63,851 nucleotides of DNA, filler included, from an uncultured Candidatus Sumerlaeota bacterium (GCA_964389675.1; 6 parts of 6 records of this genome joined end to end with filler, not necessarily neighbours in it); one strand, 5' to 3'. Positions 1 to 63,851 are shown, counted from the whole stretch's first letter. Notes: a model not told the origin generated them from the letters alone. Numbers and translations: made by a program.

Positions 1-148
1 CTTCTTTTTCAAATTTAAGCTAATTTTGTGTCCAAGATAATTGGTGGCAGTATATTATCTATTATTCGATTATATGCCGCACAATGTTTGTGTATTTGCA
101 TTCCGCATATCCTTTCATACTGGTGCATGCGATATTCAGAAGCTGTTT

Positions 149-1237
149 TCATTTCCTTATCCATGAATCAAGTTCTGAATTGCTTGAGAGATAATTAATG
201 CTGATTCCCTTATCAGTGATCAGTTTCCTTAATGCATTATCAAATGTCTGCAATAAAGAACTGAATTCCTCCAGCTTTTCTGGATCGAATGAATCGGATA
301 GAACAGGAAGGCCGAATTCCTTTATTGCGCTGTATCCGTCTGAAGGAACTCCGAGCAAAGAGGAAAGTATACCATTTGTTATATCCTGGAAATGCATAGC
401 AGAGATAAAGGCAGTATACTTATCACCTGTTGAGCATGCATTCTTAATCTTGTTTGTTGTGGATAACAATTCTTCATAGAAACCGGCGAATGATTCTTTC
501 CAGTCTGGAAGGGATGAAGCCGCTGACCTTGCTTTTTCAATTACTTCTCTGGTTTTTAGCAGCATTTCTGCAGCAATGCAAAAAGCTCTATCAGTCCTGG
601 AATCAATCAGAGTGTCAACATCTCTAATAAACCCTGAAGGCAGCAGGGGAAAACCTGATAATCTGTCAAGGTCTCTGGTCCAGCATGAAGTGAAAAGCTT
701 CCGGTTTGCAGCTGATAAAGCACTCATAAGCTGGTCAAGGAATCTCTGCTTCAGAATGTTTAGCGGACGAGACTGGCTGTGCATATCAATGACTGTTGCA
801 CCAGATTCTTTAAGCAGGTCAAGCGCCTTATCCATCATGTTCAGGGAATTTGACTCCCCAAGCATATCATCAATCCTTCTTTTATACTCTGTGATCTTCT
901 TCAGATCCTCACTGCTTCTATAATACACTATGATGCACTCTGAAATAACTGTAACTATTCTGGAGAAGTTTGCAAGGGCACTTTCCATTCTCTCCCATGA
1001 TATTGGCCAGAAGTCATAACCAATACCTCCAATTATGAATTGCCTTGATGCTTCATATCCGCGCGGGGTTGCCGGTGTAAAAAAGATATCTATATCACTC
1101 TTCTCATGCTGGGTATTGCGTGCATAAGAGCCATAGACTCCAATAATTGCTATATCTGCCGGATATTCATCTCGCACAAATTGTACTATCGATTCTATAA
1201 TGGGATCACTCTTTTTTCCCATCTCTTCTATCTTCAT
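149..1237 (-). CDS. Nucleotidyltransferase-domain protein (KNTase-like, helical C-terminal region)
   Basis: N-terminal pol-beta NTase motif GVYGSYAR...SDIDI, followed by a helical region. Confidence 0.7.
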   Translation of the reverse strand: MKIEEMGKKSDPIIESIVQFVRDEYPADIAIIGVYGSYARNTQHEKSDIDIFFTPATPRGYEASRQFIIGGIGYDFWPISWERMESALANFSRIVTVISECIIVYYRSSEDLKKITEYKRRIDDMLGESNSLNMMDKALDLLKESGATVIDMHSQSRPLNILKQRFLDQLMSALSAANRKLFTSCWTRDLDRLSGFPLLPSGFIRDVDTLIDSRTDRAFCIAAEMLLKTREVIEKARSAASSLPDWKESFAGFYEELLSTTNKIKNACSTGDKYTAFISAMHFQDITNGILSSLLGVPSDGYSAIKEFGLPVLSDSFDPEKLEEFSSLLQTFDNALRKLITDKGISINYLSSNSELDSWIRK

Positions 1238-1307
1238 TTCTGTTCTTTATCTCCAATTGCTCAGCATTATCCCCGGATTACCAGCATCTGGCGAAGTCTG
1301 TCTGTTT

Positions 1308-1778
1308 TTATTCTGAAATTCCGTCTTGTTTAATCAGTTCTTTTCTGATTTTTTCTATCAATTCATTATCTCTATCAAGATCAAAATGTATATATGGCAT
1401 TTTTTCAATATTATATATAAATGGTACTGTTTTTTTCTTTTCGGGCATCTCAGTATCATATCTTGGATGTATATGGGCATGCAGGGCCCTGTCAGTGTTT
1501 CCAAGTATTGAATAATTAATTATTGACGGATTTAGAACATTCATTAAAGCATCACCGATCAATGTCATGTCCGATAAGAACTGCATTCTTTCTGCCATGC
1601 TGATCGCGTTGAGATTATCAACAACAGGGTCCCTCAATAACAGACAATAGCCTTTAAGCCTCTGGTCATCACCAAGTACTGCCCAGCCTGATCTCATTTT
1701 TCCGATTACAGTTTTATTCTCCCCCCTGCGGGCTAATTCTACCCTTTCATGAATAAGTGTTTTATACTTCTTTTCCAG
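1308..1778 (-). CDS. HIT family hydrolase
   Basis: Histidine triad LHAHIHPRY. The ORF is open upstream of ATG 1697 (TLIHERVELARRGENKTVIGK) to a CTG at 1778 with GGAG 7 nt upstream; start uncertain. Confidence 0.8.
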   Translation of the reverse strand: MEKKYKTLIHERVELARRGENKTVIGKMRSGWAVLGDDQRLKGYCLLLRDPVVDNLNAISMAERMQFLSDMTLIGDALMNVLNPSIINYSILGNTDRALHAHIHPRYDTEMPEKKKTVPFIYNIEKMPYIHFDLDRDNELIEKIRKELIKQDGISE

Positions 1779-1951
1779 ATCAAATCTCCCTGTATATATT
1801 TCCTTGTTCCTGTTATGTTGATCTAATAAAAATAACGAGAATCATCATATATATGTTCATATTTTTTAAAACCGTTATTTTTAAGTTTCAACATCGCTGT
1901 TGGCAGAGGAAATTTGGAATATAGCCGGTTCTGTTTATGGAATGCATTCGA

Positions 1952-3328
1952 TCATGGGATCTTCACAGCCTTATCATTAGCACCTTCCAGTGTGTACATG
2001 GTAAATCCCTCAATATCACCGGAGTCATCCCTTATGAATGTAAATGTATCTGAAGATTCAGGAGTGACGAAAAACCGGTCTACATCTTCATAGAACAGCT
2101 CTAATGTCTCTTTTGGGAAGGTAGAGGTGTAAAAAAGCCTGTTCCCCCTGGTAAAGACAGTATATGTCCAGCTTTTCTCCCATTCCATTGCATATACCCC
2201 TGCATACTGCTCAAGCCTCTCAGCTGGAACAGATAGAGCTTTCCTTGAGATCTTCTCCGGCAGTGAATATTCTTCATCGAAAATTATGGCAGAAAGATCC
2301 TTTGCCAGGGTGGCCATGGGTGTCCTGTCATGATTTGAAAGAAATATTATAGCAGTTCTGCTTTCCGGGAAATAGAGTGTATAAGAGATGAATCCAACAG
2401 CCCTGCCTCCATGGCCTATTATTATATGGTCTTTTATCCTGCCTTTAACCAGACCGTAATCGTTCTCGATCATACTACCATATAAGTCTGCTGAAATGAT
2501 CCTCTTCTGATGTAAGGCACACATCCATTTAAAAAGGTCTTCTGTCGTTGAATGCAGTCCTCCCGCGCCGTATCTGTTATGTATATTCTGCGGCTCATAA
2601 TGAATATGCCTTCCTGCTACTGTGGTGTAGCCCGATGCACAGTTCTTAAAAACATCCCTTGAATTATGATGGCCTGTGCTGTTCATCTCAAGAGGCTTGA
2701 ATATGTATTTCCTGAGATATTCATCATAAGTCATTCCTGAGACCTTTTCAATTATATAGCTGAGTGTAATATAGCCATTATTGGAATATGTATGCCCTTT
2801 CCCCGGCTCAAATTCAAGAGGGAGCTGCATTATCTTTCCTGCCAGTTCTGAAAGAGGTATAATGTCAGTGTCAGTGGTAATATATGCGCCTTCGGATGGT
2901 ATTCCTGATGTATGGTTCAGCATATGCTCCAGTTTAATACCCTCCCAGCGCGGGGCATCAGGGATATATTTAGTCACCATTTCTGAAATATCAAGAAGGC
3001 CCTGTTCCTGCAGCTTCAGGATAGCGGCTGCCGTAAACTGTTTTGTGTTTGACCCTATGGGAAATACAGTAGAAGTCTCTACGGGAACAGAGAATTCAAA
3101 GTCTGCAATGCCATAACCTTTTGATAGAAGTATGGTATCATCCCTTGCAACAAGGACAGAACCATGGAACCTGCCAGCATTTGCAAGCGCTGTCATGTAT
3201 TCGTCCAGTTCTGCTGTAATATTGGTATCTTCAATGCCAGGAATGAAAGTATCCTGCTCACTGTAAGTCATTATTGTCATTATCAGAAAAATAGCCAGTA
3301 AAGTAAAAATTTTCTTTGAGTAATACAT
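1952..3328 (-). CDS. Secreted serine hydrolase (beta-lactamase class C/AmpC-like family) with C-terminal accessory domain
   Basis: SxxK (SNTK), YSN and HGG motifs; signal peptide; GGAGG RBS before ATG 3328. Confidence 0.85.
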   Translation of the reverse strand: MYYSKKIFTLLAIFLIMTIMTYSEQDTFIPGIEDTNITAELDEYMTALANAGRFHGSVLVARDDTILLSKGYGIADFEFSVPVETSTVFPIGSNTKQFTAAAILKLQEQGLLDISEMVTKYIPDAPRWEGIKLEHMLNHTSGIPSEGAYITTDTDIIPLSELAGKIMQLPLEFEPGKGHTYSNNGYITLSYIIEKVSGMTYDEYLRKYIFKPLEMNSTGHHNSRDVFKNCASGYTTVAGRHIHYEPQNIHNRYGAGGLHSTTEDLFKWMCALHQKRIISADLYGSMIENDYGLVKGRIKDHIIIGHGGRAVGFISYTLYFPESRTAIIFLSNHDRTPMATLAKDLSAIIFDEEYSLPEKISRKALSVPAERLEQYAGVYAMEWEKSWTYTVFTRGNRLFYTSTFPKETLELFYEDVDRFFVTPESSDTFTFIRDDSGDIEGFTMYTLEGANDKAVKIP

Positions 3329-3666
3329 GACCGTGCCTCCCATAGTTATTCCAGAGATTTAATCAAAGTGTGCATAAATATATTTTATTATGCTTTTATA
3401 TCATAAACAAGGATAATATCCTAATTTACAGGGAAAAAATCTATTAATGCATATGTGCTGACATATATGCAAAAGGATTAGAAGCTGTCTAAAATACGAC
3501 TTTATCACTTTATTTTCTATGACCTGGACACAATGTTTTTCAATATGGCAGTTAACGGTCTGGGGAGTGTGTCATTATCCCCGCAGCAGGCTGTAATGCC
3601 TGAATATATTGCTTTTCTGCGTTTTTGAAATGGTCGTTTTTATTGTTTCTGGTTTTAAGATCCGGT

Positions 3667-4329
3667 TTACTGACAAAGATTTATAAAAGAAGCAAAATCA
3701 ATCAGGAAATGTGTTATGATCAAAACTTTGATATTTCTGTACCTGTAGTAATGATAAGAAAAAATAAGGCCGATCAGAGTGGGGACAATAAACCCAATTA
3801 AACTGCTGTTGCCAATATGGGCAATGCCAAACACTAATGCTGATAAGGAAATTACAGCCCATTTATGCTTAAACAGAATTTCCATCCGTGGCATTAGATA
3901 ACCCCGAAATATAAATTCTTCTACAAAACCTGCTGTCAAGCATCCAAAGACCAGCAGTAATTTGTCTTCGCAATAATAATTTGCCAGGGATTCCAGTACT
4001 TCCTGGCTTTTGGGTATGTGCAGGAGGTCAAAAAGAATCGGTGTTGTAATAGCTACAATTACTGCCCCGGCAAATACAGCAATTACAGATATTGGATAGA
4101 AGTACCATTTTCTGTTGATCTCTTTCCATATAAGGAGGTTTGATCCTTCTATCTTTAATGCAACAAGACAGATCAATCCCAGCAATATCCACATCTTAAA
4201 TTCACTGATCCATGCCGCTGTCCTGCTGTTTCCAAAATCTATCAGGCCAAATAGACCTGTGGTGATTAAGACATCTAAAAGGACAACAATGCTTAACCCA
4301 AGAATTGTGAGTTTTATGGTTTTATTCAT
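3667..4329 (-). CDS. CPBP (CAAX/Abi) family intramembrane metalloprotease
   Basis: EEFIFRG, FGIAH and final H motifs; multiple hydrophobic segments. Confidence 0.9.
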   Translation of the reverse strand: MNKTIKLTILGLSIVVLLDVLITTGLFGLIDFGNSRTAAWISEFKMWILLGLICLVALKIEGSNLLIWKEINRKWYFYPISVIAVFAGAVIVAITTPILFDLLHIPKSQEVLESLANYYCEDKLLLVFGCLTAGFVEEFIFRGYLMPRMEILFKHKWAVISLSALVFGIAHIGNSSLIGFIVPTLIGLIFSYHYYRYRNIKVLIITHFLIDFASFINLCQ

Positions 4330-4750
4330 GATTACATGCCTATATTGATAAGTAAGTGATAATTATTAGATAGCTCAGGAGATATAAAATGGCCTGGATT
4401 GCCATGATCAAAATTCATTTGCTTTATAATATTTCCCATAAATCTATCCATCTAAAAAGATCGCAATGAATTCAGCACAGTGTCTTTGCATATTTCCGCA
4501 ATTTGTATTTTTCTCATTAAATAATTCTTAGTGTATCACCCGGGGATGTCAACATTTATATGCCAGCTATATCTGATCTGCTTATATATTATTTTCAATT
4601 TCATGCCTGCAGAATTTTTATTATATTACCAGGCAAAGATAATACCTGGAATCCGGTATTAATTTCAGGGCATGTATTTATTGCAGGGATCTTCTGCAGG
4701 ATCTGCTGAAAAAATATACAGCCCCGGGAAATGCATTATTCAGGATGTCT

Positions 4751-5248
4751 CTACATAGGCCAGAAATGATTGTCAAACCATATATTTTCCCTGAGGCGTT
4801 CATCAATTTTCTGAAGGTAGTCAAGATGCTTGTTTTCCCATTCTGACAGCCATTTATACAGCTTTTTTTCTTCGGGGTCATCAGTTGCTTGTGCCTGTTC
4901 TGAATATACTTTGATAGCCTTCTGTTCCATGTTAATTGCTGCAGATACGGCAGCAGCCTCAAAATCTGCAGTACCTATAGCTGATACTATTTTGGTGGTC
5001 AGTATCCTGTCTATGGTGCTCCTCATGCCTTCAAGATCCTGATCCATGAAAGAGCCTGTTTTATTAAAATGCAGGAACTGTTCAGATAGAAGCTCAATAT
5101 GACTCTGTTCTTCCTTTGCCATCATACTGAAAAAATCGCTTATATCCCTGTTTGAGGAATGGCGTGCAAATGATTCATAGAGCGCTTTGCCCCTTTTTTC
5201 CAGAAGGATTGCATTTTTAAGAATATTCATTGATTTTGTTTCAGCCAT
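4751..5248 (-). CDS. Ferritin-like/rubrerythrin family protein
   Basis: Two E...ExxH di-iron motifs (EEQSH, WENKH). Confidence 0.85.
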   Translation of the reverse strand: MAETKSMNILKNAILLEKRGKALYESFARHSSNRDISDFFSMMAKEEQSHIELLSEQFLHFNKTGSFMDQDLEGMRSTIDRILTTKIVSAIGTADFEAAAVSAAINMEQKAIKVYSEQAQATDDPEEKKLYKWLSEWENKHLDYLQKIDERLRENIWFDNHFWPM

Positions 5249-5608
5249 TTTTAATTATACTCCTTTTTTTCATTCATATAATATCATACGTAAAATTCAC
5301 AGGATAGTCCAATGAATTTGAAGCATGCACCTGACATGATAGCGTATTCCTGCTCTTATCATTTTCAAGGGTATCATATTAAAACGTAGGAAGGCAAGGA
5401 ATCCCGAAAATTCTGCTGCCTTAAAGAAGCAGTGAAGGCAGAACCGAGAAAAAGAATGAATATCAGGCAGACAATAAGAAAGAGAATATGATATCTGGAA
5501 AGAGAAGAACCTTTCTTGTCTTATTATCCTCGAGAAATCTGATACGCTGACCCGCTGGCTTTCATAAAGTCAAAAAACATTATATTTACAAAAGAAAAAA
5601 AGTCATCT

Positions 5609-5878
5609 ATGTTTATCATTCATGGGGTTATTATATATATGGTAAATACCGGGTTTGCAATTGCAAAATTCAAATATTCAAAGGATGATTTCTATGCTGT
5701 TGAGATCATAGAAAGATTCAGCACCTATGAACAGGCATGTCAGGTGTTTGCTCAAATGTCCTATGCAGACTCATCCGGCGGGACATGGCAGGATTGCTAC
5801 ACCTATGAGATCATTGATATAAAAGACAATATTCTTTATTATCACAATAACGGGAAAATACAGACAGTACTGGATTGA
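5609..5878 (+). CDS. Hypothetical protein
   Basis: 89-aa ORF 10 bp upstream of the next gene; no recognised motif. Confidence 0.5.
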   Translation: MFIIHGVIIYMVNTGFAIAKFKYSKDDFYAVEIIERFSTYEQACQVFAQMSYADSSGGTWQDCYTYEIIDIKDNILYYHNNGKIQTVLD

Positions 5879-5888
5879 AAAATACAAT

Positions 5889-6182
5889 ATGAATAAATGT
5901 TCAATATGTTCAGGCCTTAAAGATAAGGAATATGCTTTCAGTAAATACGGGTCCGATATAAATAACGGATATCTGCCCGAGATTTCAAAAAAGCTTATCC
6001 TTGTAAAGGATTTAAAAAACAGCTCATCAGGCAGATTAAAGCAATTAAAACAGTGCCCTGAATGCAGGACTTATTATCTCTATGAAACAGATTATGAGTA
6101 TTTTGCCTTCGGCTCTGAGGACGAAGAATTTTTGACACGCCTTACTGAAAAAGAAGCCCTTGAACTGCTAAATCCGGCATAA
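5889..6182 (+). CDS. Hypothetical zinc-ribbon protein
   Basis: CSIC and CPEC pairs. Confidence 0.6.
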   Translation: MNKCSICSGLKDKEYAFSKYGSDINNGYLPEISKKLILVKDLKNSSSGRLKQLKQCPECRTYYLYETDYEYFAFGSEDEEFLTRLTEKEALELLNPA

Positions 6183-6425
6183 ATCAAACAAAGGCATTCT
6201 TCACATTCAAAAAGAGACAGATCTGCCGAACCATCCCGGAATCCTGACTGTTTGTCCAAAAGCATTTTAATTTCCATATCGGCAGGTACATAGCCTGAAA
6301 CCGTTATTATATCTGACAGGCAGTTGAGGCAGACCTTTCTGGTTGGATGCCTGTTCTCCTGCTTTTGCCTTTATTATTTGACAGCAACCTTTACTAAAAA
6401 TACATTTTGCTGAAAGGTTCATTAT

Positions 6426-6869
6426 ATGAGAGCAAATTTTCAGGTACTGGTGATCCTTTTCAGAAGGGTAGAAACGGAAATCCGCTTCTGTGTTTTTAAG
6501 AGAAGCGATAATGGTGTATACCAGTTCCTTTCAGGCGGAGGAGAAAATGATGAATCAGTCTTTGATGCTGCAAAAAGAGAAACATTTGAAGAATCTGGAA
6601 TACTGGCTGATAATTTTATAGAGCTTGAGGCACTTGCATCTATACCAAAAAATATTTTTGCTGACCTAAAAGATAAGAAGGATCTTTATACTGTCAGGGA
6701 ATATTCACTTGCATGTGAACTAGAAAAAACCACACACGTTGTTCTGTCAAAAGAACATACTGAATTTGTATGGGGCACTTATGATAAAATTTATAAGCTT
6801 CTAAAGTATGACAGCAACCGGACGGCCTTATGGGAACTTAATGAAAAGATCAGAGACGGGGTAATTTAA
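6426..6869 (+). CDS. NUDIX hydrolase
   Basis: Nudix box GGGENDESVFDAAKRETFEESG; LSKEH motif. Confidence 0.9.
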   Translation: MRANFQVLVILFRRVETEIRFCVFKRSDNGVYQFLSGGGENDESVFDAAKRETFEESGILADNFIELEALASIPKNIFADLKDKKDLYTVREYSLACELEKTTHVVLSKEHTEFVWGTYDKIYKLLKYDSNRTALWELNEKIRDGVI

Positions 6870-9800
6870 TCATCTATTTTTATCGCCATAGCAAGACCTA
6901 AAGCTTCTTTCAGGTAAGCCGGCCTGATATCCTGTTTGCGGGCTGTCTCTATGGAAGACTCAAGGTGTCTTTTTGCCTCCGGCATTCGGTTCATTTTGTG
7001 CAGTATCCTGGCACAGGAGAACTCAGCCCATCCTGTTTCCGCATTTTCCGGACCCAGGCTCTCATTCCTTATTTTCAGTGCCTTAAAGGCATGATCAAGG
7101 GCCCTTTCATATTCATTCAGGCTACAGCAGGCCTCTGAAACAAGTAAATATAATGTGGACAACTGAACATCTCCAGGCCTGAATATGGATTCACCCATTT
7201 CTAATGACTTTTCATAATAGGCAAGGGCTTGACGGCTGTCGCCGTTCCTGGCATAGGCTTTACCAATGTCAAAATACAGGGGGACTATGGCAGGATGTTG
7301 CTTTCTTGATCTTAACTCAATTGAAAGCGACCTCTTTAGATATTCAATTGCTTTATTGTATTCGCCCTGGGAGCAGTATGCGTTTCCTATATTGTTGTAG
7401 CTCAGTGCAATATCCGGATGGTCAGGCCTCAAAAATTTAGCCCTGATATCCAGGGCCATATTATAGTATTTCAGAGCCTTATCATAGATACCCTTTTCCT
7501 TATAGACGACCCCGATATTATTATAGCACCTTGCAATATCCGGATGGTCTATGCCAAAGATGCCTTTCCAGATTGAAACGGCGTTTTCAAAATATTCAAG
7601 TGCCTTATCATAATCTTTCATGCTTGAATATATACAGCCTATGCTGTTATAGCTCAATGCTATTTTTGGGTGGCTCTTCCCCAGTGACCTTAAGCGTATC
7701 TCAAGGGCTTTTAAATGATGCTCAAGGGCTTTTCCTGCTTCCCCCTTATTATTATAGCATATTCCCATATTACTGTAATATGATGCAATATTCGGATGCT
7801 CAGGGCCCAGTGTCTTGATGCATATCTCCTTTGAAATCTCGTAGAATTCCAGCGCCTGGCTGTAGTTGCCTTTGTAAAGGTTTGCATTGCCAATATTATT
7901 ATAATATGCGGCCGTATCCGGATGTTCAGGTCCAGATATCCTTAGCTTTATATCCAGGGATCTTTTATAATAATTGAGTGCCTGGTCATATTCACCCTTA
8001 AGAAGGTATATATTGCCGATGCTGTTATAGCTGTCTGACAGCACCGGATGTTTTTCCCCAAATGCCTCCAGCCTTATTTTAAGTGCATTTTCTGAATATT
8101 TCAGGGCATTATTAAAATCACCTTTCTCTGTAAGTATATTTGAAATATTATAGAAGAGTTTTCCCTGTATATCCGGATCAGGATGCCGGACAGCACCAAT
8201 AAGCTTCTCCATATCCCTCGATATCTCCAGTGCCCGGCCGTATTCACCCTTAGAGTGAAGGATGCTTATTCTTGCAAGCTTGAACCTGTAGAGGAGATCG
8301 CCCTTTAGCAGGCCTGAACCTTTATTCTCAATCTCATCCAGCATCCTTATGCCCTGGTCATGTTTTGCAACTTTCTCCTTCAGATGAACATAATAAATAT
8401 ATTCAAGTATGGTATTCTCATTAGTGAAGAGAGTATCCCTGCTGATAATAGCCCATTCTTCATAAAACCTCTCGGCATTGCTGAAATTCCCATATTTCTC
8501 TTCCCTGTTCTCCGCTTTCAGGAAATATTCAGCTGCTTTGCCTGATATCTCTGCATGCTTATAATGATATGCTATATCAGCAAAATACTTCTCATCTTTA
8601 CTGTAAAATTTCTCAACAGTCTCTGCGGCCAGTTTATGAAGTTTACGGAGCCTTGTCCTCAGCTGCATCTCATATACTGCTTCCCTCAGAAGAACATGCC
8701 TGAATATGTGCCTCAGCTCATTCAATTGCACCCATATCAGCTCTTCCTCCCCTTTCTGTATAATTGATTCAAAATTATCCTTATCCAGTGCAGACCTGTA
8801 GATGTTTATCAGTACAGTCAATACATTCAGGTCAAACTCCCTGCCTAAGACCGAAGCGATCTGAACAGCCTCTTTTAATTCCTCCGAAAGCCTGTCAATG
8901 CGCGCTATAATTACCGATTTTATTCCAGCCGGGATATCAATATCCCTTTTCTTTAAGCTGAGATTCCCTTCTGATCTATTAAAAATTAATAATCCATGTT
9001 CAGTTAAATATAGACAGAATTGCTCAATATAAAACGGGTTCCCCTCCGTCTTTGATTTTATGAGCAGGTTAAGCTCTTCATCCGCCGGATGTTTTAGGAT
9101 TGTTTTTACCAGTGTTTCAGTAGAGTAAGCATTAAGGCTGTCAAGAAAGACAGATCTCGAGGCAATATTGCTGTCAGTCTTTAAAACAGGCCTTGAACCG
9201 TCATCTTTCAGCCTGCTTGATGCAATAATAATGAAGGGATAATCGTCTGGGATCCTTGTCATCAGCTCAAAGGCATCCTGAGAATCATTATCAATAAAAT
9301 GAAGGTCTTCCAGAAAAATTATCAGCGGTTTTAACAGGCTTAATCCCTTAAAGAGGTTCTTTAATGCGTGCAGAGCATTCTCATGCTTCTCCCCGGGTTC
9401 CAGTTTCTCAAAAAGTGAATCTTTCCAGAATAAACCCAGCAGGGCTCCGATAATGGACCTGGTCCTTTCCAGTTCTTCAATAATACCTGCTTTTCTTTCA
9501 TCAGTTAATGCATTCAGCTTCCTTTTCAGCTCTTCGTATCCGCTTTCGAATAATCTCATTCCTTCTTCCGCACTTCCTGCAGAAAAGGTTTTAAAATAAT
9601 CGTTCAGGAAATAAATAAAAGGGTTCAGGCTTTTTCTTAAAATGCTGTCGCACTGTAAAAGGAATGTATCTACCCTGGGTCTCAGACCCTCAGTAAATTC
9701 AGATATCAGCATGCTCTTGCCTATACCTGATTCGCCATAGACATAAATAATTCCTCCGAACTTTCCCTCATAGACAGGCCGGATATATTCATTCAATAAA

Positions 9801-11044
9801 GCCAGTTCTTTTTCCCTTCCGATCATTCCTTCGGTAAAGAAGCTCCTGGTCCCGGATGGCCTGCGCTTTCTAAGGCGTATTATGCTCACCGGCTCATTTA
9901 TGCCGTCAAATACCTTTCCGCCTATTAATTCAGTGTCATATATCAAAGGCAGTTTCCCCTCCTTTGTTTCTGACATCCATATCTCACCTGAAGGTGCTTT
10001 CATCATTATTCTTGAAGACAGGTTCACCACATCGCCGAGGCATGTATATGTACAATGCCTGTCACTTCCTATAAACCCGGAATAGACCGTGCCTGACGAT
10101 ATCCCTATCCCTGCTGATCCATTGATTACTTCATTTGCAAAATCGCAGGCCCTGATCAGATTATCTTCATATGAGAGTGGAGCGCCAAAAAAGACGAGGA
10201 AATTGCTCCCCTTATCCCCGAAATCAAGATGATTGAAATAACCGCCGTATTTATCAGTTTTTTCAAGGATATCGCTGATATATCCGTTAATACTTTCATG
10301 GGATTTAAGCCCCTTAAACCTGACAAATACAGAAACTACATCCCTGAACTCCCCTTTCTGGACATGGTCGATTATCCTTGAAGGAATGAATTCAGAGACT
10401 ATTTTCTTTTTCAGCTTTATCATTTTCATATCACTATGCTGACTATCTTTTGTTTTTATCTCTCGAAGAAGGTAAAAGCCCTCCTCTATTTTTTCAGCCT
10501 CAGCTGAATCATCCAGGTCTTGCTTCATATCAGCATCCAGGACCACCTGCATCTTCCCTGCATAATGCTCAGCTCTTGCACATCCCTCTACTGCAGGCCC
10601 CCTGAAATAATAGGCTTTTCTTTTCCCTGCCCCTATTATTCCCCAGTCAACAGGCCCGAATGACAGGCCTATCTTCACAGATACCGGAAATCCGCCATAT
10701 TTAGTACTGATCACATTGTTCTTTCTGAAAAACTCGATTATATCCCATGCTGAGAGAAGACAGGGCTCGATCCCGGCCTTTCCCGGAAATACAGCTGTTG
10801 CCCCGTCACCAGCAAATACTGAAATGAACCCGCCATGTCCATAAATGATATCTATTACCGGCTGGAACAGCCTGTCAATTATCTCCGAAAGGACCTCTGC
10901 ACCTTCCTTGCCATGAAGCATCAGGGCTCCGGTCATACCTGTAAAGCCGCCTATATCAAAGAAAAGTCCAGCAGATTCAAAGCTTCCTCGGTGCTCTCCA
11001 TTTTCAAGCCTTTCCTGCAGAAAGGGCGGTATCAGGTTCCTCAT
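6866..11044 (-). CDS. Tandem class III nucleotide cyclase - STAND/AAA ATPase - TPR protein
   Basis: Cyclase motifs FFDIGGFT/FAGDG and DFGDKG/LGDVVNLSSR; Walker A GESGIGKS; Walker B LEDLH; GNPFY; many 42-aa HPDxAxxYNNIG TPR repeats. Confidence 0.9.
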   Translation of the reverse strand: MRNLIPPFLQERLENGEHRGSFESAGLFFDIGGFTGMTGALMLHGKEGAEVLSEIIDRLFQPVIDIIYGHGGFISVFAGDGATAVFPGKAGIEPCLLSAWDIIEFFRKNNVISTKYGGFPVSVKIGLSFGPVDWGIIGAGKRKAYYFRGPAVEGCARAEHYAGKMQVVLDADMKQDLDDSAEAEKIEEGFYLLREIKTKDSQHSDMKMIKLKKKIVSEFIPSRIIDHVQKGEFRDVVSVFVRFKGLKSHESINGYISDILEKTDKYGGYFNHLDFGDKGSNFLVFFGAPLSYEDNLIRACDFANEVINGSAGIGISSGTVYSGFIGSDRHCTYTCLGDVVNLSSRIMMKAPSGEIWMSETKEGKLPLIYDTELIGGKVFDGINEPVSIIRLRKRRPSGTRSFFTEGMIGREKELALLNEYIRPVYEGKFGGIIYVYGESGIGKSMLISEFTEGLRPRVDTFLLQCDSILRKSLNPFIYFLNDYFKTFSAGSAEEGMRLFESGYEELKRKLNALTDERKAGIIEELERTRSIIGALLGLFWKDSLFEKLEPGEKHENALHALKNLFKGLSLLKPLIIFLEDLHFIDNDSQDAFELMTRIPDDYPFIIIASSRLKDDGSRPVLKTDSNIASRSVFLDSLNAYSTETLVKTILKHPADEELNLLIKSKTEGNPFYIEQFCLYLTEHGLLIFNRSEGNLSLKKRDIDIPAGIKSVIIARIDRLSEELKEAVQIASVLGREFDLNVLTVLINIYRSALDKDNFESIIQKGEEELIWVQLNELRHIFRHVLLREAVYEMQLRTRLRKLHKLAAETVEKFYSKDEKYFADIAYHYKHAEISGKAAEYFLKAENREEKYGNFSNAERFYEEWAIISRDTLFTNENTILEYIYYVHLKEKVAKHDQGIRMLDEIENKGSGLLKGDLLYRFKLARISILHSKGEYGRALEISRDMEKLIGAVRHPDPDIQGKLFYNISNILTEKGDFNNALKYSENALKIRLEAFGEKHPVLSDSYNSIGNIYLLKGEYDQALNYYKRSLDIKLRISGPEHPDTAAYYNNIGNANLYKGNYSQALEFYEISKEICIKTLGPEHPNIASYYSNMGICYNNKGEAGKALEHHLKALEIRLRSLGKSHPKIALSYNSIGCIYSSMKDYDKALEYFENAVSIWKGIFGIDHPDIARCYNNIGVVYKEKGIYDKALKYYNMALDIRAKFLRPDHPDIALSYNNIGNAYCSQGEYNKAIEYLKRSLSIELRSRKQHPAIVPLYFDIGKAYARNGDSRQALAYYEKSLEMGESIFRPGDVQLSTLYLLVSEACCSLNEYERALDHAFKALKIRNESLGPENAETGWAEFSCARILHKMNRMPEAKRHLESSIETARKQDIRPAYLKEALGLAMAIKIDD

Positions 11045-11272
11045 CTATCTTTCCCCGTACTGATTTGATAATTTTATTATATCCCATTGAACCGATATTT
11101 AAAAACAATTATTTTTAAGCTTCATAGAAGGTAAAAATTGCTGCAGACATGAGATCAGACCAGAAGATAATCCCTGAACTGAATGAATAACCGTTTTTCG
11201 GAAGCCAATGAGCTATTTCCTCAGACAATTCTATTTCCGGGTAAAAATATTTCAAAACCATAGGATTTTCTA

Positions 11273-11314
11273 TTGACATTCAGCCAGTAAGTTAGTATAA
11301 TACTAACATACTGG
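11273..11314 (+). promoter_or_regulatory. Sigma70 promoter of the abiE operon with overlapping inverted-repeat operator
   Basis: TTGACA (11273-11278), 17-bp spacer, TATAAT (11296-11301). Inverted repeat CCAGTAAGTTAGTAT-A-ATACTAACATACTGG (11284-11314, 14/15 match). Confidence 0.85.
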
Positions 11315-11324
11315 AGGAATTGGC

Positions 11325-11945
11325 ATGGCTTTTAATGCAGTTTTTCCTGCCGGGGAAATTGATTATAACTACCTGAAATCGTACCTGTCAGGATACAAAA
11401 ATATCCGGGTTAAGATCAATGATATGCTTAAAAAGAAAGAGATCATCCGGATAAAAAAGGGTCTTTATATTCCGGGAAACAAGTACAGAAGGGTTCCGGT
11501 CTGCAGAGAAACTCTTTCAAATCTTATTTATGGACCGTCATATATTTCACTTCATTATGCACTCTCTTTTTATGGTATGATACCTGAAAGGACAGAAACC
11601 GTCACTGCTGTGACAAATAAGAGGAACAAGGTTTTCGATACTCCGATAGGGCGCTTTTCCTACCGCTATATCCGTCCTGATCTTTATTCTGAAGGAATTG
11701 AGCTTATCAGGCTTGATGAAATTCATAATGTCCTTATCGCTTCAAAAGAAAAAGCTGTTGCAGACCTGCTTTATTTCAGTGATACCCTGGAAAATACAGA
11801 GGATCTCATGGATTTTCTGTACAGTAATATGAGAATTGATGAAAGCGAGTTAATAAATCTGAGAAATAGTTCTGTCCGCCGGCTTGCAAAAATCTACAGA
11901 GGAAATATATTGATACTGCAAAAGTATCTGGAGGAAGCATTATGA
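11325..11945 (+). CDS. abiEi: Type IV TA antitoxin, AbiEi-like transcriptional regulator
   Basis: IIRIKKGLY, PSYISLHYALSFYGMIPE and ASKEKAVADLLY motifs; overlaps the toxin start. Confidence 0.85.
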   Translation: MAFNAVFPAGEIDYNYLKSYLSGYKNIRVKINDMLKKKEIIRIKKGLYIPGNKYRRVPVCRETLSNLIYGPSYISLHYALSFYGMIPERTETVTAVTNKRNKVFDTPIGRFSYRYIRPDLYSEGIELIRLDEIHNVLIASKEKAVADLLYFSDTLENTEDLMDFLYSNMRIDESELINLRNSSVRRLAKIYRGNILILQKYLEEAL

Positions 11946-12808
11946 ACAATGCAGTAAAAACTATGCTGAAAAAATATGACCCTGTCAGTATTGATGACCA
12001 TGAAAATGCACTGAGAGAAATTATCCAGGAGATTGCTCTCCTTGGTCTATGGAGAGCAAAGTTCTTTGAAAAGACTGCTTTTTATGGAGGCACTGCACTC
12101 CGGCTTTTTTACGGACTCGACCGTTTTTCTGAATATATTGATTTCTCTCTTCTTGAGCCTGATCTGAACTTCAATATTGATAAATATACGTCGTCTGTTC
12201 AGAATGAGCTTTCTTCCTTTGGATTTGATGTTACAGTTGAAAGAAATGAAAAAATAAAAGAAACAAAGATAGAGTCTGCATTTATAAAAGGGGGAACAAT
12301 AAAAAACCTAATCAATATAGAAACTCCCTTAAAACTGGTCAATAAATTCAATAAATCAAAGCTTTTTAAGATTAAGCTCGAGGTTGATATAGACCCCCCG
12401 GCAGGTTTTGAGACAGAAGCAAAATATCTGTTAAACCCTATCCCTTTTTCAGTAAACACTTATAGAATGGAAGACCTTTTTGCTGGCAAGATGCATGCTG
12501 TTTTATGCAGAGACTGGAAAACAAGCGTGAAAGGAAGAGACTGGTATGATCTTGTGTGGTATATATCCGTTAACAGCATGCTTAACCTGAAACATCTTGA
12601 GAAGAGAATGATACAGACAGGGCATCTGGAACCAGGTTCTTGCCTCACAGAAGATAAATTCAGGGAGATGCTAAAAAAACGGATAAAAACCATAGATCTT
12701 GAAAAGGCACAGAATGATGTGCTTCCTTTTATAAAAGATCCATCTGCACTTAAAGTCTGGAGTAAAGACTTCTTTAATCAGATTTCTGAACGGATCGTTT
12801 TCTCGTAA
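11942..12808 (+). CDS. abiEii: Type IV TA toxin, AbiEii/AbiGii nucleotidyltransferase
   Basis: FYGGTALRLFYGLDRFSExxDFS, AGKMHA and KGRDWYD motifs. Confidence 0.9.
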   Translation: MNNAVKTMLKKYDPVSIDDHENALREIIQEIALLGLWRAKFFEKTAFYGGTALRLFYGLDRFSEYIDFSLLEPDLNFNIDKYTSSVQNELSSFGFDVTVERNEKIKETKIESAFIKGGTIKNLINIETPLKLVNKFNKSKLFKIKLEVDIDPPAGFETEAKYLLNPIPFSVNTYRMEDLFAGKMHAVLCRDWKTSVKGRDWYDLVWYISVNSMLNLKHLEKRMIQTGHLEPGSCLTEDKFREMLKKRIKTIDLEKAQNDVLPFIKDPSALKVWSKDFFNQISERIVFS

Positions 12809-12898
12809 ATGGATAATATAATTACAATATCAGGAATAATCCGCTATGAGATGCTTTCCTATCCTTAAGTGAAGGCATTGATGTCATTTCATCTATAA

Positions 12899-13035
12899 TT
12901 ATAAAAATGCAAATGATATTGATCTTTTAGTGCGCTTGATTTTATGCCCTCTCTGCTTTAGCAGCTCAATTATGCTGTTATTTCCGATAAAATGGCCAGT
13001 TCCAGCCATTATAAATACTGTGCTGTAATCATCAT
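12899..13035 (-). CDS. 3' end of a TraB/GumN family protein (partial, contig edge)
   Basis: Translates to DDYSTVFIMAGTGHFIGNNSIIELLKQRGHKIKRTKRSISFAFL*, homologous to the C-terminus of 38409-39386. Confidence 0.75.
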
Positions 13036-13135
13036 NNNNNNNNNNNNNNNNNNNNNNNNNNNNNNNNNNNNNNNNNNNNTTAATTAATTAANNNNNNNNN
13101 NNNNNNNNNNNNNNNNNNNNNNNNNNNNNNNNNNN
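13036..13135. other. Artificial contig linker
   Basis: N-run containing TTAATTAATTAA (stops in all frames). Confidence 0.98.
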
Positions 13136-13137
13136 GA

Positions 13138-13848
13138 AGGTTAAAAGAACTCTATCAGATGCAGATGGAAGAAAAGTGCAAGGATAAAATTATTATTAAA
13201 AAAATCAATATAGAAGATATAAATTTTTGTTATGAAAATAAGGATATGATATTGAAAAATCTTAATTTAGAGTTTGAAAAAGGAAATGTCTATTTTATCT
13301 ATGGAGATTCGGGTATCGGAAAAAGCACTTTTGCAAAAATATTAGCTGGATTATATGACTTTGATGGGGATATTATAATAAATAATATGATTAAAATTAA
13401 TAGAGATAATTCTAACCTAAGAAAATACCTACGATCAAATGTGCTACTGGTACCCCAGGATATATTTTTATTCTCAGATAGCATTAAAGCTAATATTGCT
13501 TTAGAGGATAATATCGATGCGATAAAATTAGAAGAAAGCCTGGCTTTTTCCAGTTCAAAGGAAATTATAGAAAAAAAGCACGGAATTAACGCTTTTGTCG
13601 GAGAAAGGGGTATTAATCTATCATCAGGAGAACAAAAGAAGTTAATTTTATCAAGAGCTTTTTACTATATGAAACAGACAGACAAGGAAGTGATTATATT
13701 TGATGAGTCAACTTCAAATATTGACTATAATACTCAAAAGATTATATTGGATAATATAAAAATGAACTTTTTTGACAAAATCGTTATTATTATATCACAT
13801 AGAAGAGAGATCTCAAAATTTGCAGATAAGGAATACAGGTTTAATTAG
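13138..13848 (+). CDS. ABC exporter ATP-binding domain (5'-truncated; probably TMD-NBD or peptide exporter)
   Basis: Walker A GDSGIGKS, Q-loop VPQD, signature LSSGE, Walker B IIFDES, H-loop ISHR; reading frame open to the contig edge. Confidence 0.9.
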   Translation, partial: RLKELYQMQMEEKCKDKIIIKKINIEDINFCYENKDMILKNLNLEFEKGNVYFIYGDSGIGKSTFAKILAGLYDFDGDIIINNMIKINRDNSNLRKYLRSNVLLVPQDIFLFSDSIKANIALEDNIDAIKLEESLAFSSSKEIIEKKHGINAFVGERGINLSSGEQKKLILSRAFYYMKQTDKEVIIFDESTSNIDYNTQKIILDNIKMNFFDKIVIIISHRREISKFADKEYRFN

Positions 13849-13849
13849 T

Positions 13850-15184
13850 ATGAGAAAGCTTGCAGTGATCTTAATTGTCGTGTTCTGCCTTGAAGGATAC
13901 TGCCTTTCACTGAAAGATCTGCTTATAGATTACAGCAAAAATAGCAGATACAGTGTAAAATATGAAAGTGAGAGGGATAAATACCAGCTGATGGTGAAGG
14001 ATGCATATCACAGCTATATTGCTCCCAGCCTGATGGTCGATATATCGGCCCCTAACTTTTATTATGACCGGGATGGGGAGGGATCCTGGGAGAAAAGCAA
14101 TAATGAGAGCCTTGCATTGAAGTATGATCAGAACCTCCCGTACAATATAACCATAAGCGATAATCTTGTCTATAATACATCCAGGGATTATAATAATTCT
14201 TACAGTATAACTCTTTCAAAGGGATTTATAAGGAAAAATCCCAGTTATCTTGACTACCTGCAGGCAGAGCTGGAACATGATCTTAACCTGAACCAGCTGA
14301 AAAGCAGTATAAATTATGATGTAATAGCCATAACAAACCTTTATTTTAATTATCAGAAGGCCAGTGCGCTTCACGGGCTTTACAAAAAGATACTGATAAA
14401 TCAGGAGAAGCTTCTTAAATACTATGAAGATAAGGGTATCGACACCCTGAGCATATATATCTATTATAAAAGCATAGAGAGCAGTATGGTGGATTATGAT
14501 ATCGTCCTCAGACAGCTGGAGCTTGAAATGGCAAACTGTACTGATCAGCTAAAGCTCTACGGTATGAAGGAATTTGATGAACTGGAACCGGTATATCTGT
14601 ATGAAAGGGTTAATCTTGAGGATTTAGAAATAAATAACCTTAACCTGCAGGACTACCGGATACAGAGCAGGATACTGAACAAGGTCCTGAAGGATTTTAA
14701 AAACAGTAATACAATAGATATTACCCTTAATACTTCCTATGATTATACAGATTTCAGGAATGATGAGAAAAATCATAATATAAATGCCTGGATAGGAATA
14801 AAGATACCTGTATTCACCAGGAATAAATACCAGGAACAGGTATTAAGGAAGAATATCGAAATACTAAACTATGAACAGGAAATATTCATGGAACGCCTTA
14901 AGACTGATATAGAATCAAGTATTAGAGAATATAATCTGCAGAGGGAGATAATAGAGATTCGCAGAAGGGATGCAGAAGAGTCTGAAAAGGTTCTGGATAT
15001 TGCAAGGGAGCTTTTAAGCTCCGGGAGCATGTCATACTTTGAATTCCAGACCCGTGAGCAGGAATTTGAAAGCAAGATACAGAACCTTGAGGACGAGATA
15101 ATAAATGCAAATCTCAGTGCTCTGAATATTCTAAGCATGCATGAGGAAGATCTTCTTTCTGCCCTTATAAAAATACTGGAATAG
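13850..15184 (+). CDS. TolC family outer membrane efflux protein
   Basis: Signal peptide MRKLAVILIV; coiled-coil pattern with IGIKIPVF and GSMS motifs; position in efflux operon. Confidence 0.75.
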   Translation: MRKLAVILIVVFCLEGYCLSLKDLLIDYSKNSRYSVKYESERDKYQLMVKDAYHSYIAPSLMVDISAPNFYYDRDGEGSWEKSNNESLALKYDQNLPYNITISDNLVYNTSRDYNNSYSITLSKGFIRKNPSYLDYLQAELEHDLNLNQLKSSINYDVIAITNLYFNYQKASALHGLYKKILINQEKLLKYYEDKGIDTLSIYIYYKSIESSMVDYDIVLRQLELEMANCTDQLKLYGMKEFDELEPVYLYERVNLEDLEINNLNLQDYRIQSRILNKVLKDFKNSNTIDITLNTSYDYTDFRNDEKNHNINAWIGIKIPVFTRNKYQEQVLRKNIEILNYEQEIFMERLKTDIESSIREYNLQREIIEIRRRDAEESEKVLDIARELLSSGSMSYFEFQTREQEFESKIQNLEDEIINANLSALNILSMHEEDLLSALIKILE

Positions 15185-15195
15185 GGTAAGCAAAT

Positions 15196-16374
15196 ATGAA
15201 AAGAAAATCTTTTATTATCGGTTCTGCCGTTATTGTCTTTGTTTTGATAATAGCTTTCTTTATCTGGTTTGATGATCTGTTTGTGGAATATGTGTTCCTG
15301 CCTTCTGAACATATAAAACCGGATACCAGCCTAGCTGTCAAGGTAACCAGGCTAAGGGTGCTGGACTATTCTGATTATATTACATGCTACGGTATTGTTG
15401 AGAGCAAAAAGAACATGGAGATGACAGCCAGGGTGGACGGCACAGTTTCTGCTGTATATTTCAAACCTGGAGACCATGTCAAAAAGGGACAGGTTATTAT
15501 AGATATAAAAAACGATATTGTGAAGCAAACCGCCTCAAGCAGTATAATCAGCTATTTCAAAGCGGTACGGGAGCAGAAAGCACTGAGGAATATTTCCGGT
15601 AAAGGAAGTGAATTTTCAGAGGATATGGAGGATGTTATTGATATTATCCTTACTGTTCCTGATAGTGAGCTAAAGAACACTCTTGAAAAGTATATTTCCA
15701 GAAGCAATACTGTATATCCACCTTCTGAACTGCTGATGCAGGAAGCGGCATTGATGAAGAGCATTGAGAACCTTAGGGCTCTTAAGGTATGTGCACCCTT
15801 TGACTGCATTATAACAGACATCAATGCTTTTGAGGGGAAAACCTTACGAACCGGGGATAATATCATTGGATGCTACAGTCCCTCAGAATTGCAGATAAAG
15901 GCAGATGTATCAGCTGTTGATTTCTTCAGGCTGAAAGTGGGCCAGAATGCTTTATACACGAATATATTCGGAGAGGAAGAATATCTCAAAGCAAAGGTAA
16001 ACGCTGTATCAAACAGGCTTCAGAGCAAAAATTCCTTTGCCTGCTTCCTGGATGTGGCTGAACAGGGAGGCCTTCTGCCGGGCATGCAGGTCAAGGCCTT
16101 TATTGAGACAGAAATAATAAAGGATACGCTGGCTGTCCCCAGTATCTGCATATCCTCAACTCGCGACAGAAGCTATGTATTTGTTGTCAGGGACAACGAA
16201 GCTGTCTGGACAGACATAGAGACAGGCAGTTCAAATTTTGCATATACCCATATAATATCCGGTCTGAAACCGGGTGACCTGGTTATTTATGAGGGCCACT
16301 GGACTCTGTCACACCAGGCGAAGGTGAAGATAACTGATGAGAAGGATATTATGGAGTTCTCCCTTCTAAGATGA
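15196..16374 (+). CDS. RND efflux periplasmic adaptor (MFP)
   Basis: N-terminal TM; ARVDGTV...GDHVKKGQ, APFDC, LLPGM and GLKPGD motifs. Confidence 0.9.
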   Translation: MKRKSFIIGSAVIVFVLIIAFFIWFDDLFVEYVFLPSEHIKPDTSLAVKVTRLRVLDYSDYITCYGIVESKKNMEMTARVDGTVSAVYFKPGDHVKKGQVIIDIKNDIVKQTASSSIISYFKAVREQKALRNISGKGSEFSEDMEDVIDIILTVPDSELKNTLEKYISRSNTVYPPSELLMQEAALMKSIENLRALKVCAPFDCIITDINAFEGKTLRTGDNIIGCYSPSELQIKADVSAVDFFRLKVGQNALYTNIFGEEEYLKAKVNAVSNRLQSKNSFACFLDVAEQGGLLPGMQVKAFIETEIIKDTLAVPSICISSTRDRSYVFVVRDNEAVWTDIETGSSNFAYTHIISGLKPGDLVIYEGHWTLSHQAKVKITDEKDIMEFSLLR

Positions 16375-19300
16375 AGAAATTCATAGATTACTGCCTCTCC
16401 CATCCTGTAAGCATTGACATGTTCATTCTGATTATCATTCTTACAGGAATTGTATCTCTGCTTAACCTCAATGTAGAGATCCTTCCGGTATTTGATGTCC
16501 CCCTTGTAAGCGTAAGTGTAAAGGCAGGGGATGTATCCGTCTTCGAACTGGAGGAAAGGGTTACTGGTGTACTGGAAAGAGAGCTTTCGACCCTGTCAGG
16601 ACTGAAGCATATTAGATCATCTACTTTTAGCAACCAGGTATTTATACAGATGGAACTTGAGTGGGGGATTGATAAAAACGAGCTTTTATTTAATATATCA
16701 ACGAGAATAGACAAGGCAAAATCAGATATGCCAGCTTATGCTGAAAAGCCTGATATATCACTTGCTGACCCGTCAGCAAGGCCCCTTGCAGTATATGCTG
16801 TAAAAACAGCAGAACCGAGGGAAAATTTCAATTCTGTATTTGAATCAGGCATAAAACAGCTCTTTCTTCAAAACAAGGATATTGCAAACTTCGTGTACTA
16901 TGGCAATTTCATTGATGAATTTATTATAGCCCTTGACAATGAAAAGCTCAATGCGCTGGGAATTGATTACTCCGTGGTTATGAATGCTGTCAGAAATTCA
17001 ATGGAAAGCCATAATATAAGCAGTTATATACTGCATGAGGACAGCAGATACTCTATCAGGATAGATCCTGCCGTCAAGGACATAAATGGGCTTGAGAATC
17101 TGCATATTGATACGGGGAACAGAGTTTTTGTCCGTTTAGCGGATATAGCGGATTTCAGTTACAGAGAACAAAAAAATTTAGGGGATATATACCTTGACGG
17201 ACAGGAGATTATTCTCTGCAGGATATATAACCGGTATGGTTCCAACCCTGTTTCTATAATTCAGGATATAGATAAAAGAGTGGAAAAATGGAACCAGAGC
17301 AATGCAATAAGCATTGCCAAGCTTGAGGATAACAGCAGCCTGGTAGCCGAATCAATCAGTGATATCATGATAAATGCGCTTATAGGCGGGTTAGCCGCTT
17401 TTCTGGTGCTTTTTTTATTCTTCAGCGAGATAAAATACCCGCTTATCCTTATGCTTTCCATGCCTTTGTCCATACTTATAGCATTTCTCTTCTTTTATTT
17501 AGGCGGTATTTCGCTGAATATCATATCTATTGGTGGTTTGTCCATTGGTATAGGCCTCCTTGTGGATAATTCCGTTATAGTCCTGGAAAGCATCTTAAGG
17601 AATAAAGAAGACAGGATTGGGGCCGTCCATGATGTGTTTTATCCCGTCCTGGCAGGAACTGCAACTACCATAGTCGTTTTTTTCCCGGTCATTTACCTGA
17701 GAGGGCTTATAGGGACCTTCTTCATGCAGCAGGCCCTTGCAATAACCATCGCTCTTCTGGCATCCCTCCTTGTTGCTTTCTTTATTGTCCCTTCAATGCT
17801 ATCAAGGAAGCACAGGCCACCTTCTTTAAATATACCCCACTATACAGAACTGGAAAAAAGAAGTATCCTCACCTATACCTGTAATTATATACTGGTATTT
17901 ATAAAGTATTTTTTTATCCTGTTGATCTTTTTGGTAAAGGCTTTGTTTTATTACCTTTTTACAGGAATATTCAGGGCAGTCGATATGCTGTTCAGGCCTT
18001 TTGCAATAAGGATGAAGGCATTCTGGGAAAAAGTTGAGGTATATTATAAAAAATCCCTGGAATACTTGATATACCGCAAGAATATGGTTCTTTTTATTTT
18101 CCTGCTTTTCTTTATATTCAATATCTATTTTCTTTTCAATATTGACAGGGCTTTCATTCCTGAGATCCCATCGGATATAATTGTAATTGAAATTGCTTTG
18201 CCTCCTCAGACCCCCATGAAATACAACAAATATCTGTGTACAAGAATTAAGGAAGCTATTGGGGATAAAGAAGGAATAAAGAATATAGAGACCCATATAG
18301 GCCAGCAATGGACAAACTCATATGGAAGCAGGTTTAATTCATACTCAAGCTATATAAAACTGTACCTCAGCGATGATTATGCAAAGGATATAAAAAAGCA
18401 GGAGAGCCTTATAGCGTTTCTTGCAGAAGCGCTTGACGAAAAATCAGTATCTTCCATTAGTATCAGAGGAGTAGAAACAATATACGGGGATATATTTTCT
18501 TTTGGCCAATATCCCTTTGAGATAAACCTTTATAAGGATGACATGGAGGATTTAAACAGGAATGCAGAAAAATTATGCTCAAAACTCAAACAATCAGGAT
18601 ACTTCAGCGATATCTCATCAGATGCTCTAATAGACGCTTCTCTGCTCAGGATAAGCCTCAACGAGGGTATGATAAAAACACATAATTTATCTATAAATGA
18701 GATTATAAATTCTCTTAAGGCAATGCTTTCAGCTGAAAATATTGATGCTAACCTTAAGGCCGATGGGATAAGCATTGCCATAAGCCTCGGCAGAGGTGGG
18801 ATTTACATAAATGAGCTTAAAGACAAATACATTATTATTGGCGGCAAAAAATTTCAGATCAGGGAGCTTCTCAGTTTTAATACTGAATCCGAGCCTCTGG
18901 AGATTCAGCACCGACAGGCCCAGAGAAGCAGCCTTATTCTGGCCAGGAATCATACAAAATATAATTACAGGCATGTTCTTAACAATCTCTCTGCTATGCT
19001 ATCTGACTTTTCTGAGAAGCATGCCCTCTTATACGATATTACCGGGGAAAATGCCCGCATAAGGGAAGCTTTCGGTGATCTGGTTTTGTCTGTATTTCTA
19101 GCCGTAATACTGGTCTATATATCCCTTGGAATCATGCTCGAGAGCTACAGGATGCCTGTTTTGATAATGACTGCCATCCCTATGGGCCTGACAGGTGTGT
19201 TTACAGGGCTTTTTCTGCTGGGGAAATCCCTTAATGTTTTCTCAATTCTCGGCATTGTAGTTCTTGTAGGAATATGCGTAAATGACAGTATCCTGAAGAT

Positions 19301-19559
19301 AGCCAAAGCTCAGCGTCTGTTGAAGATGGGGCATGATGCAAAGTCTGCAATAATAACTGCCAGTATTCATAAATGGAGACCTATTATAATTACATCATCA
19401 ACTACTATTCTGGGACTTTTCCCATTGCTTTTCAGCCAGGGGAAATTTGCAGTGCTTGCAGAAAGTCTGGCTCTGACTATTATTCTCGGTCTTACATTTT
19501 CCACTATATTGACTCTTTATATAATTCCCCTTCTTTATTTGTTTATCAAGAGGAAATAG
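16371..19559 (+). CDS. RND permease subunit (AcrB/AcrD/AcrF family)
   Basis: 1062 aa, two periplasmic loops and TM bundles; IGLLVDNSVIV, GICVNDSIL, RPIIITS. Confidence 0.92.
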   Translation: MKKFIDYCLSHPVSIDMFILIIILTGIVSLLNLNVEILPVFDVPLVSVSVKAGDVSVFELEERVTGVLERELSTLSGLKHIRSSTFSNQVFIQMELEWGIDKNELLFNISTRIDKAKSDMPAYAEKPDISLADPSARPLAVYAVKTAEPRENFNSVFESGIKQLFLQNKDIANFVYYGNFIDEFIIALDNEKLNALGIDYSVVMNAVRNSMESHNISSYILHEDSRYSIRIDPAVKDINGLENLHIDTGNRVFVRLADIADFSYREQKNLGDIYLDGQEIILCRIYNRYGSNPVSIIQDIDKRVEKWNQSNAISIAKLEDNSSLVAESISDIMINALIGGLAAFLVLFLFFSEIKYPLILMLSMPLSILIAFLFFYLGGISLNIISIGGLSIGIGLLVDNSVIVLESILRNKEDRIGAVHDVFYPVLAGTATTIVVFFPVIYLRGLIGTFFMQQALAITIALLASLLVAFFIVPSMLSRKHRPPSLNIPHYTELEKRSILTYTCNYILVFIKYFFILLIFLVKALFYYLFTGIFRAVDMLFRPFAIRMKAFWEKVEVYYKKSLEYLIYRKNMVLFIFLLFFIFNIYFLFNIDRAFIPEIPSDIIVIEIALPPQTPMKYNKYLCTRIKEAIGDKEGIKNIETHIGQQWTNSYGSRFNSYSSYIKLYLSDDYAKDIKKQESLIAFLAEALDEKSVSSISIRGVETIYGDIFSFGQYPFEINLYKDDMEDLNRNAEKLCSKLKQSGYFSDISSDALIDASLLRISLNEGMIKTHNLSINEIINSLKAMLSAENIDANLKADGISIAISLGRGGIYINELKDKYIIIGGKKFQIRELLSFNTESEPLEIQHRQAQRSSLILARNHTKYNYRHVLNNLSAMLSDFSEKHALLYDITGENARIREAFGDLVLSVFLAVILVYISLGIMLESYRMPVLIMTAIPMGLTGVFTGLFLLGKSLNVFSILGIVVLVGICVNDSILKIAKAQRLLKMGHDAKSAIITASIHKWRPIIITSSTTILGLFPLLFSQGKFAVLAESLALTIILGLTFSTILTLYIIPLLYLFIKRK

Positions 19560-22520
19560 ATGGATTTTCAGAAGAAGAAAACCAGTATTATCCTTATCTA
19601 TACTGCCCTTTTTATTACAGGAATAATATCCTTAATAAAAATACCCAGAGAGGATTCCCCTGAGAGATCATTTACCTGTGTAAGCGTACACACTTTTAAT
19701 TACGGGAAAACACCTGAATTTATGGACAGGTATGTAACAGGTGCATTGGAGGGTGCGCTTTCCACTCTGCCTTTTGTGGAGAATATAAAGAGCAGAAGCG
19801 CTGAATCATCATCAGTAATTGACATTGAAGTGACTGAAAATATAAACAGAGCAATCCTTAATTATTATATTAATAATGCATGCGCCTCTGTTTTTGATAA
19901 ATTCCCTGAAAAAACGACATACCCCATGATAAGCATACTTGAATCTTCTGATATGCTGGAAAGAGACGATGCCCCTTTCCAGCTGGCTCTCTATATTGAA
20001 AACAGGTCAAGAGAAGAGCTTTTTGAATATTTCAGCAGGTATATACATAATGATCTTTCAATGGCCAAGGGTGTAAAAGCTGTTGCAATAGAGGGAAAAC
20101 CGACATGCTATGAAGAGATAGAGATTGATTATATCAGCAGTCTGCCTCATTGTGAATGGCCAGGCACTCTGCCGGGTGGCCAAAGCTGGATAATAGGGCA
20201 TATAAATGATAATGAAAGTTTCTATCCTGTTAAGTATGACTATTGGGAAAGCATTTATCAATCTATTTTATGCATGGAGGATGCAGGCGCAGCAAAAATA
20301 AGAACTGTAAATGAGATAGACGGGAAATACCAGCAGATCAAGCTTAATCAAAGGGATGCTCTCATAATTACGATATACAGGGATCAGGATTCAAATGTAT
20401 TTTCTATTAAGAAATCCATAAAGGATATTCTTAAAAAAAGCCAGATAAGATATTTTTTTATCAAGGATGCATCTGCAGGGCTGTATGACCAGATATATTT
20501 CTTTTCGACCAGGCTGTTGCTTTCCATAATACTGATAAATATAATACTTCTGCTGTTTTATAAAAGCCTCAGGATTATAGTCCTCTTTGATATTACTATT
20601 ATTGTTAATGTTCTAATATGCATAAATATACTCTATAATCTGGGTGTTACCATCAATTACTATTCCATTGCAGCATTTCTGATATCCTTCGGTGTAATAA
20701 TTGACAATGCAATTATTGTTTATGAGTATATATTCAGGCATATCGGGAAAAAATTGGGAGTCATGCCCGCAATTAACAGAGGAATCAGCAGGGCAGGCCA
20801 TGTGGTGGTAGCTACAACCATCACAAATATATGTATATTTGTCCCCTTTGTATATATAAACCCTGACCTTAAGAACCAGCTGTTCTCCTTTGCCCTTACC
20901 ATTGTAATAAGCATGCTGGTCTCCATTGCAGTGTCCTTTACCCTAATTCCTGTTCTTATGCTGATATTCAATCTTAGGAAGGCTGTTGCGCGCAGGTGGA
21001 CATATTTCAGTGCCGCCTTGTACAGAGTCATGATAAGCAAAATATTGCATGTATCCCTGATACCGCTTGCAATACTGCTGTTATCCTTCTTTTCTGCCTT
21101 CAATCTTTATAGAACAGAAATCAGCCAGATATTTTCAGAATACAAGGCAGTAGGGCATAATGACTATCTCACCCTTGAGTTCAGCACTGGCGAAAACTCA
21201 AACCCGGAGCTACTGGATGAGGCAATAGCCGATTATGATAACCTGTTTAATTACTGCCTGGGAAAGCATGACTTTATTGAAAACCTGCTATTTATAAAGG
21301 GATATGATAATGTAACCTATAAGGTATTTTTCAAAGACGGGGAGAATAGTAAACCTGTAATATTAAAGCAATTATGCCAGATACTTGGCAATTACTACCA
21401 TAAGCTTAATTTAAGTCTCAGCGGACTTAAGAGCTCCCACAGTATCTACCTGTATAGAGGAGGCCTAGCAAAATCCAGCCTGAAGCTGGCTGGTTATGAT
21501 TATAATTACCTTGTTAACTTTGCCGAGAATCTGGCAAAGCAGATAGATGCCTTCGATGAGATAATAAATGTCCAGGTGGGAAGTACCAGAGGTACCTCTG
21601 TTAATGAAAAAGTTCTTAAAATAAAGCCCGCCCTGGTTAATACAGATTACCAGCAATATGCCGGCCTTATTGCAGATCTTATGAATGATACGGTAATAAG
21701 GCATGAAGGCAGAAATATAAGGATAAAATATATTGGCGATATCCAGGAGAAAAGGCTTATGGAACTCATTCTGGACCCGGGTTCCGGACTCAGGACCAGT
21801 GATATATTCAACCTTGCTACAAGGGAGACTCCTTATTCCATAACCAAGGAGAACGGCAGATACACTCTTGCCGTCGAGTACAGCTTTGTCAGCAGGGGTT
21901 CTGAAAGCCTTTCAAATACCCTGTACAGAAGAATACAGAACAATACCAGCTATCCCCCCGGGATAGAGGATATAACCATGGAGTCTTCAAAAAGAAGCTA
22001 CTATGATTATATGGATTCAAAAAACATATACTGGTATATAGCTCTTACACTAGTTATTGTCTACTGCATCACCACGATAATGGTACAGTCCTATCTGGAT
22101 GGATTTCTGATAATACTTAATATATTCTTTACCTTCTCATTTATTGTATTTGCTGTTTATTTAATGGGCCTATTTCTGGATATAAACGCCATACTCGCAT
22201 TCATTATTCTTACAGGCATAGTGATCAACGGTTCTCTAATATTCTATTTCAGCATGAGCAGAAACAAACCGGGCGATAATATAAAAAAGCGAATCATAGT
22301 AAGTGCAGGAGAATCCTGCATGTCTGTAATGCTCACAACCCTGACCACGATTGCCGGTTTTCTGCCTTTTGCGGTATTACTGCCTGAGGGCCTGGAGATT
22401 AACCGCTGGTATTCCATGTCAGTCATAATGATCATAGGGGTCACTGGGGGAATGATATACAGCCTCTTATTTTATCCCTGCATTCTCTATCTAAGCAGAA
22501 TAATGAAAACTGAAGTCTGA
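19560..22520 (+). CDS. Second, divergent RND permease subunit
   Basis: 986 aa RND topology; GVIIDNAIIV, GIVING, LTTLTTIAGFLP. Confidence 0.85.
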   Translation: MDFQKKKTSIILIYTALFITGIISLIKIPREDSPERSFTCVSVHTFNYGKTPEFMDRYVTGALEGALSTLPFVENIKSRSAESSSVIDIEVTENINRAILNYYINNACASVFDKFPEKTTYPMISILESSDMLERDDAPFQLALYIENRSREELFEYFSRYIHNDLSMAKGVKAVAIEGKPTCYEEIEIDYISSLPHCEWPGTLPGGQSWIIGHINDNESFYPVKYDYWESIYQSILCMEDAGAAKIRTVNEIDGKYQQIKLNQRDALIITIYRDQDSNVFSIKKSIKDILKKSQIRYFFIKDASAGLYDQIYFFSTRLLLSIILINIILLLFYKSLRIIVLFDITIIVNVLICINILYNLGVTINYYSIAAFLISFGVIIDNAIIVYEYIFRHIGKKLGVMPAINRGISRAGHVVVATTITNICIFVPFVYINPDLKNQLFSFALTIVISMLVSIAVSFTLIPVLMLIFNLRKAVARRWTYFSAALYRVMISKILHVSLIPLAILLLSFFSAFNLYRTEISQIFSEYKAVGHNDYLTLEFSTGENSNPELLDEAIADYDNLFNYCLGKHDFIENLLFIKGYDNVTYKVFFKDGENSKPVILKQLCQILGNYYHKLNLSLSGLKSSHSIYLYRGGLAKSSLKLAGYDYNYLVNFAENLAKQIDAFDEIINVQVGSTRGTSVNEKVLKIKPALVNTDYQQYAGLIADLMNDTVIRHEGRNIRIKYIGDIQEKRLMELILDPGSGLRTSDIFNLATRETPYSITKENGRYTLAVEYSFVSRGSESLSNTLYRRIQNNTSYPPGIEDITMESSKRSYYDYMDSKNIYWYIALTLVIVYCITTIMVQSYLDGFLIILNIFFTFSFIVFAVYLMGLFLDINAILAFIILTGIVINGSLIFYFSMSRNKPGDNIKKRIIVSAGESCMSVMLTTLTTIAGFLPFAVLLPEGLEINRWYSMSVIMIIGVTGGMIYSLLFYPCILYLSRIMKTEV

Positions 22521-22788
22521 CAAAAGATAATTTTATGCCCAGGATAACTACCGGCAACAAAAGAACAGCCCGGCAGCATCCCGATGCCTGCTTCTGAGAC
22601 CATTCCCAGCTCTGATTGGACAATCTTGCCCGGTTTAGTATATAAACCTTATAATAGTTTTTTCATCAAAGCATAGATAAGATCAGGATCATCAATCTCA
22701 TAAAAGGGCTTCTCAAGTTTTCCGGGTATGCATCTATTTTTATCCTCATCAAATATTGAGATATACTCTTCTGAAATATAGGAAAAAC

Positions 22789-22812
22789 GGATAAGAAAAT
22801 CAATTTTCACCC
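22789..22812 (-). mobile_element. Putative oriIS end of the IS91/ISCR-like element
   Basis: Minus strand GGTGAAAATTGATTTTCTTATCC resembles the IS91/ISCR oriIS pattern (TTGAAnTTCCTATAC), about 220 bp past the transposase stop. Confidence 0.45.
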
Positions 22813-23362
22813 TTTAGCTCAAATCTCAAAAATCTGGTCCAGATTATTCAAATCCTTATAATATTCTGCATACATTTTAGAATCGTAATAATCTTAGGCA
22901 ATAATTTCTGATGAGTCTGCATAATTTTTCCAAAATTGCTTAATGTATAGGATTTTTGGCCTGTTTTAAGGCAAAAAATTACAATAGCTCCCCCTTGATT
23001 ATTATAAATCTTGTTAAAAAATATTAATCTATACAGTAGCAGAAGCTCTGAGGTATTCAGGAAGTGATACCCTTGATTCTATTACAGGTATTTCTGCAGG
23101 GTACATACCTATATGTTTTAGTATCTTTATAATCTCATGCCTTTCCTGAATAAAGGCTATTATTTTCATATCAGAGCCGCAGACAAAAAACGCGACATTT
23201 CAGCGGATCTATCTCATACTCGACTTTCGGAGATAAACTCAAAAAAAGCCTTGGAATGCACTGTTGAAGGTAATCCTGGCACTTTACTTTTGTAGGCCCT
23301 ATATAAATTAAGAGCCTGAAATAAAACAATCATTGATAATAGCGGTTTATTGCATTTTTTTC

Positions 23363-23391
23363 TTGACAATGTAGAACCTATATTATAAGAT
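23363..23391 (+). promoter_or_regulatory. Sigma70-type promoter of the IS1634 transposase
   Basis: TTGACA-17bp-TAAGAT ending 7 bp before ATG 23399; no SD sequence. Confidence 0.55.
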
Positions 23392-23398
23392 ACTAAAC

Positions 23399-25114
23399 AT
23401 GGCTCATATATACAAAAAGAAGATAGGAGGTAGAACCTACTGGTACCTGCGGGAGACTTGCCGGGACGGCAGTAAGGTGCGTGTAAAATGGCAGAAGTAT
23501 CTGGGTACTCCCGAAACAATCCTATCCAGACTTGAAAAGGCAGAAGAAACAGAAAAGCCTGTCAAAATTAAAACAGAAGAGTTTGGTTCTGTGTTTCTTG
23601 CCAATGAACTTGAAAAAATGATTGATACTGCTGGTATAGTTGATTCAATTATATCCCCTGGTGCAAGAGAAAAAGGTCCTTCTGTGGGAGAATACTTCTT
23701 TTATGCCTGGGCAAACAGGCTGATTGAGCCAAAGAGCAAGAATTCAATAGGTGAATGGTTCAGCTGTACAGCTATTGACACAATGAGAAAGGTCGGAAAG
23801 GATGATCTGAATTCAAAGAGGTACTGGGACAAATGGGATAGAGTAAAACGCGAGCATATAGAGGCAATCGGCAAGGCATTCTTTGAGCGCCTGTGGGCAA
23901 TTAGAGAATGTGCGCCGGAATGTGTACTGTTTGATACAACCAATTATTACAGCTATATTGATTCTAAGACTGAGTCAGAGCTCTTTGAGCGGGGGTACAA
24001 TAAGGCAGGGAAACACCAGCTTCGCCAGGTCGGTCTGGCTTTGCTTGTTGATTCAGCAACACGGCTCCCCGTTTTCTATCGGGAATATGTCGGGAACGAG
24101 CATGACTCATCTGTTTTCAATCAGGTTATTGATGAAATGTTTGGTTTGCTCTGTGGTTTCAACAATACAAAACAGCGTCTTACCGTGGTTTTTGACAAAG
24201 GCATGAACAGTGAAGATAACATTTCATACATTGACAATCATAGGCGCATGCACTTTGTTACCACATACTCGACATACTTTGCTGAAGAGCTGGCTTCTAC
24301 TGATTTGAAGCATTTTTCACCGCTCAGTATAAGGCACAACGAGATGCTGAGAGACAAAGCAGATGCTGTCAGTGCTTACAGAACCACTCTGGAGCTCTGG
24401 GGCAAAGAGCGTACTGTTATTGTTACCTTTAACCCCAAGACCAGGAGAAAGAAACTATTACGTTTTGAGGAAAAGCTTGAAAAAATCCGCCGGGAATTGC
24501 TTTTCTTCAGGAGGAATTACCGAAATAAGCAGCGACATTGGAGAAATTTTGATATAATTGTGCAGAGATATCATCGTTTGTGTGAGCAGCTGCGTATAGG
24601 TTCTCAGTATTACCGCATTGAGCAGAGTACTGATTCATCTGAGATCTCATTTAGAAAAGATCCCTATCAGACAGCCAAATCCGAGGGACTATTTGGTAAG
24701 AACATAATTGTAACTGACAATTCAGACTGGACTACCGAGGATATAGTTCAGGCATCTCTTGATCGATGGGGAGTTGAAAAGGCATTTCGCGATACAAAAT
24801 CCTCCCGGCACATCAGCACGCACCCTATGTACCACTGGACCGATAACAAGATTCGCTGCCATCTTCTTACCTGTATTATTGCTCTTACCATGCAGAGATT
24901 ACTTGAGCTAATCATTGAGCCCTCTCTCGGAACAATGAGTGCTGATAAGATCATTGAAGCAATGCGAGAACTGCGTTCCGTCATTGTCTGGTATCCAAAA
25001 AAGAAAAAACCTCAGCATCAGCTTGAAGAACCTACCTTAATTCAAAAAGAAGTACTCAAAGCCTTTGGGTATGAAGTTAATGAAAATTGGGTTCTACAAA
25101 AAATAAATCCCTAA
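23399..25114 (+). CDS. IS1634 family DDE transposase
   Basis: LFDTTNY, VFDKG, VEKAFRDTK and HWTDNKIRCH motifs; intact 571 aa. Confidence 0.93.
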   Translation: MAHIYKKKIGGRTYWYLRETCRDGSKVRVKWQKYLGTPETILSRLEKAEETEKPVKIKTEEFGSVFLANELEKMIDTAGIVDSIISPGAREKGPSVGEYFFYAWANRLIEPKSKNSIGEWFSCTAIDTMRKVGKDDLNSKRYWDKWDRVKREHIEAIGKAFFERLWAIRECAPECVLFDTTNYYSYIDSKTESELFERGYNKAGKHQLRQVGLALLVDSATRLPVFYREYVGNEHDSSVFNQVIDEMFGLLCGFNNTKQRLTVVFDKGMNSEDNISYIDNHRRMHFVTTYSTYFAEELASTDLKHFSPLSIRHNEMLRDKADAVSAYRTTLELWGKERTVIVTFNPKTRRKKLLRFEEKLEKIRRELLFFRRNYRNKQRHWRNFDIIVQRYHRLCEQLRIGSQYYRIEQSTDSSEISFRKDPYQTAKSEGLFGKNIIVTDNSDWTTEDIVQASLDRWGVEKAFRDTKSSRHISTHPMYHWTDNKIRCHLLTCIIALTMQRLLELIIEPSLGTMSADKIIEAMRELRSVIVWYPKKKKPQHQLEEPTLIQKEVLKAFGYEVNENWVLQKINP

Positions 25115-25820
25115 TCCCTCTTACAGAGCTACTTAAGATACATATATCGATTTATCTCCGAAAGTCCTGTCATATACTTTATATATCAGCATTGCCCATG
25201 ACCTGCGGGCTGACCTTATATCAGGGGGATCATTAATTATCTTTATGTCCCTCTTTTTCCTTTTGCCCCTGCAGACATTAGAATAGTACCCATAATATCT
25301 AATAAGGCATTCATAGGGGTCGGGAATATGCAGACATACCCTGTGGAGGAATTCAATAGCATCCAGTATCTCAAAATTCCTGTTTTTACCAGGATGCATC
25401 TTTGATCTGTATATAATATTATGGGATTTCTCAGAGAAGATTATCTTCTCTGAGGCAAAAGAGAATAAGCGCATGCACTATGTATTCTGCAAGCCTGGAT
25501 AAGGCATTTGGATTATCCTCTGATATCAATACTGCATTATGTACTGAGAAGCCTGTATATTGCCAACCTCTCATCTTATTAATAAGTATAGAACTCTGCT
25601 TTTTAATAAAAGCATTTTTCGTGCATTTCTCTTAAGCATGTCAAATACTTTTTTTATCCATTATTCCGCATTCGAGGTATTTGTTGACTGTCTTTCCGAT
25701 GATTTTCCTGAAAGGTCCGTATTCTTTCTCATAATGGGAGGGATATATGCTCTCATAGTGATTGTAATAGTTATATGCTATTTTGTATAGAGCTGTTTTC
25801 TCCGGGGTTCTCCTTTTGTA

Positions 25821-25920
25821 NNNNNNNNNNNNNNNNNNNNNNNNNNNNNNNNNNNNNNNNNNNNTTAATTAATTAANNNNNNNNNNNNNNNNNNNNNNNN
25901 NNNNNNNNNNNNNNNNNNNN
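25821..25920. other. Artificial contig linker
   Basis: N-run with TTAATTAATTAA. Confidence 0.98.
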
Positions 25921-28221
25921 CCGGCTGAGCAGTGCATTAACAAACTTCTCCGGTTCAAACGGCATAAGGTCATATGCTTTTTCTCCGACACCGATATATT
26001 TTATGGGCAGATCAAGCTCTTCAGATATTGCTGCGATTATGCCACCTTTGGCAGTTCCATCAAGCTTTGTAAGTATAATTCCATTTATATCTACAATTTC
26101 TTTGAATTGCCTTGCCTGCGATATCGCATTCTGGCCATTTGTTGCATCGAGAATCAGTAATGTCGAATGCGGGGATCCTGGCAGCTGTTTGTCTATTGTC
26201 CTTTTTACCTTTTCCAGCTCCTGCATTAGATTGGTCTTGGTATGCAGCCTACCTGCCGTATCCAGAATGAGGATGTCATAATCCCTTGCTTTTGCTGAAT
26301 TTACTGCATCAAAAGCTACTGCAGAAGGATCCGCACCCTCCCTGTGCTTTATAACAGGCACATTAAGCCTGTCAGCCCAGATCTCAAGCTGTTCAATTGC
26401 TGCTGCGCGGAAAGTATCGCATGCAGCCAGCATAACCTTCTTATTGTCCATCTTAAACTGCCGGGCAAGCTTTGCAATGGTTGTCGTCTTGCCAACTCCG
26501 TTTACGCCGACTATCATAATTATATACGGTTTTTTGTCAAGATCAGCTATAGGCCCCGAGCTGGGTCTTGAAAGAGCATTTATAAGGTGTGTCCTAATAT
26601 GGGATATAAGTATATCCGGGTCTTTTTTCTCTTTTGCCGACAGGTTTTTTTCAAGAGTACTTATGATCTTTGAAGTAAGGCTTACTCCAATATCTGACAA
26701 TATCAGGATTTCCTCGAGTTCATCCGCCATATCTTCGTCCATAAGCCCCCTGGCTTTATTTACAAATGAGTTTATCCGGCCGTATAACTGGTCCTGAGTC
26801 CTTGATAATCCGTCTTTAAGACGGTTTATCATCTTCTTCTGGGACAGAGTGTCTTCAAGGAACTCCCTGACCTTCAATTCCTGAGAAGACAGCTCGCGGG
26901 TCTTTTCTTCCTTTGCAAGCCCCCTGGAAATACTTTTCATAAGCCTGACCGCTTCTTCATAGAAAACTGTATCCCTGTAATTTATCTCTAAAAAGGAGAT
27001 AATATCGGTTGCCTGGCTTATGTTCCCGCCTTCTTTAAGCAGTTTGCCGTACATAAGCAGCTGGTTCGGAGAGAACAGGCTTCTGGAGTTGTTGTATATT
27101 TCATCGAACTGCTTTAATGATTGATTATTCCTCTGCTGATAATAATAAAGAGCCGAAAGGGATAACTGGGATCTATACCTTAGTTCCCTGTCAATATCTG
27201 TATTCTTCATTGCTTTTTTCATGGTTCTTTCAATCTTTTTGCATGTTTCATCATTAATATCCAGTTGCCTGCTTTTTTCTGCGATCATATCAATTATAAG
27301 ATCAGCAGAGCATATACTGTGTTTATCAAAGAATGGCTGGTCAAGGACCATTGTCAGATATTCAACTCCCAGGTCAGGCTTTTTGATGTCTTTATACATT
27401 CTGCCGATCTGAAACAGGAATCCGTTCTTATCCTCGTTTTTCAGATTATTCAGGCTTTTTTGAAGAATTTTCTCTGCCCGTTTATAATCTTCCTGCTCGA
27501 TGAAAATTAATGCGTAGGCAAGAATGTCTTCAGAATCCAGCTGATCCCTTGAGTATCTTTTGCCCAGTTCATTTTTGAGATTTTTTAAAAATTGGTGGCA
27601 TTTTACGGAAATTTCCGGATCAGACATATCCTTTAAAATGGATGAGACAGCTTCAATGGCTTTGATATTATCATTTTTCCTATGATAGTACATTGCGTTG
27701 AGATAAATAAAATCAGGGTTATTCTCAATTTCGCCTTTTTTATATTCTTCCAGGTTCTGCTTAAGCTCTTCCAGGAAACCAAGCTGATCGGATTTAAGGA
27801 AAAACTCAAAGGCTTTCAGGATTTTCTGGCCATCAGCAAGATATTCATTTGTTTTCATCCCCGATATAATAAATTCTCCGAGACTTGCTGAATCCTCTTT
27901 GGAAAGGTTTTTCCCATCAAAATGGTCAAGTGTTGCAAAAAGGGTATCAACCGCTTCTCTGTTTCTGGAAATCAGGTCAATATTATCAAGTGCATATGCA
28001 AGTGAATCAGCTGTTCTGTTAAGCCTTGCAAGCGAGATATATTTCAGGGGGACGGCAAGGCTTGAATCAAAGCCCTCAGCTTTGCTCAGTTCTTCCGCTA
28101 CTCTAAGAAACAGCTTTGGATTCTCAGAAAGAAGGCTTTTCATCCTGCTTTCCTGGTTTGCTGAATTTATTATTTCATTGACCTTCCTGTTGATTTTGCT
28201 GTTTGTAAATAACATTTCCAA
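25921..28221 (-). CDS. ftsY: SRP receptor FtsY with long N-terminal TPR-like extension (3' end at contig edge)
   Basis: GVNGVGKTTT, DTFRAAA, DTAGR, TKLDGTAKGG and GVGE motifs; LKDGLSRT helix before the NG domain; about 450-aa helical N-terminus. Confidence 0.93.
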
Positions 28222-28230
28222 TGCACCTGC

Positions 28231-29019
28231 TTATTCTATCAGCGAGTCAATGTCCTCTAAATTGATCAGCTTCTGCCTGATTACCCTTGACAGTTCCTCA
28301 GGGCATTCAGGATTGTTTAATGCCTTTTTATAGTTTGAAACCGCAGCCGGAATATCGTGCTTCATCTCGTAGATCAGTCCAATATTATAGGTGAACTGCG
28401 GTATATCAGGCTGTATTGCAAGAGCCTTCTCAAATATCTCTATGGCATCTTCAAGCCTGTCCGTATCTTTATATAGAAGGCCCAGCTGAAGATAGCTGTA
28501 AAGAAAATCAGGAGCTTTTTCAATGGCTTTCTTAAGCTCGGATATTGCAAGGTCCTGTTTATTTTCCCTGATAAATATAAGTGCAAGGTTGTAATGTGCC
28601 AGTTCGGGTGTAGTGTAGCTTTTGTTTTTCAGCACCTCTATAAAATGGTATTTTGCTTCATCATATTTGCCTGTTTCAGCATAAAGCACACCGAGATTAT
28701 TATGAGTATCAAAGAATCCCGGCTCCAGATCAAGGGCAACCTTGAAGTACTCCTCTGCTGTCTTATAGTCCCTCAGCCCCTTATATGCCAGGCCTATAGA
28801 ATTGATCAGGAGAGGGTCATTCTTTATGGCTTCGTAAGCTAAATTCAGTTCTTTCAGTGCCTGCCCATAATCCCTGTTATCAAGAAATCTCATGCCAATC
28901 CTCATATGAGCCTGGGCAGTCTGCATCTCAGAAATCTGTTTTTCGGTCTTTTTTGCTGATGAACATCCAGCAATTATAGCCAGGATTATTAATAATGATA
29001 TTATTTCAGCCTTCCTCAT
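28231..29019 (-). CDS. TPR lipoprotein, PilF/PilW-like
   Basis: Lipobox IAGC; TPRs with NNLGVLY and YxTPELAHYNL typical of PilF/PilW. Confidence 0.75.
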   Translation of the reverse strand: MRKAEIISLLIILAIIAGCSSAKKTEKQISEMQTAQAHMRIGMRFLDNRDYGQALKELNLAYEAIKNDPLLINSIGLAYKGLRDYKTAEEYFKVALDLEPGFFDTHNNLGVLYAETGKYDEAKYHFIEVLKNKSYTTPELAHYNLALIFIRENKQDLAISELKKAIEKAPDFLYSYLQLGLLYKDTDRLEDAIEIFEKALAIQPDIPQFTYNIGLIYEMKHDIPAAVSNYKKALNNPECPEELSRVIRQKLINLEDIDSLIE

Positions 29020-30688
29020 AAAAAAATCTCCTTATTGATTCATAATAAGCATTTTCAAATGCTATAACTATTTTTGGGTCATATTTAGTGCCTGACCATT
29101 CAATTATTTTTGCCAGTACATCATCAGGCTCCCATTTATTCTGATAAGGCCTGTCTGTCGTCATGGCATCAAAAGTATCTGCAATGGCTATAATCCTTGC
29201 TTCCAGGGGGATCAGCTCTCCGCTGATTTTATCGGGATAGCCTGACCCGTCCCATTTTTCATGGTGGTGCTTCATTCCGGGAATGATATCATGAAGCTTC
29301 TTTATGCTTCCCATAATACTAGCTCCATAGATGGGGTGTTTCTGCATTTCTTTATATTCTTCATCATTCAGTATTCCCGGCTTTTGAAGAATGCTGTCGA
29401 TAATTCCAATTTTGCCGACATCATGCAGCAATGCCGCTATTTTGACCTTTTTTATGATATTTGGAGGCAGTCCCAGTGAATAGGCTATGGCAACACTGTA
29501 TTTTGTTACCCTCTCGGAATGCCCTTTTGTATACGGGTCTTTTGCATCAATGGATGATGCAAGTGCCTGAATGCTCTGGAAGAATAACTCTTCATTGTCT
29601 TTGGCAGCTTTTTCAAGCTGGATTATATACTCCTGAATCCTTTTTGTCATAATGTTGAAGGTATTTGCAAGGCGTCCAATCTCATTCTTTGATTTTATGT
29701 CAATAACCTGGGAGTACTGCCCATTTGCTATTAATTCAGATTTTTGATCAAATATCATAATAGGTGTGGAAAGCCTTTTTGCAAGTATATAGCTTACAAT
29801 CCCCACTGCAATTATTGTGGTGAAAAGTATTGAAATAGATACATATATTATCTGCGATATCTGCAGCCTGCTTTCTTCTTCAAGCCTTCTTACATAAAAG
29901 AGTGCGGTTTTTAAGGGCGATTGTGATATTATTCCCCAGTTTATATTATATATGTCAATATTTGCAAATGCACCGAAGATCTGCTCCCTTTCAATGTCAA
30001 GATAGGTAATGGAACCGGACCCCCTTCCTTGAAGCGCTGTATTTACAACCTCCAGATTACCCAGGAACTTTCTGTTGATCATCGTTGACTTATCGCTGTG
30101 ATAGACAGCAAATCCGTTCTGATCCACAACAAAAGCAGAACTCCCCCTGTATTCACGGCCGAATATGCTGTTGAAACTGCCGTACAGATTTGAACAAAGC
30201 TTTAGTATCATTTCCCCCCGGCCCTGAGTATCCAGCATCCTGTAGAAGCAAAAGTATGAATATATTTCATTATCTGTTTCATAAATATCAAGGTGTTCAA
30301 TAAATATCCCGTTCTGTTTTATGACGGAAACCAGGTCCTGGCTGTCTTCTGTATCTATTATGGTAAATACATAATTTGGGTCTTTATTTATGCTGTTTAA
30401 TGCATCTTCAATATTGGATGTCTGGATTGTCGAAAGCATATTTGCAGTATTGTTCAGTGTTGAAACATAGCCTGAGATAAGGATATTCAGCTCTTTTGCC
30501 AGCGATTTTACGCGGGATACCTCGGTCTCCTGCAGGTTTGCGATCAGAGTATCCTGGTATTTGTATATCAGGTCTTTTGTTATATTCTGGGTGCTTCTGA
30601 GGTTGAAAAATGTTGAAATTACCAGTGGAATAATCGATATTAGAAGGGTAGAGAGCAGTATCTCAGTAAGTATTGTCCTAATTTTCAT
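29006..30688 (-). CDS. HD-GYP phosphodiesterase with TM-Cache-HAMP sensor
   Basis: Two TMs, HAMP (NEIGRLANTFN), GHSERV, LHDVGK, HHEKWDGSGYP. Confidence 0.92.
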   Translation of the reverse strand: MKIRTILTEILLSTLLISIIPLVISTFFNLRSTQNITKDLIYKYQDTLIANLQETEVSRVKSLAKELNILISGYVSTLNNTANMLSTIQTSNIEDALNSINKDPNYVFTIIDTEDSQDLVSVIKQNGIFIEHLDIYETDNEIYSYFCFYRMLDTQGRGEMILKLCSNLYGSFNSIFGREYRGSSAFVVDQNGFAVYHSDKSTMINRKFLGNLEVVNTALQGRGSGSITYLDIEREQIFGAFANIDIYNINWGIISQSPLKTALFYVRRLEEESRLQISQIIYVSISILFTTIIAVGIVSYILAKRLSTPIMIFDQKSELIANGQYSQVIDIKSKNEIGRLANTFNIMTKRIQEYIIQLEKAAKDNEELFFQSIQALASSIDAKDPYTKGHSERVTKYSVAIAYSLGLPPNIIKKVKIAALLHDVGKIGIIDSILQKPGILNDEEYKEMQKHPIYGASIMGSIKKLHDIIPGMKHHHEKWDGSGYPDKISGELIPLEARIIAIADTFDAMTTDRPYQNKWEPDDVLAKIIEWSGTKYDPKIVIAFENAYYESIRRFFYEEG

Positions 30689-32402
30689 TCCTGTCTCTGC
30701 TTTCAGAATGGGTATTTATTGGCGGAAGGTCCTTGATTATTTCACCTGTCAGCTCATATGCCAGGACCTTTTGGGTTTTTCCCTTAAGAAGAAGCTCACC
30801 TAAGGGTTTCATGCTGAAATAATCTCTGACTCCCAAAAAGGTCTCCTCTCCTATGGTGACACATTGGGGCCTGGATACAGATTCAAGGCGTTTTGCAACA
30901 TTGACCGCATCTCCCAGCGCTGTATACTCCATACGTATGTCAGATCCGAGGTTTCCAGCAACTACTTTTCCCGTATTGATCCCAACCCTTATTGAAAATT
31001 TCTGGTCTGCAGGCATTTCAGTATTAAGCCTGTCTACTTCACTGATCATTTCAATCCCGCACTTGGCAGCTTTTATAGGATTGTTCTGATCATAGTGGGG
31101 AGCGCCAAATAATGCCATTATCCCGTCACCAAGAAACTTGTCCACGATTCCCCCATTATTGAAAATTACCTTTGTCATTGCATTAAGGTATTTGTTGAGG
31201 AATACTGCAACCTGAGGAGGCGGAAGCATTTCAGAAAGAGAACTGAAGTTTCTGATATCGCAGAAAAGGACAGACAGCGTAGTTTTTTGCAGATCAAGTG
31301 TTGTTATCTCTTTGCCTATATTGTTAACTATTACCTCAACGATATCAGGACTGAAGTATCTCTGGAGGTTGTTTCTGATATTCCTCTCAGCTATGATATT
31401 GTCCATAAGCTTGACCTTGTGGACTGCCATAGCGATATTATTTGCAATTGTTATGAGCAGCGACATATCATCCTTGCTGAAAATATTTTCACTTATCAGG
31501 CTGTCAAGGTAGATCACGCCGATTACCTGGTCTTCAAGCCAGAGAGGAACGCATAATACGCTTCTTATCCCGTACATGTGTATTGAGTCGCCTGCTTTGA
31601 ACCGTGGGTCCAGAACAGCATTGGAGGTTATTATACCCACTCTCTCGTTAAATACCTTATTCAGGATGGTCGTGCTTATCTTTATATCATCATTATATTT
31701 ATCGTTTTTGCTCTTTGTGGATTTTATTTTGAGTTTTCTGGTACTTTCGTCATAGAGGAGTATGAAACCCCTGTCGGAGGAAAATACGTCAAAGAGAAGA
31801 GACATGATATTATCAAGGAGAGATTCGAGCTTAAATGTCTGGTTAACAAGTTCAGAGATCTTGTTTAGTATGTGTATAACCTTCTGAAGCCTGTTAATTA
31901 CCAGCAAACGGTCCTCATGGACCTTTTCCCCTTCAGCCGGGGTTTCTGGCTCAATCTGCTCTTCTTTTTGGCTTATTACCGATGTATCAATAATATCATG
32001 AAGTGATTGTATAATTGTTCCTGAATTGTTAAACAGGGTTTCAGATGAATCTTCATGGGTGATTGTAACATTTTGCTTGCTTTTGTCTATTTTTTCTATG
32101 GTCAGGACACTGGAGCCAATCCTTATTATATCCTTGTCAAAGAGCTCTTTTTCCTGAATGAAGATATTATTTACTATAGTGCCGTTTTTGCTTTCCAGGT
32201 CCCTTGCAAAAAGCCTGTCATCTTTCAATGAAAGCAGGAGATGCGTTCTTGATACCCCTTTGTCATTAAGGGCAATTTCATTTCCCGCTGCCCTTCCTAC
32301 ATAATTAATGTCTTTACTCAGCTTGAATACCTCTGTAGATCCGTCCTTATACTCTGCGATCACTTCCCATGTGATATTCTGATTATTATCTTTAGAATCC
32401 AT
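30678..32402 (-). CDS. FHA-GAF-adenylate cyclase
   Basis: FHA (GR, SRTH, SKNGT), GAF (SVLCVPL, IYLDS), cyclase (FCDIRNFS, DKFLGDG, YTALGDAVNVAKRL); alternative start 32426. Confidence 0.92.
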   Translation of the reverse strand: MDSKDNNQNITWEVIAEYKDGSTEVFKLSKDINYVGRAAGNEIALNDKGVSRTHLLLSLKDDRLFARDLESKNGTIVNNIFIQEKELFDKDIIRIGSSVLTIEKIDKSKQNVTITHEDSSETLFNNSGTIIQSLHDIIDTSVISQKEEQIEPETPAEGEKVHEDRLLVINRLQKVIHILNKISELVNQTFKLESLLDNIMSLLFDVFSSDRGFILLYDESTRKLKIKSTKSKNDKYNDDIKISTTILNKVFNERVGIITSNAVLDPRFKAGDSIHMYGIRSVLCVPLWLEDQVIGVIYLDSLISENIFSKDDMSLLITIANNIAMAVHKVKLMDNIIAERNIRNNLQRYFSPDIVEVIVNNIGKEITTLDLQKTTLSVLFCDIRNFSSLSEMLPPPQVAVFLNKYLNAMTKVIFNNGGIVDKFLGDGIMALFGAPHYDQNNPIKAAKCGIEMISEVDRLNTEMPADQKFSIRVGINTGKVVAGNLGSDIRMEYTALGDAVNVAKRLESVSRPQCVTIGEETFLGVRDYFSMKPLGELLLKGKTQKVLAYELTGEIIKDLPPINTHSESRDRNEN

Positions 32403-34830
32403 AGATATAAATATACCCGTTACCATTGTCAGAAATAAATATTCTGCTGTTTCTTACCTCTATATAATATGGGTTTTTCAGTTCAGGGAATTCGATAGTG
32501 CCTGCAAATTTGCCCTTGGATGTCATTGCTATTATTTTTCCGTTGCCCTCATCTGTGATGAGCAGGATATCCCTGTAAGCAGCTATCCCTACAGGGTCAT
32601 CGCAAATATCCTCCGGTATCTTAAAGCTGTTCAGTTCAACCAGGTTTGGCCTGAAAGCGTGGACAGTCCTGTTCTCATTGTCGACAACATATAAAATACC
32701 ATGGTGCATGGCCAATCCCATTGGCTTCTCGAGGCGTTTTCTGGTTTTACTCAGAAGATTGCCTCTTGTATTGTATTTGTAGATATGCCCTGTATCATAG
32801 TCAGTGATGAAGAATATCTCCTCGGCTGGAAGGCTTGCAATGAAAAAAGGCTTTTCATGCCCTGAATCAATATAGCTCAGCAGATTTCCCATCATGTCGA
32901 AGAATTTGATGCTCGCATTATTTGTATCAGAGACTATGAAAAGCTCTATTACCCCTCTTTTGTTTAGTTTTATGTCTGAGGGCGTATCAAGCCTTTCACT
33001 GTTGAAAAGCTTGAAATCTGAGGGATTATCCAGACTTGTGATCAGCACAGGGTCACCTCCGCCGATTGGGTCCTCAGTAATATATATCCGGTTTTTTACG
33101 ATGGTGAACCCCCTTGGGTTACGGAAATTATCCCCGTTCTTTTTAATAGTGTCCAGGAGGTATATGCTGTTTTTCAGTGCATGCAGTGCGGGGTTTCTTT
33201 CAGGGGCTGTGGTATGGCCAGGGGTTGTGTCTGTTGCTGGCTTATCTTCAATCTGTGTGGTTTCAGGGGTCTCTTCAGCTGTTTCAGGCTTTGTTGAGGG
33301 GACCTGGATTTCCTCTATACTGTCATGCATCACAGAATCCGGTCCAGTATCAGAAGTGCTGTTCTCCACTGTATTATCAAGAATAATTGCCTCCGGCACT
33401 GTTTCATCTTCAATTATGCTTTCTTCATTTGCCTGGGTATCTGAGGGGATCTCAGTGTCCCCCTGCAAATCCAGTCCATTGTCATTATCTGCCAGGCCGT
33501 CGTTCACAGCAGGCCCCTGTTCCTGGTCAATAATAGAGACTGGCTGGCCGGTCTCTGGCTTTTCATCTTCATTTATAGCTTCCTGTCCCATTTCTTCCAC
33601 AATTTCATTTTCTGCCTCAGATTTTCCGAAAAGCCCCACCCTGGTGTGAAGAAAATATATAAGCCCTGAAAACAGGGCGATATTTGCGAGCAGTATAAGG
33701 GCTATTGCCAGTATCCAGAAGGATTTTGACCTGCCTTTGGCAGGCTTTTCTGCCTGATCTTTTGAAACTGCCATGGTTTTTGACTGGTCGGATACCCTGA
33801 CTGTTCTTGAGTCTGATATTCCAGCTGTTTCTGATGCTGTTTCCTGCACTGGTTCCATGACCATCTCAGATGCTCCTGTTGCCAGAACTGTCCCGGATGT
33901 TTTTGAGCCTGTTGTCAGACCTGATGCTTCTTCAGCTGATTCCCTGGCTTTCTCAGGCATATCCATATGCACGGCCTGTGTCTCACCTTCGCTTTCGCCT
34001 GCGGGACTCAACAGGGCTGTCTTAATGTCTGATACAAAATCTGCAGCTGAAGCATATCTCTTTTCCGGGTCCCTGTCCATGCATTTCAGTATGGCCCTTA
34101 TAAGCCTTTGATTCTGTGACAGGAGGTTTGATTCAGGAAGTGCAGGCTTTTCATTAAGTATCTTATATACAATGGATGTAATATTATTGCCCTTAAAAGC
34201 CTTTTCTCCGGTAAGGACTTCGTATGCAAGGGCACCGAAACTGAAAAGGTCGCTTTTATAGGAAATTTCTTTGCCAAGAACCTGTTCAGGGCTCATATAT
34301 GAAGGAGTACCAAGGCTTTTTCCTGTCTGGGTAAAATTGGTCCCTGATATCTTTGCAATTCCAAAGTCTGTTATTTTTACTACCTTGTTTGATGTAAGAA
34401 GGATATTGGCTGGCTTAATATCCCTGTGGATTATTCCGTTTTTATGGGCGAAATCAAGCCCATCAGCGGTCTGGGACAGTATTGAAAGGGATATATCAGT
34501 GTTTATGGTCTTTTTTTCTGAGATGATCTCTTTCAGGTTTTTACCTGAGATGAATTCCATTATAATATATAGATTATTGCTTACACTGTCCTGGCCGAGA
34601 TCATAAATGGTGACAATGTTTGGATGAGACAATCTCCCCGCAGTCTGTGCTTCTCTCTTAAACCTTACCAGAAACTCCTCTTTCTCTTCATCATCACTGA
34701 AGAGGTCCATGCGAAGTGTTTTTATTGCAATGGTTCTTCCAATATTGGGATCATATCCCATATAGACGATCCCCATTGCTCCCCGGCCAATCTCCTTGTG
34801 TATTTCGTACCTGTCTATCTTTTTAATCAT
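32392..34830 (-). CDS. Membrane Hanks-type Ser/Thr kinase with extracytoplasmic NHL-like beta-propeller
   Basis: GRGAMG, AIK, HRDIKPAN, DFG, GTPSYMSPE; one TM; acidic linker; PxGIA-type repeats. Confidence 0.92.
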   Translation of the reverse strand: MIKKIDRYEIHKEIGRGAMGIVYMGYDPNIGRTIAIKTLRMDLFSDDEEKEEFLVRFKREAQTAGRLSHPNIVTIYDLGQDSVSNNLYIIMEFISGKNLKEIISEKKTINTDISLSILSQTADGLDFAHKNGIIHRDIKPANILLTSNKVVKITDFGIAKISGTNFTQTGKSLGTPSYMSPEQVLGKEISYKSDLFSFGALAYEVLTGEKAFKGNNITSIVYKILNEKPALPESNLLSQNQRLIRAILKCMDRDPEKRYASAADFVSDIKTALLSPAGESEGETQAVHMDMPEKARESAEEASGLTTGSKTSGTVLATGASEMVMEPVQETASETAGISDSRTVRVSDQSKTMAVSKDQAEKPAKGRSKSFWILAIALILLANIALFSGLIYFLHTRVGLFGKSEAENEIVEEMGQEAINEDEKPETGQPVSIIDQEQGPAVNDGLADNDNGLDLQGDTEIPSDTQANEESIIEDETVPEAIILDNTVENSTSDTGPDSVMHDSIEEIQVPSTKPETAEETPETTQIEDKPATDTTPGHTTAPERNPALHALKNSIYLLDTIKKNGDNFRNPRGFTIVKNRIYITEDPIGGGDPVLITSLDNPSDFKLFNSERLDTPSDIKLNKRGVIELFIVSDTNNASIKFFDMMGNLLSYIDSGHEKPFFIASLPAEEIFFITDYDTGHIYKYNTRGNLLSKTRKRLEKPMGLAMHHGILYVVDNENRTVHAFRPNLVELNSFKIPEDICDDPVGIAAYRDILLITDEGNGKIIAMTSKGKFAGTIEFPELKNPYYIEVRNSRIFISDNGNGYIYIYGF

Positions 34831-35020
34831 ATTCAGATCCCTTTTTTGCCTTATTTTGATTAAAATACAACAATATAAAATTGTCCTAATGAATTATTAT
34901 ACACATAAACATTTTATAATAAAGCTAAATTTTAATATCCCTTTCCAAAAATATTTATCTGCAATATTAAATAATATAATTTCCCGCCAGCCAGGCAAGA
35001 AAGCGGTAATGAACGTATCT

Positions 35021-36112
35021 TCAGTATATTATGCTTATGACAAAAGCAAGAGCGGAAGCAATTATCTGTCCAAAGATGAACCCCATCCAGAATCTGCTTT
35101 TATGGATTTTTGAAGGGAAATCCTTTAGAAGCCGGATTACAAAGAATATAAATACATTCAGGCCTGAGATCAGTGAGAGGTACATAAGGAACCTGTTCAG
35201 ATGAAATGCACCGGCAATGCTGTCAGGGTTTTCTTTGTCCAGTTCTGAATCAGCTGTAAATGAATAGTTAAGAGAATCCATGGGGATGATGTCTGCAGAG
35301 ACAGTAAGCCTGTGTGCCTGATTGTCAAAACCCGTACCGCTCTTCAGGATAAAATCATAGAAGCATGGCCTGTATTCCAGCAGTTTGTCAAGGCTGTTCC
35401 CAATATCAAGGTTATAGTCCGGATTATAGAAAAAGTTCTCAGAAATGATCTGACCTGTGGTTTCAGATGGGCTGAAATTGAAGATATAAACATAGGGATA
35501 TTTTTTTGAAATATCATAACTGATATCATAATCAAAGCTGATAGTATTCGAAAAAACAAAAACAGCTCCTTTAAGGCCTTTATCATATATCTGCTTCTGG
35601 AAAATATTTATCCTCCTCAGTATTTCTCCGCTTATCTCGCTGTATATATGCCTTGAAGGCTTAATGCTTTCAACTGTATTAAAAATAGTGTCCCTGTCGG
35701 ATGTAAAATCCACTATCCGCATTCCCTCGCTGTTTATTCCTACAAAGGCGGCCATATCCTCAGTGCTCATTGCTTCAAGGATTTTATATGATATCCTTTT
35801 TGATGATGCAACTGGCGTACCTCTCATATTCAAGCCCTCATCAATGATAAACAGCATGTAGAATCTGTGTTCCGGGTAGGTTGACTTGAAAAAGGATTTA
35901 GCAGATACTTCAGAATTATCGATTTTAAAGCTGAATGAATCTTTGCTTAGAGTATTTACATACCCGTGGTTTGTTTTTACAGAAAGCCTGAGTTTAATAT
36001 CCGGGAGCTCTTCAATATCTATATACTCAGGTTTTATTTTATATGAGAATAATGAGGAGCAGAAAAATGATGAGATAATAAACATAAATACCAGGTATTT
36101 AATTCTTTTCAT
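35021..36112 (-). CDS. vWA-like domain membrane protein
   Basis: Signal peptide; degenerate MIDAS-like FIIDEGLNM and DFTSDRD; C-terminal TMs. Confidence 0.6.
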   Translation of the reverse strand: MKRIKYLVFMFIISSFFCSSLFSYKIKPEYIDIEELPDIKLRLSVKTNHGYVNTLSKDSFSFKIDNSEVSAKSFFKSTYPEHRFYMLFIIDEGLNMRGTPVASSKRISYKILEAMSTEDMAAFVGINSEGMRIVDFTSDRDTIFNTVESIKPSRHIYSEISGEILRRINIFQKQIYDKGLKGAVFVFSNTISFDYDISYDISKKYPYVYIFNFSPSETTGQIISENFFYNPDYNLDIGNSLDKLLEYRPCFYDFILKSGTGFDNQAHRLTVSADIIPMDSLNYSFTADSELDKENPDSIAGAFHLNRFLMYLSLISGLNVFIFFVIRLLKDFPSKIHKSRFWMGFIFGQIIASALAFVISIIY

Positions 36113-36806
36113 TGTCTTCAGTCCGTATCAGCATAAGATTGGTGAGCCCGATGCTTATAATGTCTTCCTCGGTGATCCTGTATGGCTTTTTAGAAATCTC
36201 TTTACCATTCAGATATATCGGGTTTGTCGTTTTTGGCGAATTTTTGTAAAGAAGATCGCCTGTTTTGGGATTTATCCATATGTCAGCCTGTTTTCGGGAT
36301 ACGGTCTTGTCGTTTATTACTATATCATTGCTGAGATCCCTTCCAATTGAAAAAACATACCTGTCAGATATCTTAAAAATTTTTCCGCTGTCAGGGCCCG
36401 ATACTATCCTCAGATAATAGGGCTGGCCATTCTCTATCTTTTTGGGGATTCGAATCAGAAGTACAATATTCAGGATATAAACCAGTATAAGTATGGCATA
36501 AAGAATATTCATGATCAGCATACCCGTTCTTAAATCCGGGGTATACGGCTTATATGCCGGTTTAGAAATATCATGGTTATACTGGGTAATAACTGATTTT
36601 ATAGAAATATCCTGATTGACCTGGAGGCTTTCCTGAGAAATAAATATTACTTCGCTCATATCATTCAACCTGATGAGATATGAATTGTCCCTGAGACTGG
36701 CTGTCACTGTCCCCTCAATCTGGATGGGTTCAGAAGACAGGAGGGTATTTGCTGCAATTAACGCAGATAACAGAAAAAATATGAATTTTATATGCCTGCA
36801 GATCAT
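36099..36806 (-). CDS. Membrane-anchored FHA domain protein
   Basis: Signal peptide, TM, FHA motif IGRDLSNDIVINDKTVSRKQA...NG. Confidence 0.85.
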   Translation of the reverse strand: MICRHIKFIFFLLSALIAANTLLSSEPIQIEGTVTASLRDNSYLIRLNDMSEVIFISQESLQVNQDISIKSVITQYNHDISKPAYKPYTPDLRTGMLIMNILYAILILVYILNIVLLIRIPKKIENGQPYYLRIVSGPDSGKIFKISDRYVFSIGRDLSNDIVINDKTVSRKQADIWINPKTGDLLYKNSPKTTNPIYLNGKEISKKPYRITEEDIISIGLTNLMLIRTEDNEKN

Positions 36807-36811
36807 CTTTC

Positions 36812-37594
36812 TTATTTAATCTTTACTATTAATTTCATCCCCCGTTTTAAATTGAAATCATTTTTGCAGTTTCCGTTCCTGACAAAAAGCTCAAGAAAAC
36901 CAGAAGAGCCTTTTATCATGTTGATAGATTTCTCCAAACCTTCTTCATAGTTTTTAGAAGCCTTCTGAATAATGTGATCGAGGATCTTTGCACCGAATTC
37001 TTCTCCTGCGGCATCATTTCTAATATTCGTAACAGCATTCCCGAAGGTATCAAACCCGATGATCACTCCGCTGAGAAGGTCTTCTCTTTCTTTGCTGCAA
37101 TCGGGTATCATGATCTTTTTGAAATCTATGATCTGTTCTCCGGTATCAGCAGGATAGAGCCCCTTTGACATATGTGCGGCAAGAGGTGCGAAAATATCCC
37201 TGCCCTGGAATGTATTGCTTATACTTTCTAAAAAATAGTGAGTATATGATACATTGTATACTTCAGCTTTGGGGTTTTCCCTGTAAATAAAAGAGAGCAG
37301 GCCATTATCCGGTGCAATATAGAAGAATTCACCGTCTGAACAGGTTAATACCCTCCTGTCGGTTCCTACCCCGGGGTCTACCACACACAGGAATATTGTT
37401 TTGGGCGGAAAATACTTATAAGACTGGAAGAGCTTCAGCCCTGCATCAAGAACATCATGCCTTTCAATATTATGGGTAATATCCATTATCATTGCATCTG
37501 GATTTATATTGAGTATTACTGCCTTCATTACAGCAACAAAATGATCGCTTAAGCCAAAATCAGAAATCATTGCGATTACTCTTTTCTGTGCCAT
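36812..37594 (-). CDS. SAM hydroxide adenosyltransferase (DUF62, chlorinase/fluorinase family)
   Basis: SDFG, VVDPGVGTDR, APDNG, TFQGRDIFAP, DTFGN. Confidence 0.92.
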   Translation of the reverse strand: MAQKRVIAMISDFGLSDHFVAVMKAVILNINPDAMIMDITHNIERHDVLDAGLKLFQSYKYFPPKTIFLCVVDPGVGTDRRVLTCSDGEFFYIAPDNGLLSFIYRENPKAEVYNVSYTHYFLESISNTFQGRDIFAPLAAHMSKGLYPADTGEQIIDFKKIMIPDCSKEREDLLSGVIIGFDTFGNAVTNIRNDAAGEEFGAKILDHIIQKASKNYEEGLEKSINMIKGSSGFLELFVRNGNCKNDFNLKRGMKLIVKIK

Positions 37595-37597
37595 TTA

Positions 37598-37983
37598 TTA
37601 CTCCTTTTTATGTTCTTTGCTTCTCAGGTGATATGTATTATATTCGTCTTTAAGTTTTTTGTCTTCTAAATGTGTATATATCTCTGTTGTTTTCAGGGAT
37701 TCATGCCCAAGAAGGATCTGAATAGTCCTGATATCAGCCCCGCCTGCTAAAAGGTGGGTTGCATAGCTATGCCTTATTGTGTGAGGGCTGAAACTGATTT
37801 CAATGCCTGCGATTTTGCCGTATTTCTTAATGTTCAAAAAGAAGCACTGCCTGGTCATTGGTTTTCCCCTGTTTGTCAGAAAAACAAAATTGCTCCTGCT
37901 TTTCCTGGCAATAATATTCCTTGATCTGCTAAAATAATCCTTAAGTGTCTCCACTGTTTTTTCTCCAAATGGTACTATCCTTT
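37598..37983 (-). CDS. xerD: Tyrosine recombinase XerD (C-terminal part, 5'-truncated)
   Basis: [35 protein letters not shown]. Confidence 0.8.
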
Positions 37984-38083
37984 NNNNNNNNNNNNNNNNN
38001 NNNNNNNNNNNNNNNNNNNNNNNNNNNTTAATTAATTAANNNNNNNNNNNNNNNNNNNNNNNNNNNNNNNNNNNNNNNNNNNN
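37984..38083. other. Artificial contig linker
   Basis: N-run with TTAATTAATTAA. Confidence 0.98.
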
Positions 38084-38321
38084 TCTCACGGTTACTCAGA
38101 CAACGGGGGCTTTTATCTCCTTCCTCAAAATCTAGTATGCCAGATTCTCTTTCTTTTATCCAGTTCCTTATTGTCTGTTCGCTGACACCTGTTTCTTTGC
38201 TTGTTTTCCTGATGCTTCTGCTTTCAGGCGGTAATACTTTTTTTAGAATTCCTCGCTTGACTGAATTTGAATATGACATCTTTCCCTCCTTATTTAGAGA
38301 CGACATATATATTTGCACATA
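38084..38321 (-). mobile_element. Left end of an IS3-family element with the start of orfA (ATG 38279)
   Basis: HTH MSYSNSVKRGILKKVLPPESRSIRKTSKETGVSEQTIRNW; terminal IR TATGTGCAAATATATATGTCGTC resembles the IR at 47539-47561. Confidence 0.75.
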
Positions 38322-38342
38322 GGGTCAGTAATAATCTAATCC

Positions 38343-38387
38343 TATGACTATAGTCTATATTGTAATATTGCAATATGACTATGTCAA
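38343..38387 (-). promoter_or_regulatory. Sigma70 promoter with operator-like repeats
   Basis: Minus strand TTGACA (38387-38382), 17 bp, TACAAT (38364-38359); direct repeat TATGACTAT x2; palindromes GACTATAGTC and ATATTGCAATAT. Confidence 0.6.
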
Positions 38388-38408
38388 TTTCACGGGTATA
38401 ACATTCCA

Positions 38409-39386
38409 TTAGAACGGAAGAGTCAGGGATTTCTTTATCCGCTTTGCCTTGTATCCCTTCTTCTCCAATATCTCAATAATATTATTTTCCCCTGTGAAAT
38501 GTAATGCTCCTGCCATGGCAAATATTATATCATATTCATCCCCTTGAAGAAATTCCTCTACTGTATCTACCATATAAAGGTTTCTTTTTTCATGGATTAA
38601 ATCAAGTTTTATGGAAATAATAAGCTCCAGGTCTTTGTTTACTTCTGGATCAGAGTCTAATCTTGTTATATTAGCTATGTAATACTCATCTAACCATTCA
38701 TCAACAGAGCCATTCAGCCAGGCCTTCATCATTGATTCACAGGATTCCTTTATAAAAAGGCCTTCCTCAATGTATCGCCTTGCTAAATGGTAAATATGGT
38801 ACCCTAATTCCTCTCTGGAAAGATTTTCCTCCAGATAAACAGCGAAATAATCCTGTTTCTCTAAGGCGTATTTACTCCAGTTGTGATGTATATTCTTATA
38901 ATAATACTTATTTATAAAAAATATATCAATACCACCGCGATAATATTCATCCCACCCATAGATGCTACCGCTAATCTCAATCATCCTGTTAATAAAATAA
39001 TATGGCCGGTAAGGAGAATATGCATCAATGAATAGTTCATGTTCTTTAAACAATTCATCTAATTTTTGATAATACTCTTCAGTAATATAATTGCTTAAGG
39101 AATCCCCTAAAGGCAGCATCCATCTTTTGCTTCTCGAATCAGAACTCTCGGTTAGCAGTATATCCGATTTATTAAAAGCATCAATTATCTTTTGGTCTAT
39201 TTTCTCGTATAACTCCTGTTTAAATGCATGTATTGTCCCCAGCAGATAAAGGGTTTTGCCATTGCTTTTTATTTCCCATAAATATAAATACCCTCTAAAA
39301 AGACAGGAATATACTATGAAACTTCCTAATGCTAAAAGAATCAAGGCAAGTAATATTAATATCCTCTTTCTAATAATAAATACCAC
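38409..39386 (-). CDS. TraB/GumN (Tiki-like) family protein
   Basis: YLWEI..LYLLGTIH, GID, RNLYM, AGALH motifs; N-terminal anchor. Confidence 0.85.
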   Translation of the reverse strand: MVFIIRKRILILLALILLALGSFIVYSCLFRGYLYLWEIKSNGKTLYLLGTIHAFKQELYEKIDQKIIDAFNKSDILLTESSDSRSKRWMLPLGDSLSNYITEEYYQKLDELFKEHELFIDAYSPYRPYYFINRMIEISGSIYGWDEYYRGGIDIFFINKYYYKNIHHNWSKYALEKQDYFAVYLEENLSREELGYHIYHLARRYIEEGLFIKESCESMMKAWLNGSVDEWLDEYYIANITRLDSDPEVNKDLELIISIKLDLIHEKRNLYMVDTVEEFLQGDEYDIIFAMAGALHFTGENNIIEILEKKGYKAKRIKKSLTLPF

Positions 39387-39486
39387 TCCTCTGTGTATAT
39401 CGTAAGTACTGTCTTATTGCTATAGACATTTCCTCAGAAACTGGAAGGAATACCAGGGGGCATCAAACCCCCCCCTTTTATTGATG

Positions 39487-40692
39487 TCATAGTTTCAGAT
39501 ACCCGGCGTTGCTGATTGTATTTTCATCCTCCTGGCCCTTTTCGCTGTCACTTATTATTATTTCCCCCTCATTGGTGCGGAGCTTGCTCTGAATTATTCC
39601 GTAATGCTTCTTTGAGGCCATTATTTCACCGAAATTGTCAATACAGTCTATCCCTGATGAAAGCAGTTCGGGATCTATACCAGAATCTATTTCCAGTTCG
39701 CCGGTAACAATATAGCTTGTTCCTTCTTTGCTGAATTCAAGCTCTTCCTGTGTCAGCAAATGTTCCTGATTGATTTCTGCAAGCCTGTTCTTATAGCTCA
39801 GTATTCTTGTGAGAGGGTCGGGACAAAGGCTGAAGACGACCTCTGATCTATCCTCATGGCAGATGATACCAGTCTTGCTTATTAAACCCTTTATATGCTT
39901 TTTTAGTTCTTCGGATTTAATATCATCACTGATCCTGATGCCTGAAGGGCAGTAAATGCCTGTTTGGGAAAAGCGGGAAAGGTTCAGCCTGTTGAGTGTC
40001 AATTCCTTGCCAATATAGGTGAAACCGGCAGGGATTACCTCAATCTTGCTGGCTGTGCCTGACAGGAGCTTCTTACCTGTTATTGAAGAATATTCTTCTT
40101 TTACAATAGCCTTGCCTATAAGGCTTATCGACTTTATTTTCCTGTCCAGCAATTCAGCATCTATCTCATCTGTAATTTCAATTTTGCCTATAATAAACAG
40201 GAATGTACCATCATCCAGGGAGTTGAGAAATTGCTTGTTCATTATTATTTTCCCCTGATGCATGATCGCATTTGCCGGGTATGTATATACCTGGCCTGTA
40301 ATGCTCTTTATCTTAGACTGCACGGCCGGCATGATCTTCTCGGGGCACAGAAGCTGTCCTGTTATTAAAAGGGATTTGAATCCCTTTTCAATATCCTCAG
40401 GCTCAAGGTCGTTCTTGAAAATTATCTGTCCTGTGAGAAACAGGTCCAGGGGTTCCTTCTGCTGTTCGAGATAGCCCTTGTTTATCTCCACCTGGCCGGT
40501 AATTATCTTGCAGTCATCAGGGACCTCTATGGAGGCACCAAGATTCCCGAAGCTGAGCCTGGTAAGCAGATGGGCTGTCTTGCTGCTGTAGATGACCGCT
40601 CCCACATTGAGTATCTTCTCGATCTCGCTGATGGATTCCTCTGTTGCATTCCTTATGTCGAGAAGCCCGACATTTTTAATTATCTTTTTCAT
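39487..40692 (-). CDS. Hypothetical cytoplasmic protein coupled to ECF sigma
   Basis: 401-aa ORF overlapping the ECF stop; repeated (I/L)TGQ motifs; no TM. Confidence 0.75.
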   Translation of the reverse strand: MKKIIKNVGLLDIRNATEESISEIEKILNVGAVIYSSKTAHLLTRLSFGNLGASIEVPDDCKIITGQVEINKGYLEQQKEPLDLFLTGQIIFKNDLEPEDIEKGFKSLLITGQLLCPEKIMPAVQSKIKSITGQVYTYPANAIMHQGKIIMNKQFLNSLDDGTFLFIIGKIEITDEIDAELLDRKIKSISLIGKAIVKEEYSSITGKKLLSGTASKIEVIPAGFTYIGKELTLNRLNLSRFSQTGIYCPSGIRISDDIKSEELKKHIKGLISKTGIICHEDRSEVVFSLCPDPLTRILSYKNRLAEINQEHLLTQEELEFSKEGTSYIVTGELEIDSGIDPELLSSGIDCIDNFGEIMASKKHYGIIQSKLRTNEGEIIISDSEKGQEDENTISNAGYLKL

Positions 40693-41177
40693 AATAGATC
40701 CTCCTTATTTATCCTTTTTCTAAGGATGCCGACGGCAGTTTTCAGCCTGGATCTGACAGTGGAAGGCGGGACAGAGAGGGATTCAGATATTTCGTAGCTG
40801 TTCATGCCGAGCCAGTATCTCTTAAATACAATATCTGAAAGGCTGTCCGGCAGGCAGCCCATCAGCTCCGAAATGTCCGCACCCTGGATATTGCTTTCGT
40901 TTACCGGCAGTTCCAGGTCGGCTTCCAGGAATTCAAACCTCTTTCTCCTTGCCAGATCCAGGAAATAGTTTTTAAGGACCGAGAAAAGCCATGACCTCAC
41001 TTTATGTGCAGGAAGCACCCTGAGAAGCTCCAGGCTTGACATCGCGCGCGTGAATGTCTCCTGGACCAGGTCTTCAGCAAGGCTGTCATCGCGGGCTAAT
41101 GAGCCTGCGAACCTTAGAAGGCGGTCATAATACTTTTCATAGAGTTCTGCTATATCCATTCTGCTCTCCATAAGCAT
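40689..41177 (-). CDS. ECF RNA polymerase sigma factor
   Basis: Region 2 AEDLVQETF/SWLF; region 4 EISESLSVPPSTVRSRL. Confidence 0.92.
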   Translation of the reverse strand: MLMESRMDIAELYEKYYDRLLRFAGSLARDDSLAEDLVQETFTRAMSSLELLRVLPAHKVRSWLFSVLKNYFLDLARRKRFEFLEADLELPVNESNIQGADISELMGCLPDSLSDIVFKRYWLGMNSYEISESLSVPPSTVRSRLKTAVGILRKRINKEDLL

Positions 41178-41189
41178 CCTTTATCTGTA

Positions 41190-41217
41190 TGACGGATCAG
41201 GTGAAGAAAGTGTTGGC
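41190..41217 (-). promoter_or_regulatory. Putative autoregulatory ECF promoter
   Basis: Minus strand GCCAAC-17bp-CGTCA directly upstream of the sigma gene, matching the AAC...CGT ECF consensus. Confidence 0.6.
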
Positions 41218-41374
41218 AGTTTGCTAAAATATTTTTACCCCGGTAAAGGATCAGGCTTCAGAGAAAAAATGAGTAATTTTAATCAGGCCTTTTTTATAGT
41301 GCAAGAGAAAGACCATTAATCTGAGAACTGGGAAAGGCTGACCTGATGTTATCAAGCCAGCCCTGTAAATTACA

Positions 41375-42679
41375 TTATTTGAATGACTGAGCCCCTGCCG
41401 GCTTATATGCTCCGAACAGCTTTAATGCATCCTTCCATGGATAACGGTTCATAAACATTGTAACGGAGGATTTGATCTTACCCTGCTTGTTCAGGCCTAC
41501 TGCTTCCCTCAGGAGGTTTGCAGGTGATTCAGGATCATAGTCCGTTTCTTCAGTATAGCTTGCGCTCAGGAATCCCTCAAGATAGGCCTTGTTTACAGGA
41601 AGGCCGGAAGGGATCTCTATCTTGTTTCCTTTTGCTGAGGCAAAGGTCAGGTCGCCGAACTGGTCTGCGGTAAGATTGAGCTTTACATTGCTTTCAGGGC
41701 TGTATTCCAGGTCTGCCTTCTTATTTACAAAGAATACATTATTATCAAGCTTTATCCTGTCATCAGGCGTGAACCTTGTATTGTCAACCCCTGCAAGGAC
41801 ACTGCCTCCAATGATATTATCGTGTATATTATATTCACAGCGTGTCATGATACGGATCCCGTATCCCATGTCAAGCATATCGGGCAGCCTGCTCCATGTA
41901 AAAATAATGGTATTATTGGCTATCTCAACAGTACCGCAGTTGGACATTGTGCCGGGGCCTCCCTTTGAGGGGCATGTCCCGTATATCTCCACAGCTGCCA
42001 TACGGTTGCTGATAAAGACATTATTTATGACTGAGAATTTCCCGTTCCTTAAAGCACCCTGTACAGCAAAGCTTGCACCATTTACAAAAACGCAGTTCTG
42101 AATGGTAAAGTCACCGGCCTGAGCAGCGCTTACAACCTGGATTATGGGCTCTTCTGCAGTGCTGTTGCCTTTTGCCGGCCTTTCTGTAGCCCTGAGCATG
42201 CGCCCTGTATCAAGGCCCTCGATCCTGCCTTCTGTTGCATGGTAGGCATTCCTGTACCCCATATCAAATACAATGCCGTCAATAATAGTTCCGTCTATTG
42301 CCTTTGTGAACTTCAAAAAAGCCTTCCTGGCTTTACCCCCTGCTTCATTGTCCGGCTGAAAAACAGCAGGTGTATTAAGTATGCTCCTGGCGGAAAATGC
42401 CTCATCATAACTGCCGTAAAGTTTGAGCGGCTTATCGCTTTCCATATAGCCTACTCCGAAGGTACCCTTATATATGCCTCCGGCAATAAATATCTCATCC
42501 CCTGGTTTAGCAAGCTTTATGGCCCTGTCGATCTCCTTGACGGGGCTTTCCTTTGTTCCAGGGTTCTGGTTATTGCCCTTTTCCTGGGAAACATATACAG
42601 CTGCCTGGATTACACAGGTGGATAATGAAAATACTAAAAGGTTTACAAGCATGATCACAAGAATGGTTCTGCTTTTCAT
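41375..42679 (-). CDS. Secreted right-handed parallel beta-helix protein (DUF1565/pectin-lyase-like fold)
   Basis: Signal peptide; YVS..GN..NPGTKESP..I..AI..A.PGDEI.IAGGIY N-terminus; repeated I.NNVF/NNTI strands; AGGAG RBS. Confidence 0.75.
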   Translation of the reverse strand: MKSRTILVIMLVNLLVFSLSTCVIQAAVYVSQEKGNNQNPGTKESPVKEIDRAIKLAKPGDEIFIAGGIYKGTFGVGYMESDKPLKLYGSYDEAFSARSILNTPAVFQPDNEAGGKARKAFLKFTKAIDGTIIDGIVFDMGYRNAYHATEGRIEGLDTGRMLRATERPAKGNSTAEEPIIQVVSAAQAGDFTIQNCVFVNGASFAVQGALRNGKFSVINNVFISNRMAAVEIYGTCPSKGGPGTMSNCGTVEIANNTIIFTWSRLPDMLDMGYGIRIMTRCEYNIHDNIIGGSVLAGVDNTRFTPDDRIKLDNNVFFVNKKADLEYSPESNVKLNLTADQFGDLTFASAKGNKIEIPSGLPVNKAYLEGFLSASYTEETDYDPESPANLLREAVGLNKQGKIKSSVTMFMNRYPWKDALKLFGAYKPAGAQSFK

Positions 42680-42804
42680 GGGTTTCTTTCTCCTTTTTTT
42701 ATAGATCTGGATCATTTTTTTTATTTAAAAATAATAGCAAATAAATTGTCTAAGTGTCAATATTATATTCGGTTTAGCTTAAATGAAAATTGAAAATACC
42801 TGGG

Positions 42805-45800
42805 TCATAAATTCCTCTTAAAAAGCTTAAGGGACTTTATCCTGCTTACCTGCTCAGATGTTCCGTACTTCCTGTATAAACGGGTTACCCTTTTTTTATA
42901 TGAACTGAGCTTTTTATGGTCTTTTTTCAGGTAATACAGCTCCAGAAGCTGTATATAATTATTAAGTGTTTCGGTATTTCTGATACCAAAGGCATTTTTC
43001 TTTATCTTAAGTGATTTTTTCAGGTATTCCTCAGCAGTATCATATTTTCCCATAAAAAAATAGCATGATCCTATATTGTTCAGGGCAGTTGCAATGAAAG
43101 GGCTGTCTTTTCCAAATCTCTTCTGATATATGTACAGAGCTTTCTCAAAATATAAAAGGGCATTTTTGTAATCCCTGCTGTCAGTATAAAAGACACCCAT
43201 GTTTATATATGAAAATGCCGTATGACTGTGGTATTCTCCAAGGAGCTCCAGCCTGAGCTTCATGGCATTTTCAAGATATTTAAAAGAAAGGTTTCTGTTC
43301 TTATTCAGTGCATAGGCAATGCTTAAGTTATTCCATAAATATGCGGTATTATGGTCTTTTATCCCTAATGAATTTATTATTTTTTTGCTTTTTTTCAGGT
43401 AAAGAAGAGCCTTTTTCGGTTCCTTCATCCTGATATAGGTAACGCCTATATTATGGTAGGATTTGAAGGTATCCAGATTATTCTGTCCATATATATTTAA
43501 CCTGATATCAAGTGAATCCTTAAAATATTTCATTGCCTGGTCAAAACGGTTAATCTGAAGATATGTGATGCCTATGCAATTAAGGCAGTCAGCCTTTCTG
43601 CCCATGTAATCCGGCAGTTTATTGTCTGCATGCTTAAAAGCATGGCTGAAATAATGGATGGACTCTTCCATAGCAGCCATTCTCTGATAGATAAGCCCCT
43701 TTACATAAAGGATATCATATAGGGTTTCCGGCCCTTTTTTGCCTGAGGATTCAGCCTTTTCTATATATAGAAGGGAGGCAGTCAGATCGCCTTCCTCTAT
43801 CAGTGTCCTGGAGATAAGGATATACAGCATTGTTTTCCCTGGATCCGGCTTATCAGTCCTCTCGGCAATATTCAGAGCTTTCTGATAATATTCAAGTATG
43901 TGTTTTGTCCCGATATATTTCTGCTCACCGGCTTTCCCTGCTTTTATAAGATAATCAACAGCCTTGTCCATATCGTTTGAATTCTCATAATGATATGCAA
44001 GATCTTCAATATAATTATAAATCCGTTTTCTGAAGATGTGTTCGAGACGATCTCCTATAATCCCGTGTAAAGCCTTTCTATCCCCTGTCTTTGCTTCTGT
44101 AATGTCCTGGATAATATCAGATGAAAAATAATAGAGCACATCCTGTCCTATCCTTTCAGAACGGAGTATCTCCTGCCTTTCAAGGTCAAATATCCTGTTT
44201 TTTACAGTATTTCTGGAAAGCTCGGAAAAGATATTGCTTATCTGGCTTAGATTCAGGCCTATCCTTACAAGGGAAAGGGTCTTAAGGATTTTTGATACTA
44301 CAGGGTCTTTAAGCACAATATCCATTCTTTGCGATATAATGTCATTTATATCGCAGGAAAGCTCCGGCATTTCATCATCCATTTTCATATCCCAGCAATA
44401 TCCATTTCTCCGGAGGATGCCCTTCTTTACCATAAGCTTGAAAAATTCGCCCAGAAATAGAGGATTACCTCTTATAGACCTGTCTATCCCGGATATAGCA
44501 TCAAATATGCTTTTATCAAGGCGGTTTTCCCCGAAGGTGTTTCTCAGGTATTCTGAGATAGTCTTATCTCTAAAAGGCTTCAGGTGTACTTTTATTAAAA
44601 GGCCGTCCTTCCTTAACTGATCAAGAAAAGATGATATGTTTTCCGCAAAATCTGACCTTACAGTTCCAAAGACCCTTAGCCTGCTGTCTTTATCCATCTG
44701 CATCTTCTGGAGGATCCGGTGGTATATCTGAAGGCTGCCTTCATCAGCCCATTGGAGATTATTTATAAATACTACGATTGTATTTTTGCATTTTTTTGAG
44801 AAATCAAGAATGTATCTGCTTATATTTTCCAGTATCTCATCCTTTTCTATGGCAAGACTGCCCTGTGAATAATTAATATTTCCGGTAGATCTGAGTAGTG
44901 AATTAAGATATTTCTTATACCTGTTATTTATGGTCTCCGGTGAAAACAGCAGGATCTGTCCCAGAATATTTATTATTGAATAGTATGGTTTTTTTACCTG
45001 GCTTAGGCACTCACTTTCAAGAAAGAGAATATCATTCAGCTGGCAGTGTTTTTTAATTTCCCTGAATATCCGGCTTTTCCCGTACCCTGCTGTCGAGGAT
45101 AAGATGAATATCCTGTGGCTGTCCGGCTGATTGTCTATCTTTTTTAAGATCCTGTACAGTTCAGCCTTCCTGTTTGTGAATTGGACGCCATTTAAGTGGC
45201 TTTCCTTGGTCTCATCCGTCTCAACAGAACAGCTCATGCCCAGTTTGCGGTTTATATCAATGATAATTTCAGTACAGCTGTTATATCTTTTATTAGCATC
45301 ATGATCCGTCATCTTTGATATAATATATTTTATCCTTTTGTCTTTTAGTGCATCAAGGGAAGTTTTTCTCATTGATTCAAATTTTTCCCTGTCTCTAAGA
45401 ATGGATAAAATAGATGAGAATTTTGAATAATCAAATATATGGTTTTTTGTTATCAGCTGATAAAATACAATTCCGAGGGAATATATGTCAACCCTGTGGT
45501 CAATGTCCTTTCTTAAGACTTCAGGGGCGAGATAGAGGGGTGATCCCTTAATAGTATTTATATCAGGTTTTTCAATATCCGACAGGCCAAAATCCATTAT
45601 TTTGATGATATCTTTCTGGATCATTATATTTAAGGGCTTTATATCCCTTGAAATTATATTCCGGCTGTGGATAAAGGACAGTCCTCTTAAAGCCTGTACG
45701 ATCAGCCTTAGTATCTTTTCGGTATCTGCGGGCTTTTTGATGTTAATTATATCAGCCAGGGTCCTGCCTCTTATATATTCCATGGTAAAGTAATAGCAGT

Positions 45801-46059
45801 TAAGAAAAGGGTCATACCCGAAATTATAGACCTTTGCGAGGTTAGGATGGCTGAGCCTTGTCATAATGTCGAATTCCTTCTTAAAAATTTCAAGGTTCGC
45901 CGGTTTTATGAGGTCCGCTTTAATGGTCTTAAGGGCTACAGGCAGATTTGCCCTCAGAATATCCCAGACCAGATACACTATCCCCATACCACCCTGGCCG
46001 ATGGTATCCTTGACAAGATATCTGTTGTTTATCTTAATATTTTTATCAAAAGTTTCCAT
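42805..46059 (-). CDS. Ser/Thr kinase - STAND/AAA ATPase - TPR protein
   Basis: GQGGMG, ALK, SRDIKPLN, DFG, APE; Walker A TAGYGKS; NNLQWAD; GNPLF; C-terminal TPRs. Confidence 0.9.
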   Translation of the reverse strand: METFDKNIKINNRYLVKDTIGQGGMGIVYLVWDILRANLPVALKTIKADLIKPANLEIFKKEFDIMTRLSHPNLAKVYNFGYDPFLNCYYFTMEYIRGRTLADIINIKKPADTEKILRLIVQALRGLSFIHSRNIISRDIKPLNIMIQKDIIKIMDFGLSDIEKPDINTIKGSPLYLAPEVLRKDIDHRVDIYSLGIVFYQLITKNHIFDYSKFSSILSILRDREKFESMRKTSLDALKDKRIKYIISKMTDHDANKRYNSCTEIIIDINRKLGMSCSVETDETKESHLNGVQFTNRKAELYRILKKIDNQPDSHRIFILSSTAGYGKSRIFREIKKHCQLNDILFLESECLSQVKKPYYSIINILGQILLFSPETINNRYKKYLNSLLRSTGNINYSQGSLAIEKDEILENISRYILDFSKKCKNTIVVFINNLQWADEGSLQIYHRILQKMQMDKDSRLRVFGTVRSDFAENISSFLDQLRKDGLLIKVHLKPFRDKTISEYLRNTFGENRLDKSIFDAISGIDRSIRGNPLFLGEFFKLMVKKGILRRNGYCWDMKMDDEMPELSCDINDIISQRMDIVLKDPVVSKILKTLSLVRIGLNLSQISNIFSELSRNTVKNRIFDLERQEILRSERIGQDVLYYFSSDIIQDITEAKTGDRKALHGIIGDRLEHIFRKRIYNYIEDLAYHYENSNDMDKAVDYLIKAGKAGEQKYIGTKHILEYYQKALNIAERTDKPDPGKTMLYILISRTLIEEGDLTASLLYIEKAESSGKKGPETLYDILYVKGLIYQRMAAMEESIHYFSHAFKHADNKLPDYMGRKADCLNCIGITYLQINRFDQAMKYFKDSLDIRLNIYGQNNLDTFKSYHNIGVTYIRMKEPKKALLYLKKSKKIINSLGIKDHNTAYLWNNLSIAYALNKNRNLSFKYLENAMKLRLELLGEYHSHTAFSYINMGVFYTDSRDYKNALLYFEKALYIYQKRFGKDSPFIATALNNIGSCYFFMGKYDTAEEYLKKSLKIKKNAFGIRNTETLNNYIQLLELYYLKKDHKKLSSYKKRVTRLYRKYGTSEQVSRIKSLKLFKRNL

Positions 46060-46378
46060 AGACTGATAATCACAAGGATAATAATAAATTATTATGCATC
46101 AAAGCTAAAGAAATTAAAATTATTCCCCCTGCATATATTTTTCTTTAACTTAAGTTTTCCTGACAGTAATTAGTTTACATAAACGCCAAAAAGAAAGTGG
46201 ACAGTTACCTTATTGCTATACTGGAAAAGACTCAGAATACCCTGTCTGACCCTAATGAATAAGAACATCGCTTTCAGATGCAGGCGAATTCCTGAAATGA
46301 TGGATTTGATCAGAATATAATATCTATGTACTGAGCATAATAATCCTGTATAATATAGATTTATAGGCTTATTCAGGA

Positions 46379-47374
46379 GTGAGGAAATTGATAGACCTGC
46401 TGATATTGTTTTCCGGTTTCATTCCCCTGATATATGGTGCGAACATTCTTGTCGACAGCTCATCCTCGCTTGCAAAGAAACTCAATATCCCGAGTATAGT
46501 AATAGGCCTTACAATAGTATCTTTCGGCACCTCGTCCCCGGAGCTTATTGTGAACATTTTTGCATCAGCCTCAGGGAATTCTGACATAGCACTGGGCAAT
46601 ATCATAGGCAGTAATATATTCAATATATTGGGAATACTCGGCATCTCTGCAATGATCTATCCCCTTTCTGTAAAGACAAACACAACATGGATCGAGATCC
46701 CTCTCTGTCTTTTGTCTGCAGTTGGTTTACTGCTGCTCTCCTGTGACAAAATCCTGCAAAATTCCGACAGTCCGGCAATATCAGGGTCAGATGGCATTAT
46801 TCTGCTGGTGTTATTTGCCGTATTTCTGGCTTATAATATGAGGAGCATGAGAAAGGGAAAATTTGAAGAAAAGCTTGAAATTAAGGATTATAGAATAAGC
46901 ACGTCAGTATTTATGATAATAACCGGTATAATACTGCTGACACTGGGTGGAAGGCTCATAGTTATTTATGCTGTCAGGCTTGCGGCCAGTGCAGGAATAC
47001 CAGAGAGGATAATAGCACTTACTATAGTATCCCTGGGGACATCCCTTCCTGAACTGGCAACTTCTGCTGTTGCCGCAAAAAAGAGAAATGTTGATATAGC
47101 AATAGGGAATGTCGTTGGGTCGAATATTTTCAATGTATTTTTTATTCTCGGGATCTCGTCCTGCATAAGCCCTATAAGTGTCCTTCCCGTTAATAATCTT
47201 GATATGCTGGTCAATATCCTCGCAAGCATAATGCTTTTTATTTTTATATTTACAGGCAGGGGCAGGATGGTAGAGAGATGGGAGGGAGCCGTGCTGATTG
47301 TTCTTTATCTTCTATACCCCATTGAAGCGTGGGTCAGGTGCTTCTACGGGAGCCAGCATGGCGACCTTCGGGCT
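46379..47374 (+). CDS. Calcium/sodium antiporter (YrbG family), 3' end disrupted or truncated
   Basis: Two alpha repeats GTSSPEL/GTSLPEL and GNIIGSNIFN/GNVVGSNIFN. Confidence 0.92.
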
Positions 47375-47474
47375 NNNNNNNNNNNNNNNNNNNNNNNNNN
47401 NNNNNNNNNNNNNNNNNNTTAATTAATTAANNNNNNNNNNNNNNNNNNNNNNNNNNNNNNNNNNNNNNNNNNNN
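47375..47474. other. Artificial contig linker
   Basis: N-run with TTAATTAATTAA. Confidence 0.98.
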
Positions 47475-47564
47475 ATACCGGTAAAGGAAGTAGTATTAAA
47501 TCCGGAGAAAAATTGATGGAAAATATTTTTTAATAAAAGGCGACAAAAAGGTTGACACATACCG
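47475..47564 (+). mobile_element. Right end of an IS3-family element
   Basis: Transposase tail IPVKEVVLNPEKN*, then GGCGACAAAAAGGTTGACACATA, matching the IR at the left end in contig 4. Confidence 0.6.
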
Positions 47565-47699
47565 GCAGACTAACTTTGAGATCATCAACAAAGGCACAGA
47601 TTGTTGAATTCGTTTTAAAATGTATTTTATTCAGACTATTGAAATTACGATACATCTTTAGCATTGGTTCTTCTAAGCGTAAGTGCGATTTAGGAAGGC

Positions 47700-48140
47700 A
47701 TGATTATAGAAACATCAAAGAGTTCATTGATTGAGGAAATGTTCCAGATGAAAAATATGGAGATGAGAAACTCCGTTGTCTCATTAGTTGCAAATTTTGT
47801 ACTTTCCTTGGCAGTATTACCATTGTTTATCCCACCTTTCCGGATATATTCTTTAAATGAGTTAATTGAAGCACTTTACTGGCAAGTAGTAAGCATGGTT
47901 GGATGGCCAATAGGGTTATTGGGTGGGTGTGTAGCAATACTTATGCAAGGCAAATTGAGCAACCTGGGAACTTTGGCAATAATGCTCATTTATCCTGGCA
48001 TATGGATACTAATCATACGTACATTTAAGGCTAAGCGATCTGGGCGATGGGAATTCATACTGCTGCACATACTCCTGACTGTTTCGTTCGCTGCTATCTG
48101 GTATCAAGTTTTGAATGGTTATGATTTTATGGCAGGATAA
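47700..48140 (+). CDS. Hypothetical membrane protein (probable gene cassette)
   Basis: Four hydrophobic segments; followed by an attC-like remnant; start uncertain. Confidence 0.65.
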   Translation: MIIETSKSSLIEEMFQMKNMEMRNSVVSLVANFVLSLAVLPLFIPPFRIYSLNELIEALYWQVVSMVGWPIGLLGGCVAILMQGKLSNLGTLAIMLIYPGIWILIIRTFKAKRSGRWEFILLHILLTVSFAAIWYQVLNGYDFMAG

Positions 48141-48146
48141 ATGATA

Positions 48147-48191
48147 TTCAACAAGAAAAATGAACTCCAAAAAAAGAGCCCCCGTTGGGCC
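48147..48191 (+). other. Degenerate, internally deleted attC-like site
   Basis: ATTCAACAAGAAAATGAACT just after the stop, and core GTTGGGC at 48184 opening the amylase cassette. Confidence 0.5.
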
Positions 48192-48208
48192 AGCAGGAGA
48201 TGAGCAAG

Positions 48209-49705
48209 ATGAAAGAATACAACGGCGCGATGATGCAGTTCTTCCATTGGTACACGCCAGCGGAAGGTTCGCTGTGGAATCAGCTTGCTGAACAGGCGCA
48301 GTCACTATCCAGAGCTGGTATCACATCAGTCTGGCTGCCGCCAGCATACAAGGGAGCAGCCGGAGTTGAAGATACAGGCTACGGAGCCTATGATCTCTTC
48401 GATCTTGGGGAATTTGATCAAAAAGGAGCGAGACGTACGAAGTACGGAACACGGGATGAGTATCTTCATGCTATTCAAGCTGCCCATGCAGCAGGAATGC
48501 AGGTGTACGCCGATGTCGTCTTAAATCACAAACTGGGAGGCGACAAGGAGGAAAAATTCAAAGCGACTCCATACAATCCAGCCAATCGCAATGAGCCCAT
48601 CGGAGATTTGCAGCTCATCAAAGCCTGGACCCATTTCACTTTTCCCGGCCGGGGGACGAAGTACTCATCACTGCAGTGGCACTGGTGGCATTTCAACGCC
48701 ATCGATACCAACGCCATGGCAGGCGATGCTTCTGCTGTCTATCTGTTTGAAGGGAAGGCGTTTCATAACGAGGTCGATAAAGAGAAAGGCAACTTCGACT
48801 ACCTGATGGGGTGCGATCTCGATATCGCCAATTCTGACGTGCGGAAGGAACTGCTTTACTGGGGGGAATGGTATACCGATCTGACCAGTGTGGACGGTTT
48901 CCGCTTTGATGCCGTTAAGCATATTGCTGCTGACTTCATCGTCGAATGGCTCAATCACATGCGCAACCATACTGGGCGTAACCTCTTTGCAGTCGGAGAA
49001 TATTGGTCGGGGATCGACGAGGCACTGGAGCATTTCCTCAATGTGACCGGGGGCAACTTGATGCTTTTCGACACCGGACTTCACTACAGCTTTGCAGTTG
49101 CCGGACGCGAGGAAAAGGGCTATGATCTTAGAACCATCCTTGACCGAAGCCTGGTCAAGAGCCATCCCGATATGGCTGTAACTCTTGTAAGCAACCACGA
49201 CACACAACCGTTACAATCGCTCGAATCGGTCGTTGAAGCCTGGTTCAAGCCTTTGGGGTATGCAATCATTCTCTTGCGGCGAGGCGGTTACCCCTGCGTC
49301 TTCTTTCCTGATTACTACGGAGCTGATTACAGGGGTGTGGGTAAAGACGGTAATGAGTACGATATCAGCATGCCGAGTCATAAGTATCTGATTGACTGTT
49401 TCCTCAACGTACGGAGGATCCATGCTTTCGGCGACCAGAACGACTACCTCGATCACCCGAACTGCATCGGGTGGACACGTACGGGAAACGAGGAGCATCC
49501 CGGCGGAATGGCGGTCCTGCTGAGCAATGATGCAGACAGCGCCAAGTCTATGAATACTGGATCGCCAGGCATCATGTATGGCGATGCTACAGGACACATC
49601 AAAGAAACTGTAACCACAAATAACGAGGGATGGGGAGAGTTCAAGTGCATGGGAAGGTCGGTTTCTGTGTGGGTTCCCGTTGATGAATCGCAATCATCCG
49701 GCTGA
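48209..49705 (+). CDS. amyA: Alpha-amylase (GH13, cytoplasmic/liquefying type)
   Basis: MMQFFHW, GYGAYDLFDLGEF, DVVLNH, GFRFDAVKH, AVGEYW, NHDTQP; no signal peptide; visibly higher GC than flanks. Confidence 0.95.
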   Translation: MKEYNGAMMQFFHWYTPAEGSLWNQLAEQAQSLSRAGITSVWLPPAYKGAAGVEDTGYGAYDLFDLGEFDQKGARRTKYGTRDEYLHAIQAAHAAGMQVYADVVLNHKLGGDKEEKFKATPYNPANRNEPIGDLQLIKAWTHFTFPGRGTKYSSLQWHWWHFNAIDTNAMAGDASAVYLFEGKAFHNEVDKEKGNFDYLMGCDLDIANSDVRKELLYWGEWYTDLTSVDGFRFDAVKHIAADFIVEWLNHMRNHTGRNLFAVGEYWSGIDEALEHFLNVTGGNLMLFDTGLHYSFAVAGREEKGYDLRTILDRSLVKSHPDMAVTLVSNHDTQPLQSLESVVEAWFKPLGYAIILLRRGGYPCVFFPDYYGADYRGVGKDGNEYDISMPSHKYLIDCFLNVRRIHAFGDQNDYLDHPNCIGWTRTGNEEHPGGMAVLLSNDADSAKSMNTGSPGIMYGDATGHIKETVTTNNEGWGEFKCMGRSVSVWVPVDESQSSG

Positions 49706-49721
49706 CAAAATGCAATAAACC

Positions 49722-49748
49722 GGCCCAACAGAGCCATCGACGGCGACT
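49722..49748 (+). other. Left half of the amylase cassette attC (R'' plus L''-like arm)
   Basis: GGCCCAAC is the exact complement of GTTGGGCC (48184-48191); followed by AGAGCCATCGACGGCGAC; no right half found. Confidence 0.6.
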
Positions 49749-49778
49749 GAGTAAGCCCACAGGAATCATCGGGAAATA

Positions 49779-50030
49779 TGTTCCTGGCCCTCCGTGGAAC
49801 AAAAGAAATGCACCTTTTGGAGACATCAGTTCTCCATTATAATTAGGATTATATTCAATGCTATAATGGAAGGGTTGAAAAATGGTCAAAAGGAATATGC
49901 ACAAGAAGATACAGCATTTTAAGAAGCAAAGGTTTACCAAAGCAGAGATCATTAGAGAGACCGGATTAAACAAGAGGACAGTCTCCAAGTAATATGATAT
50001 GCCGGAGAAGAGTTACATTCGGTATGTCAA
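49779..50030 (+). mobile_element. IS21-family remnant (left end and istA HTH fragment)
   Basis: ATG 49882 gives MVKRNMHKKIQHFKKQRFTKAEIIRETGLNKRTVSK*YDMPE (IstA-like HTH) with a premature stop. Confidence 0.6.
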
Positions 50031-50316
50031 GAGGGCTGATACAAGGGTCATATGGTGGGAAGTTTTTCTTGAGCATCCATCCCCTTCTTCCACCAGGCAT
50101 TTTGAGCTGGAGGCTGCATTTATTGATCCTGAAGGGAATGAATTAACCAGGCACGTGAAGGACAATTCATATATAGATCCCGGTTGGACCAGCTCATATC
50201 ATACTCTGGGCTTTGGCTGGCGGGAAAAGGGCAACTGGAAGCCAGGGATCTACAGAGTGGAGTTTTATTATCAGATCAAGAGAATAGCCCACGGAAGCTT
50301 TGAGATAGCCCCATAA
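49999..50316 (+). CDS. Hypothetical protein, probably a C-terminal fragment fused to the IS remnant
   Basis: Beta-rich WKPGIYRVEFY domain; begins in frame with the istA fragment. Confidence 0.45.
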   Translation: MPEKSYIRYVKRADTRVIWWEVFLEHPSPSSTRHFELEAAFIDPEGNELTRHVKDNSYIDPGWTSSYHTLGFGWREKGNWKPGIYRVEFYYQIKRIAHGSFEIAP

Positions 50317-50332
50317 AAAAAGGAGAGAGATA

Positions 50333-51199
50333 ATGAAGAAAATCATTATTGCCGGAATACTGATATTTTCTTTCTGTATCCATTACAGCAGCCAGGATCT
50401 ATCTCCAGAAGATCATCTTGTCCTGGCTCAGAAAAAGCTCCAGGATCTAATTGTGCCGGATGATCCTGCATCACCATTCTTCAAAAAAGCCTGCAGTATT
50501 ATTAATGAAGCTCTGCTAAAATACAGGCAGTACAGACTTGCCTCTGAACAGGAGGAAGTAAGCCAGCAGGAAGAACACATATTAATGTCGCCTGCAGAGC
50601 ATCTGTATATAGCAGGTGATGAAATGGCCCAGACAAGAGCAGCTATAATGATAGCATCCCATAGCCTGACCATTGAGCAGAGCAATGGCCTGCAACTGCT
50701 GACTGAATCTGTCCAGCTTGTGGATGATGCCCTGAAACAGCTGGAGAGTACCAGCCTGTGGAAGGTCCACTGGATGCCTGGAGCCCGGCTGATAGTATCC
50801 GCCCCTCCTGACCTTGCCTGGCGCTTGCCCCTGGAATCTGAGCTTCTGCGACTAGTCAGGACAGGACCGGATGACAAACCTGCAGCTCTATTTTATATAT
50901 ACAGGGTACCTGATGAGGAAATAGCCAAAATCCCTGAAAAAGGATATATTGACAGCAGTATACAGAGATTTAAGAAACGTTTCCCTGACATGGCCATTAT
51001 TGACCGCGCTGAGCCTGCTAAGAGTAAATATTCCTTTACATATGAATATTTATGGGAAGGGGAGCTTATAAGGTCCCATGTGGCTATCCATTCTTTTAAA
51101 GACCTTATAATTGAGCTCAATTATGCAGCCCCCTCTGCTATTTTTGACCATGCAGAGGCAATGGCAATAATTGACTCCCTGAAGATGATCCGCCAATAA
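50333..51199 (+). CDS. Hypothetical secreted protein
   Basis: AGGAG RBS; signal peptide MKKIIIAGILIFSFC. Confidence 0.75.
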   Translation: MKKIIIAGILIFSFCIHYSSQDLSPEDHLVLAQKKLQDLIVPDDPASPFFKKACSIINEALLKYRQYRLASEQEEVSQQEEHILMSPAEHLYIAGDEMAQTRAAIMIASHSLTIEQSNGLQLLTESVQLVDDALKQLESTSLWKVHWMPGARLIVSAPPDLAWRLPLESELLRLVRTGPDDKPAALFYIYRVPDEEIAKIPEKGYIDSSIQRFKKRFPDMAIIDRAEPAKSKYSFTYEYLWEGELIRSHVAIHSFKDLIIELNYAAPSAIFDHAEAMAIIDSLKMIRQ

Positions 51200-51204
51200 T
51201 AAGA

Positions 51205-51332
51205 GGCCTGACATTTTTCATATGCCACATAAAAGAACCTCATAGTTTATCCCTGTTCTTTTCCAGAAAAAACTTGAAAATTATTAAAAAATAAATAAAC
51301 TTAAAAGTGTAGGTCTCTGAGGTAGATATGAG
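51205..51332 (+). repeat. Copy 1 of the integrase leader repeat
   Basis: About 130-bp direct repeat of 53868-53995 (TTCCAGAAAAAACTTGAAAATTATT...TGTAGGTCT.TGAGGTAGATATGAG). Confidence 0.85.
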
Positions 51333-51605
51333 GGAAAAAGTAAAAATTTATGTTGGGAGCTCAAGAAATAGATTTAATAAAGCTATGTTTGCTTAATGCT
51401 TTTTAAAGAAATTTCTTTATTTAAAGGTATTAGTGGGTGCGTAAATAGGCTGTTGCCGCAAATAGAACTGTAGCTATGGTGAAACCATGAAACTATATAG
51501 CACATCATTTAGGAGATAGTAATGTGGTGCATAGTAGGCTGGCTGCTCTGCTTCATATTGCCATCCAGTTTCTGTGGATCTATAGGCAATAATAAGGAGG
51601 ATATA

Positions 51606-51986
51606 ATGAGAATCTACGTGATTTATTCTTTAGTCTTTTTTTCGATAATATTGATTGGATGTGGTATTACGCAAAATAGAAAGCAAATCACCATTGAGAC
51701 TTTTACAAATGCACTGGAATCTAATGGAATGTCAATCGGAGAACGAAGTGAAAAGCTGTACGGGCTTTTAATGGCAATTGATGGATATGGAATTGAGGTT
51801 AATGGTGACTTTATTGAGGTTTATCAGTTTGATACCACTATTAAATCTGGAAAAGAAGCCATAGAAAAATGGAATAAAGAGGGCTTCATGGGACAGCCAG
51901 TGATTGTGAGGAAGAACCTGATGATGTTTCTAAATAAAAATCATAAAAACTGGAAGCAAATAGAGAATATATTTAATAGCTTATAG
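51606..51986 (+). CDS. Hypothetical lipoprotein (probable cassette)
   Basis: AAGGAGG RBS; lipobox LIGC; followed by an attC-like hairpin. Confidence 0.75.
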   Translation: MRIYVIYSLVFFSIILIGCGITQNRKQITIETFTNALESNGMSIGERSEKLYGLLMAIDGYGIEVNGDFIEVYQFDTTIKSGKEAIEKWNKEGFMGQPVIVRKNLMMFLNKNHKNWKQIENIFNSL

Positions 51987-52001
51987 TTTCTATATAGAAT
52001 T

Positions 52002-52096
52002 ATATAATGATCACATATGCTCGCTCGGATAGCAATATGAGAGGTCCCTGTTCCTCATTGCCCTGCTTTTACCATCTGGCTATGTGATTGTTAAAA
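52002..52096 (+). other. attC-like imperfect hairpin
   Basis: TAATGATCACATA...TATGTGATTGTTA arms (11/13), inner AGCA/TGCT and ATGAG/CTCAT pairs, core GTTAAAA. Confidence 0.55.
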
Positions 52097-52120
52097 ATAA
52101 AAAAAAGGGAAATTAATATT

Positions 52121-52942
52121 ATGACAAGAATAAAAAAAAGGATAAAATCTATAATTTTACCTACATCAGAGGAATCTGTAAGGCATTTATTCAGTTTGCA
52201 TTCTAAGGAACTTGGGTTTGAGATCCTGAATATACAGAAAGCATTTCCTGATTGTACAGCCATAGATTATAGCAAAGCTGAGCCAAAAGAAGTCGATATA
52301 GAATTAGAATTTAATGCATTAAATTTTGTAGCACATGGTCATATTAATCAGATGCTGCCAGATAGAGAATATATAATAGTATGCTGGACATTGAAGAGTA
52401 GAAGGGGTATCCCTCAAGACATTGAAATTATTGTTCTTGAAGAAATGGTAGATATTGTATCGCCGAGTACCAAGCAGATACAGACTGTAATGGAAAAGCC
52501 AATATATAGTATAATTTCCTATAATCCTTCACTTAATAAGCAGCCAATAGAGATATGGGAGGAAATAAAGATATTCCGTACAAATACTAAATTTAAGGGT
52601 AATAGGATACCTAGAGGTTCCGTGATTGTTCTGCATTCTAAGGGAAAGCTTGTTGGAGAGTTTACAGTTGCAAAATATCATTACTTAGAAAAGCCACCAT
52701 CAACTGATGAAGAGATTAGATTTTATAACCTTACTGCATTCCCAATTGGATTTAGTGAAGACCCTATGGTTGATCCTATGATTAAAAATAATAATGATTG
52801 GCTTAAAGGTCATATAGTGTATTATAATTTTAAGAAATATGATCCGCCTGTTCCTCTTGATGTTCTTAAAAAGAAACTATCAGGATATGGGCGTTTAAAT
52901 ATTGATTATGAGGATTTGCAAAGAATTCGTGGGAAAAGATGA
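52121..52942 (+). CDS. PD-(D/E)xK-type nuclease fused to a PUA/EVE/ASCH-like domain (putative)
   Basis: FPDC...IELE..LNF..HGH..IVCW at the N-terminus; IPRGSVIVLH..GKLVGEFTV...FKKYDPPVPL at the C-terminus. Confidence 0.65.
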   Translation: MTRIKKRIKSIILPTSEESVRHLFSLHSKELGFEILNIQKAFPDCTAIDYSKAEPKEVDIELEFNALNFVAHGHINQMLPDREYIIVCWTLKSRRGIPQDIEIIVLEEMVDIVSPSTKQIQTVMEKPIYSIISYNPSLNKQPIEIWEEIKIFRTNTKFKGNRIPRGSVIVLHSKGKLVGEFTVAKYHYLEKPPSTDEEIRFYNLTAFPIGFSEDPMVDPMIKNNNDWLKGHIVYYNFKKYDPPVPLDVLKKKLSGYGRLNIDYEDLQRIRGKR

Positions 52943-53144
52943 ATAAAAAAATATAGCCATATTATCTACAGTACAACAATTCAGCAATATCAGGGGAAAT
53001 GGCAGAAAAAGGACGCTACTTTTATCGTAATAGAGCCTTTTAGAAAAAAGCAGCAAAAAGGGCTAGGATATGGATTATCCAATAAATTTGCCTCAAAAAG
53101 GGAGAGCCCTATGCATTAATGGGGGAAGTAATATAAAGGTTATT

Positions 53145-53282
53145 TTTTTGACAGAAAAATAATTGATATCTGCAAAAAATAAGCAAATTTATGAGTGCTA
53201 ATACTTGAGGGAATATATGAGCAAAATTGCTGAAAAATACTAGCAGATGTTAAGGCTAAAGAAGTACAATTCAAATACATAC
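53145..53282 (+). pseudogene. Copy 2: decayed 5' end of the tyrosine recombinase
   Basis: ATG 53217 gives MSKIAEKY*QMLRLKKYNSNT, homologous to MSEIIEKYNKMLRLERYS at 53991. Confidence 0.7.
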
Positions 53283-53484
53283 AAAGAGCAATCATATTGT
53301 ACATCCAGAATTGAAAGAGTTTCAGGAAATATAAAAGACAGAGAAGCAGTAATATCGTTTATCTGGGACTTCTAAGAGTTGGGTATACATGGCATTGAAC
53401 TGATGGCAGATTCATCTGTCTGATCATATTGGCCAATCTGCTTTAAAAAAAATATTTCAAACTAAAGCTTCAGGAGGAATAATT

Positions 53485-53688
53485 ATGAACTTCAAAAAAG
53501 TCTTAATCAGTTTTGTTATCGGGTTTGCGATTACCCTAATTGTGAGCGGTATAGTGACATATCTTTATAGCTTGGGCTTCCATGAAACGGCAGAAATAGA
53601 TTGGGAAACATCTTTCCGCTTAGCCATCATACTTGGGATACTATTTCCGGTTATCGAAGCAAGAAAGGGCAGATCTGAAGAAAAATAG
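53485..53688 (+). CDS. Small membrane protein (probable cassette)
   Basis: AGGAGG RBS; two TMs; followed by an attC-like site. Confidence 0.7.
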   Translation: MNFKKVLISFVIGFAITLIVSGIVTYLYSLGFHETAEIDWETSFRLAIILGILFPVIEARKGRSEEK

Positions 53689-53710
53689 AAAGCAAATCAG
53701 AAAGACGAAA

Positions 53711-53835
53711 GGCCAACAAAGGCTAAAATTAAGCGGGCGGAAAATCTGAAAGGTATTGCATCTAAAAACTCTATCGCAAATTGACTGCAGCGTGCTCAGA
53801 AATACCCGCCGGTTGCTAGCCTTAACCATTAGCTT
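53711..53835 (+). other. Degenerate attC-like site
   Basis: GGCCAAC-AAAGGCTA..GCGGG / CCCGC..TAGCCTT-AACC-ATTAGCT; core GTT appears changed to ATT. Confidence 0.6.
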
Positions 53836-53867
53836 CAATTATTCAGAAAGAGGTACCAAAGGTAAAA

Positions 53868-53995
53868 GGCCTTACATTCCATATATGCCGAATAAAAAAA
53901 ACAAATAGTTCTCCATATTCTTTTTCCAGAAAAAACTTGAAAATTATTCAAAAATAAATAAAATTAGAAATGTAGGTCTTTGAGGTAGATATGAG
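53868..53995 (+). repeat. Copy 3 of the integrase leader repeat
   Basis: Direct repeat of 51205-51332, ending at the integrase ATG. Confidence 0.85.
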
Positions 53996-54416
53996 TGAAA
54001 TTATTGAGAAGTACAATAAGATGCTAAGATTAGAAAGATATAGCCTGCCTGTATATCGAGATATTTCATGCTCTCCACCCAAAATTAAAAAGGCCTTAGG
54101 AAGAATAAAAGGCATAAAAGCATTAATTTCAAAATCCATCTTAGAACTTCTGAGAGAATATTGCCTGAATAACAGGCCTAATACATTTGGAATGGTACTA
54201 TTTAAGCCCGGAACAAAAAAGCATGCAACAGTGCATACACTCAAGCATAGCTTAGCAGCACATCTATTGAAAAAAAGAACAGACCTAAGATATATTCAGG
54301 AACTGCTGAGACATTCAAATTCCAAGACTGCTGAAATTTATACACATATAACAAGCAGAGGCTTGGATAAAATAGTAAGCCCTCTGGATAATTTGATAAA
54401 GGCAGGCAAATTATAA
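53991..54416 (+). pseudogene. Internally deleted tyrosine recombinase (integron-integrase-like)
   Basis: N-terminal LRLERYS joined to C-terminal ATVHTLKHSLAAHLL..DLRYIQELLRH..KTAEIYTH..SPLD; HxxR arginine is K, LGH is LRH, box I missing. Confidence 0.85.
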
Positions 54417-54420
54417 AAAG

Positions 54421-54505
54421 TGGATATAGAAAAAATATGTGCATCGCATGATACATGCCATAATGGAAGGATATACGCAATGCGGATACACGGATGTTAT
54501 TTGAC
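54421..54505 (+). other. Putative attI-like site downstream of the recombinase
   Basis: Repeated GGATATA/GGATACA motifs ending in core GTTATTTGAC (54496), which is 9/10 complementary to R'' GTCATATAAC of the next attC. Confidence 0.55.
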
Positions 54506-54527
54506 ATAATCCTTCAGTAGGGAAAAA

Positions 54528-55310
54528 ATGAATTATAAAATGCAGTTTGTTCACCACGATCTTGGAAATCTTCAAAGAGGTCAGATAGTTGAAATTACAC
54601 TATCTGGGAGTGCAGCAAATGTTCAGCTTTTAGATAGTAGTAATTTTAACAATTACCGTAATGGCCGCAGGTATAGTTACACAGGAGGATTAGCAAAAAA
54701 ATCACCAGTAAGATTAGCAATACCAAGATCAGGATACTGGCATGTTGCTGTTGACATGAGAGGCTTAAAAGGAACAGTTAGGTCATCGGCAAGAGTCCTA
54801 CCTGGACCTTTGCCAACATTACAAGAACGGCCTCTTTCATCTATTCCATCATTAATGAATGGCAATCCTTTTTTAGAAAATGAAGACTTTAATCCTGAAT
54901 TTGATGTTTTTGTATCACATGCGTCAGAAGATAAAGACGAAGTAGTAAGACCTTTAGCAGAAGCTTTAAAGGCATCAGGATTAAAAGTTTGGTATGATGA
55001 ATTTGAATTAAAAATTGGAGACAGCTTACGTAAAAAAATTGATAAAGGGCTTGCTAACAGTAAATTTGGAATTGTAGTACTTTCAAAAGATTTCTTTAGA
55101 AAAGGTTGGACAAATTATGAGTTGGATGGAATTGTTTCAAAGTCAGTTTCAGGCGAACAGATAATTCTTCCGATTTGGCATAATATTACTAAGAAAGAAT
55201 TGCTTGACTTCAGTCCTTCTCTGGCAGATAAAGTTGCTAGAAGTACAACTACTCATACAATAGAAGAGATTTCAGAAGAAATAGCAGAAATGGTTTTAGG
55301 TAAAACATGA
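54528..55310 (+). CDS. DUF1883-TIR domain protein (putative NADase), gene cassette
   Basis: N-terminal DUF1883-like domain (ANVQLLD..NF..Y..G, IPRSGYWHVAVD); TIR DVFVSHASEDK, VWYD, WTNYEL with catalytic Glu, ILPIWH. Confidence 0.85.
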   Translation: MNYKMQFVHHDLGNLQRGQIVEITLSGSAANVQLLDSSNFNNYRNGRRYSYTGGLAKKSPVRLAIPRSGYWHVAVDMRGLKGTVRSSARVLPGPLPTLQERPLSSIPSLMNGNPFLENEDFNPEFDVFVSHASEDKDEVVRPLAEALKASGLKVWYDEFELKIGDSLRKKIDKGLANSKFGIVVLSKDFFRKGWTNYELDGIVSKSVSGEQIILPIWHNITKKELLDFSPSLADKVARSTTTHTIEEISEEIAEMVLGKT

Positions 55311-55318
55311 TGGAGTAC

Positions 55319-55416
55319 GTCATATAACAGGGCGTATATGCGGCGTCGCTTAGCTCCTTGGCCTTCGGCACATTCGGCATTCGCCGAACGTCATATATGC
55401 CCGGAACGTTGTGTGC
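55319..55416 (+). other. attC recombination site
   Basis: R'' CATATAAC, L'' GGGCGTATATG, L' CATATATGCCC (10/11), inner CGGCG/CGCCG, R' GTTGTGTG; begins 8 bp after the TIR stop. Confidence 0.8.
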
Positions 55417-55431
55417 AATGCCCAAATTAAT

Positions 55432-56101
55432 ATGAGTAAAGATACTAAAAAATATCCCTTATCTATCCGTAACTGGCCTGAAGATGACAGGCCGAGAGAG
55501 AAATTGTTAAAGCATGGCGAGCATGTTCTAAGCAACGCAGAATTGCTGGCGATTTTAATAAGGACGGGAACAACGGGTAAAAGCGCTATTGATTTAGGAA
55601 GGGAGTTGCTGAACAGGTTCAAATCCTTACGGACGATGAGCGGAGTAGATATATCGGAGTTTAAAGAAATTTCTGGTTTGAAAGATGCCAAGATTGCACA
55701 AATAAAAGCGGCGATTGAGTTGGGACGGCGGATGATGAGTGAGGAGAAGGCTTTTCATGGTGTTGTAAAATCATCTGCTGATGTCGTGGATTTTCTAATG
55801 CCGTTAATGCGGGATTTAAAAAAAGAGCATTTTAAAATATTGCTACTGGATAGAGGCAATCATGTATCCGAAGTAATTGACATTGATGTGGGAACCGTGG
55901 ATCGGGCAAATCCGTCGGTGCGGGATATTCTAATGACTGCTTTGAAATATCAATCGCCTTCCATGATTTTGGTGCATAATCATCCATCGGGGAATATTGT
56001 GCCAAGTGATGCCGATAAAAGATTGACCAAAGATTTGATAAGAGCTGCTCTGGCAATGGAACTGCGGATTTTTGACCATGTAATCATCGGAGAAAATTCG
56101 T
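55432..56101 (+). CDS. radC: RadC (UPF0758, JAB domain) protein, 3' end at contig edge
   Basis: RPREKL, LSNAELLAILIRTG, E..F, HNHPSG..PS.AD, DHVIIG. Confidence 0.93.
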
Positions 56102-56201
56102 NNNNNNNNNNNNNNNNNNNNNNNNNNNNNNNNNNNNNNNNNNNNTTAATTAATTAANNNNNNNNNNNNNNNNNNNNNNNNNNNNNNNNNNNNNNNNNNN
56201 N
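56102..56201. other. Artificial contig linker
   Basis: N-run with TTAATTAATTAA. Confidence 0.98.
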
Positions 56202-56203
56202 GC

Positions 56204-58045
56204 ACAGATCACTTTCATGCAGTGGATGCAGACTCAGGCAGGGAGATCTGGAAAGCGGGGCCATTTCAAAAAATATTACAATGTGCTGTGAATAAAGGAA
56301 GGGTCTATTTTACCGGTACTATTTATATTTATGATAATGGGAAAAAATACAGGTATGTATATTTATACTGCTTTAATACTCACACAGGCACAAGGAATTG
56401 GAGATATGAGATCTCTCAGCGGGAAGTTCATGCTGATATTCATGCAGAATATGGAGTAGAAGAATTAGAATCAGTAATACCCAGTAATCAGATAATAATC
56501 TCAGGAGATATGATCCATCAGATTGGTATCGGCAATACATGGTGGAGAAGAGGCAATGAAGACTATCGCAGATCAAATGGCAGTATTTTGGGCATTCCTG
56601 AAAATGAGGATATGGTATATTGGGGACTTAATACATTAATTTACCCCAGCAGGAGATATCCCTGTTATAGCAAACCCTGCAGCAGTTATTCATATTCTGT
56701 TACCAAGCTTAATTCACCTGCAGTAATATATGATGAAGTAATGTATTATGGTGCAGAAATACCCGGAGAAAATGACTGCTATTGTGCATTATACTCTATT
56801 CAGAGCGCTCAGGATAAATTTCGATGGGACCCGCGCACTCTGGACTGGAATACAGCATACCCTTTGATATCAGAAAATTTCATGGTCCTATATAGCCTTT
56901 TATCAAAATATAAATTAGACTTATATAAAATTACGAAAGCATCCCCAGGAGAATTTCAAATCGCAACCTATGAAATCTCTTCAGGAAAGGAAATATACTC
57001 CGGTACACAGAGCATAGGCAAAATCCCTTTCACAACGATATTTAGAAGATCATCTGCAGCCTGCTCAGATAGATTGCTTGTTGAATTAGGCATATTAAGT
57101 GGAACAGAAAACCAGGTCATATCTAATTCATACAATTCATTTGATATTACTACCGGAGAATTAATATGGAAATATGACCTCGGCCAGAAGATACTCAACA
57201 CCCCACCACTGATCCATGAAGATAATATCTTTATAGGAAGCTGCTATATAATAGGAAGCTGCTATATAAAAAGATTCCCCGGTAATTTGAAGCACTCTGA
57301 TAATTTCTTTCTCTCATTAAATGCAAAGAATGGAAAAGAAAACTGGAAAACCAGGATTAATGGGAATGTTTTTTCAAAGCCACTTCTCTATAATGATATT
57401 CTATATTTTGGCACAGATAAGGGGTATGTTTATGCAATGGACCGCTTTGAGGGGAAAATACTGTGGAGAACCTATATCAATGGCGGAGTCAGCACAACTC
57501 CTGTAATATATAATGATGCCACCATGTTTATCGGCAGCTGGAACTGGAATATCTATGCACTTGATACTAAGACCGGAAGGGGCAAGTGGAAATACAGAAC
57601 AAGAGGTGAAGTCAGGAAAGATATATTAATCAATAAAGACTGCTTATACTTTTTAAGTCAAATACCAATGGAGGAGGATGATATCCATTGCAATACATGT
57701 TTTCAATCCCTTAATATCAGGACTGGCATTGAAAACTGGAAAATAATACGGCTTGATCCCTCCATACCCTCTCAGATAATTCTAATTTCAGATATTATAT
57801 ATGTTTTATATGGTCATGTCATAGATGCAATTCATGTAGAGACCGGGTCCATTTTATGGCAGAAAAATATCAAGCTAAATGGTACTTCTGGCTTTGGTTC
57901 ATCTGCAAAGGTAACAGAGGATAAGATATATTTTATTTTGGTTACAGGAACTCGTCCTGTGGAAGTATCTGTTCTAATACTTGATCCAAAAATGGGAGAG
58001 ACACTTCAGAGTTACAAACTGACCAATAATAAAATACAGTTATAA
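56204..58045 (+). CDS. PQQ-binding-like beta-propeller repeat protein (5'-truncated)
   Basis: Many A.D..TG...W docking motifs (YALDTKTGRGKW, YAMDRFEGKILW). Confidence 0.85.
   Translation, partial: TDHFHAVDADSGREIWKAGPFQKILQCAVNKGRVYFTGTIYIYDNGKKYRYVYLYCFNTHTGTRNWRYEISQREVHADIHAEYGVEELESVIPSNQIIISGDMIHQIGIGNTWWRRGNEDYRRSNGSILGIPENEDMVYWGLNTLIYPSRRYPCYSKPCSSYSYSVTKLNSPAVIYDEVMYYGAEIPGENDCYCALYSIQSAQDKFRWDPRTLDWNTAYPLISENFMVLYSLLSKYKLDLYKITKASPGEFQIATYEISSGKEIYSGTQSIGKIPFTTIFRRSSAACSDRLLVELGILSGTENQVISNSYNSFDITTGELIWKYDLGQKILNTPPLIHEDNIFIGSCYIIGSCYIKRFPGNLKHSDNFFLSLNAKNGKENWKTRINGNVFSKPLLYNDILYFGTDKGYVYAMDRFEGKILWRTYINGGVSTTPVIYNDATMFIGSWNWNIYALDTKTGRGKWKYRTRGEVRKDILINKDCLYFLSQIPMEEDDIHCNTCFQSLNIRTGIENWKIIRLDPSIPSQIILISDIIYVLYGHVIDAIHVETGSILWQKNIKLNGTSGFGSSAKVTEDKIYFILVTGTRPVEVSVLILDPKMGETLQSYKLTNNKIQL
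57233..57268 (+). repeat. Perfect 18-bp in-frame tandem duplication
   Basis: ATAGGAAGCTGCTATATA x2, encoding IGSCYI IGSCYI. Confidence 0.95.
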
Positions 58046-58099
58046 GCTTTTAATAGACCATGTAAATCAAGAAATATTAATACTGACACAAAATAAAGG

Positions 58100-58372
58100 G
58101 TGTATTGCAAAGCAGTTCTGAGCAGATCAACCTGGAATAGGATACTTACAATTCCGGGACAAAAGATTGTATCTGCAAATATAGACAGGGATGCTGAAGC
58201 TGTTGATGAGCTTATTATTTCCTTTGCAGGTTATGGACTTTATATATATGATTATTATGAGGATAAGTTTACAAGGATCTTATCAGTATGGCCATCAGTA
58301 ATGTCAGCAGATGACATTACAGGAGATACATTTGATGAGCTTGTATGCTGTTTTATCAGAGTCCCTTTTTAA
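58100..58372 (+). pseudogene. Orphan fragment of the FG-GAP-like C-terminal domain
   Basis: WNRIL..ANIDRD..DELIISFAGYGLYIYD..DDITGDTFDELVCCF aligns with the C-terminus of 58981-62079. Confidence 0.75.
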
Positions 58373-58548
58373 AAGATGCATATTTTTTAAGATACATACC
58401 TATGCCTCCCGGATGATAAATCCGATCTGCATGAATATTAAAATTATAATGCATGGTACTGGATAAAAACCATGACCATCTGATGATACCCGGGAAATAC
58501 AATTTTATTGACAGCAAAGCCTAACTGGATAATCATCATGTATCTGAA

Positions 58549-58785
58549 ATGAAAGACAGGAATAATATAAGATCCATCATATATATATCATTATTCTGGT
58601 CTTTTCTTATTTCTTCCATAACTGCAGTTTCTACATTCAGTCAGAATCCGGACATACTGCTTTTCCAGGCAAGGTTTTATCTGTTCCTGTTCTGCTTTTT
58701 TTCAAACCTTCTCATCTTTGCAGGTATAAGCACTGCAGTATTTATCCTCTTTAAGCTTTTTAAATACGGGAAAACTGAATTATAA
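58549..58785 (+). CDS. Small hypothetical membrane protein or fragment
   Basis: Two hydrophobic segments only. Confidence 0.4.
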   Translation: MKDRNNIRSIIYISLFWSFLISSITAVSTFSQNPDILLFQARFYLFLFCFFSNLLIFAGISTAVFILFKLFKYGKTEL

Positions 58786-58899
58786 TCAGAAAGCAATGTT
58801 ATAGTTTGTTTTTCATCCTTCCTTCAGAAAGGAAAATTTGTCAAGACATCATAATAATATGGGACATTTCTTTTTGTTTTGACAAAAAATGAAAAACCA

Positions 58900-58928
58900 T
58901 TGACATCGGCATAATCAAGAGATATAAT
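58900..58928 (+). promoter_or_regulatory. Consensus sigma70 promoter of the metalloprotease gene
   Basis: TTGACA (58900-58905), 17 bp, TATAAT (58923-58928). Confidence 0.8.
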
Positions 58929-58980
58929 TTCAAATGAATAATGCTTATATAAAGGAGATAATAAATGCAAACATGCAAAT

Positions 58981-61900
58981 ATGCAAATATGCACTGTGTT
59001 ATTATTTATATGTTTTCTGCTTATTTCTCCAATAATAACTCGGTCTCAGACTGAACATCTGCTGATTAGCAAAATCCATCCCCAAAAATCTGTAGAGAAA
59101 CATATCCAGGATTTATACCAGCCTTCCCTGAACATTAGCAGAATAGAGATCAATCAAGATATTATCTTAAACAACGTTAAGAAAGGTGATTATTTAGCTT
59201 TAAATCTTAATAATGGTAAAGAATATCATGCAAAAGTAATAAAATGTGGCAAATCCTTTACCGGTAGCCATGTTATCACTGCATTTGTTGAAGACAGCTA
59301 CTACAGCAAGATTATTATCACTTCATTCAATGTAGAGATTTTTGGGATTATTGAGATAATCGATGAAAAAATTAACTTATTTGCTATTAATACTAACCCT
59401 TACAACAAAAACACATATCTGATACAGTTCGACCCAGAAAATCAGAATTTCTTCAATCTTGGAGATACTATTCCTGTCAATGATAGAGAAATTCCAGTTC
59501 AACCCAGGGAAATAAAAGCTAGAGACAAGAAGAAAGATTTATATAAATTCCCCCAGACATTAAATATACAACAAATGTCCAATGATCCAAGTGCTATAAA
59601 TAAGCCCGCATTATTAATTGAATATAGCATTGATGGAGGACTTAACTGGGCACCTTTCAATGAAAATACTGGTGAAATAATTAATGAGAACCATGAGGTA
59701 TACCTGAAAATTGAACCAGAGAACATAAGTCTAATTCCGGCTGGAGATCCATACTATGGAACAGAAAATGAACGATGCCTTTTCTTATCCTGGGAGTCTT
59801 CAGACTGGCTTGCTTTTAATAATAATGTAGAAACTATATTAGATGGTTGTTATAGCCATTCGGAGACAAGCAAGATCAAATTTATTATGCCATCTCAGGA
59901 TGTCGAACTTACCGCAAATTTTCTAATTCCTCCAAGGGGTATTTATGGCTGGTTTCCTGAAGATGATGATGAACTCACAATCATGATAATATATACATCT
60001 GCAGCTGAAAATATAATTAGAACCCAGTATGGTGGAAGTGTAAATAATTTTATCACATTAAACATGGAGAATCTTAATTGGGCTTTGGGACCTTATTATG
60101 ATAACCAGATATGGGATCCGCCATGTCTAGGAGGAACATGTTCTAAAGTTTCTCTTGTTCACTATGAAAAAGTTGAATATACTGAATATGATGGAACAGA
60201 AACATATCCTGGTAATCTTAAAAATCTTCAAATTGAACTTAATCGCCTTACCTGCACAGGAGATAATCATCCATTAAATCAATACAGCAGAACTCCTGAT
60301 CAAAATGGATCTTATATGAGCCGTATGGATGGTATACATGAAAAAAGAGATAGATATAATGCGGACCTTGTGCTTTTGTTTACATCATCCGGGCTGGATG
60401 GCAATATAGCAGGAATAGCATGGCCATTGCTGAATCGTGGTATTGGAGCAGGTTCAGATCTTGCGTTTGCAGTAGTAGACCTCCATAATTTTAACGATAG
60501 CAGAATTCTAACATTCATTCATGAAATAGGACATCTCCTCGGGGCTGGTCACCATAAGCAAGCAAATATTCCAGGACCACAATTATTTACAAACTCTGCT
60601 GGTTGGCAGTTCAATGGCTATCCATATCTTATTCTTGATACTGTTATGGCTTCTGATATGGCTTTTCCAGGCAACTATAGAATAGGCCATTTCTCAAATC
60701 CAAACCTTCAGCTCCATGAGTTTGATGACGAAGCTGGGCATATAGATGATGGCTATAATGCAAGAACTATTGAATATTCCCAAAGAATGGCTGCTAAGTA
60801 CAAGATAAATGACTATAATAAATACCTTACACTTTATATCTCACCTGAAACTGCAGAAGATTATGAAAACCAGGTATATATTGATTCTAATCAGTGGTTC
60901 CATGAAGATTTTGAGGCATTCGAGCCCGATAGCATAATATGCATTGCTGTGACAGAAAAAAACGGATTTGAATTTGTCAACTGGCATACATCCTATACCG
61001 GAGATTTGGCAGATCCGATGAATGATCCATACAGCACAAATACAACAATAACAATGCCGCATCAGCACCTAATTCTAACAGCAAATTTTCTGCCACCCAA
61101 AATATTTAGGTTTATTATAAACGGGATTGATATTCTTGATATGGCAGCCTATACTGAAAAAAAAGCTGTAATTAGCCTCCAATCTTGGGATTATACATCC
61201 AGTGGAGTGTATATATATAATCACAAATCACAGGACAATAAATGGTACAAATTTTTTGACCATCCTGCAACACAAGTTATTGTTAATCCTAATACTGAAG
61301 AAATTATTATACGAATCAATAATATACCTGGCCATGAGGGTATTTACCGCGTAAATCCCAATAAAGGGGCATGTGAACAGATATCAGATATGCCCTCAAA
61401 CTATATTGCATTTGCAAGGACAGATCATAATTCTGAAAAATCAATCATTGCATCTTTCACTGGCGTTGGCCTTTACCAATATGATAATACAACAGGCAAT
61501 TGGAACTCAATTATTCAATATCCTCCAGAAATAGTGGTTTGTTCAAATCTGGATGATGATATAGATAGCTTAGATAAACTGCTAGTGACCTTTGAAGACA
61601 TAAATGGTCTGTATCTCTATGATTTTAATACAAAGAGCTTTGAAAATATTCTCCAGGCTAAACCTTCTCAGATTATCTCGGATGATATTACAGGCAATGG
61701 AATTGATGAGCTTGTTTGCGTTTTTAATGGGATAGGAACATATATAGCAACTTATTCTTCTGACAAGGCTGAACTTATTCTTGCATCTCCTTATTACTTC
61801 CATAGAGGATTTAGCTGGGAAAGAATTACTATAGCAGCTCCAGACTATGATCATAATATAGCAACCTGTGATTTTGAATATGGCTCCCTTAAGGAAATAT

Positions 61901-62079
61901 TAATGACATACAACGGCAGCACCTATTACTATCAATATGACGAAAAAGAATGGTCTACACTGATTCATGCTCCTTTCAGCAGAATCACATCAGGAAAATT
62001 CACAGAAGCATTAATTGATGATCTTATTTTGTATTGCCCAAACATAGAAAGTCTCTTTATTTATGGAGAACCTGACTGA
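58981..62079 (+). CDS. Secreted M12B/reprolysin-like zinc metalloprotease with InlB-B-like repeats and FG-GAP-like C-terminal domain
   Basis: Signal peptide; RDRYNADLV, GIAW, HEIGHLLGAGH, Met-turn TVMA; two MP...LTANF repeats; DITGNGIDEL repeats. Confidence 0.88.
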   Translation: MQICTVLLFICFLLISPIITRSQTEHLLISKIHPQKSVEKHIQDLYQPSLNISRIEINQDIILNNVKKGDYLALNLNNGKEYHAKVIKCGKSFTGSHVITAFVEDSYYSKIIITSFNVEIFGIIEIIDEKINLFAINTNPYNKNTYLIQFDPENQNFFNLGDTIPVNDREIPVQPREIKARDKKKDLYKFPQTLNIQQMSNDPSAINKPALLIEYSIDGGLNWAPFNENTGEIINENHEVYLKIEPENISLIPAGDPYYGTENERCLFLSWESSDWLAFNNNVETILDGCYSHSETSKIKFIMPSQDVELTANFLIPPRGIYGWFPEDDDELTIMIIYTSAAENIIRTQYGGSVNNFITLNMENLNWALGPYYDNQIWDPPCLGGTCSKVSLVHYEKVEYTEYDGTETYPGNLKNLQIELNRLTCTGDNHPLNQYSRTPDQNGSYMSRMDGIHEKRDRYNADLVLLFTSSGLDGNIAGIAWPLLNRGIGAGSDLAFAVVDLHNFNDSRILTFIHEIGHLLGAGHHKQANIPGPQLFTNSAGWQFNGYPYLILDTVMASDMAFPGNYRIGHFSNPNLQLHEFDDEAGHIDDGYNARTIEYSQRMAAKYKINDYNKYLTLYISPETAEDYENQVYIDSNQWFHEDFEAFEPDSIICIAVTEKNGFEFVNWHTSYTGDLADPMNDPYSTNTTITMPHQHLILTANFLPPKIFRFIINGIDILDMAAYTEKKAVISLQSWDYTSSGVYIYNHKSQDNKWYKFFDHPATQVIVNPNTEEIIIRINNIPGHEGIYRVNPNKGACEQISDMPSNYIAFARTDHNSEKSIIASFTGVGLYQYDNTTGNWNSIIQYPPEIVVCSNLDDDIDSLDKLLVTFEDINGLYLYDFNTKSFENILQAKPSQIISDDITGNGIDELVCVFNGIGTYIATYSSDKAELILASPYYFHRGFSWERITIAAPDYDHNIATCDFEYGSLKEILMTYNGSTYYYQYDEKEWSTLIHAPFSRITSGKFTEALIDDLILYCPNIESLFIYGEPD

Positions 62080-62142
62080 TGTGTCTTCTCCTGATTTATC
62101 TTAATTTGATTTTTTTTTATTATTAAACATAGGGATATTAAT

Positions 62143-63756
62143 ATGAGATATTACCAGATAGTCATGATCTTATCTGTTTTAGCTTTCATTTCAGCCTGTA
62201 CTGCACCTCATTATTCTTCAAAGCCTTCTGCAATACCGCAGGAAATTAACCATCCCAAATGGTGGAAATGGAGATCTGAAAGACAAATGGATAGCAAGCC
62301 TTTTATATATAAAGGAATAATATTTGCATATTCAGAGAAAGGCATCCTATATGCTATTGATAGCGCAAATGGAAATGATCTATGGAGTTTTTACCTTAAC
62401 AGGGAAATTTATTGCCTTAATGATCCATTATTCTACAAAGATATGGTATTTATAGCTTTAAGTAAAGGAACATGCTATGCATTAAATATTTATGATGGCT
62501 CTCTGATATGGAAAATCGAACCTGAAATAACTCCTGCAGAAGAACTTCTTAATCATCTGAAATCCGAAATGGAAAATGGAATAAGTTCAGAAATAATTAA
62601 AGAATATACTTCTTTCAAGATGCCTACGGAATCTATCTTTTTATATTGCAGTATCCATGATGATGTTCTATTTTTTTGTTATTCAGCAAAAATTATTGAT
62701 ATAAATTCATCAAATAGACCATTTATTTCTACCAGAGAATATATCCATGCAATAAATCCACGAGATGGAAGCATCTTGTGGGAATTTCTCCTGCCAGATA
62801 AAATATACTATGGGCATCCTATTAAAGGTTTTTCATGTAAACATAGGGGGACTAATGCTTATAAAGAATGGCTTCTAAGGGGTAAACCAGAAAATACAGA
62901 TATGCATATGTCCGGTATATATAATAGCATGGTGGGACTGGTAACTGAGTCATTGCGTTATCCATGGGAAAGGAACCTGTATGTAATTGATAAATATACA
63001 GGGAAAAAATTGTGGAAAACTGAATCTTATATAATAGGAATTAATCAGCATACTGATGATCAAAAACTGTATACAATAATTCACAATACTGATCAGCCGC
63101 TATTTAGGGCACTGGAGCCAGAGAATGGCAAGCTGATCTGGGAATATAAGTTAAAAAAACTGGTAGATTTAGCACCTGTATTTGGCGGGTTAATTATTAC
63201 ACAGTCTGGCTCAAGATATCACCATTATGATATTTTATTTTCAGAATCAGACAATATGGTTTTCCTGATATGCTATATTTTTAATAAAAGCTTTGATGGC
63301 CTCTCTGACAGTACCGGGCATATATATCGAAATCACAATGCCTATCTTGCATATATCACTGCTATCAATAGCGATACAGGCGAAACCCTCTGGAAAAAAG
63401 GCCTTACTTATACTCAGATTCTTGGCATATCAGGTCAAATGCTCTATTATGTCTTAGATCGCCGGTATTTATACGGGATTGATACAAAAACTGGCAAAAC
63501 CATTAAAAACCTTGACCTTAATATGAAAAATGAAGGCTTAAATCATGATTTTTGCCAATTACATGGTAATTTATTATTAAGCAGGTCTTATCAGGATAAG
63601 CCCCACCTATCCGCAATTGATATTACTACCGGGGATAACATCTGGAGAATCAATTGCTTTCTCAGTGCAATTGCTGTTGCAAATAATGCAATTTATGGAA
63701 TTTATAATGGAAATATTTATGCGATCGATTTAAGAGATGGTGATGTTTTTCAATAG
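62143..63756 (+). CDS. PQQ-binding-like beta-propeller lipoprotein
   Basis: Lipobox ISAC; repeated YAID..G...W motifs. Confidence 0.85.
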   Translation: MRYYQIVMILSVLAFISACTAPHYSSKPSAIPQEINHPKWWKWRSERQMDSKPFIYKGIIFAYSEKGILYAIDSANGNDLWSFYLNREIYCLNDPLFYKDMVFIALSKGTCYALNIYDGSLIWKIEPEITPAEELLNHLKSEMENGISSEIIKEYTSFKMPTESIFLYCSIHDDVLFFCYSAKIIDINSSNRPFISTREYIHAINPRDGSILWEFLLPDKIYYGHPIKGFSCKHRGTNAYKEWLLRGKPENTDMHMSGIYNSMVGLVTESLRYPWERNLYVIDKYTGKKLWKTESYIIGINQHTDDQKLYTIIHNTDQPLFRALEPENGKLIWEYKLKKLVDLAPVFGGLIITQSGSRYHHYDILFSESDNMVFLICYIFNKSFDGLSDSTGHIYRNHNAYLAYITAINSDTGETLWKKGLTYTQILGISGQMLYYVLDRRYLYGIDTKTGKTIKNLDLNMKNEGLNHDFCQLHGNLLLSRSYQDKPHLSAIDITTGDNIWRINCFLSAIAVANNAIYGIYNGNIYAIDLRDGDVFQ

Positions 63757-63790
63757 CCTCACGGTCAATCTGCGATATTTCAGCCAAGTG

Positions 63791-63851
63791 ATGAAATTGA
63801 TGGCAAAGCCATCTCAGATCTTTGCAGATGACATAACAGGAGACGGCAAGG
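63791..63851 (+). pseudogene. Second orphan FG-GAP-like fragment (runs off the window)
   Basis: MKLMAKPSQIFADDITGDGK matches QAKPSQIISDDITGNG in the protease. Confidence 0.7.

Follow-up and report, generated by a model that had tools for sequence, protein, structure and literature searches.

Integron-type systems in which the recombinase points into its own array, with attI on the 3′ side of the gene, are described in published accounts of Treponema (PMC3607928) and of archaeal integrons (PMC9668308), and since an inverted integrase group is known, a divergent intI is not strictly a defining feature (PMC4889954, PMC3607928). The IntegronFinder definition (Cury 2016) asks for an integrase with the IntI-specific insertion near patch III (intI_Cterm; TIGR02249 above its cut-off) and for attC sites whose inverse cores, RYYYAAC and GTTRRRY, flank an imperfect hairpin kept in structure but not in sequence. 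Recombination of attC is reported to require that insertion (Messier and Roy 2001, as cited by PMC4889954 and PMC9668308; also eLife PMC7790495). A further published design is rAID-1 of the Bacteroidales, where an XerD-like recombinase heads co-oriented arrays with integron-like intergenic repeats (bioRxiv 10.1101/471110). The conserved motifs between its genes are called 'reminiscent of integrons' (Ross et al. 2019; bioRxiv 10.1101/471110, PMC12247911), and it is defined by immunity-gene cargo in gut Bacteroidales (bioRxiv 10.1101/471110, PMC12247911). Membership is judged by a 5′ recombinase sharing 44% identity or more with B. fragilis BF9343_RS08045, and 226 of 423 Bacteroidales genomes are reported to carry the element (Ross et al. 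2019).

The window analysed here, a stretch of 63,851 nucleotides from an uncultured Candidatus Sumerlaeota bacterium, consists of six contigs joined by N44-TTAATTAATTAA-N44 spacers. Contig C43 (8.6 kb), in its entirety, occupies 47475-56101, and because the N spacers glue separate contigs together, its flanks in the window carry no physical linkage. We propose that C43 is probably a decayed integron-like gene-capture platform, which in intact relatives is run by a short recombinase related to IntI. As the initial annotation had it, the ORFs are co-oriented and unrelated: all ten between 47700 and 56101 lie on the + strand, and their Pfam contents (alpha-amylase, DUF1883 plus TIR, RadC and a recombinase fragment) have nothing in common, while five ORFs belong to no family. 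The upstream-most cassette-like ORF encodes a 146-aa predicted membrane protein (47700..48140, +) with no Pfam or PADLOC match; no family was found for two ORFs of 105 and 288 aa with a GC content of ~46% (49999..51199, +), a 154-aa ORF (51522..51986, +) or a 284-aa ORF (52088..52942, +). A cassette for a 67-aa membrane protein (53485..53688, +) has a second copy on contig C47, where a second decayed copy of the module lies, with other cassettes.

The recombinase is present on C43 only in pieces. The 141-aa ORF at 53991..54416 (+) is, as had been proposed, an internally deleted remnant, here of a ~281-aa IntI-related tyrosine recombinase; ~140 residues including box I are gone, HTLRHS has become HTLKHS, and what is left aligns at its two ends with 281-aa proteins (72-74% identity over 60% of the query) and scores 73.8 bits against TIGR02249. 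Its upstream region (copy C, 53866..53990, +) belongs to repeat family D1, as does copy A (51203..51337, +), which holds the recombinase upstream region and first codons and nothing else; the two are 92% identical over 79 nt (51259-51337 versus 53922-54000). Copy B (53217..53357, +; C43:5743-5883) is a decayed piece from the N-terminal end of another recombinase gene, interrupted by stops and recognized by tblastn at 42.6% identity over 47 aa. With three stacked partial copies of recombinase 5′ ends, the best of them having lost about half the protein, catalytic residues included, the platform in this genome is dead. No intact short recombinase was found in the assembly, which is 93.8% complete, and remnants occur on C43 and C47 only; nothing here is therefore active in cis. 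The other tyrosine recombinases of the genome are XerC/XerD-like or IS91-associated, and include its own separate XerD.

Intact versions of the enzyme exist elsewhere, beginning with a sister species (genome G001, same genus) whose intact gene is 100% identical to homologue P0002. Against the IntI model TIGR02249 (cut-off 265), six intact homologues reach 213-245 bits, with the match split into two stretches and model positions ~181-240 left out; on NF040815 they reach 213-230 bits, around its cut-off of 220; their XerC (188-201 bits) and XerD (183-199 bits) scores lie far under the respective cut-offs of 335 and 330. In an alignment, six short-family sequences lack 31+10 columns found in six of six IntI proteins that pass the cut-off, and the short recombinases have the IntI-like C-terminal SPLD motif. 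A tree built by a quick method places IntI and the short family together against XerD with a support of 100; among solved structures, XerA proteins are the best relatives (4a8e, E 1.6e-43; 5hxy). By these sequence comparisons the short ~281-aa recombinases are the closest relatives of the integron integrases, without the IntI-specific insertion. The remnant belongs with this group, in agreement with its initial assignment, and the intact homologues, under the TIGR02249 cut-off, differ from ordinary IntI with its upstream attI. Canonical IntI over the cut-off was absent from all ten genomes searched, namely the source genome (G000), G001 and eight others with a short recombinase, three of which are complete chromosomes. 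Hosts of homologues include Bacteroidota, Nitrospirae, Chlorobiaceae, Spirochaetes, Clostridia and Desulfitobacterium, and one unclassified lineage; within one Bacteroidales-type order, 40 of 101 species genomes carry them, and the Bacteroidales proteins are 41-61% identical to P0002.

Immediately downstream of the remnant lies an attI-type site (54417..54505, +), in which GGATAYA repeats are accompanied by the palindrome TATACGCAATGCG.ATA and by a crossover core, G(54496)|TTATTTGAC. The coordinates agree with the earlier description of a first TIR core 80 bp 3′ of the recombinase: its G (54496) is 80 bp past the recombinase stop (54416), on the same strand, and the three GGATAYA copies (54422, 54469 and 54484) precede it. 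An alignment (A5) of C43, C47, two loci of the sister species (G001:C131 and G001:C57) and locus L021 is conserved through GATGTTA and unrelated beyond, and the first cassettes differ. Cassette content is thus not invariant, varying between copies and between the two species of the genus. In most of 80 loci from other genomes, read by eye, a GTTRRRY core follows ~40-150 bp past the stop; the proposed 3′ attI is borne out, with recombinases pointing into cassette arrays and the core just past the gene.

The cassette that starts at this core is that of the DUF1883-TIR ORF (54528..55310, +; PF08980, PF13676), a candidate anti-phage defence gene, ThsB-like and matched by PADLOC PDC-S66 at 242.9 bits. 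It opens with GTTATTTGAC (54496-54505), and GTCATATAAC at 55319-55328 pairs with this at nine of ten positions, as first read; the one mismatch means that the pair would fail the exact 8-mer test used for the background given below. Its attC (55319..55414, +) comprises R″ (GTC)ATATAAC, the stem GGGCGTATATG/CATATATGCCC, a 3′ bulge GGAAC and R′ GTTGTGT. Our covariance model R1, trained solely on a Desulfitobacterium array and so independent of this genome, matches 55322-55414 at 26.7 bits (E 5.6e-4), its sole match in the window below E 1; R3 gives E 2.5e-6, although R2 and R3 are iterative builds whose training sets include the window's own site. R3 also picks up two C47 sites outside its training set. 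Genome-wide, with 150 of 1104 candidates scored, R1 returned no match at E≤1. A RadC-like (JAB) ORF (55411..56101, +; PF04002, PF20582) runs from the next cassette junction until the contig end cuts it.

The alpha-amylase (GH13) cassette ORF (48185..49705, +; PF00128, 65 bits) likewise starts at a core: GTTGGGCC (48184..48191, +; R′-type, G|TT), which has no hairpin upstream of it, is exactly complementary to GGCCCAAC at 49722-49729. This 8/8 complementarity, also reported initially, is real, and the same exact 8-mer core/R″ pairing occurs in just 3 of 3045 other ORFs of the genome. Of the amylase attC only the 5′ half, with R″ GGCCCAAC, is left (49722..49793, +); an IS21-like remnant cuts the site, and the models do not match it.

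Of the five attC-like hairpins in the earlier reading, one has model support. Only 55322-55414 passes our covariance models; the other four have no match at E≤10, and the fold of each of the five is no better than those of dinucleotide shuffles (z +0.02 to -1.00). At 48147 there is a GTT core alone and the hairpin is absent. The 52002 hairpin is a weak 8-9-bp inverted repeat (52010..52088, +; z -1.00) without an AAC core or a model match, and is unsupported as an attC. The site of the 67-aa cassette (53711..53834, +; z 0.02) reads GGCCAAC-A-AAGGCTA ... TAGCCTT-AACC-ATTAGCT; by eye its AAC-A-stem...stem-AACC-ATT architecture fits, and it is kept in the C47 copy, but ATT replaces GTT and no model matches at E≤10. 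C43 retains one good attC, one mutated and one truncated by the IS. Our models recover no canonical attC at E<0.8 from a class 1/3-type resistance array or a Thiodictyon integron; we therefore do not claim that the array sites are attC in the strict sense.

Among the relatives' arrays, that of Desulfitobacterium contains no fewer than 13 sites, with compensatory changes in 9 of 11 stem pairs; 95.7% of cells are paired, a share that drops to 31-41% when slid, and none of 500 shuffles reaches the observed value. Across 38 sites from 18 loci, in an alignment fitted to the model, co-variation extends to 11 of 11 stem pairs. Sequence conservation is limited to the AAC/GTT cores and the 3′ bulge. 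At Desulfitobacterium junctions checked by eye, the cassette start complements its own R″. In successive model searches the site matches lay downstream, on the recombinase strand, in 17/17, 38/38 and then 53/53 cases (23 loci), although the sequence searched amounted to 550 kb upstream of the recombinase and 263 kb downstream. No model match was obtained in 18 of 40 loci having at least 1 kb of downstream sequence, and contigs break less than 1 kb past the gene in 40 of 80 loci, versus less than 1 kb before it in 10 of 80. Cargo, scanned in 50 of 83 array ORFs, includes toxin-antitoxin, GNAT, TIR and HEPN genes, and no family was assigned to 19 of the 50; judged by these predicted families, it is typical of chromosomal integrons.

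What is demonstrated in our reading is how the platform is built, the kinship of the recombinase, its link with a downstream array and the breakpoints at the core. In the intact form a ~281-aa tyrosine recombinase heads the platform, transcribed towards its own attI ~100 bp or less from its stop. In the mechanism that we envisage, circular cassettes would enter at the attI G|TT, and excision would occur between folded attC sites built as AAC-A-stem...stem-5-nt bulge-GTT. Because the stems co-vary, the sites most likely act as folded single strands, and we infer that catalysis on such DNA is by the short recombinase itself. The same platform could instead use ordinary double-stranded Xer-type recombination, with duplex arms bound around AAC/GTT and hairpins as a by-product, which we regard as unlikely. 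Such a mode would suit a recombinase that lacks I2 and the IntI insertion and resembles XerA most closely among solved structures, as well as the duplex-type palindrome TATACGCAATGCGTATA in attI and a site stability no greater than that of shuffled sequence. However, the stems vary freely yet stay complementary, with double changes in the 9/11 and 11/11 pairs noted above, and sequence is kept only in the cores and the 3′ bulge; free variation with preserved pairing therefore points to selection for intrastrand pairing rather than a sequence-specific duplex arm.

It is very improbable that C43 is a CALIN, the remnant of an ordinary integron whose canonical IntI lies elsewhere or went unassembled, with the short recombinase a mere frequent neighbour. 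The incompleteness of the assembly leaves room for a missing integrase, but IntI over the cut-off is found in none of the ten genomes, complete chromosomes included, all 53 site matches lie 3′ of the short recombinase on its strand, and inter-copy homology ends at the conserved GTTRRRY core right past its stop. That there is no system at all, only an island of unrelated genes in which a phage-type integrase has died and inverted repeats arose by chance, is hardly credible: the independently trained R1 matches 55322-55414, C47 repeats the module with different cassettes, exact core/R″ pairing is rare in the background, and the sister species has an intact orthologue with a conserved attI, against folds no better than shuffles, four of five sites without a model match, and a short contig that may be mis-binned.

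The proposed decayed capture platform of the short-recombinase type invites comparison with the described systems. The recombinase gene is co-oriented with the array, unlike the canonical divergent intI. As in published accounts of Treponema denticola-type and archaeal integrons, it faces an attI just 3′ of the gene and co-oriented cassettes; the RYYYAAC...GTTRRRY cores, the G|TT crossover and the complementarity of cassette start and own R″ are shared, as is cargo of toxin-antitoxin, acetyltransferase, defence and unknown genes. It differs from those inverted integrons in that the recombinase is short, without the ~40-residue IntI-specific insertion and under the IntI cut-off; beside the R box of its sites, the spacer on the 5′ side measures 1-2 nt and the bulge on the 3′ side 5-6 nt, our model of short-family sites scores no canonical attC, and the window copy is dead. 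Like XerA, XerC and XerD, the short family has ~280 aa and PF13495 plus PF00589, but it heads variable cassette arrays and has no dif-site role. An array without a working integrase recalls CALINs (attC clusters without an integron integrase), the most that standard tools would label it, but here a recombinase remnant and an attI lie in cis, and the intact relatives reveal the matching enzyme. The rAID-1 criterion of at least two co-directional downstream genes with GC of at most 41% describes the TIR and RadC ORFs (+) as well, GC being 0.36-0.40 across 54001-56000. In contrast to rAID-1, cargo here consists of an amylase, a TIR protein and unknowns, and hosts span several phyla; no immunity families occur among the window ORFs or the 50 scanned array ORFs of relatives. 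The available portions of the rAID-1 descriptions make no mention of attC-type folded sites, a G|TT junction or a relation to IntI.

The initial annotation considered this an undescribed system, which is only partly right because rAID-1 (2019) and inverted integrons are already in print: the 3′ attI (Treponema, Archaea) and the gross design of rAID-1 are published, whereas the relation to IntI, folded sites of the attC type and the occurrence across phyla appear, from the published text available, to be unpublished. More tentatively, and with slightly less than even confidence, we suggest that a phylum-spanning ~280-aa lineage, sister or ancestral-like to IntI and with rAID-1 as one branch, captures genes by recombination of folded single-stranded attC with attI without I2 or the IntI insertion. 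If so, the reaction would not need the I2 helix or insertion that the field treats as the enabling innovation, standard integron finders would overlook the lineage by design, and integron-type gene capture would be common in Bacteroidota, some Firmicutes and barely sampled lineages such as that of the source organism.

Two minor features concern the amylase cassette. Its ORF has a foreign GC content (about 49% versus about 35%), and the IS21-family remnant that interrupts its attC (49794..50027, +), with a short HTH reading frame seen by eye, is 89% identical to a stretch of the sister species that lies beside a 176-aa ORF that we take to be IS21 IstA-like, the IS21 name being given by eye.

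The integron-like array that the initial annotation placed at 47700-56101 takes up nearly the whole of one contig, C43 (47475-56101, 8627 bp). The window is not a single molecule, as five N44-TTAATTAATTAA-N44 spacers (13036-13135, 25821-25920, 37984-38083, 47375-47474 and 56102-56201) lie inside it, and its six pieces are the whole contigs C39, C40, C41, C42, C43 and C45 of a 58-contig, 3.57-Mb draft genome. Because the array fills C43, genes past the spacers are not its neighbours, and readings that cross a spacer are unsafe. Within C43, the description of co-oriented, unrelated ORFs holds: all notable ORFs lie on the + strand, and their products are diverse, comprising a 146-aa membrane protein, a GH13 alpha-amylase, proteins of 105, 288, 154 and 284 aa assigned to no family, a 67-aa membrane protein, a 141-aa fragment of a tyrosine recombinase, a DUF1883-TIR protein and a RadC-like protein truncated where the contig ends. 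The TIR protein matched the PADLOC candidate defence family PDC-S66 (242.9 bits) as well as ThsB-like models.

Both cassettes reported to start with a core complementary to their own R'' box do so, with GTTGGGCC at 48184 pairing with GGCCCAAC at 49722 in the amylase cassette (8/8) and GTTATTTGAC at 54496 pairing with GTCATATAAC at 55319 in the TIR cassette (9/10); exact 8-mer core pairing was found for 3 of the 3045 other ORFs in the genome. The TIR core lies 80 bp 3' of the recombinase stop, after three copies of GGATAYA, just as first described. Of the five attC-like hairpins originally named, a covariance model recognised one, at 55319, and the other four had no model match. The site at 53711, unscored by the models, has a layout that fits by eye and is kept in a second copy of the element, with ATT replacing GTT; that at 49722 is a 5' half-site, cut off at 49794, where a fragment begins that shares 89% identity with DNA of the sister species (G001); that at 52002 is a short inverted repeat lacking the AAC core; and that at 48147 is a core alone. 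When the bottom strands of the five sites were folded as DNA, none was stabler than its dinucleotide shuffles (z +0.02 to -1.00). The remnant at 49794-50027, which cuts short the attC of the amylase cassette, resembles the 5' part of an IS21-family element, and in the sister species (locus L110, contig C148 of G001, 870-1746) the matching stretch adjoins a 176-aa ORF that we take, by eye, to be IS21 IstA-like. Two hairpin scans were dropped: a loose whole-genome search for AAC...GTT plus a stem had a background of ~0.13 matches/kb and showed little enrichment on C43, and an energy-constrained version recovered the TIR site, produced false positives within the amylase gene and missed the sites on a further contig, C47.

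The local recombinase had been described as deleted, and the 141-aa ORF does retain the first ~18 and last ~70 residues of the 281-aa proteins; it is without box I, and its HTLRHS motif is changed to HTLKHS. Stubs of the recombinase 5' end lie upstream on C43 at 51203-51337 (92% over 79 nt) and 53217-53357, and on C47 the truncated gene occurs once more (88.6% identity over 131 aa). On its minus strand, the 7065-bp C47 contig (locus L101) holds another decayed module, made up of an N-terminal stub, a 67-aa gene, an attC, the recombinase remnant and attI; other cassettes come next, as do two attC sites (815-965 and 205-286) that the models support. If the recombinase-gene remnants on C43 are termed A, B and C, the module common to C43 and C47 comprises stub B, the 67-aa gene, attC, stub C and attI. 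The stacked stubs, together with this shared module, suggest that entire platforms moved from one recombination site to another, or were duplicated between such sites, before decaying. The element on C43 is a fossil, not a working system, and G001, the sole other species of the genus examined, encodes an intact 281-aa protein identical to the recombinase P0002.

Alignment of the regions following the recombinase stop on C43, on C47, behind the intact gene on contig C131 of G001, in an orphan copy on contig C57 of G001 and in a 79%-identical locus from another source (L021) shows five attI copies that are alike through the GGATAYA repeats and a palindrome as far as GATGTTA, and unrelated beyond. 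Cassette content is variable, as a cassette system had been taken to imply: C43 has the TIR gene as its first cassette, C47 a different gene, G001 a large ORF (>600 aa) and L021 a large ORF that, judging by eye, is presumably a DNA methylase. In a DNA-level comparison, C43 shares with G001 only its recombinase/attI region and its IS-like fragment; absence of the C43 cassettes from G001 is weak evidence, since a control contig, too, gives nothing but patchy matches (66-92% identity). The orphan copy (L114, ~4765-4945 of C57, minus strand; 86% over 80 bp) has no recombinase gene ahead of it. The word TTGTGTGCAAT begins both the RadC-like gene of C43 (55408-55418) and another gene of C47 (L101, ~815-825), and TTAYCGGTAAGAT follows the C47 attI (L101, ~3590-3606), the last C47 attC (~196-210) and the orphan attI (L114, ~4815-4829). 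This second junction word may represent what was originally the right half of an attI without cassettes.

Intact homologues place the recombinase close to, and below the threshold of, the IntI family. Six of them score 213-245 bits on the IntI model TIGR02249, under its cut-off of 265, with matches in two stretches that skip model positions ~181-240; on a further model, NF040815, the same six reach 213-230 bits (cut-off 220), and they fall far under the XerC and XerD cut-offs. Aligned with six IntI proteins that pass the cut-off, the homologues lack 31+10 columns that correspond to the IntI-specific insertion and share the C-terminal SPLD motif. The closest solved structures are, in order, XerA proteins, IntI4 (in two stretches) and XerD. 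No protein above the TIGR02249 cut-off was found in the source genome, in G001, in five more array-bearing genomes (three of them complete chromosomes) or in three Bacteroidales genomes; the best match in G001 and in the last eight of these genomes is the short recombinase, which in those eight matches in two stretches. A quick maximum-likelihood tree was built from 30 rows of this short family, 8 IntI, 12 XerD and a protein from contig C8 of the source genome, four short-family rows with in-frame stops having been removed beforehand. IntI and the short family are united against XerD (support 100), and IntI forms one clade (100) on a long branch within an unresolved comb of short-family groups. 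Such a topology would fit a short family that is sister to IntI and one that secondarily lost the insertion equally well. The clade of the window's recombinase has the plain 281-aa form; many relatives reach 360-590 aa through an N-terminal extension (P0071, P0075, P0079, P0118 and others, with ~380-aa ORFs in loci L022, L063 and L074), and two carry a precomputed PF07443 (HARP) match.

Intact homologues also head arrays, as had been predicted. A search of one genome per species gave 588 relatives, of which the best 80 loci were retained; these are mostly from Bacteroidota and also from Nitrospirae, Chlorobiaceae, Spirochaetes, Clostridia, a complete Desulfitobacterium chromosome and unclassified bacteria. 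Inspected by eye, most of these 80 have, within 150 bp 3' of the stop, an inverted repeat followed a few bases on by a GTTRRRY core. Where the contig goes on, co-oriented ORFs of 100-400 aa follow in rows, spaced by 110-250 bp. In 40 of the best 80 loci less than 1 kb of contig remains after the recombinase, compared with 10 of 80 in which less than 1 kb precedes it. Such an asymmetry would be expected of assemblies that break within variable arrays punctuated by repeats; draft assemblies therefore lose such arrays systematically.

The Desulfitobacterium spacers follow a textbook logic: R'' (xxATAAC) and a single unpaired A lead into an 11-bp stem with its loop and return arm, after which come a 5-6-nt bulge (GGRAC) and then R' (GTTAT). 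At the junctions checked by eye the cassette start is complementary to its own R''. In the consensus fold of ten such sites, 9 stem pairs have compensatory double changes, 95.7% of stem cells are paired (31-41% when the partner is slid), and the observed covariation was reached by none of 500 shuffles. A covariance model trained on these ten sites alone (R1) matched the window at 55322-55414 on the + strand (26.7 bits, E 5.6e-4; second-best 11 bits), and gave nothing at E<=1 across the whole genome among the part of the candidates that was scored. Over 82 loci, R1 produced 17 matches, all on the recombinase strand. With two successive rebuilds (R2 and R3), whose training included the window's own site, 38 of 38 and then 53 of 53 matches (the latter in 23 loci) fell downstream on the recombinase strand, the sequence searched amounting to 550 kb upstream versus 263 kb downstream; R3 also matches two C47 sites outside its training set. 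In the 38-site alignment, itself fitted to the model, 11 of 11 stem pairs covary. Of the 40 loci whose contig continues for 1 kb or more past the gene, 22 have a model match, and some of those without one, such as L074, show visible arrays with another site subtype. These narrow models leave canonical attC sites of a resistance integron and a Thiodictyon integron unscored (R3 best only 10.9 bits, E 0.81), and R3 found no match near canonical IntI genes, at loci that may hold no arrays.

This comparative evidence supports the central proposal of the initial annotation, a Xer-like recombinase running a non-canonical integron with a 3' attI, even as its list of hairpins stood only in part. The anatomy is that of an integron whose integrase reads into the array. 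Stems vary freely in sequence and keep their complementarity, which argues for selection on intrastrand pairing and points to a substrate that would be a folded single strand. The entry point for cassette circles would be the G|TT of attI, and cassettes would leave through attC x attC or attI x attC exchange. We speculate that the conserved asymmetric bulge beside the R box may replace, in strand choice, the extrahelical bases that IntI reads with its I2 helix.

In the prevailing view, the IntI-specific insertion is what enables a Xer-like enzyme to recombine folded attC sites, and integron detection tools demand it, which is one reason for the near-absence of reported integrons in Bacteroidota and Firmicutes. 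A widespread insertion-free family that keeps the integron layout, if true, would put that view to a natural test, would imply that gene-cassette platforms are undercounted in integron surveys, and would give a mechanistic frame to the recombinase-associated defence (rAID-1) arrays of gut Bacteroidales. According to the IntegronFinder 2.0 report, Bacteroidetes (Bacteroidota) and Firmicutes are almost free of integrons (PMC9024848); co-orientation of integrase and array with a 3' attI is described for Treponema (PMC3607928) and Archaea (PMC9668308). The rAID-1 arrays, according to Ross et al. 2019 (10.1101/471110, PMC12247911), occur in 226 of 423 Bacteroidales genomes and have a XerD-like recombinase at their 5' side, low-GC genes in one orientation, and repeats between the genes that are 'reminiscent of integrons'. 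We found recombinase homologues in 40 of 101 species genomes from the order of one Bacteroidales-titled locus, consistent with rAID-1 as a candidate branch of the short-recombinase family. Our literature search returned no paper tying such recombinases to IntI, attC-type folded sites or other phyla, and no description of an integron integrase without the insertion. The recombinase class belongs with integrons and rAID-1 and is not a new category; to it the window contributes a dead copy in a little-sampled lineage and a clear case of stacked, decaying platforms.

The source genome, in which no IntI-family match exceeds the cut-off, encodes further recombinases: a XerD split across the ends of contigs C41 and C21, a XerC/XerD-like enzyme on C3 and one of 287 aa on C8. 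The XerD halves lie at 37658-37983 (the end of C41) and at 1-534 of C21, and the two contig ends overlap by ~17 bases; C41 and C21 are therefore adjacent in the genome. A split but intact integron integrase assembled from the C41/C21 and C8 pieces was considered and rejected, as C41 and C21 together give an ordinary XerD and the C8 gene adjoins a transposase-like ORF. On the minus strand of C8 (12165-14146), the recombinase, which has an SPLD end, lies directly upstream of a 371-aa ORF that we read by eye as an IS91-family transposase; in the tree, the C8 recombinase has a long branch and falls amid the short family. A gene pair of this C8 type is annotated within the canonical integron array of a Thiodictyon plasmid (L142, 6407-8405).
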